A model generated the notes under the pieces. It searched no databases. It was not told the DNA's origin and saw only the letters and a program-made list of their open reading frames with translations. A program made the translations under genes and the position numbers. A stretch of 63,715 nucleotides of DNA, filler included, from Octopus bimaculoides (taxonomy: Eukaryota), in assembly GCF_001194135.2 (NCBI RefSeq). It is 4 parts of 4 records of this genome, joined end to end, with 100 filler letters (N's around TTAATTAATTAA, not from the genome) between each part and the next. Parts side by side here need not be neighbours in the genome. Positions count along the whole stretch, not along the records: positions 51,511 to 62,437 come from NC_068998.1; 3 more parts are not named here. The stretch is one strand, 5' to 3'. How positions within the stretch are numbered: the first letter of the stretch is position 1; the number at the start of each line of letters is the position of its first letter. Shown in pieces: positions 1 to 63,715 of this stretch.

Positions 1-447
1 ATATATATATATATATAGTTATGGTATATTCTGCTAAGAACGTAGTGGAGTACAGTATAAAGCTTTTCCACCTTCAGATTTACTTTGTGCTATCCAGTAG
101 TAGTTTTCCATGTACTTCCTGGTTTGCATTTGGGCATTTTTCATGTGTGAATATATAATTGAAACAAGAAGGGGTATGGTTGGACATTTATTTTTTAATC
201 ACTACAATTGTTTCCATGCAACATAGTTCTCTAGGTGTGCAGGTACTTCATTATGAAACTGTGTCCCTGCATTATGAGATCTAGTTGTGTTACCTCAGGC
301 AATATGTAAATATTGTCTCCATAAGTTTAAAATCCTCAGCTTCAAAAACATCATGACTAAAAAATAAATGTCCAACTGTAGCCCTTCTTGCTGACTCCAG
401 TTTTTTCAATTATATATATACACATATATATTTATATATATTTATAT

Positions 448-785
448 CATCATCATCATCATCGTTTAACGTCCGTTTTCCATGCCAGCATGGGTTGGAC
501 AGTTTGACTGAGGTCTGGAGAGCCAGCGGCTGCACCAGACTGCAATCTGATCTAGCAAAGTTTCCACAGCTGGATGCTCTTCCTAACGCCAACCACTCCA
601 AGAGTGTATTGGGTACATTTTATGTGCCACTGGCACAAGAGCCAGTAAGGCAGGCCTGGCAACGATCATGTTCGGATGGTGCTTTTTATGTGCCACCAGT
701 ACAGGACCCAGTCTGGGGGTACTGGCATCAGCCACATTTGGCTGGTGCTTTTACGTGCCACCAGCACAGGAGCCAATCAGGCGGA
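448..785 (-). mobile_element. RTE-type LINE 3' tail/3'UTR fragment (older copy)
   Basis: Reverse complement of the 3'UTR that follows the RT ORF at 6030-7440. It has a CCATGC-CA-GCATGG hairpin, a (CAT)n terminus and repeated TTTTATGTGCCAC modules. Confidence 0.8.
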
Positions 786-801
786 CCTATATTGATATAT
801 T

Positions 802-956
802 GGTTGGCGTTAGGAAGGGCATCCAGCTGTAGAAACTCTGCCAAATCAGATTGGAGCCTGGTGTAGCCATCTGGTTTCACCAGTCCTCTGTCAAATCGTC
901 CATCCCATGCTAGCATGGAAAGCGAACATTAAACGATGATGATGATGATGATGATA
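802..956 (+). mobile_element. RTE-type LINE 3' tail (young copy)
   Basis: Runs GGTTGGCGTTAGGAAGGGCATCCAGCTGTAG...CCATGCTAGCATGG...(GAT)n and is nearly identical to the copies at 16040 and 63425. Confidence 0.85.
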
Positions 957-1634
957 TNNNNNNNNNNNNNNNNNNNNNNNNNNNNNNNNNNNNNNNNNNN
1001 NNNNNNNNNNNNNNNNNNNNNNNNNNNNNNNNNNNNNNNNNNNNNNNNNNNNNNNNNNNNNNNNNNNNNNNNNNNNNNNNNNNNNNNNNNNNNNNNNNNN
1101 NNNNNNNNNNNNNNNNNNNNNNNNNNNNNNNNNNNNNNNNNNNNNNNNNNNNNNNNNNNNNNNNNNNNNNNNNNNNNNNNNNNNNNNNNNNNNNNNNNNN
1201 NNNNNNNNNNNNNNNNNNNNNNNNNNNNNNNNNNNNNNNNNNNNNNNNNNNNNNNNNNNNNNNNNNNNNNNNNNNNNNNNNNNNNNNNNNNNNNNNNNNN
1301 NNNNNNNNNNNNNNNNNNNNNNNNNNNNNNNNNNNNNNNNNNNNNNNNNNNNNNNNNNNNNNNNNNNNNNNNNNNNNNNNNNNNNNNNNNNNNNNNNNNN
1401 NNNNNNNNNNNNNNNNNNNNNNNNNNNNNNNNNNNNNNNNNNNNNNNNNNNNNNNNNNNNNNNNNNNNNNNNNNNNNNNNNNNNNNNAAACTGGTTATTT
1501 CTCAAAATACAATGTTTATATACCAAAAAGATTTTATAACATTTTTATAACATTTTTCTTACATTTTTCTGACATAATTTAAATATATACTTTAACCATG
1601 TAACACAAGCCTTCTGTAGTTTTTTCACTCTTAT

Positions 1635-1677
<43 letters not shown>

Positions 1678-1799
1678 GGTATATAATACATATTCATACA
1701 CACACATACACACACACACATACACACACATACACACACACACACACATATATATATATATTTATAAATATATATATATATCAGTCACCATACTAAATC

Positions 1800-1965
1800 T
1801 ACACATTTTTTTATTCTCTCTGCTTATTTTCTCTTCTTCCTTTCTGTTGAAGAGCTTTGGCTCGAAACATATAAGACTTTCTCATTTTCTCAAATGTCAA
1901 ACTAATACACCTGCTTGTTGTTCATACACCTGTCTTCGTCCTTTGTTTTTCTGTGAATTTCAACT
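1800..1965 (+). mobile_element. Penelope-like terminal-repeat fragment with decayed hammerhead-like motif
   Basis: Same family as 23075-23330 in the opposite orientation: CTTTCTGTTGAAGAGC..GCTCGAAAC followed by ACACCTGTCTTCGTC. Confidence 0.55.
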
Positions 1966-2850
1966 ATGTATGTGTGTGTGTGGTGGTAGTGGTGGTTGTG
2001 GTGGGTATAGGTATATATATGTGCATGTGTATGTGTGTATGCGTCTGTGTCCTTGTCTTGACATTGACTGACAGCTGTAAGCAAGCATCACGATGTAGTG
2101 TCCTACATTTCCAATTATTCATAAAAATATGTTCAGCCATCGTGACATATTACCTGGCTTGGTTACAGGAGGGCGGTTGGCAATAAGTAGGCAATCTAGC
2201 CAGAGAAAAATCTGCCTCTGCAAATATCATCATACTCATGTCAGCATGGAAAAGTAGGCATTAAAATGATAATGACGATGACAGTGGTGGGGTGGGGAGA
2301 TGAATCACTTAATGAATAATGATGTATATATGACTTCTTAGCACATTCCTGCACTCTGAAACTTGGATGGTATTCACAAGATTTTTACCCTCGCTGCTTC
2401 ATCTGCATATAGTGATTTAATTCCATTTTGACAAAAGAACGCTCTTGATTACATTTACAATACTACTTTGCTTTCAAATCTTTTTCTAGAAGATTCATGA
2501 ATGCTTGAATTTGATAATTTAATAAGTACAATTCACTTTAAAAGTATCATATAAAATACTTTCCAGTTGTAATTACATGATTAATGCAGGCATACCCTGA
2601 CTAGCATTGGTAATTGGTTCCAAGACATGATGACAACTCAAAAAATTATGTAAGATGATAAAACATTTTAAAAACTTTATTACATTATATCAGCTTTAAT
2701 AAATGGTTTGTACATATTTCCACAAGAATTTTTGATTTTTCACTTCAGTATTGGTCTTTAAATGTTTAATTTTTATGCTTTTAAATTTTCACTGAGACCA
2801 ATATACTGTTGAATAAATCAACTGAAGTTGAGGCCTATTTTTTTCCATTA

Positions 2851-3225
2851 GGTGCAGGTGTGGCTGTGTGGTAAGTAGCTTGCTTCCCAGTCACGTGCTT
2901 CCGGTTTCAGTCACGTGCTTCTTTAGCCTCAGGCCAACCTAAAGCCTTGTGAGTGGATTTGGTAGACAACAACTAAAAGAAGCCCATCATGTATATATGC
3001 ATATATATCTATCTGTGTTGTCCCACCACCACCTCACAATAACTGGTGCTGGTGTGTTTACGTCCCTGTAACATAGCAGTTTGGCAAAAGAAACCAATAG
3101 TATAAGTAACAGACTTAAAAAACGAAGTACTGGGGTCAATACATTTGACAAAACTTCTTCAAGGCGGTGCCCCAGTGTGGCCACAGTCTAATGGCTGAAA
3201 CCAATAAAAAAAAGATAAAAGATAA
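2851..3225 (+). mobile_element. tRNA-headed SINE (octopus OR-like, tail type A)
   Basis: Head GGTGCAGGTGTGGCTGTGTGGTAAG, core AAAGCCTTGTGAGTGGATTTGGTAGAC, central (TA)n and tail CCCCAGTGTGGCCACAGTC..AAAAGATAA. Many homologous copies occur in the window. Confidence 0.8.
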
Positions 3226-3359
3226 ATTTCTTAAAAAGTCAAAAATGACGTAACTCAAAACAGTGTAAGTTAAGGTACACTTATACAGTTGTTTTCAATA
3301 CATTATATTATGAATTCTTTTAAAGTGTAACTTCTAAATGCAGAATTTATTCTTTTCAG

Positions 3360-3438
3360 TCATCAAAGTCACAGCTGGAGTAATTGGTGGCATCATGATT
3401 TTGACTTTTATAGTAGTTGGCTACATAACTCACAAAAG
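3360..3438 (+). CDS. Internal exon encoding a transmembrane helix of an unidentified membrane protein
   Basis: Acceptor ttattcttttcAG and donor AG|GTAAGT. The 79-bp phase 1-to-2 exon translates (x)IKVTAGVIGGIMILTFIVVGYITHK(R): a 19-20 aa hydrophobic stretch followed by a basic stop-transfer. Confidence 0.75.
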
Positions 3439-4010
3439 GTAAGTAAACTCAATTACATATTAGAGTATCAAAGCATGTTTCTGAATTCAAATGAGACAGT
3501 ATCAAAACATGCGAATTTAATTAAGCTAAATGACCTACACCATGTGATTGAGATAGTGTTTTGAATTGTTATTCAATGTTTTGATATTTTGCCAAAAAAA
3601 TATAAGCAAAACAGAAGGCAGAAAGCCACAGCAATGCTGAATGAAGAGATCATCATCATCATCATCATCCATGTTCCATGCTGGTGTGGGTTGGATGGTT
3701 TGATAGGATCCAGTTTCTACAGCTGGATGCCCTTCCTAATGCCATCCACTTTACAGAGTATGCTTCTTTTTTTTTTTTTGTGGCACTCACACTAGTGATG
3801 ATCATACTGCAACTTGGAAGTCTGTGGCCTTAAGGTGGTTCCTATATATATATATCTATATCAACTTAATATACAATTGCAAAATAGTTACTAATATTTT
3901 CATGTTTTTATGACACTTTATATTGGCAGATTTATAAAACACACCATATGTATTAAGGCAATCTTTCAGATTTTATCAATTTAAAGTATTATAAAGGCAT
4001 GGACCTATTA

Positions 4011-5898
4011 CCGTAAATTCCAGGCTATAAGCCGCTACTTTTTTCCCACACTTTGAACATTCCAGCCAATACTATGGTGCGACTAATGCATGTTATTTTT
4101 TGTCATGCCGCGAAAAACATTTTACCTCGCAACAGTAGACCAATCAAATTGATGAGTAGGTCACAGAGGTCCATTGAAATTGTATGATAAATCAAGAGCA
4201 CTTTCACAATTCAATTACCAGTATTGTAAAGCTGTCATTTGTATTCACCCTCATCAATATGGAAAACACTTGAAGAAAAGCATATGATGCAGCTTTTAAG
4301 TTGAAGGCGATCAATCTGGCAGTTGAAGAAGGAAATCAAGCTGCTGCACGTAAACTTGGCATAAATGAATCGATGGTAAGACGGTGAAGACGCCAGCAGG
4401 AAGAACTGAGTCAGTGCAAAAAGACGAAAGCTTTCAGAGATAACCATAGCAGATGGCCTGAACTTGAATACTTTCTTGAAGACTGGGTTAACACATGGAG
4501 AGCAAGCAGCTGTGGTGTTTCCAACGTGCAGATCAGACTGAAGGCTAAAATAATCGCAACCCAAATGAAAATCGAAGATTTTAAAGGTGGGCCATCATGG
4601 TGTTTTAGATTTATGAGAAGAAAAGGCCTCTCCGTCAGGGCACGCATGACTTTGTGTCAGCAGCTCCCTCCCGACTACAAGGAAAAGCTTGTTAACTTTT
4701 GCACATTCACTCAAACAAAGATAGCAGAGAATTCCATGGAGCCAGAAAATATCAGAAATATGGATGAAGTAATGTTGATGTTTGACCTGCCTCCCACTCA
4801 GACTGTTAATAAAAAAGGTGACTCATCCATCCCACTGAAAACAAGTGGCCATGAGAGAATGCATTTTACCTGTGTTCTGAGCTGCACAGCATCCAGACTA
4901 AAGCTTCCACCAATGTTGATTTTTAAGCGGCTGACAATGCCAAAGGAAAAATTCCCAAAAGAAATCATGGTGAAAGTCAATAAGAAAGGTTGGTTGATGG
5001 AGAGCCCAATGAAGGATTGGCTCAAAGAGTGCTATGCCAAGTGATCTGGGGGATTTTTTCACACAAAAAAAGCATTGCTCGTTGTGAACAGCATGAGGGC
5101 CCAATATAACAGATTCAGTGAAAGCTGCCATCAAGAGTACAAACTCAATTCCAGCTGTGATTCCTGGGGGCACCACTAAGTATTTGCAACCACTGGACAT
5201 CAGTGAGTGGGAGGATTGGATGACGAGTGGCAAGAAATCCTTCACCAAAACAGGCTGCATGCGAAGAGCATCTTTCACTCAAGTCTGCCAGTGGATCCTA
5301 AATACGTGGAGCCGTATCAAAACATCCACCATCACCAATGGGTTTCGAAAGGCTGGACTGCTGCGTGATGAAGAGGACCGTGTGTGCTCAAGTGAGTGAC
5401 AAGATCCTGAGGCTGTTCAATTCGGACACTGAAGAAGAGGAGTTTGATGGTTTCAGTGCGCAGGAAGAAGATGAAGAAGGCGATCAATGACTTTTGACCT
5501 GGTAGGCTGCAGTGTGTGTATAAGCAGATGTTAAACGATGATGATGATGATATACTGGTCGTTAGGAGGAATGTTGTTTGTGCACTGTTCTCTAAAAAAG
5601 CATAAGCAATGTAATTTGTGTGTTACTGATACTCACATATATTTAAAGGTAGTTGTTTAAAGGCATTGTTCAAAAAAAAGCATTTGCAATGTGTTTGTTC
5701 ATGTTACCATACGGATTAGATTAAAAGTTAAAAAATCCTCACGTGTAATATCTTTCTGTGTAAATATCTCATATTACAACATTAGACACCTGCAGCTTAA
5801 AATCCGGTGCAGCCTGTACAAGTACAAAATTGATTTTCTTTCTAAAGTTAGACCGTGAGGCTTTTAATCAGGTGTGCTCTGTAGTCCGGAATTTACAA
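4011..5898 (+). mobile_element. pogo DNA transposon (POGK-like/Passer type), near full length, inactive
   Basis: TA target duplication at 4009-10 and 5899-900. TIRs CCGTAAATTCCAGGCTATAAG and revcomp TTGTAAATTCCGGACTACAGAG flank an internal transposase. Confidence 0.92.
4259..5490 (+). pseudogene. Disrupted pogo transposase (Brinker-like DBD, Tc5/CENP-B HTH, DDE_1)
   Basis: Readable motifs: MENT*RKAYDAAFKLKAI..., GGPSWCFRFMRR, NMDEVMLMFD, GWLMESPMKDW, PGGTTKYLQPLDIS and an acidic C-terminal tail. It has several stops, a frameshift and a short in-frame deletion after LDIS. Confidence 0.9.
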
Positions 5899-6029
5899 TA
5901 GTAGCTCTTTTGTAATTGTCTATTAAATTGATATTTATCTCTCACAGGATGGAGTATTTTCTTTTCATTGATTCTACTTACATCTATATATATACATATA
6001 TATATATAAATATATATATATAAATAATC

Positions 6030-7440
6030 AGAACTAGAGAAGAAGTTTCAAGTATGGAAGCAAGGTCTAGAACCGAAGTGCCTTAGAGTTAATCTAGCAA
6101 AAACCATAGCCTTAGTAAGTAGGAAAGCAGACAAATCACAAATCCTTTCAGGTACATGGCTCTGCTTGATCTTTAGAAGCAGCATAGGTAAAAACTCCAT
6201 AAGATGTACCCAGCGTAAGCTATGAACACATACGAAGTGCAGCAATATCAGAGGAAAGTTAACAGGGAAAATAGTTTTGGTATGTGGAAGTTGCATAGGT
6301 ACAATTAACACTAAAAATGTACAGAAAATAGACTCCATCAAATATCAGGGGGGAAGAATAGAAGTAGCTGATAGCTTCTGTTACCTAGATGACCAGTCAG
6401 TAGTGTAGGTGGATGCTCCGAAAGTGTAGCTGCTAGGATAAGAATAAGCTGGGCAAAGTTCAGAGAGCTCCTACCTCTATTGGTAACAAAGGGTCTCTCC
6501 CTCAGAGTGAAAGGCAGACTTTATGATGCTTGTGTATGAACAGCCATGCTACACAGCAGTGAAACATGGGCAGTAACTGCCAAGAACTTGCATAGGCTTA
6601 AAAGAAATGAAGCTAGTATGGTTCACTAGATGTGTAATGTCAGTGTACATACTCGATAGAGTGTAAGCATCCTGAGAGAAAAGTTGGCCATAAGAGGCAT
6701 CAGATGTGATGTGCAAGAGAGACTGCACTGGTATGGTCATGTGATGCATATGGACAAGGACTGCTGTGTGAAGAAGTGTCACACTCTAATGGTGGAGGGA
6801 AGTTGTGTTTAAGAGGTAGACCCAGAAAGATATGGAACGAGGTGGCAAAGGACGACCTTTGAATATTGGGCCTCATGGAGGCAATGACAAGCAGCCAAGA
6901 CCTTTGGCGAAATGCTGTGCTTGAGAAAACCCATCAAGCCAAGTAAGATCATAATCATGACTGATGCCAGTGTCACATAATTGGTTTGTTAAAAGCACCC
7001 TTCAACTGTTGGGTGATATGTTGTGCTTGTCAAGACCTGTTGAGGTGAGGGAAATTGTAGTTGTGGCCAATGCCACTGCTGTCTGACTGGTACCCATGCT
7101 GGGAGCACATAAAAAGCACCATTCAAGTGTCAGGCTTCATGGAGGCAGTGACAGGTGGCTGGGACCTTTGACAATATACCGTGCTCTCGTATAGACCTGT
7201 CAAGCCAAGTGAGACCATAGTCGTGGCTGATGTCAGTGTCAGATCAATGGCACCTGTGCTGGTGGCATGTAAAAAATAGCAACAATACTCTAGGAGTGGT
7301 TGACATTAGGAAGGGCATCCAGATGTAGAAATCTTGCCAATTCAGATTGGAACCTGGTGCAGCTCCCTGGCTTACCAGTTTTCAGTCGAACTGTCCATCC
7401 CATGCCAACATGGAAAACATACATTAAATGATGATGATGA
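6030..7440 (+). mobile_element. RTE-clade LINE, 5'-truncated and decayed
   Basis: Translates to ELEKKFQVWKQGLE..LRVNLAKT, IRISWAKFRELLPLLVTKGLSLRVKGRLYDACV and LHWYGHVMHMD. A modular 3'UTR and (GAT)n tail follow. Confidence 0.88.
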
Positions 7441-7513
7441 TACATACACACAGACACACACAAACACATATATATTTATATATCTACATGCATACTTACA
7501 TACATATATATAT

Positions 7514-7548
<35 letters not shown>

Positions 7549-7699
7549 NNNNNNNNNNNNNNNNNNNNNNNNNNNNNNNNNNNNNNNNNATATATATCAG
7601 AGGTGACTCCAGGCCATCAGTATCACTTGGGCTCCTCCCAGATTTCGTCACTCGGGCTCATCATGGATTTCGCATAAGACACTTACCTGCTCGAAGAAT

Positions 7700-7885
7700 T
7701 TCATATTTTAACGCAATATTTTATTCTGTTACTCATTTCAGTCATTTGACTGCAATGATGCTGGAGCACCACCTTGAAGGGTTCTAATCAGACAGATTGA
7801 TCCCAGGATAAATTGTTTAAGCTTAGTACTTATTCTATCAGTCCCTTTTACAGAGCCGCTAAGTTACAGGGATGTATATGTATAT
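7700..7885 (-). mobile_element. SINE tail-A fragment
   Basis: TTTCAGTCATTTGACTGC..GCTGGAGCACCACC..GCCGCTAAGTTAC is the reverse complement of the SINE tails at 8880-9010. Confidence 0.7.
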
Positions 7886-7889
7886 ATGT

Positions 7890-8644
7890 ATGTCTGTGTG
7901 TGAGTTTATGCGACATAATAAAACACAATGTAAGACAGGCCGTCATGTAAACAAAATAGTGTATATGTACAAATATATATATGTGAATGCAAGAGATACA
8001 GAGTATAGATAAGAGTCAGTAACACGGATAAGGAAATACCAGTTCTGTTAAGGTACACAGTAGTTAGAAAGTCTGTATATAAGAGGTTAAGGTTGAGGCA
8101 GAGCTAAGTCACTTGTCGTGCAGTTGAGGCTTCGATGCCGGGCCGGATTCTTGATACAGATGTTCTTCGCAGGTTGAGTTCTGGTTATTAATTTCGTGGT
8201 GAAGCGATTCACACAAACAGGGTTGAGAAGAGAAGCTGCGGTTGCTTGTGTACGTGGAGAAAATCGTGTTGACGTTGGGGACGAGGATTGTAGTAAACAG
8301 TTGAACGATGCTGTTGATGTCGTCGCTGGAACTGGCTGGTTGTGTTATGTGTGTGGTCTACGACCAGATCTTAGAAGATGTGAAGCCGCAACAAATTGGC
8401 ACGGGTTAAAGCAGGCTATTTATAGGTACAAGGAGGCTCCAGAAAGCATCAGAAAAACACTCTCTCACGTGACCTTATTAGATGGCCAAGATTGGCCGGT
8501 TTGCATCCTGGCTCAAACAGACTGGAGACAATTGCCGCGAAAATAAAAGTCAGTCAGGTCGTGACACAGCAAGGCGGGAAAGAGTTGTTACCTGCTACAT
8601 TCGCATTTGTAAATAAATAACCGTGAGAGAAGTGGTTTCACTAC
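7890..8644 (-). mobile_element. Probable solo LTR
   Basis: About 750 bp of CpG-rich non-coding sequence inside a (TG/TA) microsatellite. The minus strand starts TGTAGTG and carries TATAAATAG. The other end and the TSD are obscured by the microsatellite. Confidence 0.4.
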
Positions 8645-8739
8645 ATATGTGTTTGTGTGTGTGTGTGTGTGTGTGTGCATGCGCATGAGTGTGTGTGTGT
8701 ACTCACATGTGCGTGTGTGTGTACTCACATGTGCGTGTG

Positions 8740-9349
8740 TGTCTGTGCATGTTAAGAAGCTTGCTTCCCAACCACATGGTTCTGGGTTCAGTTCCACTAC
8801 ATGGTACCTTAAGCAAGTGTCTTCTACTACAGCCTCAGGTCAAACATTGCTTGACACCAATGTTAGTGTGTTTACACCTCCGTAACTTAACAGTTCAGCA
8901 AAAGAGACTAATAGAATAAGTACTAGGCTTACAAAGAATAGGTCCTGGGGTCAATTTGCTTGACTAATGGTGGTGCTCCAGCATGGCTGCAGTCATACAA
9001 CTAAAACAAGTAAAATAATATATACGAGTGGCTGTGTGGTAAGTAGCTTGCTTACCAACCACATGATTCCGAGTTCAGTCCCACTGCATGGCACCTTGGG
9101 CAAGTGTCTTCTACTATAGCCTCGGGCCGCCGAAAGCCTTGTGAGTGGATTTGGTAGACAGAAACTGAAAGAAGCCCATCGTATATATGTATATGTATAT
9201 ATATATGTGTGTTTGTGTGTCTGTGTTTGTTCCCCCAACATCGCTTGACAACCGATGGTGGTGTGTCTACATCCCCGTAACTTAGCGGTTCAGCAAAAGA
9301 GACCGATAGAATAAGTACTAGGCTTACACAGAATAAGTCCTGGAGTCAA
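8740..9349 (+). mobile_element. Two tandem tRNA-headed SINEs (tail type A)
   Basis: Repeated GCTTGCTT(A/C)CCAACCACATG..TTCAGT..CCACT..GCAAGTGTCTTCTACTA head/core. The second copy (about 9030-9349) is nearly intact and runs into the gap. Confidence 0.85.
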
Positions 9350-10215
9350 NNNNNNNNNNNNNNNNNNNNNNNNNNNNNNNNNNNNNNNNNNNNNNNNNNN
9401 NNNNNNNNNNNNNNNNNNNNNNNNNNNNNNNNNNNNNNNNNNNNNNNNNNNNNNNNNNNNNNNNNNNNNNNNNNNNNNNNNNNNNNNNNNNNNNNNNNNN
9501 NNNNNNNNNNNNNNNNNNNNNNNNNNNNNNNNNNNNNNNNNNNNNNNNNNNNNNNNNNNNNNNNNNNNNNNNNNNNNNNNNNNNNNNNNNNNNNNNNNNN
9601 NNNNNNNNNNNNNNNNNNNNNNNNNNNNNNNNNNNNNNNNNNNNNNNNNNNNNNNNNNNNNNNNNNNNNNNNNNNNNNNNNNNNNNNNNNNNNNNNNNNN
9701 NNNNNNNNNNNNNNNNNNNNNNNNNNNNNNNNNNNNNNNNNNNNNNNNNNNNNNNNNNNNNNNNNNNNNNNNNNNNNNNNNNNNNNNNNNNNNNGCATTA
9801 TGTATGTATGTATGTATGTATGTATAAATTCTGCTTATTCATGTGTTTGTGCGTTCATGTTTATTTGTATGTGCATGTGTGTGTGTGTGTGTGTTTGTAT
9901 GTATGTGTGTGTGTGTGTGTTTGCTTGTGTACTTCTGTCTCCTTGTTTGAGTGTGTCTATGTGTATGGGTTTGTGTGACTATGTACGTGTGTCTGTTATG
10001 TATGAATGTCTTCATATGTGTCTTTGTGTGTGTGTGAAGTCTGCATGTATGTATATGGTCATGTGTTCCAATCTTCATTTGTGTACGTATGTGTATGTGT
10101 GTGTGCTTGTCTGTCCGTATTGCCTATGTACCTATCTATTTATCTATCTGTTTACCTACAAATCCATTTACCTACACACACACACACATACACACACATA
10201 TAATTCTACATAACA

Positions 10216-10901
10216 ACCTATTAACAACACTACCTGTATATATATAAACCATGGGTATTGGGGTATGACTACCTTCTATGTATATTTCCTATTTAGTACT
10301 GGGGATGTTTCGTTTATGGGGACGTACTCCTGTGTTTGTCTGAGTATGGAGAGTTCTCCATACTCTGCCAACATACCAAAGACCAACGTGGAGGCACACA
10401 GGATCAACTTGACATCCGCATTTTATCCAAGCACCCGAAGGACCCAACACTCAGGCAAACACAGGAGTACGTCCGCATAAATGAAACATCCCCAGCAGTG
10501 GTGGACTGGGTCTAAAAGTATTGGTTGCCAGGAAACAAAAGGGGGCCCACCTGCAACTACAAGAGGGCCCAGCCACAACTATAGCGCTATCATTTATTTA
10601 TTTTTTCTTTTGTTAAAAGTATTCTTTTCAATTGTCTACAAACACAGCCAGGCTAAAATAATTAATGCATTCTTCCAGGTGTGAATAAAAATTCTCAAAC
10701 TCGAGGAGATGGACCCCTTAGATACTAACATGGGCCCCCATATATGGATTCTAATGGCACAGGGGCCCATTTGCCATTGGGCAAGCTGGCAACCTGGCCA
10801 GTTCACCACTGATCCCCAGTACTAAGTAGGAAATATACGTATACGTAGGTGGTCATACCCCAATACCCACAGTTTATATATACACAGAGTTGTTAGTAAG
10901 T
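10216..10901. mobile_element. Non-autonomous element with >110-bp TIRs (MITE, superfamily unassigned)
   Basis: 10234-10345 is the inverted complement of 10449-10495 plus 10812-10887 (GGGTATTGGGGTATGAC..GTACTGGGGATGTTTC..GGACGTACTCCTGTGTTTG). Confidence 0.8.
10496..10811. mobile_element. hAT-type MITE nested in the right TIR of the previous element
   Basis: TIRs CAGTGGTGGACTGG and CCAGTTCACCACTG. Perfect 8-bp TSD ATCCCCAG at 10488-95 and 10812-19. Confidence 0.9.
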
Positions 10902-11513
10902 GGATATGTAGACATGTGTGTGTGTGTGTGTGTGTGTGTGTNNNNNNNNNNNNNNNNNNNNNNNNNNNNNNNNNNNNNNNNNNNNNNNNNNNNNNNNNNN
11001 NNNNNNNNNNNNNNNNNNNNNNNNNNNNNNNNNNNNNNNNNNNNNNNNNNNNNNNNNNNNNNNNNNNNNNNNNNNNNNNNNNNNNNNNNNNNNNNNNNNN
11101 NNNNNNNNNNNNNNNNNNNNNNNNNNNNNNNNNNNNNNNNNNNNNNNNNNNNNNNNNNNNNNNNNNNNNNNNNNNNNNNNNNNNNNNNNNNNNNNNNNNN
11201 NNNNNNNNNNNNNNNNNNNNTACAAGAATAAGGGCAGGGAATCGTCAATTAATAATAGAATTAATAATTAACAATTTTGCCAAGTAGTTCAGTATGAAAA
11301 AACCTTTATCGGTAAAACCATTTATCATCATAAATATACAGGGATTAGCATTGAGTTGCTTCTCCAACATACTGAAAATTTAGAAATAGCAGTCAAAGAA
11401 CTACTGATTCTAAACTACAAATTTTTCTCTAAACGGATGGCGATATTTATGGCACACATAGAACAAAAAACCGGAGGGAAAAGCGTAAACAAAACAAGTC
11501 TTTAGTTAATTGG

Positions 11514-11549
<36 letters not shown>

Positions 11550-12990
11550 CATCATCATCACCATCAACATTTAATATGCCCGTTTTCCATGCCAGCATGT
11601 GTTGGATGGCTTGACAGGAACTAGCATTAGCCACAACTACAATTTGGCTTCAGAAGTCTTCTCAAGCACTGCATATTGCCAAAGGTCTTGGTCACTTATC
11701 ACCTCTGTGAGGCCCAACATTCAATGGGTGTGTTTTATGTGCCGCCAACATGGGTGCCTGTTACATGACACCATTATCATTCACGACTATGGTTTCACTT
11801 GGTTTGACAAAGTCTTCACAAGCATAGCATATCGCCAAAGGTCTCAGTTACTTATCACCTCTTTGAGGCCCAACATTCAAAGATCATGTTTCACCACTTC
11901 ATCCCATGTCTTTCTGGGTCTACCTCTTCCACAGGTTCCCTCCACAGTTGGAGATTGACACTTTTTTTCTCAGCTGTCTTCGTCCATATGCATCACATGA
12001 CCATACCAGCTCAGTCATCTCTCTTGCACACTAAATTTGATGCCTCTTATCCACAGCTTTTCTCTCAAGACAGTTACACTCTGCCATACATGCACACTTA
12101 CATTGCACATCCAGCAAAGCATACTAGCTTCATTTCTTTCAAGCTTACACATGTCCTCAGTGGTCACAGCCCGTGTTTCACTGCCATGTAGCATGGCTGT
12201 TCATACACAGGCATCATACAGTCTGCCTTTCACTCTGAGAGATAGGTCCTTTGTTACCAACAGAGATAGAAGTTCTTGTGTACATAGCTTACACCAGGTA
12301 CACCTTATGGAGTTTCTACCTATACTTTTTCTACAGATCAAGCAGGGCCATCTACATGAGGGGATTTGTGATTTGTCTGCTCTCCTACTTAGTAAGACTT
12401 TGGTTTTTGCTAGATTAACTCTAAGGCCCTTTGATTCTAGACCTTGCTTCCACTCCTGTAATTTCTTCTCTAGTTCTGGTAGTGATTCAGCTATAAGAAC
12501 AAGGTCATCAGCATAGATGAGCTCCTTGGGGAAGCCTGTCTTAAATTCCTCTGTTATTGCAAGGAGAATTATGATGAACAAGAGGGAGTTCGAGGACTGA
12601 TCTTTGAACTCTTACTTATACCCTGAATTCATTGCTGTACTCATTGCCAACCCTCACCTTACTGACAGCATCTCTGTACATGGCTTGTACAGCTCTCACC
12701 AACCACTCATCAATGCCTAGTTTCTGAATTGGCCACTGGATAAGGCAGTGGGGGACCCTGTCAAAGACTTTCTCCATGTCAACAAAAGCTAAGTACAGAG
12801 GTTTATCTTTGGCTAGGTACTTCTCCTACAGCTGCCTTACCAGATATATAGCATCAGTGATGCTTCTCCCTGGCACATAACCGAACGGCATCTAATGTAG
12901 ACTAACTCTCTTACTAACTAGTTGGGTTTGGACCCTCTCTGCAACTTTCAGCACCTGATCCAACAATTTGATACTACCATAGTTATTTCT
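11550..12990 (-). mobile_element. RTE-clade LINE RT fragment with 3'UTR
   Basis: Minus-strand FPKELIYADDLVLIAESLPELEKKLQEWKQGLESKGLRVNLAKT (RT YADD motif), with internal deletions and a (CAT)n end at about 11550. Confidence 0.88.
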
Positions 12991-13059
12991 ACACACACAC
13001 ACACACACCACCACCACCACCATCATCATTTAATGTTCATTTTCTGTGATGGCATATAC

Positions 13060-13335
13060 ATGTGTGTATGTGTGTGTGTTACTGTCACTTTGTCTTAACA
13101 TTATATGACAATTGTACATCAATGTCACCATTGTGCAAGCAGAGTCCTTGGTTTCCAATCTTCCATGAAAACATGTCTGGTTATGGGGAAATATAACCTT
13201 ACTTGGAAACAAGTGAGGATTGGCAACAGGACAGGCATCCAACTAGAGAAGATCTGCCTCAACAAATTCTGTCTGACCCATGTAAATTTGGAAAAGTAGG
13301 CGTTAGAATGAATGAATGATGATGATGATGATGTT
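13060..13335 (+). mobile_element. SINE 3' half with LINE-like (GAT)n tail (tail type B)
   Basis: (TG)n, then GGAAACAAGTGAGGATTGGCAACAGGACAGGCATCC..TCTGACCCATG..(GAT)n. Homologous to 19430-19790. Confidence 0.65.
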
Positions 13336-13637
13336 GTTGTCATGTACCCTAAGGTCATCTCTGATCAAACAGACCTTTAGGTCAAAGCATTCCTCCCATG
13401 TTCATTCCATCTATTTCATGTATGCAGAGAACTGAGATCCATATTAGCCAACATGTTTATTCCTAAGACGGTGGGGCTGTAAATTGAGTGTGATTTCTAG
13501 CAAGATGAGGAACCAGGTAGAAACTCCCACAAAATAGTGGTGGTGGTGTTGGTGACGGTGGTGTTGGTGATGGTGGTGTGGCTGTTGTTGCTGCAAATGT
13601 AATCTTTAATCACAAATTACATTATTTTTCATTGTAG

Positions 13638-13722
13638 GGTTACCAATTTTTTCATAAAAGAGAAGCAGGAAAATAAAAAGAAGAATAAAGAAGCTAATAA
13701 TGAAAGAACGACTAATGTATAA
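13638..13722 (+). CDS. Candidate terminal coding exon following the TM exon
   Basis: Acceptor attatttttcattgtAG. The phase-2 frame compatible with 3438 reads (R)VTNFFIKEKQENKKKNKEANNERTTNV*. The other two frames stop early. The region is A-rich, so a chance ORF is possible. Confidence 0.35.
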
Positions 13723-13858
13723 GAATGATGAAGAGAACATCAAAGATAGAAAAGCAGAAAATGATACCAAAAAGCCAATCCACTTCACTACTTTCAATTT
13801 AATGACAGTCCACTTTATAGTACAAGATAAACAAAGTGATTCAAAACTCCCTTCAACA

Positions 13859-14010
13859 TTAACCCTTTTGATAATAAACCACTTGAATCCACACTAAGTC
13901 CCATGGTACAAAAACTTTTTTTCTAAAATTATTTGAATTAAAACATTACACAAACATTTCATGTAAATTTTTATTGGAGACATCAGCTTAAAAATTTTAA
14001 TTGTGACACA
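13859..14010 (+). mobile_element. piggyBac-like MITE, left part
   Basis: Starts TTAA|CCCTTTTGATA and resembles the decayed copy at about 48205-48407. Confidence 0.5.
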
Positions 14011-14205
14011 AGGCCAGCAATTTTGATGGGAGGAGGCAAATCAATTACATCTCCCTGGTACTTGATTAGGACTTCTTTTTTATTGACCACCAAAAGGATG
14101 GAAAGCAAAGTCAACCTTGACGGAATTTGAATTCAAAACATAAAACTGGAAGAAATGCCATTAAGTGCCTTGTCTAGCATGATAACAATCCTGCCAGCTC
14201 ATCAA
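14010..14205 (-). mobile_element. OK-like tRNA-derived SINE (decayed)
   Basis: Reverse complement of the GAGCTGGCAG..TTCAAATTCC..GACTTTGCTTTCCATCC family best preserved at 60879-61322. Confidence 0.65.
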
Positions 14206-14619
14206 TTAATTAACGCAAGCTTGATACTTCTTGCTTTCTTTCTTAACATCAGCTTCATAATGACACATAAAACACCTGAGGTGGACCTGGAGCATACATG
14301 GTATGTCAGTGATGAGCTCACAAACAGTAATAAATGGATTAAATGTTAGTTAATAATTTTAAATGAAGTGAAACAGAACTAGAGAGCGTGTTTATTGTTG
14401 GCATAATGATCCTCTCAAGACAACAATAGTAGAGACACTTATATCTTGTCATTTTTAAGACAAAGAACATTTTCCCATTTTATGATAACACTTTTCCAAG
14501 ATTATATATATATATATATAATAATAATATAAGTAATATATAAATATATGCATATATCCATACATATATGTACATACCTACATCTATATGTATACATACA
14601 TGCATATATGGGTATAGGA

Positions 14620-14870
14620 CATGAAAAAAAACGTTAAACACAATGAGAAACAAAAACATAAAAACGAACATTTTTCCGAACAACGAAAAAAACAGAGAAA
14701 TGAGACATGCAACATAAAGAGTATGCCCCTTCGTCAGTTGTCCCTGTTTCATCTACTCCGCGTTTTGAAGGCAAGGACAATACGCGACTTCGTTGAAACA
14801 CTCCTTTCCGCAAAGCAAATTAAATAAAATTTGGGATTTTTTGCAGAGGGTGAAAGTGTAAACAAGAACA
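14620..14870. mobile_element. Interspersed repeat, possibly a Penelope-like terminal repeat
   Basis: CpG-retaining block in an otherwise CpG-poor region, with minus-strand CTGACGAAGG and AAACGCGG motifs. The family is not certain. Confidence 0.35.
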
Positions 14871-16039
14871 AGACAGTAAAAATAAACGGTGAGGGCTGTT
14901 GAGCCAAGACGATAGAAAAATTATTATGAATGCTAGGTAGACGAGCCATGAGAGGAGACAGGAAAAGGCACTTCTTTTCTTTAGGAAGGAAGTGGACAGA
15001 AAGACAGATCCCAGACATGCACAGGGAGACATAACAAATAATCAAAGGTTCAGGCTCAGCCAAAGTTTCCACATGTCATTCCTGTACCCAGCATGGTTTG
15101 ATGAAGGCCATCATATATCCAGATAGGCTAACGTGCAGAATTTAAGCCATGGAGTAGCAATAATAAGTACAGAAAACATAATTATATTTTAAGCTTATAA
15201 AATGCATATTTCTGTAAACCAATTGTTATAATTACACAAGGCAGTTAGTCAGATTGCATAATAAAGCATTCTCAGTAAAAAAAAAACTCAAAGCTCAGTG
15301 AGATGCATGGTTTAATATATTCCAGTTTTGCAAATTACATTCAATATCATTGATATGGTAAAATAGAGTGTGAAGTAGTAGGATGATGTTAAAAGAAGAC
15401 AGATAGATAGTTGATGAGAGAAGGGAGGTCGTCAGTCATGCCTCCCCTCCATACATATTCAGGCAGACACAAACACACACATATTTATGCAATAGTAACA
15501 GGAGGTGAAAAAAGAAGGAACCCCAAGGTGTCATAGGCTCAACAATAATAACATTGGCAACAACAAAATAGCCACTATTGTAAGAACAGTCAGTGGCATA
15601 TATCAGAAAGAGAACTGAGACAATGGATCAGTTGCTATGATAGGTCAATGGTATACATTGTCTCATGTATATTTCATTTTCCTCCCTCCTCTCTATGCGT
15701 GTATGCACCTGGTTATGTATGGAGGGGAGAAATATCCACCACTACCTTCCTCTCATTGATTGCCTATCATCTTTCTTTTTTAAACACAATCCAACAACTT
15801 CACATACTGTCACCTCAATGATATTGAATGTAATTTACAAAGCTGGAATATATTAAAGCATGCATCCCACTGAGCTTTGTATTTTTCACTGAGAATTCTG
15901 ATGAGGTGAATGATTTTCTTTGTATTACACAATCTGACCAATTGTTATGTAAAATGAAAAGCAGTTTACAGTTTGTATGCTTTATTAAAGCTTAAAATGC
16001 CAATTACATTTCCTATGTTTATTATTACTCTCTCTTGCT

Positions 16040-16790
16040 ATCATCATCATCGTTTAACGTCCGCTTTCCATGCTAGCATGGGTTGGACGATTTGACTGAG
16101 GACTGGTGAAACCGGATGGCAACACCAGGCTCCAGTCTGATTTGGCAGAGTTTCTACAGCTGGATGCCCTTCCTAACGCCAACCACTCAGAGAGTGTAGT
16201 GGGTGCTTTTACGTGTCACCCGCACGAAAACGGCCACGCTCGAAATGGTGTCTTTTATGTGCCNNNNNNNNNNNNNNNNNNNNNNNNNNNNNNNNNNNNN
16301 NNNNNNNNNNNNNNNNNNNNNNNNNNNNNNNNNNNNNNNNNNNNNNNNNNNNNNNNNNNNNNNNNNNNNNNNNNNNNNNNNNNNNNNNNNNNNNNNNNNN
16401 NNNNNNNNNNNNNNNNNNNNNNNNNNNNNNNNNNNNNNNNNNNNNNNNNNNNNNNNNNNNNNNNNNNNNNNNNNNCCTCAGCCCAGGTCTTCCTGGGCCT
16501 ACCTCTTCCACGGGTTCCCTCAACTGTTAGGGTGTGGCACTTTTTCACGCAGCTATCCTCCTCCATTCTCACCACATGTCCATACCAGCACAATCGTCTC
16601 TCTTGCACGCCACAACTGATGCTTCTAATGTTCAGCTTTTCTCTCAAGATACTTACACTCTGACGGGTATTCACATTGACATTACACATCCAACGGAGCA
16701 TACTGGCTTCATTCCTTGCGAGCTTACGTATGTCCTCAGCAGTTACAGCCCATGTTTCACTGCCATACACATTAAAGTATTCACAACCAA
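16040..16790 (-). mobile_element. Young RTE LINE 3' end spanning an assembly gap
   Basis: Minus-strand VYGSETWAVTAEDIRKLARNEASMLRWMC..WYGHVVRMEEDSCVKKCHTLTVEGTRGRGRPRKTWAE is open up to the gap. The tail at 16040-16263 is nearly identical to 63425-63660. Confidence 0.9.
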
Positions 16791-17099
16791 ATGCCAAAGA
16801 TAGAATTAAAAATATAACTTTCACAAAATAACAAAATGTAATGTTTATGCATCATTTAAATGCTAAAGAGACTTATGAATTACCTTGTATACATGGGACT
16901 CAACTATAAGACAATGACTTTATATGGGCATAAGGATACATATTTTTTAGGAAAGGAGACAAGAATTTCCCAGAACCTTACCAACAAACAGAACTATAAC
17001 ATATATGTACATTTGACATAGATTTAAAAGTTGTAGTATGGCAGTTTTTTTATAGACACACTGTTGCAGATTTTAAATGATTGGGAATGGGTTTTGTAA

Positions 17100-17440
17100 T
17101 GTTTGTGCAGGTATGGCTGTCTGATTAAGAAGTTTGTTTCCCAATCATATGGTTTCAAGTTCAATCCCAACATGAACTATCTTGGACAAGTGTCATTTAT
17201 TATAGCTTTGGGCCTTGTGAGTGAACTTGGTACATGGGAACTGAAAGAAGCTTACACAAGTGTGTGCTTGCATGTTTGTTTACATATATGCTTCTCCAAA
17301 AATTGCACAGCTACATCAGTGATTATTTGTTCTGTCAAGGGTTTGACTGCTGGCCTTACTTGAAATGCAGGTAAACAGCTAAGGGTTGGTGACAGGTAGA
17401 GCAAGGACTCAAATATATATTTCTTTAACCTCTGCTAGCA
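17100..17440 (+). mobile_element. tRNA-headed SINE (decayed, tail B)
   Basis: GCAGGTATGGCTG..AAGAAGTTTG..GGACAAGTG..ACTGAAAGAAGC head/core and GGGTTGGTGACAGG tail. Confidence 0.6.
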
Positions 17441-19089
17441 GGGAAAATAAATTGATGTAAAAACAAAGAAACTTGCCTTTTCCAAGGACAAATAAGCAAC
17501 AAAAAAGAATGAAGTAAAGAGAACAGGTTACAACCAGAAATCATAACAAAACAAAATAATTTAAAATAATTCAGAAAATAGGGTATATTTTAATGACAAT
17601 AGATTACAAGACAAAACATTCAAGTAATAAGATGTAACAGTATAAGATACCAATATACAAATAAAGCAAAATTAAAATAAAAAGGTGGGTGTGGGTACTG
17701 CTAAATTTCATTCAAGTTTGCACAGTTAAAATCTAAGGGAAACCATACCTCTTTTTACAAGTTTTTAACTTTTTTAAATAAGCTACACATAAAAATAACA
17801 TTTTTTTTTTATTTTTTAGTAATAAATTTTCTTGAAAATTTGAGCAAAATACATCAAAATGTTTTAGAGGAACACTTTGTTAAAGACAGGAATTTTATCC
17901 TATTGTTTTCACTTTTATATATCAGAATTGTTTTTAGTAATTTCAAAGGAACGTTATTATAAAAATAAATAAAACATTCAAAAATGTTTTTTTCCGTTTT
18001 CAATTTTAATTTGAAATTAAGTTTTAGAAACAAATAGCAGTGATAACTACATACATACGTATGCATGTATTTGTTTCATGTGTGTGCTTGTGTGGTACAC
18101 ACATACACATAAAGTGTTTAACTTATAGAGTCTTGTAAGATAAGCAAGATTACATGTCTGACCAGGGTTTCATTCAATCAATTTTCTGGCAAACACTACA
18201 CATCTGTGGATTTCTTTAACAAAATTCTTTTCAATCCACTAATGCATACAATCAACCAAAAACGTTAATTAAATGATATTTTACTATGCATGCATGCATG
18301 CACAGACGTATATATGTATGCATGCATGCATGTATAAGGAACACCATTACAGTATGAAGGACACATATTAGAAATTCAAAATCACATAAAAACTGTTAAC
18401 CCCCACAGACATATATTAATTGGTGTCAAAATTTTCATCAAGCCAAATGCAATCTGGGACACTCATGATCCCGCTGCAGTTAGTGTCAGGAAAATTTTAA
18501 CACAAAATAATAAATGTTTAAATGAAGTTAGCATTTTTTGCATGTTTTGCAAAAGCTAAAATGTATCTTTTACATTGCAATTGCTTTATTTTTAAAACAG
18601 TCTCAGATCACTAGCCTGGTAAGTATATCTCCAAAACATATATAAGCACATACAATTTAGAGAGGGAGGGAGGGGAAGTAATTGTGTGTGTGTGTGCGTG
18701 CGTGCGCGCAATGCATAATAATGTAATTCAGAGTTTGATGTGTACACAGTTTCATTTGAATTCCAATATTTGTTTGTAATAGGAGGGCCAAAACATGAAT
18801 TTAATAGTATAGGGGAAATAAGCACGTTGCATTTCTTTTAACATGGAGATCAGCTTTAAAAATACGAAATACTCTGAAGATCTTCTGGCACAATCTGCAA
18901 ATAAATAAAATAAATAAATAAAAAAAAATTGAGGGGCATTGAATTGTAACAAGGTGAAATTGAAAATGTATTAGTTAAAAACAAAAAGAACAGCAGTAAA
19001 AAAATATGGTTAGGAAGCATTGTTCTACATGGTTTAATTCAACAAACTGTAAAATAAAGACTAGTCCCACTGCATCATTTAATGGTCAG

Positions 19090-19790
19090 CATAGACATAT
19101 CTGTGTGATTAAGAAGCTCACTCGGCAACCACGTTTCAGGTTCAACTTGGGCAAGTGTCTTCTACTATAACCCAAGGCCGATCAGTATCTTGTGAGTGAA
19201 ATTTGGTAGACAGAAATTGTCCAGAAACTCATCGCGCGCGCGTGCGTGTGTGTGTGTCTTTGTTGTCTCAGTTTCACAACCAGTGTTGATTTGTTTACGT
19301 CCTTGCAACTTAGTAGTTCAGCAAAAGAAACTGACAAAAGTACTTAAAAGTACAAATGGACTTTAAAAAATTACTAATGAGGTCAATTTGTTTAACTAAA
19401 TCCTAGCATGGCCAGAATGTTCTCTTCTCAACCAGTTGCTTTCGGGTTCAATCCTACTATACAAGTGCCTTCTAAGGTCCAGTCTGACGAAAGCTTTGAG
19501 TGTATTTGGTAGACAGAAACTGAAAGAAGCCCATTGTGTGTGTGTGTGTGATTGTATTTCTTTGTCTTGAAATTACATGATAGTTGTAAACAAATAACAA
19601 CCATGTAAGCTGTTTCCAAAATTCTGTGGAAACATGTCTGGCTATGGAGAAATATTATCTTGCTTGGAAACAGGTGTGGGTTGGTGACAATGATGGGCAA
19701 CCAGCCATAGAAGATCTGCCTGAATGAATTTTGTCTGACTCAAGCAGGTATAGAAAAGTAGATGTTAAAACAAAGGTGATGATGATGAAA
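19090..19790 (+). mobile_element. Two adjacent SINEs with a shared head and different tails (A at about 19090-19420, B at about 19430-19790)
   Basis: Both carry TTTGGTAGACAGAAA core plus (TG)n. The first ends in GCAAAAGAAAC..CCTAGCATGGCC and the second in GGTTGGTGACAA..(GAT)n. Confidence 0.7.
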
Positions 19791-20060
19791 CCAGTCAGAG
19801 GAGAGGTGAAGGCAATTCCCACAACCGTGCAGGCTCTCCCAGCAAACCATATTCAGCATGAACAGGTGCAGTGAAAGCATGGTTGGAGGAACGAATGCCA
19901 AAGGGTCTCAGTCCTGGAAAGGAAGGACTTGGTAAAAAAGAGGTGTGTCCCCATATATGAAAAAATTCCTAACAAGTTGAAAATAAATTGCACAATTACC
20001 CAAAAAGCAGATCTCAACGAACAGGAGATTGTCATTAAGAGTGTCTCTTCTTTAATATCT

Positions 20061-20194
20061 TCAGAACCTTCTTTGGCGGAACCCATATGGTGTATATGGA
20101 GACTGATAAGCATCATAATGCGGTTGGTAACCAGGATATTGATTATATCTATTACCAGAATATGTATTTTCTTGCTCACTCTCACTTCTTTGAT
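20061..20194 (-). CDS. Terminal coding exon, Tyr/Pro/Gln-rich C-terminus of an unidentified protein
   Basis: Strong acceptor ttattttcttttgttgcAG. The phase-1 frame reads (D)QRSESEQENTYSGNRYNQYPGYQPHYDAYQSPYTPYGFRQRRF*, a composition unlike background ORFs. Non-repetitive 3'UTR-like sequence follows to about 19800. Confidence 0.6.
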
Positions 20195-20409
20195 CTGCAA
20201 CAAAAGAAAATAATGTGAAGTGTTTACTAAATTAACACAATATTAACACCATAACATAGTAAAAGATTCACTAACATTCTCATACAACAATATAACACTA
20301 AGAAGTATTAACTTTCATTCTTATACTGCCTCATATTTCAGGTGTTGGATTTATAGCTGTAAGATTGTGGGTTTGGGAGCGAGAGGACCACTAACTTGAT
20401 TAGCATTAT

Positions 20410-20690
20410 AATCAACCAACCAACATTTATATTGGCTACCCATGCTGGTATCACATAAAAAGCACCTGTACTAACGTCATATAAGAAGCACCCAAGTTGA
20501 TGCCAGATAAAAAGCAGGCAGTACATTCTATAAAGTAGTTGAGGTTAAGAAGGGTATCCAGCCATAGAAACCATACCATACCGTAACAGATGACGGGAGC
20601 CAGGTGCAGCCCCACCAGCTTACCAGCTCCTGTCAAACAATCCAATCCATACCAGAATGGAAAACAGACATATGATGATGATGATGGTGA
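20410..20690 (+). mobile_element. RTE LINE 3' tail
   Basis: TAAAAAGCACC modules, AAGAAGGGTATCCAGCCATAGAAACC and a (GAT)n end. Confidence 0.7.
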
Positions 20691-21254
20691 TGTTCTTTTC
20701 ATAACCTATCTCTCTTTACTATTCAGTCAACATCAATTTTATTTCTGTCCTTGTTTATCTATCATATCCTCTCACTTATATCCCAGCTGACATCGCAAAA
20801 TGGACAATATGGTCAGACGGTGTCAAAATTATGACATTTGGTTGACAACTGATGAAGGGTAGCGCTTGTCTGTATCTGTTGTTTTTCTGCATTTTTGTTT
20901 TCCCTGAAAATTTGTCTGAGTGACTTTTTACATTATGCATATATGTAAAGAGCACACCTCTTGATGCCAGTCGGATAAAGTGCAACTCCAATATAATCAA
21001 CTGCAAATATTGTATAACTTTTCACATGAAATCATGCAATAGCATAGAAACAGAGTAGTACCAAAATAATAATGAGCTAAACTCATTCTTTGTCTTCACT
21101 GGATGATTAAATACACACCCACACATGCATATACATCACAGGTGCATTTGCACAGCACCTGTAAAGGGACAAGTCCATATGTATGAATGGCAGCAATTTT
21201 ACTTGAGAAGACACACCAAGTCATGTAAAATCTCTGTAATCCATACATAGTGGC

Positions 21255-21672
21255 TTGTTCTTTTACAGGTGCCAGTACCACATAAAAATGCATTTGTGCC
21301 AGTACTGTATAAGTACACCCATGCCAGTGGCACATAAAAAGCACCCAGCACACTCTGTGAAGTGCTTGGTGTTACGAAGGGCATCCAGCCATAGAAATCA
21401 TGCCACAAAACACAATAGAAATCTGAGCAACTCCCAGCTGGCCAGCTCCTATCAAACTGTCCAACCCATGCCAACATGGAAAACGATGATATATATATAT
21501 CATCATCGTTTAACGTCCGCTTTCCATGCTAGCATGGGTTTCTACAGCTGGATGCCCTTCCTAACGCCAACCACTCAGAGAGTGTAGTGGGTGCTTTTAC
21601 GTGTCACCCGCACGAAGGCCAGTCAGGCGATACTGGCAACGGCCACGCTCGAAATGGTGTCTTTTATGTGCC
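21255..21672. mobile_element. Two RTE LINE tails joined tail-to-tail (+ about 21255-21490, - about 21500-21672)
   Basis: CCATGCCAACATGGAAAACGATGAT-(AT)n-ATCATCATCGTTTAACGTCCGCTTTCCATGCTAGCATGG. Confidence 0.8.
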
Positions 21673-21772
21673 NNNNNNNNNNNNNNNNNNNNNNNNNNNN
21701 NNNNNNNNNNNNNNNNTTAATTAATTAANNNNNNNNNNNNNNNNNNNNNNNNNNNNNNNNNNNNNNNNNNNN
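21673..21772. other. Artificial 100-bp scaffold join (44 N + TTAATTAATTAA + 44 N)
   Basis: Identical construct at 51411-51510 and 62438-62537. The 12-mer places stop codons in all six frames. Confidence 0.95.
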
Positions 21773-22261
21773 ATAAATATATATATGGTTAGAGCTGTAA
21801 TTTGGTTACTAAGGAGGATGGATATGTATAGAGAGGGCAAGAAAGAAGGGGGACAGAAGGAGATAGAATGAACAGAGAGAGAGAGAGAGAGATAAAAAGA
21901 GAAAAAATCCCCTCTATATACATATTCATACTCCTAAATTAGCAGCCAACTTACTGCTTTAGTCATATATATTGAAATATTTTCATCAATTGCTTCATAT
22001 TTTGAAATGTTTGAAGTGAGGAAGGTTATGTAATGGATACATTTCTTATTATATATTATGTAAACCTGAAACATATATTAAATGATTTCAAAATATCACT
22101 ATTTGGTTTGACTTCATTATTACAACTTGTATGACTCAATGCCAGTACAATCTAGCCGCACCAGACTCCACTTAGGCTGATACTGTAACAATGACTGGGA
22201 GTAGCTTTTTATATTTGTTTCAAATCAAAAATTCTTAGCATAACACAAAATATATACATAC

Positions 22262-22500
22262 ATACATCATCATCAGCATCACTTAATGTCCATTGTCCAT
22301 GCTGGCATGGGTTGAACTGTTTGATCAGGGCTGGTAAGCTGAGGAGCTGCACCAGACTCCAGTCTGATTTGGCATGGTTTCTATGGCTGGATGCCCTTCC
22401 TAACACCAACCACAACAGTGTAATAGGATGCTTTTACGTTCCACCAGCATGGTTGCCAGTTACATGATGCCAGCATCAGCCACATTGCCTCTGTGTGGCC
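22262..22500 (-). mobile_element. RTE LINE 3' tail
   Basis: (CAT)n..CCATGCTGGCATGG..TGGATGCCCTTCCTAACACCAACC. Confidence 0.75.
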
Positions 22501-23074
22501 CAACACTTGAACATATATATATATAATATNNNNNNNNNNNNNNNNNNNNNNNNNNNNNNNNNNNNNNNNNNNNNNNNNNNNNNNNNNNNNNNNNNNNNNN
22601 NNNNNNNNNNNNNNNNNNNNNNNNNNNNNNNNNNNNNNNNNNNNNNNNNNNNNNNNNNNNNNNNNNNNNNNNNNNNNNNNNNNNNNNNNNNNNNNNNNNN
22701 NNNNNNNNNNNNNNNNNNNNNNNNNNNNNNNNNNNNNNNNNNNNNNNNNNNNNNNNNNNNNNNNNNNNNNNNNNNNNNNNNNNNNNNNNNNNNNNNNNNN
22801 NNNNNNNNNNNNNNNNNNNNNNNNNNNNNNNNNNNNNNNNNNNNNNNNNNNNNNNNNNNNNNNNNNNNNNNNNNNNNNNNNNNNNNNNNNNNNNNNNNNN
22901 NNNNNNNNNNNNNNNNNNNNNNNNNNNNNNNNNNNNNNNNNNNNNNNNNNNNNNNNNNNNNNNNNNNNNNNNNNNNNNNNNNNNNNNNNNNNNNNNNNNN
23001 NNNNNNNNNNNNNNNNNNNNNNNNNNNNNNNNNNNNNNNNNNNNNNNNNNNNNNNNNNNATATATATAGATATA

Positions 23075-23330
23075 TGTATCGAAGAATTCACGAAAAAACA
23101 ACAGATGAAGACAGGTGGTGTAAACAACAAATGGATGTATTAGTATAACGCTCAAGAATAGAGAAAGTCTTTAACGTTTCGAGCCTACGCTCTTCAACAG
23201 AAAGGAACACAGAAAGAAACAAGAGGAGAAACAAGAGGAGAAACAAGGAGAGAAAAAAAATATGTGTAGTGTTCAGCGATCTATCATGGCGAATGCTGGA
23301 CAGAAGGGTCACACAGGAGAGTTAAGAAGA
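23075..23330 (-). mobile_element. Penelope-like terminal-repeat fragment
   Basis: CpG-retaining repeat homologous to 1800-1965. It contains the hammerhead-like motif at 23169-23204 and a 13-bp tandem GAAACAAGAGGA(G). Confidence 0.6.
23169..23204 (-). ncRNA. Minimal type I hammerhead ribozyme-like motif (A6U variant)
   Basis: Minus strand reads CTTT-CTGTTGA-A-GAGC(gtag)GCTC-GAA-ACGT-T-AAAG: stem I, core, stem II and a palindromic stem III. Confidence 0.55.
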
Positions 23331-23437
23331 AGAGGAGATAACAAAGAAGTAGTAGTGATCTCAAAACGAAAGTGCGTGTGTGTGAGAAAATGCTGGTGAT
23401 CTTAACACATGCATGTGTGTATGTAGGTGTGAAGGTG

Positions 23438-23477
<40 letters not shown>

Positions 23478-23494
23478 CACACACACACACACGC

Positions 23495-23531
<37 letters not shown>

Positions 23532-23747
23532 GTTCACTATTATATATAAATATATGCATTTATATATACGTGGTTTTCTGCTGGGAAGATGGTTGATGGT
23601 GAGAACTTTGGTGTGGTTGAATGTTGAATGGCATAATAACAAAGGAGTTGAGTCCTCTTCAATATGTAAATTTATTTTGTAAGGAGAAATCTTTGCAATT
23701 ACATCACCATGGTTACGACAACATCCACATTGTATATATATATATAT

Positions 23748-23778
<31 letters not shown>

Positions 23779-23939
23779 CAAGAGTTACGGAATGGAGTGG
23801 ATAAGATCCCGGTTACATATGTTTCACGGTGAGTGGAACCTCAGAAGTGGTAAATAGCCAAGCAAGGTGTATACTGCAGGCTACTCTTCACACCAAGGAT
23901 ATCTTGATTACATGAAATGTTACAATGTCGCAAGGAGGT

Positions 23940-24075
23940 ACATGTTGACGCCATAAAAAAAAACTATGCCAAAACTGACAACTGGAGTCTGGTGCAGTCC
24001 TCTGGCTTACCAGCTCCTGTCAAACCATCCAACCCATGTCAGGATGGAAAACAGACATTAAATGATGGTAATGAT
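23940..24075 (+). mobile_element. RTE LINE 3' tail
   Basis: GGAGTCTGGTGCAG..CTTACCAGCTCCTGTCAAACC..CCATGTCAGGATGGAAAACAGACATTAAATGATG. Confidence 0.7.
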
Positions 24076-24076
24076 A

Positions 24077-24107
<31 letters not shown>

Positions 24108-26348
24108 ATATGTGTATATGTTTTTGTATGTGTGTGTGTGTATGTGCATCTTTGTGTTTGCTTTAGTTATTTCACCACTGGACTAATTGTGTTGGTTTGT
24201 TTGCATCACTATAGCTTAATGGTTTAACAAAAAGAGAATGGAGGAGTAGATACCAGACTTACAATATGTCCTGGAATCAATTTCTTTGATTATATCCCTC
24301 AAGGCAATGCTCCAGCATGGCTGTAGTTCAACGAATGAAACTAGCAAAAAGGTAAAAGAATAATAGAAATGGTTAGCTGACGAGCCTTCAAAACTCTACA
24401 GAACTGACCACCACACATGAAAAAGGACAAGTCATCACTACAAACTAAAATCAAATACATAATAAGATAAAAACAAATAAAAAAAATCAGAAAGTGGGTG
24501 AGCACACAAGAGCTTATAGAAATAATCATTTGAATATCCAGCTACAACAAAAATCTCTTTGGCCTTGCATAAAATAACAAATGGAATAATAACATGCATC
24601 ACACAGAATAAGCAGAATAAACAATGAGGAGTATCTAAGAGAAACAATAAATAAAACAGAAGAATTGACCATAACAAAATCAATCAACATGGATCAATGA
24701 GAATATTCTCCCAAGCTATGAACAAACAAATGTTTCAGGGAAAAATAGCTAAATACAACTAGAAATTCACCCCACAAGAAATTCTTTCAGCTGAAACAAA
24801 GCAGAACATGAATATGCTAAATAACACAATTTACTTAGTAGTCAAGTAGTATGATGAGAAGCCAGGCTCAACTTAAAGAGAGAAAGCCCACCTCCTCCTG
24901 CAAAATAAACAAGGAATAATAATGATAAATAAATAGCAGCAGAAAGAAAATGTATAACAAAGAGAGAAAAGGCCTATCATTACTTAACATAAGAAAAAGG
25001 GTGGGGACCTAATAGAGAAAAGAAATAAACTAAACAAATATTGATAGAAAAATGTGTATAGTAGCAGGAATAGAGAAAGAAAATGAAAACAACTGCTTCT
25101 CCTGGCAAACCATGCTGGATAAAATACTTTGAAATAAATGAACATTTCTTCCATTTGAATCATGTATTTGAAAACAAATACTAAAACATTTTACTGGAAC
25201 ATTACTAAAAAAAAAATATATTGAGAGACATACCAGCATTAATAGAAATCAAGTCATTCTGAAAATAAAAGAATGGAATAACGATATTCAACAGAATAAA
25301 GATGCACAATGTACAAGAGAGAGAGAGAGAAAGATGGAAGGGGAGAGGGGGAGAGAGAGGGGGAGGACCCTCCCCATTCTCCGCTAAAACCAATAACATC
25401 ATAGACATGGCTCAGCATAACTAATGGGGATTTCACCAACACGGTTCTAAACTGCTAGCAACTGGAATTTTTAATATCCCAAGTTCAGGCTAACACACTT
25501 AACCAGTTATGTATGGAGTTATAGCAACTACATTCATTGAATTATCAGAGAGACGAAAATCAGCACCTGACTGGTTACTAGCAGGGGAAAAAATATACTC
25601 CTTCTTAAAAACAAAAAAATGCAGACAAATAGACTGTTTATCAGTGATATATAAATGTCCTTACATCAATACTTCACTAACAAGCTGGTTCTACATCTGC
25701 AAGATTATAGTATTTTAGCAGAAGAGTAGAAAGGGTGTTAGAAAGAGACAGAAAATAAATAAAGCAGTTATTGAAAATTAAAATAACAACAACAACAAAT
25801 ATACCCCCACGCAAAAAAAAAAATCTTAAAGCCTTAATTAGATTGAATGCCTAAAAATCTTTTTATAGCATACTACATTTCTGAATATTAGTGGCTCTAT
25901 ACACAGATAAAATATTCCCTGTGCCAAAGCAGTGTATTAACCATGCTTTGTGAAAATAGAAAATAGAAAATGATTAATAAAAACAAAACAAAAAATTCCA
26001 GTCATGTCCTTGTAAAATAGGGAAATTTTTGACAACTCCTTATTTCCTATAGACTGTTGGTTACAAAAAATATTGTGTAGCTGCAAAACATTTTCTCTGT
26101 ATAAACAATTTTAAACTGAGAAAACCTATACATTTGAGAAAAAAAGGGTAAACATTAAAGTTAGAATTATTGTGGAATTAAATAGATGTATGAAAGTTAT
26201 TTGAGCAGGAAACAGTTGAAGAAAAATTCTTAAGCACTGAATTTAGAGAACTGAAACCTAACAGATACGAATACATAGAAGTAAAAGCAACTGATATAAT
26301 ATAACTTACAGAAGTTAAAAGAAAAAATTAGAAAACTGTACTGTAGAC

Positions 26349-26680
26349 TGGTGGTTCTCAACCATTTTTTACACTTATGAACCCCCTTTAATTACTATCT
26401 TACTCTGATGGACACCTCATAGCCATTCAATGTTTAAAAATTAGTTTTGTAGAAATTTCTTTTAAAATTCTGAATCAGTGGCCAGAAACATGTTAAACTA
26501 TGTAAAACAGCGAAAGAAACTTAGTTTTGTTTTTTGCAATAAATACATTTAAAACAAAATTTTTTCATGGACCCTTATAAATACTACTGCGAATCCCCAC
26601 TTTACTATTTTGCTTGCATGAACCCCAGAAGTATTGTATAGACCCATGAGAATCATATGGATCCTGGTTGAGAACCACTG
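26349..26680. mobile_element. hAT-type MITE
   Basis: TIRs (T)GGTGGTTCTCAACC and GGTTGAGAACCACTG, perfect 8-bp TSD CTGTAGAC at 26341-48 and 26681-88, and internal GGACCC sub-terminal motifs. Confidence 0.92.
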
Positions 26681-27317
26681 CTGTAGACTGTGGTCAGGTC
26701 AGGCTCTATGTGCTATTTGCACCATGTAATGCAGAATAATCTGTCTCATGATTGGGTAGTCAGTGTCTAAACTTCTCTACCCTTATCCAGTTTATTGATT
26801 AAGGAGGGTGTAAGGGTATCCATCAGGATTAAGATTAAAATTTGTCAAATGATGAAAGAGGCTAACAGATGACAGCTAACACTACCTGGAGGGGTGGTAG
26901 GCTCTGCAAAGTTATTTACCTTTTGAAAGGCATATTGCTGTGTACATCCTTCAGTGACAGATTTAGAAAGAAGGAAAACTACTGATTAATAATAGTACAA
27001 ACTTAAAACCAGTAATAAGATTATAAGGTATAAATGTAGTAGTCATTATGATCATAAACTACAGTGTCTTTATTTTAGATTGAAAGTTAAATTAATGAAA
27101 ATGCTGACATCAAAAACTGGGAAACTATTAACTGCATTCTGAAATCAGCACTCTAAAGCTGATCTGGACTTATCATGTACACACATGAAGAAATAGCACA
27201 AATTAACCATTGTGAGTCTATTGAAACTTAGAAGCAAACATTTGCAGACTGGTTAGTATAAGAAGAAAAAAAAAAACCCATTTATCTTTGAATGAGAAAA
27301 AAACTAAGTACAAAATA

Positions 27318-28780
27318 TTGATGTTTTTGATCTAGTTTGGATTCTTTGCCATCAAATTTGAATTATTTGCAATCAAAATTGAATTTTTCAAAGGGACTTT
27401 GTAAAACAAGCTAAAATGCAGAAAACGGTCAACAGGCATGCGCTGAAGTGTTGCGAACGGTAGAAAGTAGGAGTCTTCATCCTCGAAAGAATATTTGATG
27501 ACCACAAATCGATTGGAAGCTAGTTTCTCAAAATTGGTGCTCAAGCCTTGAAAAAAAAAAAAGATTTAAACTACATCAGCCGTAAGGGAATACATGCCTC
27601 TCTTATCAAACTCGTCCAGTAGATCCCACTGTTACTCGAACTTCGATCTAGCCCTGAGCTTGGGATAACAAACTCGAGTTGGATAAACTCAAATAGTAAG
27701 CTCTTTGCTCTTTATAACCGTTTTATGAAGTCACTTTTTTTGTTAAAAAATTGTTCAATTTGCATCTCCTCAAAGTGAACGGACTGGTTCTTTTAAGGCC
27801 ACTCTTGGGTAAAGTTCGAATAGAAAGCTTGAATAGCATAGTTCTCGAATGAAAACTCTGCGAATATCAAGAACTTATGAGCATTACTTTTGCATAATAC
27901 TATTACTAATAGCAATTCACCATATGTAGGCATAAAGGAAAAAATGAACTCATACTAATCATGATATGACGACCTGCCTGAATGCGTCCACGTGTCATCT
28001 AAGACACGTGTATGCCATGTACAATAGATAGTCTAGTTAAAAGACATACCATGGGGGGAGGGAGGATGTAGCATAAACCCGCGCTTTAAAGCAATTTTAT
28101 GCAATTCTGGGGGAGGGGAGGGGTGAAATTACCCTTATGATTAAAAGTTATGATCGACAATTGTTGATTTAAATTAGACCAGGTTTATTAGCTATCCTGA
28201 GATAAGGGTTTTAAAGTTTTCCCAACTGATATTTCTCGCAAAAAATGTTGCAGTTTGTAAAATGTACAAATTATCTGGAAGGAACTGTTCAAACAGACGC
28301 AAAAAATAGAAAAAGAATCATTCGTTTATGATCTCCCCTTGTTCAGACCGGTCGATGTAATGGAACATCTTTTGGTAGAAGCTATCGCAGTGTTCATGAG
28401 TTATTTCATTGAACTTTTCAGACATCAATTGGTAAAGCTCCGGCTCGTTCTTTGCCTTGCCTTAGATAACCGAGCATTTCCAAATGGAGAAAAAGAGTTA
28501 AACTACATCAGCCTTATGGCTGATGTGGTTTAACTCTTTTTTTTTTTCAAGGCTTGAGCACCAATTTTGAGAAACTAGCTTCCAATCGATTTGTGGTCAC
28601 CAAATATTCTTTTGAGGATGAAGACTCCTACTTTCTACCATTTGCAACACCTCAGTGCATGTCTGTTGACTGTTTTCTGCGTTTTAGTTTGTCTTACAAA
28701 GTCCCTTTCAAAAATTCAAATTTGATTGCAAAAAATTCAAATTTGATGGCAAAGAATCCAAACTAGATCGAAAACATCTA
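27318..28780 (-). mobile_element. Non-autonomous IS630/Tc1-like element with about 270-bp TIRs
   Basis: 27318-27587 is the inverted complement of 28512-28780. TA flanks both ends (27316-17 and 28781-82), and a transposase C-terminal remnant lies inside. Confidence 0.85.
28318..28497 (-). pseudogene. C-terminal remnant of a DDE_3-type (IS630/Tc1) transposase
   Basis: LFFSIWKCSVI*GKAKNEPELYQLMSEKFNEITHEHCDSFYQKMFHYIDRSEQGEIINE* resembles the FSxWK segment and terminal helices that follow the catalytic Glu. Confidence 0.55.
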
Positions 28781-29194
28781 TAAAAGCTATGTTCATTGAG
28801 CAAAAAAGGTATAGGCTGAGTAGTTATTAAAAGTGGCAAAGCAACAGAAAAAAGGGAAGGAAAATAGCAAAAGATGAAATTGAAGAGGAACTCTAAAAAA
28901 TGCTAAATAATACATAGGGAAAGAAAATAATTATTAGCATCAGTGTTCTAATAATGCTAATAATGGATTAAAAGATTTGGGGTAAAGTTTGGTACAATAT
29001 TGCAACAAAAGTTATGATACCAAAACAGATTAATAAAGTGATTAATGTCAACTGTTGATTGTGAAATTAACAAAAAAGAAACACTCATCTACATTGCTAT
29101 TCAGTCCTCACTAAGACAAAATATATTACACATACAATCTGGTAGTTAGTTACATCTATTGAGCAATACTTCAGACTAAGTATTGAAAATAAAT

Positions 29195-29232
<38 letters not shown>

Positions 29233-29270
29233 CTAGAATGTGATGATGACTTGTTAATGATATTTTAGAA

Positions 29271-29431
29271 CAGGCATAGGCAACTTTTTTTGAGATAGTG
29301 GGGTTACATGAGATACAGATCATCAAGTAGGCTGCACTACAAAAAAATTCTAGGTAATTTTTCATTATCATACCATTTTGAGAGTCCTGCAGGGTGCAAG
29401 TGACCTGTGGGCTGCAATTTTTCCATAACTG
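29271..29431. mobile_element. Decayed hAT-like MITE
   Basis: Ends CAGGCATAGGCAAC and AATTTTTCCATAACTG with GGGCTGCA sub-terminal motifs. The TSD is not clean. Confidence 0.35.
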
Positions 29432-32400
29432 CTTCAGGACATGCTTGCTGAGACTGATAAAGAGATCAAAGAAAATTGCTTTGATATCTTAGTCAAAGGC
29501 AAACAGGAGAATCAATGCTTACTAATAGATATCCTTCTTATATGCATCAACCAATGGAAATTCAAGTTGAACAGCATCTACATTAATATCAATTTCGGAT
29601 GCTTCCTTGGAAGTATTGTGAGCTCAGAGGGGATGGTAGATGTCAAAGGGTGCCAAAGGGGTAGTGCTGAATGTTTAGAAGTATCAGTTTTTCATAGAAA
29701 TAAAGTGTCTAAACCAGGTAAAATACTAATATTTTGAACCCATTTGAAGGAAAAGTTTTGTTGAAATTAGGATATGAGTAAGACATCGTGTTATCAGTGA
29801 GTGGAAACATGACTGATGATAAGAAAAACTAGTTTCTGTTAGATCAAAATTATCTGCTATTTTTTCTTACTTTTTCTTTTGCTAAATATGGGAAAAAAGA
29901 GATTGTAAAATGCCTTTTGGTGAAAGGGGGCATTGAGTTTCAAAAAAAAAAAAAAAAAAGAATAAAGAATGATGAGTATTGCTCTGGCAAATTCATTGTA
30001 TTCCTTGTCATTTTATTGTCTCTGGGTAAGACCTGTAACAATAACTGCCTCTTGTCTGCTTCATTGACCATATGTTCTACTTCTGCTTCATGATTGAGCA
30101 GTTATTAATGCAAACAGTGTAACTGTGAGTAAGAGTGGAACCTGCCCTACCAATATGGTAATATCAAGATCTGCAAATAAATAAATGAATCTAGTTAAGC
30201 TACTAAAATAGTTGAACTTCTGGATTAAGAAGATTTACACCTTCTAGTTGAGCTTTCTTGTAAGTTCTACAAAATAAGTGTTACAAATTTAAAAAGGGTC
30301 ATTCAATTGATGATGCAAACATATGGTCTTGCGGCATACAAAATGAAATGCTTGTTCCATGTTATTTCTATGGCTACTGTATGATTAAAACTGATTATTA
30401 CTATAATCATGTTATGTCTGTGTTTCTCATAAATTACCGATCTACAGAAACTGCAACTCTGTTTTGATTTGTGGTTACAGCCACTTTATTTATGTATCTA
30501 ATACCTTTGAGAAGTGTATGGGCATCCAAATTTTATTCCACTCTTAAATTACTGAGGCTGGTATAAGAAATCAATTTAATGATTGATCTAACGAGCAGAA
30601 GAATAAAAAAATTCAGTTTTCCTTTGAATGTTTGTAAAGATTTATTTTATTACAATGGATAATTTTTTTTAACCACAAAAAGGATCAAAATTTTCTTTTA
30701 ACAACCCTTCAATAATTTGTCACAAGGCAGTGTTAAAACAGCAAGTTCATGTAATTATCAAAGTCTTTGTGCACACACTGTTTGTATTTTTCACTTTTGC
30801 TTCTCATTAGCCATGGTTTGCATTGTTGAGAGAGTCTCGGTCAGCAAAGCTTTCACCTGCGATATCAATAATGTCAGTATTGACTAATTAATAAAGAATT
30901 AATCTCCAATAAAAGCAGAGTTAAGTCAATACTCGATTTTTCTCTTGAAACAACTTCCTTTCAATCAACCTGTAAAGTAAATATGAAGAGCATTGAAAGC
31001 AAATAGATAAATTATTGACCAGTTTAAATACTGCATTTCTATACTGTAACGAGTATTTCTTACATTTAAAGATAAGATGAGGATAAACAGTTATTTTATG
31101 AATATTTGCTTATTTCGTTTTTAGTTTTCTTCTTTTATTTAAAACTTCATCATTTATTATCTGGAACATTCAGATAAACACTTCAAAGCAGAGAGTTGTA
31201 GTTAGTAGCATGTGACAGAAGCCTTAGTTGTGTAGAGAATAAATAACTTTGTAACATTAAAAAATTTTTTTATAGTATAAACAATTTGCTGATCTTAGAA
31301 GAGAGATTTCCTAGACAGAACCAATGAATAAACAAACATCTACACACCAAGCAACTTATTAAATATGGTTTTTAAGTCACTGATATTTTTTTTTATTTTA
31401 TTCTTTTGATTTACTACTTTCTTCAGATTTGCAACATCTGGGAATCAGGGTTTTTCTTTTTGAAACCGGAATCCCTTAGCTGCTAATAACTGCCAATGGA
31501 TTATGTTTTGGGAGCAAGCTGTTTCCAGCTTATGTAAAGTTCTCTTTTTATCTTCTATTAAAGGGTCAACTATGTTATTGAATTTGTTTACACCAGCTTC
31601 TCTTTGATAAAGTGTTTTTACTCTTGTGTAGTCCTCTGTGGGAAATAAAATGCCCTTGGGTCTTGCTGGGATTTTCTTGAATGAATGAATACATAACATT
31701 TGTATTGCACCACAATTGCTTAAAAGAAAGAACTTAGTTATCTGAGGGCACAATATATTAAAGTTCAATATGTGTTAAAGAACAAAAATAGATGTGATTG
31801 ACTCTTGAGGCAAAAGAACAATAATCGCAAAACAACAGGTGTTTGTCATGAAGTTAAAATACATCAATTGAACAAGACAGCTGGAGACCAACAAGAAAAG
31901 TACTCCAATATCCTGGGATGTAGAAAATGAAAGCACTGTTATGTTGTTAATACTTCAATAATGATTTTAAGTCCTATGTAAATATTGGTTAGTCTTTCAT
32001 ATGAAGAGGTTCAAAATAGCAATAGGATCAATGCCATGAAGGTATTTATATATAAGTATTAATGGAATTTTTAATGATGTCTTCTGATCAATTATGATTT
32101 TGTGATGTTTTTCCTTGCAAACTTTTGACACTCCCAGAAGTTGATTTCAGTTAAAAATTTTGGCATTTATTATTGTTGTTGTTGTTTGGCTCCAGGTAAA
32201 CTGATTGAGTAGGTCTAAGATCAAAAGCATTCCAGCTATGATAATACCATCCTTTTAGAAGTATCTAGGACCACATTATCCAATGTATCCTCTTTTCTTT
32301 TAAGATGATAGCATTTGAATTGAAAAAGATTTGGCTATTATTTCTAGCAGATTGAACAACCATGCTGAAACTTCTCAGATATTTCATTGTGGCTGGTTGA

Positions 32401-32477
32401 CTGCTATCCTGTGACATGGACATATAACTTGCTGTAAAGTACAACAAACATATTGTCTTACTTTACATAAAGTGAAC

Positions 32478-32990
32478 TAGGTGCAGGTGTGGCTGTGTGG
32501 TAAGAAGCTTGATTCACAACTACATGATTCCAGGTTCAGTCCCACTGCATGGGACCTTGGGCAGATGTCTTCTACTATAGCTCTGAGCTGACCAAAATCT
32601 TATGAGTGGATTTGATAGAGAGAATCTGAAAGAAGCCTGTTGTATATATATATACATATATATAATATGTGAGTGTATGTGTGTGTCTTTGTGTCTGTGT
32701 TTGTCCCTCACCACCATTTGACAGCTGGTGTTGCTGACATCTAGAGTTTTGAATCCAGCTATTGGCTGAGTCCATCATGAGGTTTGTTACATCACCCACA
32801 ATGCAGAGAAGACAGTGGCTTTGGCAAAAGAGATCATGTGGTGAGTAAAGTTAAAAGAATCGAGGATAGTGACACCTGCTCTTTTGGTCCATGCCTTCAC
32901 TGTCAATAAAATAAAGTACCAGTCAAATGCTGGGTTGATCTAATCAACCTCCTACCACAAATTGCTGACTTTGTGCTAAAATTTGAAACC
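32478..32990 (+). mobile_element. tRNA-headed SINE, composite with an OK-like tail
   Basis: GGTGCAGGTGTGGCTGTGTGGTAAG head and core, (TA)/(TG)n, and later ATAAAGTACCAGTC..AATTTGAAACC. Confidence 0.7.
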
Positions 32991-33819
32991 CTATTTCCAC
33001 TCGATATTATCGATATCATTCAATATAATGAGTCCTTTTTTCTTTAATTCTTTATGCTTGTACATTATATAATCCTTAAGCTTACTGTCAATAACCATCC
33101 CCTAGTTTATGAAAAAATTACGAAAATCCTTGTATAGAACCGTGCACTTCACAGTTCCAGTGACGTGGTGTTTGGCTGTTGTGTGCATGCTTACATGTCT
33201 GAGATAGGAAGCTGCATGCTAGGGAGAGAGAGCACCGTACTTCATGCAGTGCTGACCCTGGTGTGCTGGTGAAAGGTAGTATTTCTTTTCGACTCTGCAT
33301 GTGTTATGCTTTAAAATGTGTTTATATTCTTGAATGTGATAAAGTGTAGAATTAGATTATTATCTTGCTTCCAGCTACAGTGCTGCTGCCATGATTTGAA
33401 AAATAGGGCAGATTTTCCCCCCTTATTTTGAGATTTAGGGGGGATTTTTGAAAAACAAGGGGGTATTTGTGGTGGTGTTCAGTGAACAAATCAAACACAC
33501 TACCTGGCAGTGGCTTAAATGTGAACCGATCAAGTTTATATATAAATTTTCTTTTTATATGTTTGTTTCTTTTTACACAATATTAAAACAATGGTTAAAA
33601 ATTTTCTGAAGCAGCACCCCAACTAATTTTATCTATGAGCTGCCACTGGGAGTAGAGTTTCTTCTCTCTTGTTGGCTATTTTTGATTGGAATTGATTAGC
33701 ACTCTCAAGTCCAATTTTGGTAAATCCTTCTGCATTAGCACCATACTGTATTAGGCCTTGCTTGCTGTTTACCAAATATTCTGCCATAATTCTTTTTTTA
33801 CTGTTGATGCATTCCTATA

Positions 33820-34900
33820 TGCTAATCAGCTCATGTCCACCTTTACACCTTTTCATGTAGAGCCTGTGTGTATGTTTGCCTTAAGGTGGAGGGTGCCATG
33901 CATTATCATAATCTTTTGAGTAGTGTGATTGGCTTGGTTAATCTCCGCTTGTGCCCATTTCAGGATGGGTACACTATAATGGACTACAGCAATAGCCCAT
34001 ATGTTGATGATAGTCACCAGGTTCCTTGAGTTCAGTTTTGATTTCGAGATAAGTTTGAGGTGCTTCAAATATGCAGTGCTGACCTTGACTTTCATTTCTC
34101 TGTGCAAGATATAGTCCAGCTCCAGGATCCTAAGGTACTTGTACCCATCATCATCTGGGTCATCCATTCTCTCTCCATTTGGCGATTCTATGCCCTTACA
34201 ATCTGCTCTTCCCCATCCTTTTTGAAAGTGAGTACAACACACTTTGAGGTACCGAATTCCATCCCTATATCCTTGCTGCACATCAGTACAGTCTCAACCA
34301 GCTTCTCCATTTCAGGCTCTGTTCTTGCAAACAGTTTTAAATCATCCATGAAGAGAAGGTGGTTGTGACGAGGTCCATTCTTTCTCAGCTCATAGTGTGC
34401 ATTGACTTTGTGTAGTACTACAGAAAATGGGATCAAGGCTATAACAAATAACAAAGGGGAACAAGAGTTTCCTTGGAAGATACCACTTTTGATTGTTACC
34501 TCAACTAAGTGCTGGTTGTTACAAGAAAGACATGTTTCAACTAGGCATGCTGTTCTTAATCAGTGCACACACGTTCTCAGTTATTTCACACATGTCGAGT
34601 GTTTCCAAAATCCACGAATGCGTCAACATGTCATAAGCCTTTTTAAAGTCTATTCAGGCTATGCGCAAGTTTTTTGGTACCATTTGCAGTTTTTCATTAC
34701 AACTTTGTCTATCCTTTTTGGCACCCCTTTTGTTCCACTGGAAGTAGATTGTTTTCTGCAAGGAATATATATATTTTCGCTGTGAGGATGTCTGTTAATA
34801 TGTTCCATAAGAGGTTAAGACAAGCAATGGGTCGATAATTGCCAACTTCATTGCCCTTTGCCCAATCTTTCATCAACAATGATGAAATAAGTACCAGTTG
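33820..34900 (-). mobile_element. R4/Dong-like RLE-type non-LTR retrotransposon, RT fragment
   Basis: LFVIALIPFS..NHLLFMDDLKLFAR..DIGMEFGTSKC, GYKYLRILE and SKLNSRNLVTIINIWAIAVVHYS, with frameshifts. Confidence 0.85.
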
Positions 34901-34969
34901 AATACAGGGTCAGTAATCATCTAACCCTCTTCCAAAATTTGAAATCATCACCATTATTTTCATTTTTCA

Positions 34970-35180
34970 GGAAGTGAGCTGGAAGAATCATTTGCATGCT
35001 GGACAAAATGCTTAGCGGCATTTCTTGCAGCTTTGTGCTCTGAGTTCAAATTCTGCTGAGGTCAAACTTTGTTTTTCATTCTTTTGAGATTGTTAAAATA
35101 AACACCAGTAGAGTACTGGGGTAAATATAATCATTTAGCAATCTTCCCCAAAATTTCAGGCCTTGTGACTATAGTTGGAA
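34970..35180 (+). mobile_element. OK-like SINE (further decayed copies at about 35660-35845, 36630-36815, 37514-37678, 38120-38455, 43869-44100, 45405-45610)
   Basis: GTGAGCTGG..AATGCTTAGC..GAGTTCAAATTC..GATAAAATAAGTACC..AAAATTTCAGGCCTT. Confidence 0.75.
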
Positions 35181-35326
35181 GAATTATTATAATTTTTTCA
35201 TTAAAAATTTTTTTAATTATTTCTTAGTATATGTAAACCCCCGCACTTTATGTCTGTCTCTGTATTGTCCCCCTCATCTTTCACCCTTGTGGTAAATAAA
35301 TGAAATCATCATCATCATCATCATCA

Positions 35327-35366
<40 letters not shown>

Positions 35367-35467
35367 ATAATTGCTCAACATTTGGTAGTTTGAGGCAAAT
35401 TTCTACTGCATCACTTGCTACGCTTCCATGTTGCTGGGGTGTGTGCAGCATTGTATGTGCTTTTCTG

Positions 35468-35660
<193 letters not shown>

Positions 35661-35847
35661 GGTGGTGAGCAGGCAGAATCGTTAGCACACTGGGCAAAAT
35701 GCTTAGTAAAATTTTGTCTGTCTATGTTCAGAGTTCAAATGCAGCTGAAATTGATTTGCCTTTCATCCTTTTGGGGTTGATAAAATAAGTACCAGCTGAG
35801 CAGTGGGGTCAAACTTGCTGGTCCTTTGCCAAAATTTGAAATCATCA

Positions 35848-35879
<32 letters not shown>

Positions 35880-36829
35880 TTGATGGCTAAAAATATTTAA
35901 TGGAAAACTGTAATGAGATATGTACAATGTCAGAAAGGCAATTAAAGAGATTTTTTCCCTTTTTTATAAATTCAGTACCAAATATAGAACAAAAGAAAAT
36001 GATTTTACAATAAATCTGAAAGAATTGTTGAAAATAATCAAACCTATTCCATTTGATAAATGATTTATTTTGATGTATGAATTATTTGATTTTTAGTTAG
36101 GCATTGACATGTGCAATATTAATTTCTTGTCAACTAAATGTATATAAATGTATATATATATGTGTGTGTGTTTATGCAAGTGCTTATGCGTGTCTGGTAT
36201 CTGTGCGTATATGTATAGGTGTCTGTATATAATCACCTTGTCTGAGTGGGCTACATATTGTCCTCTCTGGCAAACAGTCAACAGTTCATATAACATCAAT
36301 TAAGCAGTGTGTTCTTGGACAAGATAGTGAACATTTGATTTATCAAGGTTCCACATGAAAAATAGTACCATAATATTACTATAATGGTACTGTTTAATCG
36401 GTGAATGAGTCATTAGTTTGAAGTTATGAGTTTAACACCCACTAATTTAACCTATCCCTACTGAGCTACATGTAATTGGTCTGCAACAGAGGGTATCTTT
36501 TAATTTATCATTATGATTGTTGTTGCTGTTGTTTTTGTTGTTGTTGTTGCTCTTGGTATTATTACTATCATCATCATCGTCGTCGTCGTCATCGTTTTCA
36601 TCATCGTCATCATCACCATCATCATTATTAAGGCAGTGGGTGAAATGCTTAACAGCATTTCATCCATCTTTATGCTCTGAGTGCAAATTCTCTTAAGGTT
36701 GACTTTGCCTTTCATCCTTTTGGGTGTCGATAAATTAAGTATCAGTGAAACACTGGGGTCGATGTAATTGACTAGCCCCTCTGCCCAAAATTTCAGGCCT
36801 TATGGTAGAAAGGATTATTATTATTACTA

Positions 36830-37490
36830 TTGAGTAAGAGAGCAGTGCTTGCCATCAAAGTGACACTGGAGTACAAATATACGAAGCCCAGTATACACAT
36901 TATGACTACCTATCTGATAAAGGTACACCAAGAACATGCATCACGACCATATGTATGTGACATGGTGAGCTCATATCAAGATAAACAGCGCATGACCTTG
37001 CAGGTAGGGCCCAGTTAGAATTTTCTTCAGATCGAGTAGCTGGTCCCACTCAAAAGGTCCCTGAATAAGGTTTGTTTTAAGGATGTTGAATGAAACACCT
37101 ATGTTTCCAGATCTGAATTATTCAAACCCCAAAGAATTCCTCTCAACACATGGCCATGATGCTCCACCACTACTTCTGCTCATGATCAGAGATGCACATA
37201 TCAACAGCCACCAAGGGACATGTTCAACTGGTTAAAGTCAAGCAACTGCCAAGCAAGTCTGTTGTATTGAGCAGAATATTTGCTGTAGCCCATCTTTTAT
37301 ATTAAGACAAAACATGTACATGATAACACTTCCAATCAGTTAAGCTGAGAAGCCATGAGAGCCACTGCTTGGTACTGCATCAGAGCATTTATTATTATTA
37401 TTATCATCATTATTTCTGAGTGAGAGAGCAGTGCATGCCATCAAAGTGACACTGAGCTACAATATATGAAGCCCAATATACCCATCATGA
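36830..37490. mobile_element. Interspersed repeat with a partial direct re-copy (36830-36905 repeated at about 37417-37490), bounded by (ATT)n
   Basis: GAGAGCAGTGC(T/A)TGCCATCAAAGTGACACTG..GAAGCCCA..ATGACT occurs twice. Confidence 0.5.
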
Positions 37491-37684
37491 CTGATTATTA
37501 TCATTATTATTATTAAGGTGGTGAGCTGGCAGAATTATTAGTTCAAATTTTGCTGTGGCTGATTTTTATCCTTTTGAGGTTGATAAAATAAGTATCAGTC
37601 AAGCACTGGGATTGATGTGATCAACTAACCTCCCTCCCCTAAAATTTCAGGCTTACGCCTTTAGTAGAAAGGATTATTATTATT

Positions 37685-38060
37685 CAGTAGTCTTATTTTA
37701 ATCATGTGCTTTCACAGCACTACTGAGTGCAGCTCTGTGTACCGAGGGTATATGCTGTGATTTGTTGTGATGCTCTTATTTTTACTGTATTGAAAGTGTT
37801 TCTGTATGTTATATATACTTGTAAGTCCTGGTGTTTTTGTTATGTATTTGTCTGAATGCTTTTTTTATCACACCTAATGCACCTACTATGATGAGAATTG
37901 TTTCTGTTTTTAAGCTCAACATTCGATCTATTTCCAGGTCTTTCTCCATTTCTTTTAGAGAAACATTGTCATCTGTTGGTATTGATACATCAATTAGAAA
38001 GCATTTTTTCTTGGTGATCTCTGACAATTAGCCTTAATTTCTCTATCTGTCTGTATTGGC
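37685..38060 (-). mobile_element. R4-like retrotransposon 3' end (restriction-like endonuclease remnant)
   Basis: SEITKKKCFLIDVSIPTDDNVSLKEMEKDLEI..IIVGALGVIKK, followed by a short 3'UTR and (AAT)n. Confidence 0.8.
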
Positions 38061-38904
38061 ATATCCCAGAGTATGGTTGCTTTCTCATTATTATTATTAC
38101 CGTTATTATTATTATCATCAAAATGGTGAGCTGATAGAATTGTTAGCATGCTGGACTAAATGCTTAGCAGCATTTTTCCCCATTTATGTTCTGAATTCAA
38201 ATTCTACCAGGGTCAACTTAACCTTTCCTCCTTTTGGGGTGCTAGCCCACTCGTCTGAAATTGCTGGCTTTGTGCCAAAGTTTGAAATCGTTATTATTAT
38301 TATGAATTGAGTTCAAATGCCACGGGTGTGAACTTTGCTTTTCATCCTTTTGGAGGGGCGATAAAATAAGCATCAATCGCACACTAGGGTTGATGTAACC
38401 CTCTAGCCTCCTCCCCTAAAACTGCTGGCCTTGTGCCTGAATTTGAAATCATTATTTCAATGAAGGTATGTCAGTATGTGTGTATGTGTCTTTGGATATG
38501 GTTGTGCCAGATTTTTGTTAATAACATCTGTTAATTCTCTGGAGTGGTATTAATTTTTAAAGGTGATATTAGGCAAAAGGCATTGAGAGGGAAGGATATT
38601 AACCAATTCTGCTGAAATACCAATATGTTTTAATGGTTGTGAAATTTATGCTGTTTGAAGCCAAATCTACTCATATTAAATATTGTTTTTTTTTTTTTTT
38701 GCCTTTTAATATATTTCTTGCAGTTTGTTCTGTTAAGAGTAATAATATTCACTTGATGAGCAGCCATATTTGATGACTGCTGGAAAAATAATCAATTCAT
38801 TTATTTACTGAAAGTGCTTAAGTGAAAAGAATAGTGATAATAATTGTATCCAATCCTGAAAGATTAATAAAGGCTGATACTTAACTAAAGATTTATTATA
38901 TTAA

Positions 38905-39126
38905 CCCTTTAGTATTTATACCGGTCATATCCGGTCCAAATACTCTACTTGTTTTATGTTCAAATTGGCCAGATCTGACCACTCACACAATACCCTGCAA
39001 TATCATTCTAAAGATAAACAGTCACACCACTGATATTTCAAAGCTACAAAATAAGGCGTTGTTTAATTCAAAACAACACGAATAAATAAGCATTACATTT
39101 GACAGAGTAATCTGAATGCTAAAGAG
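38905..39126. mobile_element. piggyBac-like MITE
   Basis: TTAA|CCCTTTAGTATT ... AATGCTAAAGAG|TTAA, with a TTAA duplication and 12-bp TIRs. Confidence 0.8.
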
Positions 39127-40239
39127 TTAAATTGACAAGAAATCTACCTGCTCATATAAGTATCTTATAACCCATTGTGTACTAAGGCCACTATAGAAGA
39201 CATTTTGCCATCTAGTGTATGAAGAAAAGTCAGTTTGGTGGAGCTTATTCCTCTCTACATAGAGAAATTGAACTCAAACCTTGCTTGAACACAAAACATT
39301 TTTGAATTTTACAGTGCTCCCACTGTTTACATCAGTGAACTGTACCACTGTTCCTTGTTTTACAGCTAAGATGACTAGGCTATTGAGAGTTAAATGACTT
39401 GGTCATGGACACCATACAGTCTTAGTAACAGGATATAAGCCAACTTTCTTTTAGCTGGTTGTCCAGTGTGTACCACATTGACAACATTCTTAGAACACCA
39501 CATCTCTACTTTTGACAGTTGGTAGACTTGTTCAAGTACTTGCTATATTTATCACAGATATTTATGTTCTGATTTTTAATACCACCAAAGTCAACTGAAC
39601 TGGTGTTTGATTTTATTGAACTTTCCAGGGTTGGTGAAATCAAGTGCTGTTCCAGAATGGTGGATTAGTAGAATTGATAAAAGAACTGGACAAAAGGCTT
39701 TGCAGTATTGTTCTGGATATTAATACCCAGTCAGGCGAACCTGTCTGGATCAAGCTAATAAGACAGTGTCTTGTAACAAAGGAGAGAAAAAAAAAGCAAG
39801 GGCAATTACTTAGGTATTCTTCTACAAAAATTTCATGGTAAATGTTTGCATTTGATAATGAAGTCCTAAGAGAACATTTGTTAATCTGTTGATGCAAAGA
39901 ATGAAGATGATTTGAAGTATGTGAAAGTGGAAATTCAGTTAAAATATGTTGCATAAATTCTTAGAAAAGGAAGTTCCATTGATCAAAGTTAGCCATATAT
40001 TGGCACATGTGTGCACAGATTTGGGCAAGATTTTTTGAAGAAAACCAGCAGTTGTCCATGCATAGAAGTCTTCTTTCTTCTCTCCATGATACCAGTGTTT
40101 ATCCAAAAGAAACGCCACCATCTTGGGTTAATACAGCTTGACATCTGTGTCATCACAGGTGTTGTTAGAATATATATAGTCAGAAAAGATACTGCAACGC
40201 ATCTTTACCTGTTGCTTTAACAGTTCTGAAAATCCACCA

Positions 40240-40610
40240 CCGCCGCCGCTGCCGCCACCGCCACCGCCACCGCCGCCGCAGCCGCTGCCNNNNNNNNNNN
40301 NNNNNNNNNNNNNNNNNNNNNNNNNNNNNNNNNNNNNNNNNNNNNNNNNNNNNNNNNNNNNNNNNNNNNNNNNNNNNNNNNNNNNNNNNNNNNNNNNNNN
40401 NNNNNNNNNNNNNNNNNNNNNNNNNNNNNNNNNNNNNNNNNNNNNNNNNNNNNNNNNNNNNNNNNNNNNNNNNNNNNNNNNNNNNNNNNNNNNNNNNNNN
40501 NNNNNGCTGCCGCCGTTTCCGCTGCTACTGCCGTCGCCTCCGCCGACGCCGCCACTGCTGCCGCTGCCACCTCCACCTCCACCACCACCGCCACCGTCAG
40601 GTAGTGACCG

Positions 40611-40651
<41 letters not shown>

Positions 40652-40680
40652 GTAATAGTAATGATAATAACAACAACAAC
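40240..40680. repeat. Compound (CCG/CCA/GCT)n and (AAT)n microsatellite with gap
   Basis: Simple trinucleotide runs. Confidence 0.9.
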
Positions 40681-40728
40681 ATCGAAAAATACCTTAGGAA
40701 TGAGAACCCACGTTCAAAATTTCCCCAA

Positions 40729-40774
40729 GACACCTGATGAAGGCTGGAGGGTATATCAGCCAAAACGTTGTGTT
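40729..40774 (+). ncRNA. Minimal type I hammerhead ribozyme-like motif in a Penelope-like repeat (G12 mutated to A)
   Basis: GACAC-CTGATGA-A-GGCTG(gagggtatat)CAGCC-[A]AA-ACGT-T-GTGTT. Confidence 0.6.
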
Positions 40775-40899
40775 AACAACAAACAAGATGAGGACAAATA
40801 TTCGTCAAATGTAAATAACATAAATAATCTACATAATTCCTCATCTCTTAAGTATAGAGCTGAAAAATAAAGGTATTTAAAAAAAAAATCAAAAAACAT

Positions 40900-41360
40900 C
40901 AACAAGATTATGCTGTGTCCCACACATAATAATCTACGTGGTTACAAGAGGGAAAATTAGGAGGCCAGAAATTGAGGCTGGTGAACCATTGAAGGTATGG
41001 CAAGGAACCAGTTCCTACTGCCATACATATAGCCTTCCAGTAGCAACCCTCTCCAGCCAGAATTTGACCACAGTCTCCAGAAGCTTCACATACTTATCAG
41101 AATTGAACCTAAGGTGCTGTTCATAGATGTAGGAATAAACTCTGGTATGTAGACACAATTAGAACTTACTGTTGCCTTGGCTTCATAGTCTCTGTTGTAG
41201 CTGTCCATGTCATGTCTTACAGCCTTTACAGTGTTCACAGAGCATTGAGCAGAAGTCATGATGTTGACATTTTCATACCTGGCACAAATCGTCATAACAC
41301 AGAAAACTCTTTCCCAATATTCAGATAGCTTCAAGCCTTCCATGTCAGTTAACATTTTTT
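40900..41360 (-). pseudogene. Internally deleted mariner (maT/DD37D-like) transposase relic
   Basis: YVKLLETVVKFWLERVATGRLYVWQ*ELVPCHT and FWPPNFPSCNHVDYYVW, preceded by an N-terminal NTVKAVR..YEAKA..PEF segment. Confidence 0.75.
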
Positions 41361-41399
41361 CTCAAGTAAAACTTTAATCTTTATGCTCTCCACTGCCAT

Positions 41400-41930
41400 T
41401 AGGTAAAGTTACCTTCATGAGTCTTGCCAGCTTATAAGGGCTGGCTTCTCAGTTTCCTTGGCATATAAGTCCCCCACCTGAACAACACACCAGTCTTTCA
41501 CAGGATTACAGCTGAGTGGACTGGAGCAACATGAAATGAAGTTAAAGAAGTGATTTTAAATTCTCAATCGCAGAATAATGCTAATAATATAGCCTGAACA
41601 GGATAAACTACCCCTATTTTGCAAAGAAAAGTGTAGGTGGCTAGCTTTTTCTCTGCAAAATAGGGGTAATTTATCCTGTTCAGGCTATATTATTAGCATT
41701 ATTCTGCGATTGAGAATTTAAAATCACTTCTTTAACTATCTAAGACATCTCAATGCTTCTAAAAAGCAAACTTCGTTTGTTTATTTACGTTTGTCGTAAT
41801 TTGAATTTAACATATGAAATGAAGTGTTTTGCTCAAGAACACAACACGTCACTTGGTCCAGGAATCAAAACCACAATCTTACAATCATGAGTCCAACACC
41901 CTCTAACCACTAAGCCACACAATTCCACAT
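41400..41930 (-). mobile_element. SINE interrupted by a palindromic insertion
   Basis: The SINE motif CTGGAGCAACATGAAATGAAG|TGTTTTGCTCAAGAACACAAC is split by an insert of about 270 bp. Confidence 0.7.
41542..41735. repeat. 194-bp near-perfect palindrome (about 90-bp arms)
   Basis: 41542-41631 versus 41645-41735: the first 66 bp are identical, with 2 substitutions and 1 indel further in. Both ends are TTAA. Confidence 0.95.
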
Positions 41931-42163
41931 CTCCAATGCCATTGACTGTTCACCAATAAATGAAGCTGTTCCTGAAAAAAGGAGACATGAAATATCATCA
42001 ACTTTAGCCCAAACATCCTGTAGAGTAGTAGTTACACCAATAAGTTACTGTAAAATTACTAACTGAAGAGAGTTTGTAATATGTAACATGCTAGTTCATC
42101 CCCTCCACCACCACCACCACCACCACCACAATCTCCACAACCACCACTACCATCACCACCATC

Positions 42164-42201
<38 letters not shown>

Positions 42202-42535
42202 CAACAACAACGCGAACAGCTATAGCAGCAGCTGCCAACAAAGTGTAGGTAGTATCTGTAAAACAGTTTCTTTTTCTTTTATTTATAACTAAAGTTGTAT
42301 TAAGACACACATATGCCATGAGAGCAAGTGACACATAGCCTCAGCACATAATGACATTCAATGGTTATTAATAAAAAGGATTGTCATAGTCATGGTTGCT
42401 TGGAGTGACTCTCACTAAGCATCTATTTCTGTAAGAGCACCCATCACACACACACACACTGTTACAAGCATTTATACATGTATCTGTATATTTCCATGTG
42501 GATGTGTGTAAATGTTCATGTATATATATGTGTGC

Positions 42536-42578
<43 letters not shown>

Positions 42579-42764
42579 TACATACATGTGTATTTGTATT
42601 TATCTATCTCTGCATATATATATATACACACACACATACATTTACAATTGTTATATAAATATATATCCTTATATGTGTGTGCATATGTATGTATACGTGT
42701 AAATACATGTATGCATATATATAGATACATATTTATGTATATCCATATATGTGTATATGTATGG

Positions 42765-42809
<45 letters not shown>

Positions 42810-43169
42810 TATATGTAGTTAATGGTAAGGAATGGCAGACAGATATTCAATACCACAGGAGGAGAACATAAATAATTTATTTGATTTGGTCAGCTGGAAT
42901 TCTGAGATTCATCAGATGTGGTTATTTATGTCACTTCTCAGTCTTCAGCCAACAGGTTGAAAGGCTGAGGATTCAGACATAAAGACAGATGTAAATACTT
43001 TTTCTTTATATACAATATCTTCAAGATGTTTACATCTGCCTGTTACATACAGTGTTGGCTAAAATCTATAGGTATATTTTAAAGTACACTGTTCATGTGC
43101 AAGTAATTTTGTAATTGAACTAATTAACCAATTAGGTCTTAAAATATGCAAATCAGTCTATCAGATTTT

Positions 43170-43500
43170 ACTAAGTCTTCGGTGGCACTCTGTTGGTTAT
43201 GATGACGAGGGTTCCAGTTGATCCAATCAATGGAACAAGATGCATATGAAATAAACATGCAAGTGGCTGAGCACTCCACAGACATGTGTACCCTTAATGC
43301 AGTTTTCAGGGAGATTCAGCACGACACAAAATATAAAAGCCATTCCTTTAAAATACAGACACTCTTCACTTTTGCTAGCGGGAGCAACATGAAATAAAGA
43401 GTATTTCTCAAGGACAATGCAATGCTGGGAATCAAACTGACGACCTTACATTCATGATCCAGATACTCTAACCACTAGGCTATGCACCTTCACAAGTCCT
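43170..43500 (-). mobile_element. SINE of the 62100 family (decayed)
   Basis: GAGGGTTCCAGTTGATCC..GCAAGTGGCTGAGCACTCCACAGACATGTGTACCCTTAA is the reverse complement of 62330-62430. Confidence 0.75.
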
Positions 43501-43664
43501 TGGTAATATTGGGCTTATTATCAGTGTCATAGTAGGCATTTGAAGAAGTTGCTCATCACTGATGAAATCCATTACAGGATTGAAACTAGCTTGGCTAAAT
43601 CTTCATTTTCTCTCTAAAAAATATTTTATATAAAGCTAAGGTAACTACATCTTATTACACACAA

Positions 43665-43860
43665 TGCTGACTGTTTGCTTTCCAACCATATGGTTTCAGA
43701 TTCAGTATCACTGCATGGCACCTTGAGAAAGTTCCTTCTACTATGGCCTCAGACAGATCAAAGCTTTGCGAGTGGATTTGGTAGACAGAAATTGAAAGAA
43801 GCTTGTCATATATGTGCATATATGGGTGTGTGTATCTGTGTTTCTGTCTCCTTATGGCTC
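43665..43860 (+). mobile_element. tRNA-headed SINE 5' part
   Basis: GCTTTCCAACCATATGG..GCATGGCACCTTGAG..GGATTTGGTAGACAGAAATTGAAAGAAGC. Confidence 0.7.
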
Positions 43861-44299
43861 CAATGCATTAAGGTGGGAAGCTGGCAGAAATGTTAGCACA
43901 CCCAGCAAAATGCTTAGCAGTGTTTCTTCCCTCGTTACATTCTGAGTTCAAATTCTGTCAAGACTGACTTAACCTTTCATCCTCTCAGGATTGATAAAAT
44001 AAGTTCCAATTGTGTACGGGGGGAGGGGGGAGGGGTCAATGTAATCAGCTTAGCCTGTCTTCAGAAATTGCTGGCCTTGTTCCAAAATGTGAAACCAATA
44101 TTAATTCATGTATTAAGGCAACAAGCTGGCAGAATCATTAGCATTCTGGAACGTTAACAAAAGGCAAGACTTCACGCAAGTTACAATATGGCATTGTGTT
44201 TGTTATCTACATTCCCTGTGATGAAGTTTCATATCTTTGTTTAGAAACCAGTTCTTTCCTGACAGGAAAAACTTCAAATAATTAAAAACAGAAGAAAAC

Positions 44300-45109
44300 A
44301 TACATAGATACATTGATGTATACATACATACATACATACATACATACATACTTACATACACACATATACATACGCACACATACATACACACATACATACA
44401 TACATACATACTTACATACACACGCATACATATGTACACACATACATACACACATACATGCATACATATGTACATATATATACACATATATACACACGTA
44501 CATACATATATACATACATATATACATACACACACATACATAGACACATAGATACATACATGCACATAATACACACATACACACACGTAATACATACATA
44601 CATGCACACACACATACACACACACATACACACACATATATATAGATACNNNNNNNNNNNNNNNNNNNNNNNNNNNNNNNNNNNNNNNNNNNNNNNNNNN
44701 NNNNNNNNNNNNNNNNNNNNNNNNNNNNNNNNNNNNNNNNNNNNNNNNNNNNNNNNNNNNNNNNNNNNNNNNNNNNNNNNNNNNNNNNNNNNNNNNNNNN
44801 NNNNNNNNNNNNNNNNNNNNNNNNNNNNNNNNNNNNNNNNNNNNNNNNNNNNNNNNNNNNNNNNNNNNNNNNNNNNNNNNNNNNNNNNNNNNNNNNNNNN
44901 NNNNNNNNNNNNNNNNNNNNNNNNNNNNNNNNNNNNNNNNNNNNNNNNNNNNNNNNNNNNNNNNNNNNNNNNNNNNNNNNNNNNNNNNNNNNNNNNNNNN
45001 NNNNNNNNNNNNNNNNNNNNNNNNNNNNNNNNNNNNNNNNNNNNNNNNNNNNNNNNNNNNNNNNNNNNNNNNNNNNNNNNNNNNNNNNNNNNNNNNNNNN
45101 NATATATAT

Positions 45110-45154
<45 letters not shown>

Positions 45155-45160
45155 TATATT
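44300..45160. repeat. (TACA/CA/TA)n microsatellite mosaic with gap
   Basis: Simple-sequence runs flank the N stretch. Confidence 0.9.
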
Positions 45161-45851
45161 ATGTATATTTGTGTATTTTTGTAACAAACTGAAAGACTGA
45201 GTTTCAACACCAGATGGGTGGATAAATAGTTCTTTTACTGATTATTGCAACCTCTATTTTGTATATGATAACTTCCTTGAAGATACAAAATAATTTTGGG
45301 TTTTGTTCATGTTTCCTAGCCATCTCTATTCATTTTCCATGATTCTGTACTTGATATTCTTGTAATCCTACAATGGATAATTTGTAATAATTTTCCAGTT
45401 GAAGGCAACAAGCTGGCTAGCCCACTGGGCAAAATGCTTAACAGTATTTTGTCCATCTTTAAGCTCGGAGTTCAAATTCCAACAAGGTTGAATTTGCCTT
45501 TCATCCTTTCAGGGTTGATAACGTAAGTACCAGTTGAATACTAGGGTTAATATAATCAACTTACACCTTCCCCAAAACATTTTGGCCTTGTGCCAAAATT
45601 TGAAATCAATAGTTTTCCAATTGTGTTACCTCCTGCCACCTTGTATTCATGGTATATGTAATTTTTCAAAGTCAGATCTTTGGTGCTGTATTCTAAATGT
45701 GATCATTTTTACCTCCACCTTATTACAAAGAATAAGTACTGGTGTTGATTTGTTTGACTAAAGGTAGTGTTCCAGCAAATGACTGAAACAAGTAAAAGAA
45801 AAGAAAATTCAAATAAGATGGATTACACTCATGATGTTTGGTCTTCTAGAC

Positions 45852-46148
45852 CAGAGGTTTTCAATCTTTTTGACTTGCGGACCCCTTTATATTTCAGGCT
45901 TTACCTTAGGGACCCCCTTATAAACGCTCATGAAATTTATACATAAATATTTGCTTAAAATAACATATATTTTTACATTTATTTATTTAACCGTATTTAA
46001 CAAATAGGTTTATTGTCAATTAAAAAATTTCGATTAAAAAACATATATAAAATCAAATTGCCCATAAAAAGTGTTTGCTGTCCACGGACCCCCTGTCTTG
46101 TCCTTGCGGACCCCCTGTGGTCCGTGGACCACAGTTTGAAAACCCCTG
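45852..46148. mobile_element. hAT-type MITE
   Basis: TIRs CAGAGGTTTTCAA and TTGAAAACCCCTG, 8-bp TSD TTCTAGAC/TTCTTGAC, and repeated CGGACCCC motifs. Confidence 0.88.
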
Positions 46149-46299
46149 TTCTTGACTTGTAAGATAGATGTGCATATAGTTTTGCTTAATGTAGTAGCTA
46201 GTCTTCCTTTCTAAAAACATAACGACAGTGTGGTTTGATACATAAATTTGAGAATTATGCCTTAAAAAACCTTAAAAGGGCAGTGTCCTAAAATGACAA

Positions 46300-46471
46300 T
46301 TGAAATAATTAAATCACATGATGATAGTAGTAATGATAGGGATAGAGGAAGAAGAGGAGGATGACGACGACAATGATGACAACGACAATGATGATGTCAA
46401 TGATAAAATTATGATAAAGATTGTGATGATAATGTTGTTACTGATGGTGGGTTGTGGGTAACGATGACGAC

Positions 46472-46525
<54 letters not shown>

Positions 46526-47134
46526 AACAAGGATGATGTTAATAATGGCATTATAACACAGCTGATGACGATGACAACAACAGCAGTAATGAAAAGTATG
46601 ATGATGATAAAGTCATGCAAAAGAGCTGATTAACAATGATGAAGTGAATGTGTTATAACAGATGTGCTTAAATCAAATTTTCCTTTAAGCTGAAGAGTTA
46701 GGAATTCATATTCTGACACAGATGCTAAGAAATTCTTCTGGAAATATATAGAACCATATTTTCCCAGCTTACCTGGCAGCAGCTGAATGAGTAAGATAAA
46801 GACAAAGAAAGGAAAAAAGTTAAAGGAGTGAGAAAATGAGTAGGTGATGAAGTGCTAAACTAATGAGTGTTTCAGTAGTCCATAATGCCAATATCAAATA
46901 ATATTGTATAAGAAAAATAGAGGTATGAAAAAATGATGATGATGACGATGATGACGACAGCAATGACGACAATGACGATGACGACGGTGATGACATGGTC
47001 ATAATGATTATAATGGTAATGACGATGATGCCAATGATAAAGCTGCTGCCAGTGATTTTGTTGATGTTGATGATAAAAACAACAATGATGTCGATGATGA
47101 AACCGCTGCTGGTGATAGTGATGAAGTTGATGAA

Positions 47135-47182
<48 letters not shown>

Positions 47183-47205
47183 ATTGATGATGGTGATGAT
47201 GATGT
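46300..47205. repeat. (GAT/GAC)n microsatellite fields (about 46300-46620 and 46930-47205)
   Basis: Degenerate trinucleotide arrays. Confidence 0.9.
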
Positions 47206-47546
47206 GAAACTTAGAACTATGAGGAAAATGAAGATTAAAACTCAGAATTTTTTTTTTTTTTTTTCATATTTATATCAATGTGGCTGCTGGAGCTGTTTGT
47301 TACTTCTGATGATGATGATAATGATGATGATATTGATGATGGTGATGATGATGATGAGGAGGATGATGATATTGATGATGTTGTTAATGGTTATCACAGC
47401 ATTATTGTCACTGTTATGAATAGTATCATTATCATCATCATCAGAAGTAACAAACAGCTCCAGCAGCCACATTGATATAAATATGAAAAAAAAAAAAAAA
47501 ATTCTGAGTTTTAATCTTCATTTTCCTCATAGTTCTAAGTTTCACA
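47203..47546. repeat. Inverted duplication with 123/122-bp arms
   Basis: 47203-47325 is the reverse complement of 47425-47546 except for one base in the T17/A16 run. Confidence 0.95.
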
Positions 47547-48204
47547 GATGGAATGGGGTTGAATAATGAGGTTAAAAATAAGAGAGCTAATGAACACCTA
47601 TTCAAATATCAAATGTTTTTACTTTAGCAAATCTTTAAATGAAATAGTAATTCTTTCGTGCGTTGAGCTAACAGTCCTTATATGCCAATTAACTACAGAT
47701 CATCTCATCACCTATATTTCTTATGATTAGATAGATGTACATTTTTCATTTCATATAGTTAAATGCTTCTTAAAAACGTATCAAATATATGCTTTATTAA
47801 TGATTGAATTATGCCAACTTAATGCATAGAAATCAAAATTTTCAAAATGTTACAAAGTAAAATATATGCAAATAATTTTTGATTAATTTTTCCCATCCAC
47901 AAATATTAAAAACACATTTGTTCATGATAAACTGATGTGGCTTTAATCTTCTTCTTTCATCGAACCAAGAGGCTTGCATCTAGTCTCACCAGTAATACCT
48001 TGATTTGGTGCCTAGAGGACAGATACAAGTTTTTTGTTTTTTTTTTCCATTAGATATCATGAATTTGCACATGCAAACAAATAGGAAATTTAAAGATATA
48101 TAAATCTTTTGTAGATTGATTTCTCTAATAAGAATCAGGTAAACGTAATGTATTGTCTGGGAGGAAATGATTCTCTCATTCACTCAGTATAACCAAACAT
48201 GGCT

Positions 48205-48407
48205 ACATCTTTGCTACCAACCTGCCTAAGATTGCCCCTGGTCCTACGATACAAACTTCCTGTTTTAAAGTCATCGTGATTAAAACCTTCCATTAAAATT
48301 TCATGTTAATTTATGTTCTGAACATTAGCTTTATAGTGACAAGGTCATAATCCTTCATAATTTTCAAAGACTGTATTTCAATAGAAATATGGTAACAAAA
48401 GGGTTAT
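48205..48407. mobile_element. Decayed piggyBac-like MITE
   Basis: Right end GGTAACAAAAGGGTTA. The interior resembles 13859-14010. Confidence 0.5.
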
Positions 48408-50525
48408 ATTTACTTTGTATTCATACCTTCTATCCTACTGTCATCCCAATATATTAATTAAAGTAATAATTGGTTGAGTTATTAATATGTTGGGTAGAAT
48501 ATCTTGCAGTATTTGTTCTGATTCACTGTGCTCTGAGTCAAAAACTTAGGTCAGCTACCTTCCATTGTTTCAGATTTGTTAAAGAAAATGTACCAATCTT
48601 GGGTACTAGATTGGCAAAACAAGAATGTCAGATTTGATGCCTTGTGATATTTATTCTGGCTCTTTTTGTTCTGAATTCAAATTCCGCCATAGTTCAAATC
48701 ACACCATTGTTCACTTAAGTGGTAAGCTTAATCTGTTTCCTGGTTTAACACCATCATCTAATATCTTGAGTACTTTTAGTAGAGCTCACTTTGTTGAAAA
48801 TATTTCAGCATGGACTTCAATTCAAAGATCCCTTCTCTCTCCTTCTGATCAGTCTCAAAGGCCTTGTAAAGTGTCATAGGTATTGTCTTCTCTCCTGTCT
48901 ACAACTAAAAGATGAAAAAAAAAACAAAACAAAAGCACTTTTTAGATTCTGTACAAGACTCTTTAACCAGTTATCCTTTCTCAGAACTGTATTCTGATAG
49001 AACAATATTCCTCTGTATGTTTTTCTTTAATCACATATTGCAATAATCTGAATGAAACATCATTTGCACTGCTCCCTTCCATTTACCCTTATTCTCAAGT
49101 CTAAAAACAACCTGACATGCTTATGGACACTGTTCTTCCTCTTTAGACCAGTGCATAATAAAAAAAATGTAATAAAAAGTAGATTAATTCCTTGCAAAGA
49201 AGGAGACATAAGCTGCTCTGTATAGATTTTTGGATCAGTCTGTATTTTGCAAGCTATAGCAAATGTCCGTTGCATAGTTGTCATTCTAATTTGTTAATAA
49301 CTACAGAATAACCATTATTGTACACTATTAACATTGTTAGTGTTGGTATTTTCTTTCTGTAGCATGACTGCACTTTGGTATGAATACAAGACTACATTGT
49401 TAACCTTTGCAAATTGTTAATGTTAATATCTTTATTGGACCAGAGTCTTCCTATCAGCAACATTGTACTTAAAAGTCAACCAAATCACTTATAGATGATT
49501 TATACATGCAGCCAGCCATCAAAGCCAGTATAATATTCTTCATCCTATACTGGCTTATGTGGCACACAATCAATCAAGCTGCTTCTCTTTCTAGCTCCTA
49601 TCCCACCCCACCAACAGATAGAAGCTATTATATTGGGAACAGAAGAGCTTTCCTGAGTATAAGGAGATAAAATGCATGGTGACAGGGAAAGCAGATAGAA
49701 ATAAATTGATAGAAAGATTATAGGGAGCAAAAGAGAGGAAAATGGAAGGGAAGGAAAGCGGGGAAAAAAAGCAATAAAGAAATAAAGGGGTTAATGTTAC
49801 GAAAGTTATTGGTTTTTGTAGGCTGAAATAGAGCAATCCTCTTGGCCATGAAAGAAAGTTTGAAAATCTCTATAATCTTGTAGATTAGGTCAGGAATTGA
49901 TCCTTATAAGATGTAATTTTCCTCTCATTACAATCAACGGTCAATCTCCAATTTCAGAATTTTCTTTTGAAAAGCATTTCTGTGACTAAAGTGCTTAATG
50001 ACCCAATCATTTAATATTCCTCTGCACTTCTGAATTGCAAGTAAATAATGGTTCACAACTAATTACACTTTCTTCTTTTGTTCAATGGCTTTCAAATTCT
50101 ACAACATTGATCAGATTGAAATCAGTTTCATACTTGATCATAAAATTCCTACATGACTGAAAGAAAACAGTCCTGTCTCAATAAAAAATGTTTCCAACAG
50201 CATGATTTGCTAAATTCTGTTAATTTGGTGTTTGACATACATGTATTTGATTAACATCAGAGAAGAAGTTTTGATAACATTTTCATCTATCAGGAAATAT
50301 CACATATATNNNNNNNNNNNNNNNNNNNNNNNNNNNNNNNNNNNNNNNNNNNNNNNNNNNNNNNNNNNNNNNNNNNNNNNNNNNNNNNNNNNNNNNNNNN
50401 NNNNNNNNNNNNNNNNNNNNNNNNNNNNNNNNNNNNNNNNNNNNNNNNNNNNNNNNNNNNNNNNNNNNNNNNNNNNNNNNNNNNNNNNNNNNNNNNNNNN
50501 NNNNNNNNNNNNNNNNNNNNNNNNN

Positions 50526-50565
<40 letters not shown>

Positions 50566-50574
50566 ACCTGAACC

Positions 50575-51025
50575 AAATTTGATGACTGGCACTTGTGCCA
50601 GTGGAGCGCTAACAGCACTATCCGAGCGGGATCACTGCCAGAGCAGCAGTCTCGCTTCCGTGCTGGTGGCATGTAAAAAGCACCATTTGAGTGTGATCGT
50701 TTCCAGCTTCGCCTTACTGGCACTTGTGCCAGTGGCATGTGAACAAAACATTGGACTAACTCTTGTGCAGATGGTATGTAAAACAACACCATTTGAGTGC
50801 AGCCATTGCCAGTACTGCTGCACTGACCTTCGTGCCGGTGGCACGTAAAAAGCACCCACTACACTCTCGGAGTGGTTGGTGTTAGGAAGGGCATCCAGCT
50901 GTAGAAACTCTGCCAGATCAGAATGGAGCCTGGTGCAGCCATCTGGTTTCACCAGTCCTCAGTCAAATCGTCCAACCCTTGCTAGCATGGAAAGTGGACG
51001 TTAAATGATGATGATGATGATGATA
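50575..51025 (+). mobile_element. RTE LINE 3'UTR with tandem modules and tail
   Basis: Repeated GGTGGCA(T/C)GTAAAAAGCACC modules, then GGTTGGTGTTAGGAAGGGCATCC..GCTAGCATGGAAAG..(GAT)n. Confidence 0.85.
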
Positions 51026-51379
51026 TATATTAAAATAGAGTAGTTTTGGTGAAGCATTGTGTAGTATTACTCTAAAAGAGATTTGTTGTGTAAGGCTGGA
51101 ACAATGCAAGAAGGTACAAAGTAAACTACAAAAGAAAAAGAAAAGTAAAATGCAACTTTACTTTGTTTTCTTTTCCTTTCTAATTTACTTTGCACCTTCA
51201 TGCATTGTTCTGGCCTTACACAACAAACTTCTTATATATATTATTGATTGTAATTTACATTATACCCATATTGATGTGGTATCCAAGTGATGCACCAGTG
51301 AATCAGATGTTTTACACACCCATTTGAAGGAATTCTTTTCCTTAGCTTTTTACCTTAAATATATGTGTGGGTGTGTATG

Positions 51380-51410
<31 letters not shown>

Positions 51411-51510
51411 NNNNNNNNNNNNNNNNNNNNNNNNNNNNNNNNNNNNNNNNNNNNTTAATTAATTAANNNNNNNNNNNNNNNNNNNNNNNNNNNNNNNNNN
51501 NNNNNNNNNN
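51411..51510. other. Artificial 100-bp scaffold join with TTAATTAATTAA
   Basis: 44 N + 12-mer + 44 N. Confidence 0.95.
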
Positions 51511-51554
<44 letters not shown>

Positions 51555-52299
51555 TACAGAACCTGATATACCAGGTAGGCATGTGTTCACCTCAAGTGAT
51601 GGCATCTGATTTATTACATACTTATACCTTCTAAATTAGTGACCTACTGCTGTGTGGGTGTGTCTGTGTGGAGGGTGAGGTGTCTCTGTGGGGATGCATG
51701 TGTATGTGGGTTTGGGCGTGCGCGCGCGTGTGTATGTGTGTGTAAGTGTAGATGTATGTGTGGGTGCGTGTGTGTGTGTATTTGTGTGTGCGTGTTGTGT
51801 GTGTATGTGTGTGTGTAATAATAGATTTAATTGTCAGAATATATTATGCAACGTCCCCCCATCCGCCCTTTATTTGAGGCTTTTATCTTCTCGTTACTCC
51901 CTAACTCCCCCCTAATCTTCTCTATAGTGCATTGATTTCATATATCTGTACCTTATCTTGTATCATTTATTAATTAATGACCAACCAATTATTAATTGAA
52001 ATAATCTTAAATATTTATTTAATTATGCGACTATCTACTCAATCACCCTCAAATTTATTTAATTATTTTAATCATATAATTTATTTATTTAGATAGATAG
52101 ATAATTACATATTTAATCATCCATTTATTTTATTGATTTAATCATTAGTTACTGTCTAAATTATCTATTTAATTAATTACTACTCATAGAATGGCCCATT
52201 ATAATAATGTTAGTGTTTTTCTTAAACGGACATTCATAATGAACCCGCCTCTAAATTATCTCTCTATAACAGGTAACTGCCACAGATATTAGGCACCTC

Positions 52300-52585
52300 C
52301 TCTACATCTTTTTTTCTCTTTTAGATTCCATGTCCAGAATGTAAGACATAGATGATCATATCCTGCCACAATTCTCTGTTCAGTTTTTTTTTTTTTTTTT
52401 TTTTTTCTGTGACAGTTCCACTTCCTTGTATTTAATACTTCTCTCTTTAAACCAGTTCAGGCTTGACTTCCAGATCATTCTTCTCCTTGCTCCGCTTCTT
52501 TTTCCTTTTAGTCTTTCCGGTCATTGCTAAAAAAATCTCCAGGCCTTCTTTCCTCATTACATGACCAGGAAATCTCAGTTGCTTG
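52300..52585 (-). mobile_element. LINE 3' ORF fragment (RTE-like, different family)
   Basis: EIRDKQLRFPGHVMRKEGLE.. and later WQDMIIYVLHSGHGI*. Confidence 0.6.
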
Positions 52586-52589
52586 TCTC

Positions 52590-52950
52590 TTATCTCACTT
52601 ATTCTATCGCTCTCTTTTGCCGAACCTCTAAGTTACGTCGACGTAAACACACCAATATCGGGTGTCAAANNNNNNNNNNGCATGTATGTGTGTAAACACA
52701 GACACACATACATACACACACATACACAGATATATATTTATATATATACATATATACGACGGAGTTCTTTCAGTTTCCGTCTACCAAATCCACTCACAAG
52801 TCTTTAGTAGACCAGAAGCTATAGTAGAAGACACTTGCCCAAAGTGCCACGCAGTGGGACTGAANNNNNNNNNNAGACACTTGCCCAAGGTGCCACGCAG
52901 TGGGACTGAACTCGGAACCATGTAACTGATAAGCAAGCTACTTACCACAA
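52590..52950 (-). mobile_element. tRNA-headed SINE (CpG retained), broken by two 10-N gaps
   Basis: TTCTTTCAGTTTCCGTCTACCAAATCCACTCACAAG..AGACACTTGCCCAAGGTGCCACGCAGTGGGACTGAAC. Confidence 0.8.
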
Positions 52951-53051
52951 AGGATATCCTGCTATATTTAATCGACATCATCTAAGGTAGCGGTCACACA
53001 CAGAAAGTTACAGCTATTGACACAGGACTTTTCTCCTCGAGACAGAATATA

Positions 53052-53889
53052 CAGGGTCTTCAAAAAGTTTCTCCGCAGAATAAATATTTGTAAGATGGTA
53101 TAATACTACAAAAGTATATATTAGACTTAACAAGACTTTAAAAAACTTTATAAGAGGTATTGAAAGTGTCGTCCTTCATTTTGAATACGTAAGTTGACTC
53201 TGTTACACATGTTTTGAAAGACATCTTGGAGAGTCTGACACGGTATGGATCGTGTGAAGGTTATGATTGTGTATTTTAGCTCATTAATGGTTTTCGGGCG
53301 ATTCTTGTACACTGATCCTTTACTTGCTCCCCAGAAAAAAAAAGTCTGGCGGTTTTAAATCAGGTGATCTTGGTGGCCAAAGTCCCTTCGAAATAATCCT
53401 TTCACCGAAAAACCCTTAAGAGCAACTTGACAAGAGCAACTTGACAAAAATATATATGGAGAGAACGTGTCAGAAAAATGTAGAGTCTGTGGAACTTGGA
53501 ACGAGACAGGGACACACATTGTGACAGAATGCCCCAAGTTGGCACAGGAAGAATATGAAAAATGGAGGCACGACCTGGTTGTAAAAGTTTTGCACTGGAA
53601 ACTGTGCCAGAAATGGAGATTTGAAGTTAGTCGAAGCTAGACAATCATCTAGTCGAAAGAGTACAGGAGTCGGAGAAATGTAAGATTTTGTGGGAATTTC
53701 TTATTCAAACGGACAAATGGTGATGCACGAAGAATGTGCTGTAGCTCCATCTTGCTGACAGGATGCATTATTAATTTCACTTTCAGTGAGTTGGCCTACA
53801 AATGGACAGACGATATTTGAGCAATATCTCTCGGTGTTGATGGTGTCTTCAAAACAATTCACTGCGGAAGAGACTTTTGGAACACCCTG
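53052..53889 (-). mobile_element. Internally deleted mariner (DD41D/rosa-like) element
   Basis: TA TSD and TIRs CAGGGTCTTCAAAAAGTTTCTCCGCAG / revcomp CAGGGTGTTCCAAAAGTCTCTTCCGCAG. Minus-strand FEDTINTERY..QQDGATAH and VFGERIISKGLWPPRSPDLKPPDFFFWG..FQNMCNRVNLRIQNEGRHFQYLL*. Confidence 0.9.
53446..53718 (+). mobile_element. Internal R4-like retrotransposon fragment (CCHC knuckle region) inside the mariner
   Basis: CRVCGTWNETGTHIVTECPKLAQEEYEKWRHDLVVKVLHWKLCQKW followed by a KILW(D)FLIQTDK-like segment. Confidence 0.75.
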
Positions 53890-54807
53890 TATAATAATAA
53901 TAATAATATTGAAAACTTACTTTTTCTTCCGTTCCTTATTAGCAACACATGACGTCTGCGTGCAAGTACATGTAGAGAGAGAAAAGAAAAAGAAGCGAGA
54001 TAGAGAATGGCACAGATTATAAGATTCTGTTGTTTTGTTACTGTCGAATATATATTTCTGTGACTATATCATTCCAGTGCTCAGATGCTGTATGATTAAA
54101 TCTTCTTCTAATTGCAACATTAGAAAGAATTGAAAAGTCAACAAAATAACCACAAAACAGAAAATGATTAAAGGTCAATCTTCAAGTGTATTAAACATTT
54201 AGATCACATTTAATTGATTAACTATTCCGTGATAGGAATATATACCACATTAATGATCTCGAAATAAGCACTTCTAAAGCATGCTTTATCTTTGATATGA
54301 GACGTAAGCTGCATGAGAACATAAACTATAGAGAACAAAGTAACTGAGTTCTTATTGAAACAAGATGAAACGTATTTCATATATATTTCCAATTCTTTTA
54401 CTCTTGTCTCTTATTTTACCTAATTTTGGCGCAACATTGGTCTTTTAGAATCATCGATTTCTCTTTGCCTAACGTTACAAAGTAATCTATCAAACGAAAT
54501 TATCATGATTCTCTAAATTTCTTTAGTTCCAATACAGAACTTATCTCATTAATCAACGCATGCTCTATGTTCCTTGCATACGATTCCCTTTGATTACTTT
54601 GGCGATTCTTTCTCACTAATTTTCGTCCGTTTCGTTTCTTAAGTCTCTTCGAGTTTATCTACATAATCAAAATTATAGAGAAGATATATATATAGTTAGT
54701 ACTCTGTCACGAAATATCATAAATGTGTGTGTGTGTGTAGAGTGAGAGATATAGAAAGATAGATAGATACACACACACACACATACATAACTATATGTAT
54801 ATGTGTA

Positions 54808-54859
<52 letters not shown>

Positions 54860-55399
54860 TGAATGCATTTGTTTTGCCAGATTCTTGGTGTGAAATTGGG
54901 TCTTGAAATAGATAGTGTTATATTCGGAGATAGTNNNNNNNNNNAATGCATTTGTTTTGACAGATTCTTGGTGTGAAATTGGGTCTTGAAATAGATAGTG
55001 TTATATTCGGAGATAGTCATTTTCCCCAGCCAATAGGATGTGTGTTTATTGATAAAAATGACCATCCCCACTGTGTGGCTGGTTCGGCAAGTTGACGTGT
55101 GTGTGTGTGTGTGTGTGTACGCGCGCGCGCGCCCCTGTGTGTGTATGTGAGTGAGTGTAATTGTCCAGCCATCAAAACTGGTAGTGTTTCTTGTTTCGTC
55201 TCTTTTTTATCTATAACTTTGTGGTTCGACAAGGTGCTCTCGATAAAATAAATACCAGATAGAACTAAGTACTTATATCAATAAGATCAACTAAACACAT
55301 GAGGTGGTGGTCTAGTATGGCCATAGGACAAAGACTTAAAGCAGTTAAAGAATATTACACACCCATACACATATGCATTCATACGTTACGAACACAGAG

Positions 55400-55860
55400 G
55401 CGCAGTCGTGACAAATGGCGTTAGCGGATTTGTAGGCAAGCGCTTTCTCTTCCTCCTGGTAAAAATTCTTCCACTTCATCGTCTTCGCAAACATTTGTGG
55501 GAACATAGGTCTGGATGATCATCTGGGTGGTATTTCTTGTGAGACGAATGTTTAGCACTCCGATGCGTGAAGAAGACAATCGGCAGGAAATGATTTTCGA
55601 GGCTTGTTCTTTGCTTACTCTCACACCTCTGCTTTTGCCAGTCTCATGACCCTTTCATCTGTCCATCTCACGTTTGTTTCTTTCTTTCGATGCGTTTTGC
55701 AGAACCTCGTCACATTACATTTGATCTTTTTCTCCCCCCNNNNNNNNNNGGAAAATACTTTCTGGTTTTCCTTGCCAAAGACCTGCAATTGTAGGTACAT
55801 ATTGCAACGGTTGTTATCCGTTTCCTTGGCGGCTAATGGATGTCTGAGATCCTTAGCAGA
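55400..55860 (-). mobile_element. RTE LINE AP-endonuclease fragment
   Basis: ICTYNCRSLAR.. and SSRIGVLNIRLTRNTTQMIIQTYVPTNVCEDDEVEEF. Confidence 0.7.
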
Positions 55861-55869
55861 TGTTAAGGT

Positions 55870-56570
55870 GCGGAGGTGAAGAGCTGTAGAAAATCCTCTT
55901 TCTACACTTCAATCACTATCTGAGGGAGGGCAAAAAAAAACCTCAATCTGGAATGTGTCCAATACCATCCTGTCTCATAAGAAGGGTGATGAAGATTTTA
56001 AGAATATCGACCCATATTTCTCTTGTCTCATCGCTATAAGCTGTTCGTCCTTACCAGACTACCGAAACCTCTCGGAAACGAGCAAACAGGTTTCCGTAAG
56101 AACTGCAGTACGATGGATCACATATTCACTGTAACACAGCTTATAGAACGAGCGAATGAATTGAATCTACCTCTGTGCATCGATTTAGTTGATTACGTAA
56201 AGGCCTTGGATAACATCGAGATGAACGTAGTGCTGAAACCTGTGGAAATGCCAGGTATCGAGTCGCAATGCATCAAATTAGACGCACCACAGATATAGTT
56301 CAGCTATCGCCACTAGGTAGAGCTCGAACTGGGAAAGGCTTCAAACTAAAAAGATACCATCTCCACGATGGTCTTCACAGCACGTCTGGAAGTGATCATC
56401 AGAGATAGTGACCAGACAGTGGGCATGAACATCAGCACACTTCCGAACATCCATAACAGAGCCGTTCTTCCATAGGTTCCAGAGAACAGGTGGACCCATG
56501 CAGTTGCCGGATGGTATCCAAGAGATCGGTAAAGGCTACTTTAAAGGCCTCTACGACGATGGGAAAATGA
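55870..56570 (+). mobile_element. RTE LINE RT fragment (heavily deleted)
   Basis: WNVSNTILSHKKGDEDFKN, EQTGFRKNCSTMDHIFTVTQLIERANELNLPLCIDLVDYVKALD and RWTHAVAGWYPRD..RPLRRW. Confidence 0.8.
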
Positions 56571-59119
56571 TTTAGCTACGTGATTTGGTACAAGATGGAA
56601 AAAAATGTTTCTGTCACGAAAGAATTGGAAGCGCATTGTGACCAGGGATATATAACATCTGATAGTCTGGTCGATACAGTGATATGTATATCTATGTATG
56701 TGTGTATGTATAAATAGAGAGGGAGAGAGAGGGGTGTAGGTATAAATATATCATACACACACACATACACATGTATCTATATATATATATTTATGCTTGA
56801 AGCTAAACCGTTCTAAAATTTTGACTTTCAAACAATAAAAGAAATGGATCAGGAGATCTTATAATTGCACACGAAATAAATTTTGTAATTAATTCATTTA
56901 TATAAAAATAATGTTGAATGTCCAAATAAACAACAAAAAACGTGCAAAAGTTTTATACAAACCAGTCCAAAGTTCAATGGCTAAGCATTTTGCAATCGCT
57001 CAGCTAAAAATTCCGATTTATAATGATTAAGATATTGAATGTAATATGCATACTAACAAAAGAAAATCTTGAGTTATTTAGAGCGTAAATTATTATGCAC
57101 TAATCTTTGCTCCAAAACTCATTCGTTTTCGCCAAGAATTATTTTCTTAATCGATGGTTCTGACGTCAAAATAATCATGCATGCAAGAATAATCACGTGT
57201 TGCTGTCTTTTGGATACTAATATATTAATGAAGTAGAGTGAGACCAATTATTTTGATTTTGTGATGGTTAGCCATAACTCTGGAGAAATTTGTAAATTTA
57301 TTGATCTTGTATTTTACATCTATTTCATAATAGTTTAATATTTACGAAGTGTGTTATACAGAGACAGTGGTCATACTATCCCACGGAATATGAATATTCA
57401 ACAGCAGAATAAAGTTAGGAATTAAAATTAATTATTTAAAGATGTTAGGAATTAAAAATTTAAGAACTTTTACCTAAAAATTATGCTTGACATAAATTTG
57501 CATATAATTATTTCTTTTAGATATTTCCTTATATTTATGGATAAATACGCAAAATTTAGAAAGCCAAATGAAAAGTTAAAGTTCAAAATATCTCTTCAAA
57601 CCTCCTGCTTACAGTTATTAATAAGAAATTCCTAAGACAATAATACGATACTCTTACTCAATATTTCATATGGTATTGCGTTGAAACACTAGATTTAAGG
57701 ATAAAATTAATCACATTAGTAATAATAGAGTTTTTACGTTTTGGCAAAAGCCAGCATTTGGGGGAGGGGGAAGCGATTAATAATAATGATAATGATAATC
57801 TATTGTGCTTATTTTCATGGCCTACCAATGTATACCAGGAATAACACCGAACCTGAGCCAAACCAAAATAATAATAAATGGTTATCTATACTGTGTCTCA
57901 TTTTGAAATTGGCTTAACCCCCAGAAATTGCCCATTATTATCTTTCAAACTTGTTTATCGTACGAAAATATTTACAGATGATAACCTAGTTTATTCTGGT
58001 TAAATTGATTTGAATGCAAATCCTTTTAAGCTATGTTTCGATCAGTAACAATAATCTTTCATAAAATATGGATGGTTGTCAGACACAAACTTTCAAATTA
58101 TATCTGGATTTTAAGAATTAATATCAAGACCTATAAAATTGTTTGTAAGACACTGACATAGGCTAAACCTTATAAACAAGATAACGATGGTCGTATTTCT
58201 GAAAAGCTGAATATTTTATTCCATAAGAATGTTATCATAGGCACATGTTTAGAACTAATATATTAAATATAGACCTCTTATAAATTTTGTCATCATAAAT
58301 CAAAATATTTGCTATAATATTTTAATGACTTATATAGTTGAATGCCGAATATAATACTTTGTACTACAAATAAGTCACTAGTGTCTTCTGTTAGTGTATA
58401 TAGAGCATTCAATATTTTAATCGTTTAAATAAAAATGTGTATGATTCTATTGCACGGATTTCTATCATTAATGTGGAAATTTCCACTTTTATTTAATTTT
58501 TTATATACAAATATAAGTTTGATTTACCTTTTCGTTGAAAAATCAGCAGACAGGAAACTCTTAACGATTTTCGCAATTTGTGGATTTCCAGCTTTTATTA
58601 GATTTTTTTCTGGATGTAAATATTATAAATACGTTTCATGTGTGGTTAATAGTCACAAAATTTGTAACCATATTAAATAATACCTCATTTCAGATGTATG
58701 TTTCAAATACGACCAGTGAAAGTCTTATTTATTGTGAAAATAGCAGCCGTTCTAATGCTTCCTATAGATTATAATCTTCAGCAGTGTCACTCCACGACAA
58801 TCTATTTCTCACCAAAGGGTAGACATATAGCACATAACACTCACTGGCATTAAATGTAGTCCTATTTCTTTTTTCTAACACAAGTTTCGACTGAACTACG
58901 AAGCGCTTTTTCCGTCTTTTACTCTCGTAGTTTTCCCGATATCACAACATGTACAGCGTCTCTCATAACAAGCGGTCAGTTGATGAAGACACAGCATGCT
59001 TAAACCAGCATTGTTGGTGGACAATAACGAAAATGCTCTAATAGTGTCCACTGGAAAACAGCCACTGTATAAACAGACCATTTAACTAAAATATACAACA
59101 GTACACGTAGACATCTTTT

Positions 59120-59510
59120 TATCTTTTCTTCTTTTACTTGTTTCAGTCATTAGACTGTCGCCATGCTGGGGCACCGCCTTGAAGAATTTTTGGTCGAATG
59201 AATCGACACCAGTCGTTTTTTTTTTAAATTTAAACTTGATAGTTATTCTATCAGTCTTTTTTGCCGAACCGCTAGGTTACAGGAACGTAAACACACCGAC
59301 ACCGGTTGTCAAGCGCTGGTAGGAGACAAACACAGACACACACGTGTGTTATATATATATATATATATGATGAGCTTCTTTCAGTTTCCGTCTACTTAAA
59401 GCACTAACAAGGCTTTGGTCAGTCATAGAAGACGCTTGCCAAGTTTCCACGCAGTGGGACTGAAACCGGAACCAAGTAGCTGGGAAGCAAACTTCTTACC
59501 ACACAGCTAC
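59120..59510 (-). mobile_element. tRNA-headed SINE, tail A, CpG retained
   Basis: TTTCAGTCATTAGACTGTCGCCATGCTGGGGCACCGCC..GCCGAACCGCTAGGTTAC..TTCTTACCACACAGCTAC. Confidence 0.85.
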
Positions 59511-59898
59511 GTCTGCAAAATATACAGAAGTATTCGTCCTGTTTTTATAGCTTAGTCAGAGAAAGGAGAGCCAGGTCTATAGTGTCTCTAAGATTGTTAG
59601 GAGAAATGGAAATAAGAAATTATGTCTTGAGGGTCCCCATAAACTACAATCCGGGTCTGAATGCTTGTAAAGGGTGGAGTCTGATAAAGGCATCATCCAA
59701 GGTCATGTGATGGCGTTAAACTGAATAATGGCTTGAATCTACGTTTCAAGGAGTACCAACTTACACGCGACTTAACGATTTTGACGATTTTGTTTAAGAA
59801 AGCCTTAGTAAATATTATTTTACGCATGCGCAAATATATATATATATTAGGAAAGATCAAAAAGACCTCCGTTGTTATAAAAAAAAGGAGTACTATTA

Positions 59899-59946
<48 letters not shown>

Positions 59947-60510
59947 GTTACAAAACACTGACGCTATATAGAACCAACCGAACCAATGTCTTGTTAAGTA
60001 GCGCCTTCTAACCAGTTGTTTGATGCTTATATATAGGAAAGCATCAGGAAATATGTTTTTGCGTATTTCGCTAACGTGTGTGTGCGTGTGTGTGTGTTTT
60101 ATTTGACAAGTTCGAAGACGAACGAAAGCGCTAATAATAATGGCGAAATAAAAAAAATTGTTTTTTTAAAATTCTGGCGACCTCCTTTTTTCTCAATATT
60201 CAATATCTGTATACCATTTCTAACACTCTATGCACACAGCCACATATGAATATATATAGATATACACACAAACTTCTTACCAGTTCATTTATGCTTGGGA
60301 CATATTAGAACCCGTATGAAAGCCATTCAGTGTATTTTGTCATGGAGAAATTTTCACATTTGCGCTGTCACCCCATAATATATCGTTTCATAACACATCC
60401 TTCTGATATATAGATAGATACAAAAGAAAAAACTATTTGTGGTGATACAAACAAAGGGAAGACAACTCAAATAATCCTCTTCTCTCTTTTTCTTTTCTTT
60501 CTGTGTCCAG

Positions 60511-60656
60511 TTACAAGACGCTGAAAATGTCTATTATCAACCAAACGAAGAAAGAAAGTTGACTGTTCATATTGAATGGATTGGTTCTTGTTTATTAGTT
60601 CGACCGACTTACCATACGATTGATGACGTCAGCAGAGTACACAAGCACCAGATGTT
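60511..60656 (+). CDS. Candidate internal exon, product unknown
   Basis: Long polypyrimidine tract ending ctgtgtccAG and donor GTAAGT. The 146 bp are open in phase 0-to-2: LQDAENVYYQPNEERKLTVHIEWIGSCLLVRPTYHTIDDVSRVHKHQM(L). Confidence 0.4.
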
Positions 60657-60878
60657 GTAAGTATTTATATAATATTTATCACCGTAGTTTCACTGTGTAT
60701 GCGTTGTGCTTCGCGGCTAATAACCTCACCTACGTATATTCAGCTCCCAAGACGTTAGACGCCAATGTCTCTGTAACACGCCAGTTACGTGTTTGTTGAT
60801 TACATGAGTGTTCCTTCTAATATCTCAGAAATTGCCAAAATTACAAAGTCAACATTTGTATTAATATTTACTAAGATA

Positions 60879-61322
60879 AAGGCGGTGAGCTGACAGAAAC
60901 GTTAGCACGCCGGGCGAAATGCTTAGCGGTATNNNNNNNNNNTTTATGTTCTGAGTTCAAATTCCGCCGAGGTCGACTTTGCTTTTCACCCTTTCGGGTT
61001 CAATAAATTAAGTACCAGTTGCGTATTGGGATCGATCTAATCGACTGGCCCCCTCCCCCCAAAATTTCGAGTCTTTTGTCTAGAGTAGAAAAGAAAGGCG
61101 GTGAGCTAGCAGAAATGTTAGCACGCCGGACGAAATGCTTAGCGGTATTTCGTCCGTCTTTATGTTCTGAGTTGAAATTCCGCCGAGGTCGACTTTGCCT
61201 TTCATCCTTTCAGGGTCGATAAAATAAGTACCAGTTACACACTGGGGTCGATGTAATCGACTTAATCCCTTTGTTTGTCCCCTCTATGTTTAGCCCCCTG
61301 TGGGCAATAAATAAATAAATAA
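60879..61322 (+). mobile_element. Two tandem OK-like tRNA-derived SINEs, well preserved
   Basis: GGCGGTGAGCT..GTTAGCACGCCGG..GAGTTCAAATTCCGCCGAGGTCGACTTTGC (A/B-box-like head). The second copy ends in (AAAT)n. Confidence 0.88.
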
Positions 61323-61750
61323 ATGTTTACGTTTTCTTCGTTTAGTTTTCATTCTATAAACATCAAAAACATCAAACTGTATACGTGACCGAGTATGGTA
61401 TACATTTTAAGTGACTTAATGAATATCAAATACACATTGCTTTAGAAGTGTATTATTAGAATCTATTTAATACAATGTTAAAAATTTTTTTTCATAGTTT
61501 ATGTCGTATTTTAAGTAGAAGTTTAAGCTTTGTCCAGAAAATCCTGATATCCGGGACACTTCTGGTCTCAAGCTTCCAGAATATTTGATCCAGTACCAAA
61601 CTCAAAACGTGACTTCAGTAACACGGGCAGCTACACTACATAGCAATTATAACGTGGAAACGGCGCAATGTTTAAGTAGTAATGATGATAGAGAGCTCAA
61701 CTCTATGCGCGCTCGCGAGTGTGTGTGCGTACATACGTGTAGTGACTTAC

Positions 61751-61865
61751 ATTTGACAGGCTGCGCCGCACAAGAACGTCCAGAACCTCTCAACGTTGGC
61801 TTCACAAGCTTTCACGCAGTCGCCGCCCAGATGCAGACCTTTGATGTGCTGAATTACATCGCCGA
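61751..61865 (-). CDS. Exon encoding a small Cys-rich peptide segment with a C-X3-C-X11-C-X3-C motif
   Basis: Acceptor gctttttttccaatttcttttacAG and donor AT|GTAAGT. The 115 bp are GC-rich, and only the phase-1 frame is open: (x)GDVIQHIKGLHLGGDCVKACEANVERFWTFLCGAACQ(I/M). Confidence 0.75.
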
Positions 61866-62099
61866 CTGTAAAAGAAATTGGAAAAAAAGCAGTGTTGAAT
61901 AGTGATGTTTGCAATGTTGAATATTAATATAAGCACAAGAATTTCACACATTTATGAGGAAGAATACAGTCCGGGAGATGAATAAAGGCACGAAAACCAG
62001 CAATACGTATTTTGTCTTACATATTTAATGAAGTGCGTAACGTTGAGAAGTATAATTAATAGACAGAATATATCTATATCATGTTGATATTTATTGTGG

Positions 62100-62437
62100 G
62101 TGGAGGCGCAATGGTTAGGGCAGCGGACTCGCGGTCATAGGATCGCGGTTTCGATTCCCAGACCGGGCGTTGTGAGTGTTTATTGAGCGAAAACACCTAA
62201 AGCTCCGATGGTGGCGAACCCTGCTGTACTCTTCCACCACAACTTTCTCTCACTCTTTCTTCCTGTTTCTGTTGTGCCTGTAATTCAAAGGGTCAGCCTT
62301 GTCACACTGTGTCACGCTGAATCTCCCCAAGAACTACGTTAAGGGTACACGTGTCTGTGGAGTGCTCAGCCACTTGCACGTTAATTTCACGAGCAGGCTG
62401 TTCCGTTGATCGGATCAACTGGAACCCTCGACGTCGT
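62100..62437 (+). mobile_element. tRNA-derived SINE with intact B box
   Basis: GGAGGCGCAATGGTTAGGGCAGCGGACTCGCGGTC..GGTTTCGATTCCCAGACCGGGCG head. The tail is homologous to 43170-43500. Confidence 0.8.
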
Positions 62438-62537
62438 NNNNNNNNNNNNNNNNNNNNNNNNNNNNNNNNNNNNNNNNNNNNTTAATTAATTAANNNNNNN
62501 NNNNNNNNNNNNNNNNNNNNNNNNNNNNNNNNNNNNN
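62438..62537. other. Artificial 100-bp scaffold join with TTAATTAATTAA
   Basis: 44 N + 12-mer + 44 N. Confidence 0.95.
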
Positions 62538-62539
62538 CT

Positions 62540-62973
62540 TTAATATTTTCAATTTCATACTGAAACTATTAAAGTGAGACTATACTCTCACATATATGCA
62601 GGCATACTATAAGACCCAAGTAAAAACATTCCCAACAATTCAACTTCTCTGGTTGACATTAACACCCCCACCCCCAATAGGGGCCTTCATTCCCACATTT
62701 TAGAGCTCCATGAGCTCCATTTTGCAGGAGCAAAATCTTTTTTACAGGTTCCAGAAGACTGAAATTTTGGAATATGCGTATAAAGATCAATAGTATGGGA
62801 TACATGTCTCATGATTAGAATTTTTTTAGGGTGTGTAAAGAGGGAAAGAACCCTCATGTGCAATTTTGATGAAATTCGAATCATATGTATTCCAGTTCCT
62901 TACAGAAAGTATAACAGAAAAGTCTCATTTTTCAATTGCATGTAACACAGGCAACGCCAGGTATCTCTGCTAG
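62540..62973 (+). mobile_element. Probable non-autonomous Helitron 3' part
   Basis: Ends with a decayed hairpin CAGGC-AAC-GCCAG followed by CTAG|T. The 5' end is lost in the gap. Confidence 0.5.
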
Positions 62974-63424
62974 TATATATATATATATGTATGTATGTAT
63001 ATGCATACTCATTTAAGTAAGAAACTTATGTCCAATATGTCCAAGTCAAATCTACATCCTACTACGCTCTCCCCTCTCCATTTGCTCTGTGTTATGTTGT
63101 TGGTAGTACCCAGTACTTCCTATCCTCACCATTTCTGACCTGCTTGTCATCGTTCCCTCTTTCACAAGCCACATATTATTGACACCTATCACTTACATTT
63201 ACCATTGTTCACCTGTTTTATAATTCTCTCTCTACCATCTTTCTATGTCAATCATTTTGTTTCTACCATCATTCTCTTGTTATCTCCACTTACCCACCTC
63301 ATTCTTCTATCACTTCTCTATCCACCCACTTAGTCACTTGCCTTAAGTGAATGAATACATCACAGAACAGTGAAGATTCTTTAGTCTTCACCTATGTTAG
63401 CATAGAAGGTGGACATTAAACGAT

Positions 63425-63715
63425 CATCATCATCATCATCATCATCGTTTAACGTCCGCTTTCCATGCTAGCCTGGGTTGGACGATTTGACTGAGGACTG
63501 GTGAAACTGGATGGCAACACCAGGCTCCAGTCTAATTTGGCAGAGTTTCTACAGCTGGATGCCCTTCCTAACGCCAACCACTCAGAGAGTGTAGTGGGTG
63601 CTTTTACGTGTCACCCGCACGAAAACGGCCACGCTCGAAATGGTGTCTTTTATGTGCCACCCACACAAGCCAGTCCAGGGGCACTGGCAACGATCTCGCT
63701 CGAAAATCCTACGGG
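63425..63715 (-). mobile_element. Young RTE LINE 3' tail
   Basis: Nearly identical to 16040-16263, with a (CAT)n terminus. Confidence 0.9.

Follow-up and report, generated by a model that had tools for sequence, protein, structure and literature searches.

CS-alpha/alpha peptides are defined by the motif XnC1X3C2XnC3X3C4Xn and by disulfide pairing of the first cysteine with the fourth and of the second with the third (I-IV, II-III). The animal toxins of this class are 22-27 residues long, the known kappa-KTx blockers among them depend on a Lys-containing dyad, and the plant alpha-hairpinins, which carry the same motif, are defence peptides (PMC7191063). We analysed a window of Octopus bimaculoides DNA (the whole stretch, 63,715 nucleotides of joined parts), and within it the piece taken from NC_068998.1 (positions 51,511 to 62,437). 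A 115-base stretch of this piece codes for a peptide with the same arrangement of cysteines. It is the exon for the mature peptide in an unannotated gene, which belongs to a small and uncharacterised family so far limited to octopuses. The peptides of this family are like the kappa-KTx peptides (kappa-hefutoxin 1, OmTx), the framework-XIV peptides vil14a and flf14a-c and the plant alpha-hairpinins in their cysteine motif and small secreted form, and they differ from them in several respects.

Read directly from the window sequence, positions 61865-61751 of the minus strand form a 115-nt open exon with one open frame only, which begins xTC-GGC-GAT..., ends on the incomplete codon AT (I or M) and codes for (I/L/V/F)GDVIQHIKGLHLGGDCVKACEANVERFWTFLCGAACQ(I/M). 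On the same strand ttttttccaatttcttttacAG stands before the exon and GTAAGT after it, and the open frame implies that the intron before it is in phase 1 and the intron after it in phase 2. The GC content of the exon, 0.54, exceeds that of the 500 nt on either side (0.42 and 0.35). The cysteines of the encoded peptide are spaced C-X3-C-X11-C-X3-C; both this spacing and the phase-1 start had been proposed in an earlier note on this DNA, and the sequence bears them out. The features of the locus, in the direction of transcription, are the following.

61866..62437, minus strand: intron 1, truncated by the piece edge to its 3' part; no exon-1-like sequence by tblastn and HMM scans
61866..61887, minus strand: 3' splice site of intron 1, polypyrimidine ttttttccaatttcttttac then AG (61867-61866); from the sequence, the flank aligning with the O. 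vulgaris P0007 gene
61751..61865, minus strand: coding exon 2 (mature-peptide exon), 115 nt; from sequence and homology, with length, boundaries and phases as in seven relatives
61816..61818, minus strand: Cys1 codon TGC, opening the first CX3C; invariant column in the family alignments
61804..61806, minus strand: Cys2 codon TGT; invariant column in the family alignments
61768..61770, minus strand: Cys3 codon TGC, opening the second CX3C; invariant column in the family alignments
61756..61758, minus strand: Cys4 codon TGT; invariant column in the family alignments
61745..61750, minus strand: 5' splice site of intron 2, GTAAGT, the intron beginning GTAAGTCACTA as in the Argonauta gene; from the sequence
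60511..60520, minus strand: tentative start of exon 3, of low confidence, ...cattttcAG then CGTCTTGTAA, giving ...CQIVL and a stop; family-like tail
59082..59085, minus strand: start of exon 3 in the earlier note, of low confidence, ...gtatattttAG then TTAA, giving ...CQI and a stop; AATAAA at 58733-58728

Three kinds of search tie the exon to octopod proteins. A phmmer search of the window peptide against 1.84 billion representative proteins returned three octopod precursors (E 1.3e-8, 3.5e-7 and 5.7e-5), and tblastn of the O. vulgaris protein P0007 against the piece matched the frame of the window exon only (E 1.9e-15). A family HMM built with the window sequence left out gave this frame 60.0 bits (E 4e-18), and the runner-up among 375 stop-to-stop fragments of the piece 5.4 bits. 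Judged by these comparisons, the family match is more than chance and the exon is not a chance open reading frame. The earlier claim of a genuine coding exon with a single open frame thus holds, the splice sites, phmmer, tblastn and the leave-one-out HMM all being in agreement. A plant NLR protein (P0003) also matched in the phmmer search, as a leucine-rich-repeat artefact. When the 42-residue open reading frame was compared with 5.8 billion proteins through a word index, nothing matched, and no protein in that collection contains the exact window exon.

The closest relatives are the uncharacterised O. vulgaris proteins CAI9736013.1/CAI9736012.1, with 70% identity over the exon. We regard as true homologues these two together with GAB1605707.1, A0A0L8GWF1, A0A0L8GVS8, A0A0L8FGZ6, A0A0L8GV61 and A0A0L8IA49. 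The window peptide is identical to none of its octopod relatives (70% identity to O. vulgaris P0007, 62% to the Argonauta protein), so that the window carries either one more paralogue or the gene of a different octopod species. It has in common with them the cysteine spacing and an invariant core, and at the gene level an exon of 115 nt, the phases of both introns and similar flanking intron sequence. The core reads L..L...C..AC......FW.F.C..AC, so that L, L, A, F, W, F and A are conserved besides the cysteines, and the window peptide keeps all 11 invariant columns of the nine-sequence family alignment, the four cysteines included. Similarity extends into the introns: window positions 61719-61978 align with the P0007 gene (O. 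vulgaris L005, 14492-14242) at 75.5% identity over 261 nt, and the 150 nt upstream of the exon are 74.5% identical to that gene. At the nucleotide level the exon is no better conserved than its surroundings (78% identity to P0007, against 75-80% in the intron flanks).

The family comprises A0A0L8GWF1, A0A0L8FGZ6, A0A0L8GVS8, A0A0L8GV61, A0A0L8IA49 and A0A0L8GVL7 in O. bimaculoides, CAI9736012/13, CAI9736016, CAI9736017 and CAI9726847 in O. vulgaris, and GAB1605707.1 in Argonauta hians. All these proteins are called uncharacterized or hypothetical in the databases. We found no name, Pfam family, structure or paper for any member, and a literature search by UniProt accession, sequence string and topic turned up no paper describing the family. 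It was found here in incirrate octopods (Octopus, Argonauta) only, by sequence searches whose sensitivity is limited for a 75-residue protein. In O. vulgaris its genes sit in clusters on one chromosome: three copies occur within 25 kb at L005, and two further copies, about 35 kb apart, lie about 0.3 Mb from this cluster on the same chromosome.

The full-length relatives are precursors of 74-76 residues, which begin with MK, a hydrophobic core of about 13 residues and (A/S)(A/S), a signal peptide assigned by reading the sequences, and continue with an acidic spacer ending in DKR or DKK. The predicted mature peptides have 45-49 residues and four cysteines. All seven genomic copies in O. vulgaris and Argonauta have three coding exons. 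The first ends ...DKR(L/F/I)S plus 1 nt, then GTAAGT, in phase 1; the middle one is exactly 115 nt long, bounded by AG and GTAAG, and in phases 1 and 2, in these seven copies as in the window; the last codes for [IVLF][ILV][LKR], 2-7 more residues and the stop codon. The tripeptide is typically hydrophobic, [IV][ILV]L, and the few residues after it are variable and often Gly-rich; several members finish with G or GK. Intron 1 spans 0.84-4.6 kb in the relatives and intron 2 typically 0.65-1.4 kb. The earlier note had taken the window exon for the mature region of a small secreted precursor whose signal exon lies upstream and ends in phase 1, and every full-length relative is built in this way. 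Taken together, the comparisons make it very probable that the window exon is the second coding exon of a gene in this uncharacterised octopod multigene family.

The AlphaFold2 model of the 37-residue window peptide has helices at residues 3-9, 16-23 and 26-36 (mean pLDDT 75), with one CX3C on each of the last two. In the model of the full P0007 precursor, which is of low confidence, these helices recur together with one for the signal peptide. A helix-loop-helix with each CX3C on its own helix, as had been suggested from the cysteine spacing, agrees with the model of the window peptide at moderate confidence. Foldseek found no matches to either model in the PDB.

These elements suggest how the peptide may be made. 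The product of exon 1 would be a cleavable signal peptide and a short acidic spacer with a dibasic DKR or DKK site, and exon 2 would supply nearly all of the mature peptide. The precursor would enter the secretory pathway and lose its signal peptide, and an enzyme of the furin or prohormone-convertase type could then cut after KR to release a peptide of 45-49 residues. The two CX3C motifs would lie on consecutive helices, which two disulfides probably staple into a hairpin; a short third helix would come before it, and the released peptide would act outside the cell. We can only infer processing, disulfide pairing, expression and function, as well as the secretion of the copy in the window. 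As for the role of such peptides, an endogenous signalling ligand (neuropeptide-, hormone- or pheromone-like) has close to an even chance of being the answer; a salivary or venom peptide is possible, some other role conceivable, and an antimicrobial or defence peptide improbable.

More ambitiously, and tentatively, octopods may have invented a class of secreted, doubly disulfide-stapled three-helix peptides independently of the CS-alpha/alpha peptides of scorpions, cone snails and plants. Such a class might serve as an octopod-specific signalling system (a hormone, neuropeptide, or waterborne or contact pheromone with its own receptor) or form a new pharmacological class of cephalopod saliva peptides.

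Octopods are venomous, and the family could consist of salivary CS-alpha/alpha toxins, made in the posterior salivary gland and hitting the ion channels of prey as do kappa-hefutoxins, vil14a and flf14a. The shared C1X3C2XnC3X3C4 motif fits this account, as do the helix predicted under each CX3C, by which the octopod model resembles CS-alpha/alpha peptides, and a multigene family arranged in clusters, in which signal and pro-region hardly vary and the mature region varies more. Yet we found no sequence homology to any solved CS-alpha/alpha peptide: a PDB sequence search with the window peptide at E up to 10 matched no chain, solved CS-alpha/alpha peptides included, and the Pfam Conotoxin profile matched one of 11 family members at an insignificant E of 0.19. 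At 45-49 residues, the octopod mature peptides are about twice as long as the animal CS-alpha/alpha toxins, and unlike CS-alpha/alpha peptides they have one helix more at the N-terminus and a hydrophobic tail at the C-terminus. Their charge also differs. CS-alpha/alpha peptides are basic and kappa-KTx blockers need their Lys-containing dyad, whereas the octopod mature peptides are mostly acidic (pI 4.0-5.0 for nine of the 11 relatives known in full length), and only one family copy is basic. The likeness between the two groups is most readily taken as convergence towards a simple scaffold.

For the window exon, dN/dS comes to 0.14 in the comparison with Argonauta (binomial p 7e-4) and to 0.34 in that with O. 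vulgaris P0007 (p 0.08); the first of these values shows purifying selection. Two young duplicate pairs of the family have dN/dS above 2 (2.4-2.7), which would fit toxins, but these values come from 9-11 substitutions and do not differ significantly from 1 (p about 0.7), and we rejected positive selection in these duplicates. Over the long term dN/dS is 0.08-0.14, a constraint that would be unusual among venom peptides. Given mature peptides that are mostly acidic and an exon kept by purifying selection, we do not favour a role of the window peptide as a toxin or in defence. A salivary toxin is a possible but doubtful reading.

Since its exon 1 is outside the piece and its exon 3 was not found, the copy in the window could, even if the family is functional, be incomplete or a pseudogene, for instance an orphan or dead exon that tandem duplication left behind. 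The tblastn and HMM scans revealed no exon 1 (signal peptide and pro-piece) in the piece. Yet only 572 nt are available upstream, and with an intron 1 of 0.84-4.6 kb in the relatives exon 1 is expected beyond them; it must lie past the edge of the piece. Two exon-1-like fragments (62018-61965 and 58300-58274, E 0.26-0.8) have neither a Met nor a complete signal and were set aside as chance matches. In the 10.2 kb downstream, a motif search, blastn-short and Smith-Waterman comparison with exon 3 and UTR of five relatives gave nothing above the shuffled null, and a scan of acceptors that might open a long, phase-compatible exon further downstream yielded junk open reading frames only. Exon 3 is easy to miss, because it holds about 20-30 coding nt and is poorly conserved.

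Two acceptors could nevertheless end the protein. The one at 60520 would add a tail, ...CQIVL and a stop, that fits the conserved [IV][ILV]L after the last Cys-x of the family, and would make intron 2 about 1.23 kb long, inside the typical range; the nearest AATAAA is at 60103. It is a candidate only, because its DNA has no significant similarity to exon 3 of the relatives. The earlier note had placed the 3' end at 59085. The AG there is usable and the AATAAA at 58733-58728 is present, but the resulting ...CQI ending is seen in no family member: the relatives run 5-10 residues further, and nothing there resembles their last exon.

Other observations also fit a dead exon. Intron 2 is repeat-rich and holds a reverse-transcriptase relic, the product is absent from the annotations searched, and exon and flanks are similar in nucleotide identity to P0007. 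Against this, the frame is open, both splice sites are consensus and at conserved positions, all four cysteines and every invariant column of the nine-sequence alignment are retained, and dN/dS is below 1. We consider a dead exon rather unlikely. ARAGORN, run over the whole piece and so over the repeat that lies upstream of the exon as well, found no tRNA-like sequence.

That the peptide serves as an antimicrobial or in defence, in skin, mucus or haemocytes, is less probable again. The putative peptide would be small, secreted and disulfide-stabilised, the family has expanded within the octopod lineage, and plant alpha-hairpinins with the same motif do have a defensive role (PMC7191063). But no homology to alpha-hairpinins was found, and nine of the 11 relatives known in full length have anionic mature peptides (net charge from -1 to -5, pI 4.0-6.0), with one copy basic, unlike cationic antimicrobial peptides and basic K-channel blockers. 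The N-terminal segment, which the earlier note had described as amphipathic, is not significantly so: its hydrophobic moment (0.35) is equalled by 32% of shuffles and does not stand above chance.

Finally, the exon could belong to an intracellular twin-CX3C small Tim chaperone or to a receptor Cys-rich module (a TNF-receptor-like CRD, as in Drosophila Grindelwald). Small Tims (Tim8/9/10/13, zf-Tim10_DDP) carry twin CX3C motifs on two helices, as the octopod peptides are predicted to do, and an 11-residue spacer is within their range. The only PDB match of the family profile was the Grindelwald CRD (PDB 6zsy), which has the same C-X3-C-X11-C-X3-C spacing, PCIEVCNNQTHNYDAFLCAKECS, and shares FLC before Cys3. 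But this match has E = 3, which is not significant, and Grindelwald is a membrane receptor whereas the octopod precursors are secreted and 75 residues long. At E up to 10, the window exon peptide matched no Pfam family, and neither the exon nor 11 members matched the Tim10/DDP or TNFR families. The octopod proteins further differ from small Tims in their secretory signal, dibasic site and clustered close paralogues, and the relatives are complete at 74-76 residues, signal-peptide-led and free of any transmembrane segment or further domain. Small Tim identity is effectively refuted by the missing profile match and the secretory signal of the relatives, and a Tim or receptor origin of the exon is very improbable. 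The alternatives that the earlier note had named as refuting its proposal (a large protein, a small Tim or a receptor domain) are thereby excluded for the family.

To our knowledge, few lineage-specific secreted peptides have been characterised in cephalopods. Most known components of octopus saliva are enzymes, tachykinins and large proteins, and the twin-CX3C two-helix scaffold is pharmacologically useful in other phyla. An octopod-restricted, clustered family of four-cysteine peptides of about 47 residues, with a textbook prepropeptide layout, offers a concrete starting point for inexpensive tests: the peptides are short enough to synthesise, and in situ hybridisation or existing single-cell atlases would readily localise the genes. 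Should the peptides turn out to be commonplace secreted ones, restricted to certain tissues and of little effect, our results amount to routine family annotation. If octopods did invent this class of peptides, the window contributes a previously unannotated paralogue. The exon itself is an annotation gap.

The intron 2 of the window gene combines many repeats with the reverse-transcriptase relic mentioned above. Elsewhere in the family, one gene model of O. bimaculoides is frame-shifted, and the O. vulgaris assembly holds two apparently unannotated copies.

By its sequence, the segment at 61865-61751 is a genuine coding exon belonging to a gene family, and very probably encodes the mature peptide of a secreted prepropeptide, in a gene whose family is restricted to octopods. 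Its features are these:

61865-61751, minus strand: exon 2, 115 nt, read directly
just upstream of the exon at 61865, minus strand: tract ttttttccaatttcttttacAG, from sequence reading
61750-61745, minus strand: GTAAGT donor, directly 3' of the exon
61818-16, 61806-04, 61770-68 and 61758-56, minus strand: four Cys codons, spaced C-X3-C-X11-C-X3-C

A single open frame (xTC GGC GAT ... TGT CAA AT|) gives the product (F/L/I/V)GDVIQHIKGLHLGGDCVKACEANVERFWTFLCGAACQ(I/M), and this frame puts the upstream intron in phase 1 and the downstream intron in phase 2. The G+C content of the exon is 0.54, against 0.42 and 0.35 in the flanks. Reading the sequence confirmed this exon, whose minus-strand coordinates the earlier note had given exactly; the note's description of the N-terminal segment as amphipathic is not statistically distinctive, with a hydrophobic moment (0.35) that 32% of shuffles attain.

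The exon peptide had no match in Pfam, in a sequence search of the PDB or, by word index, among 5.8 billion proteins. Exhaustive phmmer on 1.84 billion cluster representatives found three small proteins (E 1.3e-8, 3.5e-7 and 5.7e-5), namely a hypothetical protein from Argonauta hians and two uncharacterised ones from Octopus bimaculoides; a fourth match was rejected as an obvious leucine-rich-repeat artefact. Two profile searches extended the family to six O. bimaculoides members (A0A0L8GWF1, GVS8, FGZ6, GV61, IA49 and the mis-modelled GVL7), four O. vulgaris genes (CAI9736012/13, CAI9736016, CAI9736017 and CAI9726847) and the Argonauta protein, and none of 3069 candidates in the family profile search lay outside octopods at E <= 10. 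At 70% identity, O. vulgaris P0007 (CAI9736013/CAI9736012) is the closest relative of the window peptide, which shares 62% with the Argonauta protein and keeps all 11 of the 11 invariant alignment columns. With the window sequence left out of the family HMM, the exon frame scored 60.0 bits (E 4e-18), and the runner-up among 375 stop-to-stop fragments of the piece only 5.4 bits. We found no paper naming the family accessions or characteristic sequence strings. The family is already in databases as unnamed hypothetical proteins, to which the window adds an unannotated member; it is therefore not a new kind of thing, and is an uncharacterised lineage-restricted variant among known peptide types. 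The gene model of A0A0L8GVL7 (P0010) is frame-shifted: after VIDVINHIRQ the remainder of exon 2, and exon 3, are translated out of frame (SGRSCVAQPVK stands in place of FWTFLCGAACK, and LSWAKET in place of IILGKGD); its true product is probably the orthologue of P0007.

The gene structure of the relatives matches that of the window exon. We compared five loci (L001-L005) carrying seven gene copies in total; four come from the chromosome-level assembly of O. vulgaris and one is an Argonauta locus. The layout of three coding exons was identical in 7/7. In every copy, exon 1 closes with ...DKR(L/F/I)S and one further nucleotide before GTAAGT; exon 2 has a length of exactly 115 nt, bounded by AG and GTAAG; and exon 3 comprises 1 nt and 5-10 codons, then the stop and a short 3'UTR. 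In length, boundaries and phases the window exon equals their exon 2, and its intron flanks are 75.5% identical to those of the P0007 gene over 261 nt (75-80% over 150 nt on either side). Three O. vulgaris copies lie inside 25 kb (L005); two of them are on the opposite strand and did not appear among the protein matches. Two further copies are found ~0.3 Mb off on the same chromosome, ~35 kb apart, and one on a different chromosome. In the 25-kb cluster, on O. vulgaris OX597831.1, two family genes flank the P0007 gene:

L005 6587-4700, minus strand: family gene flanking the P0007 gene
L005 21310-18700, minus strand: family gene flanking the P0007 gene

Protein searches returned neither, so both may be unannotated. 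They encode MKVVLLFLVLLPIVFAASPYDEEIDKRMDLNDLIRHLQNLDLSEGCEKVCHKEVPLFPDFFCKAACQFIKTTGSGK and a close paralogue whose last residues are ...CRFIRATGGGK. In this subgroup, whose O. bimaculoides orthologue is A0A0L8GV61, the FW motif has been lost and the terminal GK may signal amidation.

Full-length members are 74-76 residues long and start with MK and a hydrophobic core of ~13 residues with small residues at its end, which, judged by eye, is a classical signal peptide. An acidic spacer, (S)(L)YDEE(I)DKR, precedes a predicted mature peptide of 45-49 residues, made of a short helix (..D.I.H...L), DLSGG, the first CX3C, 11 residues with FW.F, the second CX3C and a tail of [IVLF][ILV][LKR] plus 2-7 residues, often Gly-rich; several members end in G or GK. 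Among 11 full-length members, predicted mature peptides are mostly acidic (pI 4.0-5.0 in 9/11), and GRAVY ranges from about -0.2 to +0.6 (positive in 9/11). From this architecture and general knowledge of the secretory pathway, signal peptidase would remove the signal peptide, dibasic cleavage after KR would free the peptide, two disulfides would form, and some members may be trimmed or amidated at the C-terminus. Several family genes (at L001, L002 and L005) have an acceptor-like ...ttttcAG|AC(ATG) directly 5' of the start codon, and an annotated O. vulgaris isoform, P0011, has four extra N-terminal residues (MHFN-MKLV...); together these suggest an extra 5' non-coding or alternative exon.

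AlphaFold2, run on the exon's 37 residues with a nine-sequence alignment, predicted helices at 3-9, 16-23 and 26-36 (mean pLDDT 75), with one CX3C per helix. The model of the full P0007 precursor has the same helices and a signal-peptide helix, at low confidence (pLDDT 59.5). Foldseek matched neither model in the PDB, as is common for very short chains. CS-alpha/alpha peptides are defined by C1X3C2XnC3X3C4, I-IV and II-III disulfides and a helical hairpin, which spans 22-27 residues in animal toxins (PMC7191063, PMC4278219). The octopod peptides carry the motif and are predicted to form the two helices, but they are ~2x as long, have an additional N-terminal helix and a hydrophobic tail, are acidic, and could not be linked by sequence to any known member. 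It is thus plausible that they work like such a hairpin, whereas membership in the CS-alpha/alpha families is not supported; the more economical explanation is that they converged on a simple scaffold. The sole PDB match of the family profile was the cysteine-rich domain of the Drosophila TNF receptor Grindelwald (E = 3, not significant), of which residues 27-49 of 6zsy_A (PCIEVCNNQTHNYDAFLCAKECS) show an identical C-X3-C-X11-C-X3-C to profile positions 45-67, with FLC before Cys3; this is a curiosity, no evidence. Small Tims were excluded, with no profile match and relatives bearing a secretory signal.

Between the window and Argonauta exons, dN/dS was 0.14, with 17 nonsynonymous and 15 synonymous changes (expected nonsynonymous fraction under neutrality 0.80, binomial p 7e-4); against P0007 it was 0.34 (p 0.08). 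These comparisons of sequence indicate that the coding capacity of the window exon is maintained, which argues against a long-dead exon and against long-term venom-style runaway diversification. Two young O. vulgaris duplicate pairs gave 2.4 and 2.7, on 9-11 substitutions each (p ~0.7), and we do not claim positive selection.

Among possible roles we place first that of an endogenous extracellular signal resembling a neuropeptide, hormone or pheromone, because of the long-term sequence constraint, the recognisable O. vulgaris/O. bimaculoides orthologue pairs with a clear Argonauta member, and the acidity of the peptides. A salivary toxin, ranked second, would fit the CX3C helical scaffold, the clustering of the multigene family and a lineage that is venomous. 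The anionic character of the peptides puts an antimicrobial role third. The earlier note was largely right in proposing a small secreted Cys-stabilised helical peptide with an upstream signal exon, while its toxin or defence function is unsupported.

Intron 1 of relatives measures 0.84-4.6 kb, so exon 1 of the window gene is expected past the 572 nt available upstream in the piece, where no exon-1-like sequence occurs. For exon 3, motif scans, blastn-short and shuffled-control local alignments all stayed at noise level. Two acceptors are phase-compatible:

60520, minus strand: candidate exon 3 acceptor giving ...CQIVL*, in agreement with the family's conserved hydrophobic tripeptide, with an intron 2 of ~1.23 kb
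59085, minus strand: candidate exon 3 acceptor giving ...CQI*

The latter, suggested in the earlier note, is unsupported as the 3' end; none of the relatives has such an ending.

Dispersed repeats and a reverse-transcriptase relic lie in intron 2. The repeats and related features of the piece are as follows:

~60876-61046 and 61095-61317 (within 60872-61321): two adjoining copies of a dispersed repeat, in intron 2 of the peptide gene
59113-59519: interspersed repeat, 67-76% identical to several stretches of L001, L003 and L004
56023-56298, plus strand: ORF fragment with a weak RVT_1 match (E 0.0079, below the Pfam cut-off)
53467-53640, plus strand: ORF resembling a LINE ORF2 C-terminus by eye, with no Pfam match
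51511-51570, 55097-55158 and 59896-59949: (CA)n and (GA)n dinucleotide microsatellites

The repeat at 60872-61321 looks SINE-like and is matched many times in L001, L003 and L005 of O. vulgaris (80-87% identity). The two ORFs are probably pieces of decayed non-LTR retrotransposons. By eye, 62100-62437 (minus strand, upstream of the exon) resembled a tRNA-derived SINE. ARAGORN finds no tRNA-like structure; this segment has only short matches to O. vulgaris L003 (62104-62196 and 62382-62429, 73-88%). The piece contains 50 N spread over short runs, and the microsatellites produced hundreds of spurious BLAST matches, at every octopod locus.
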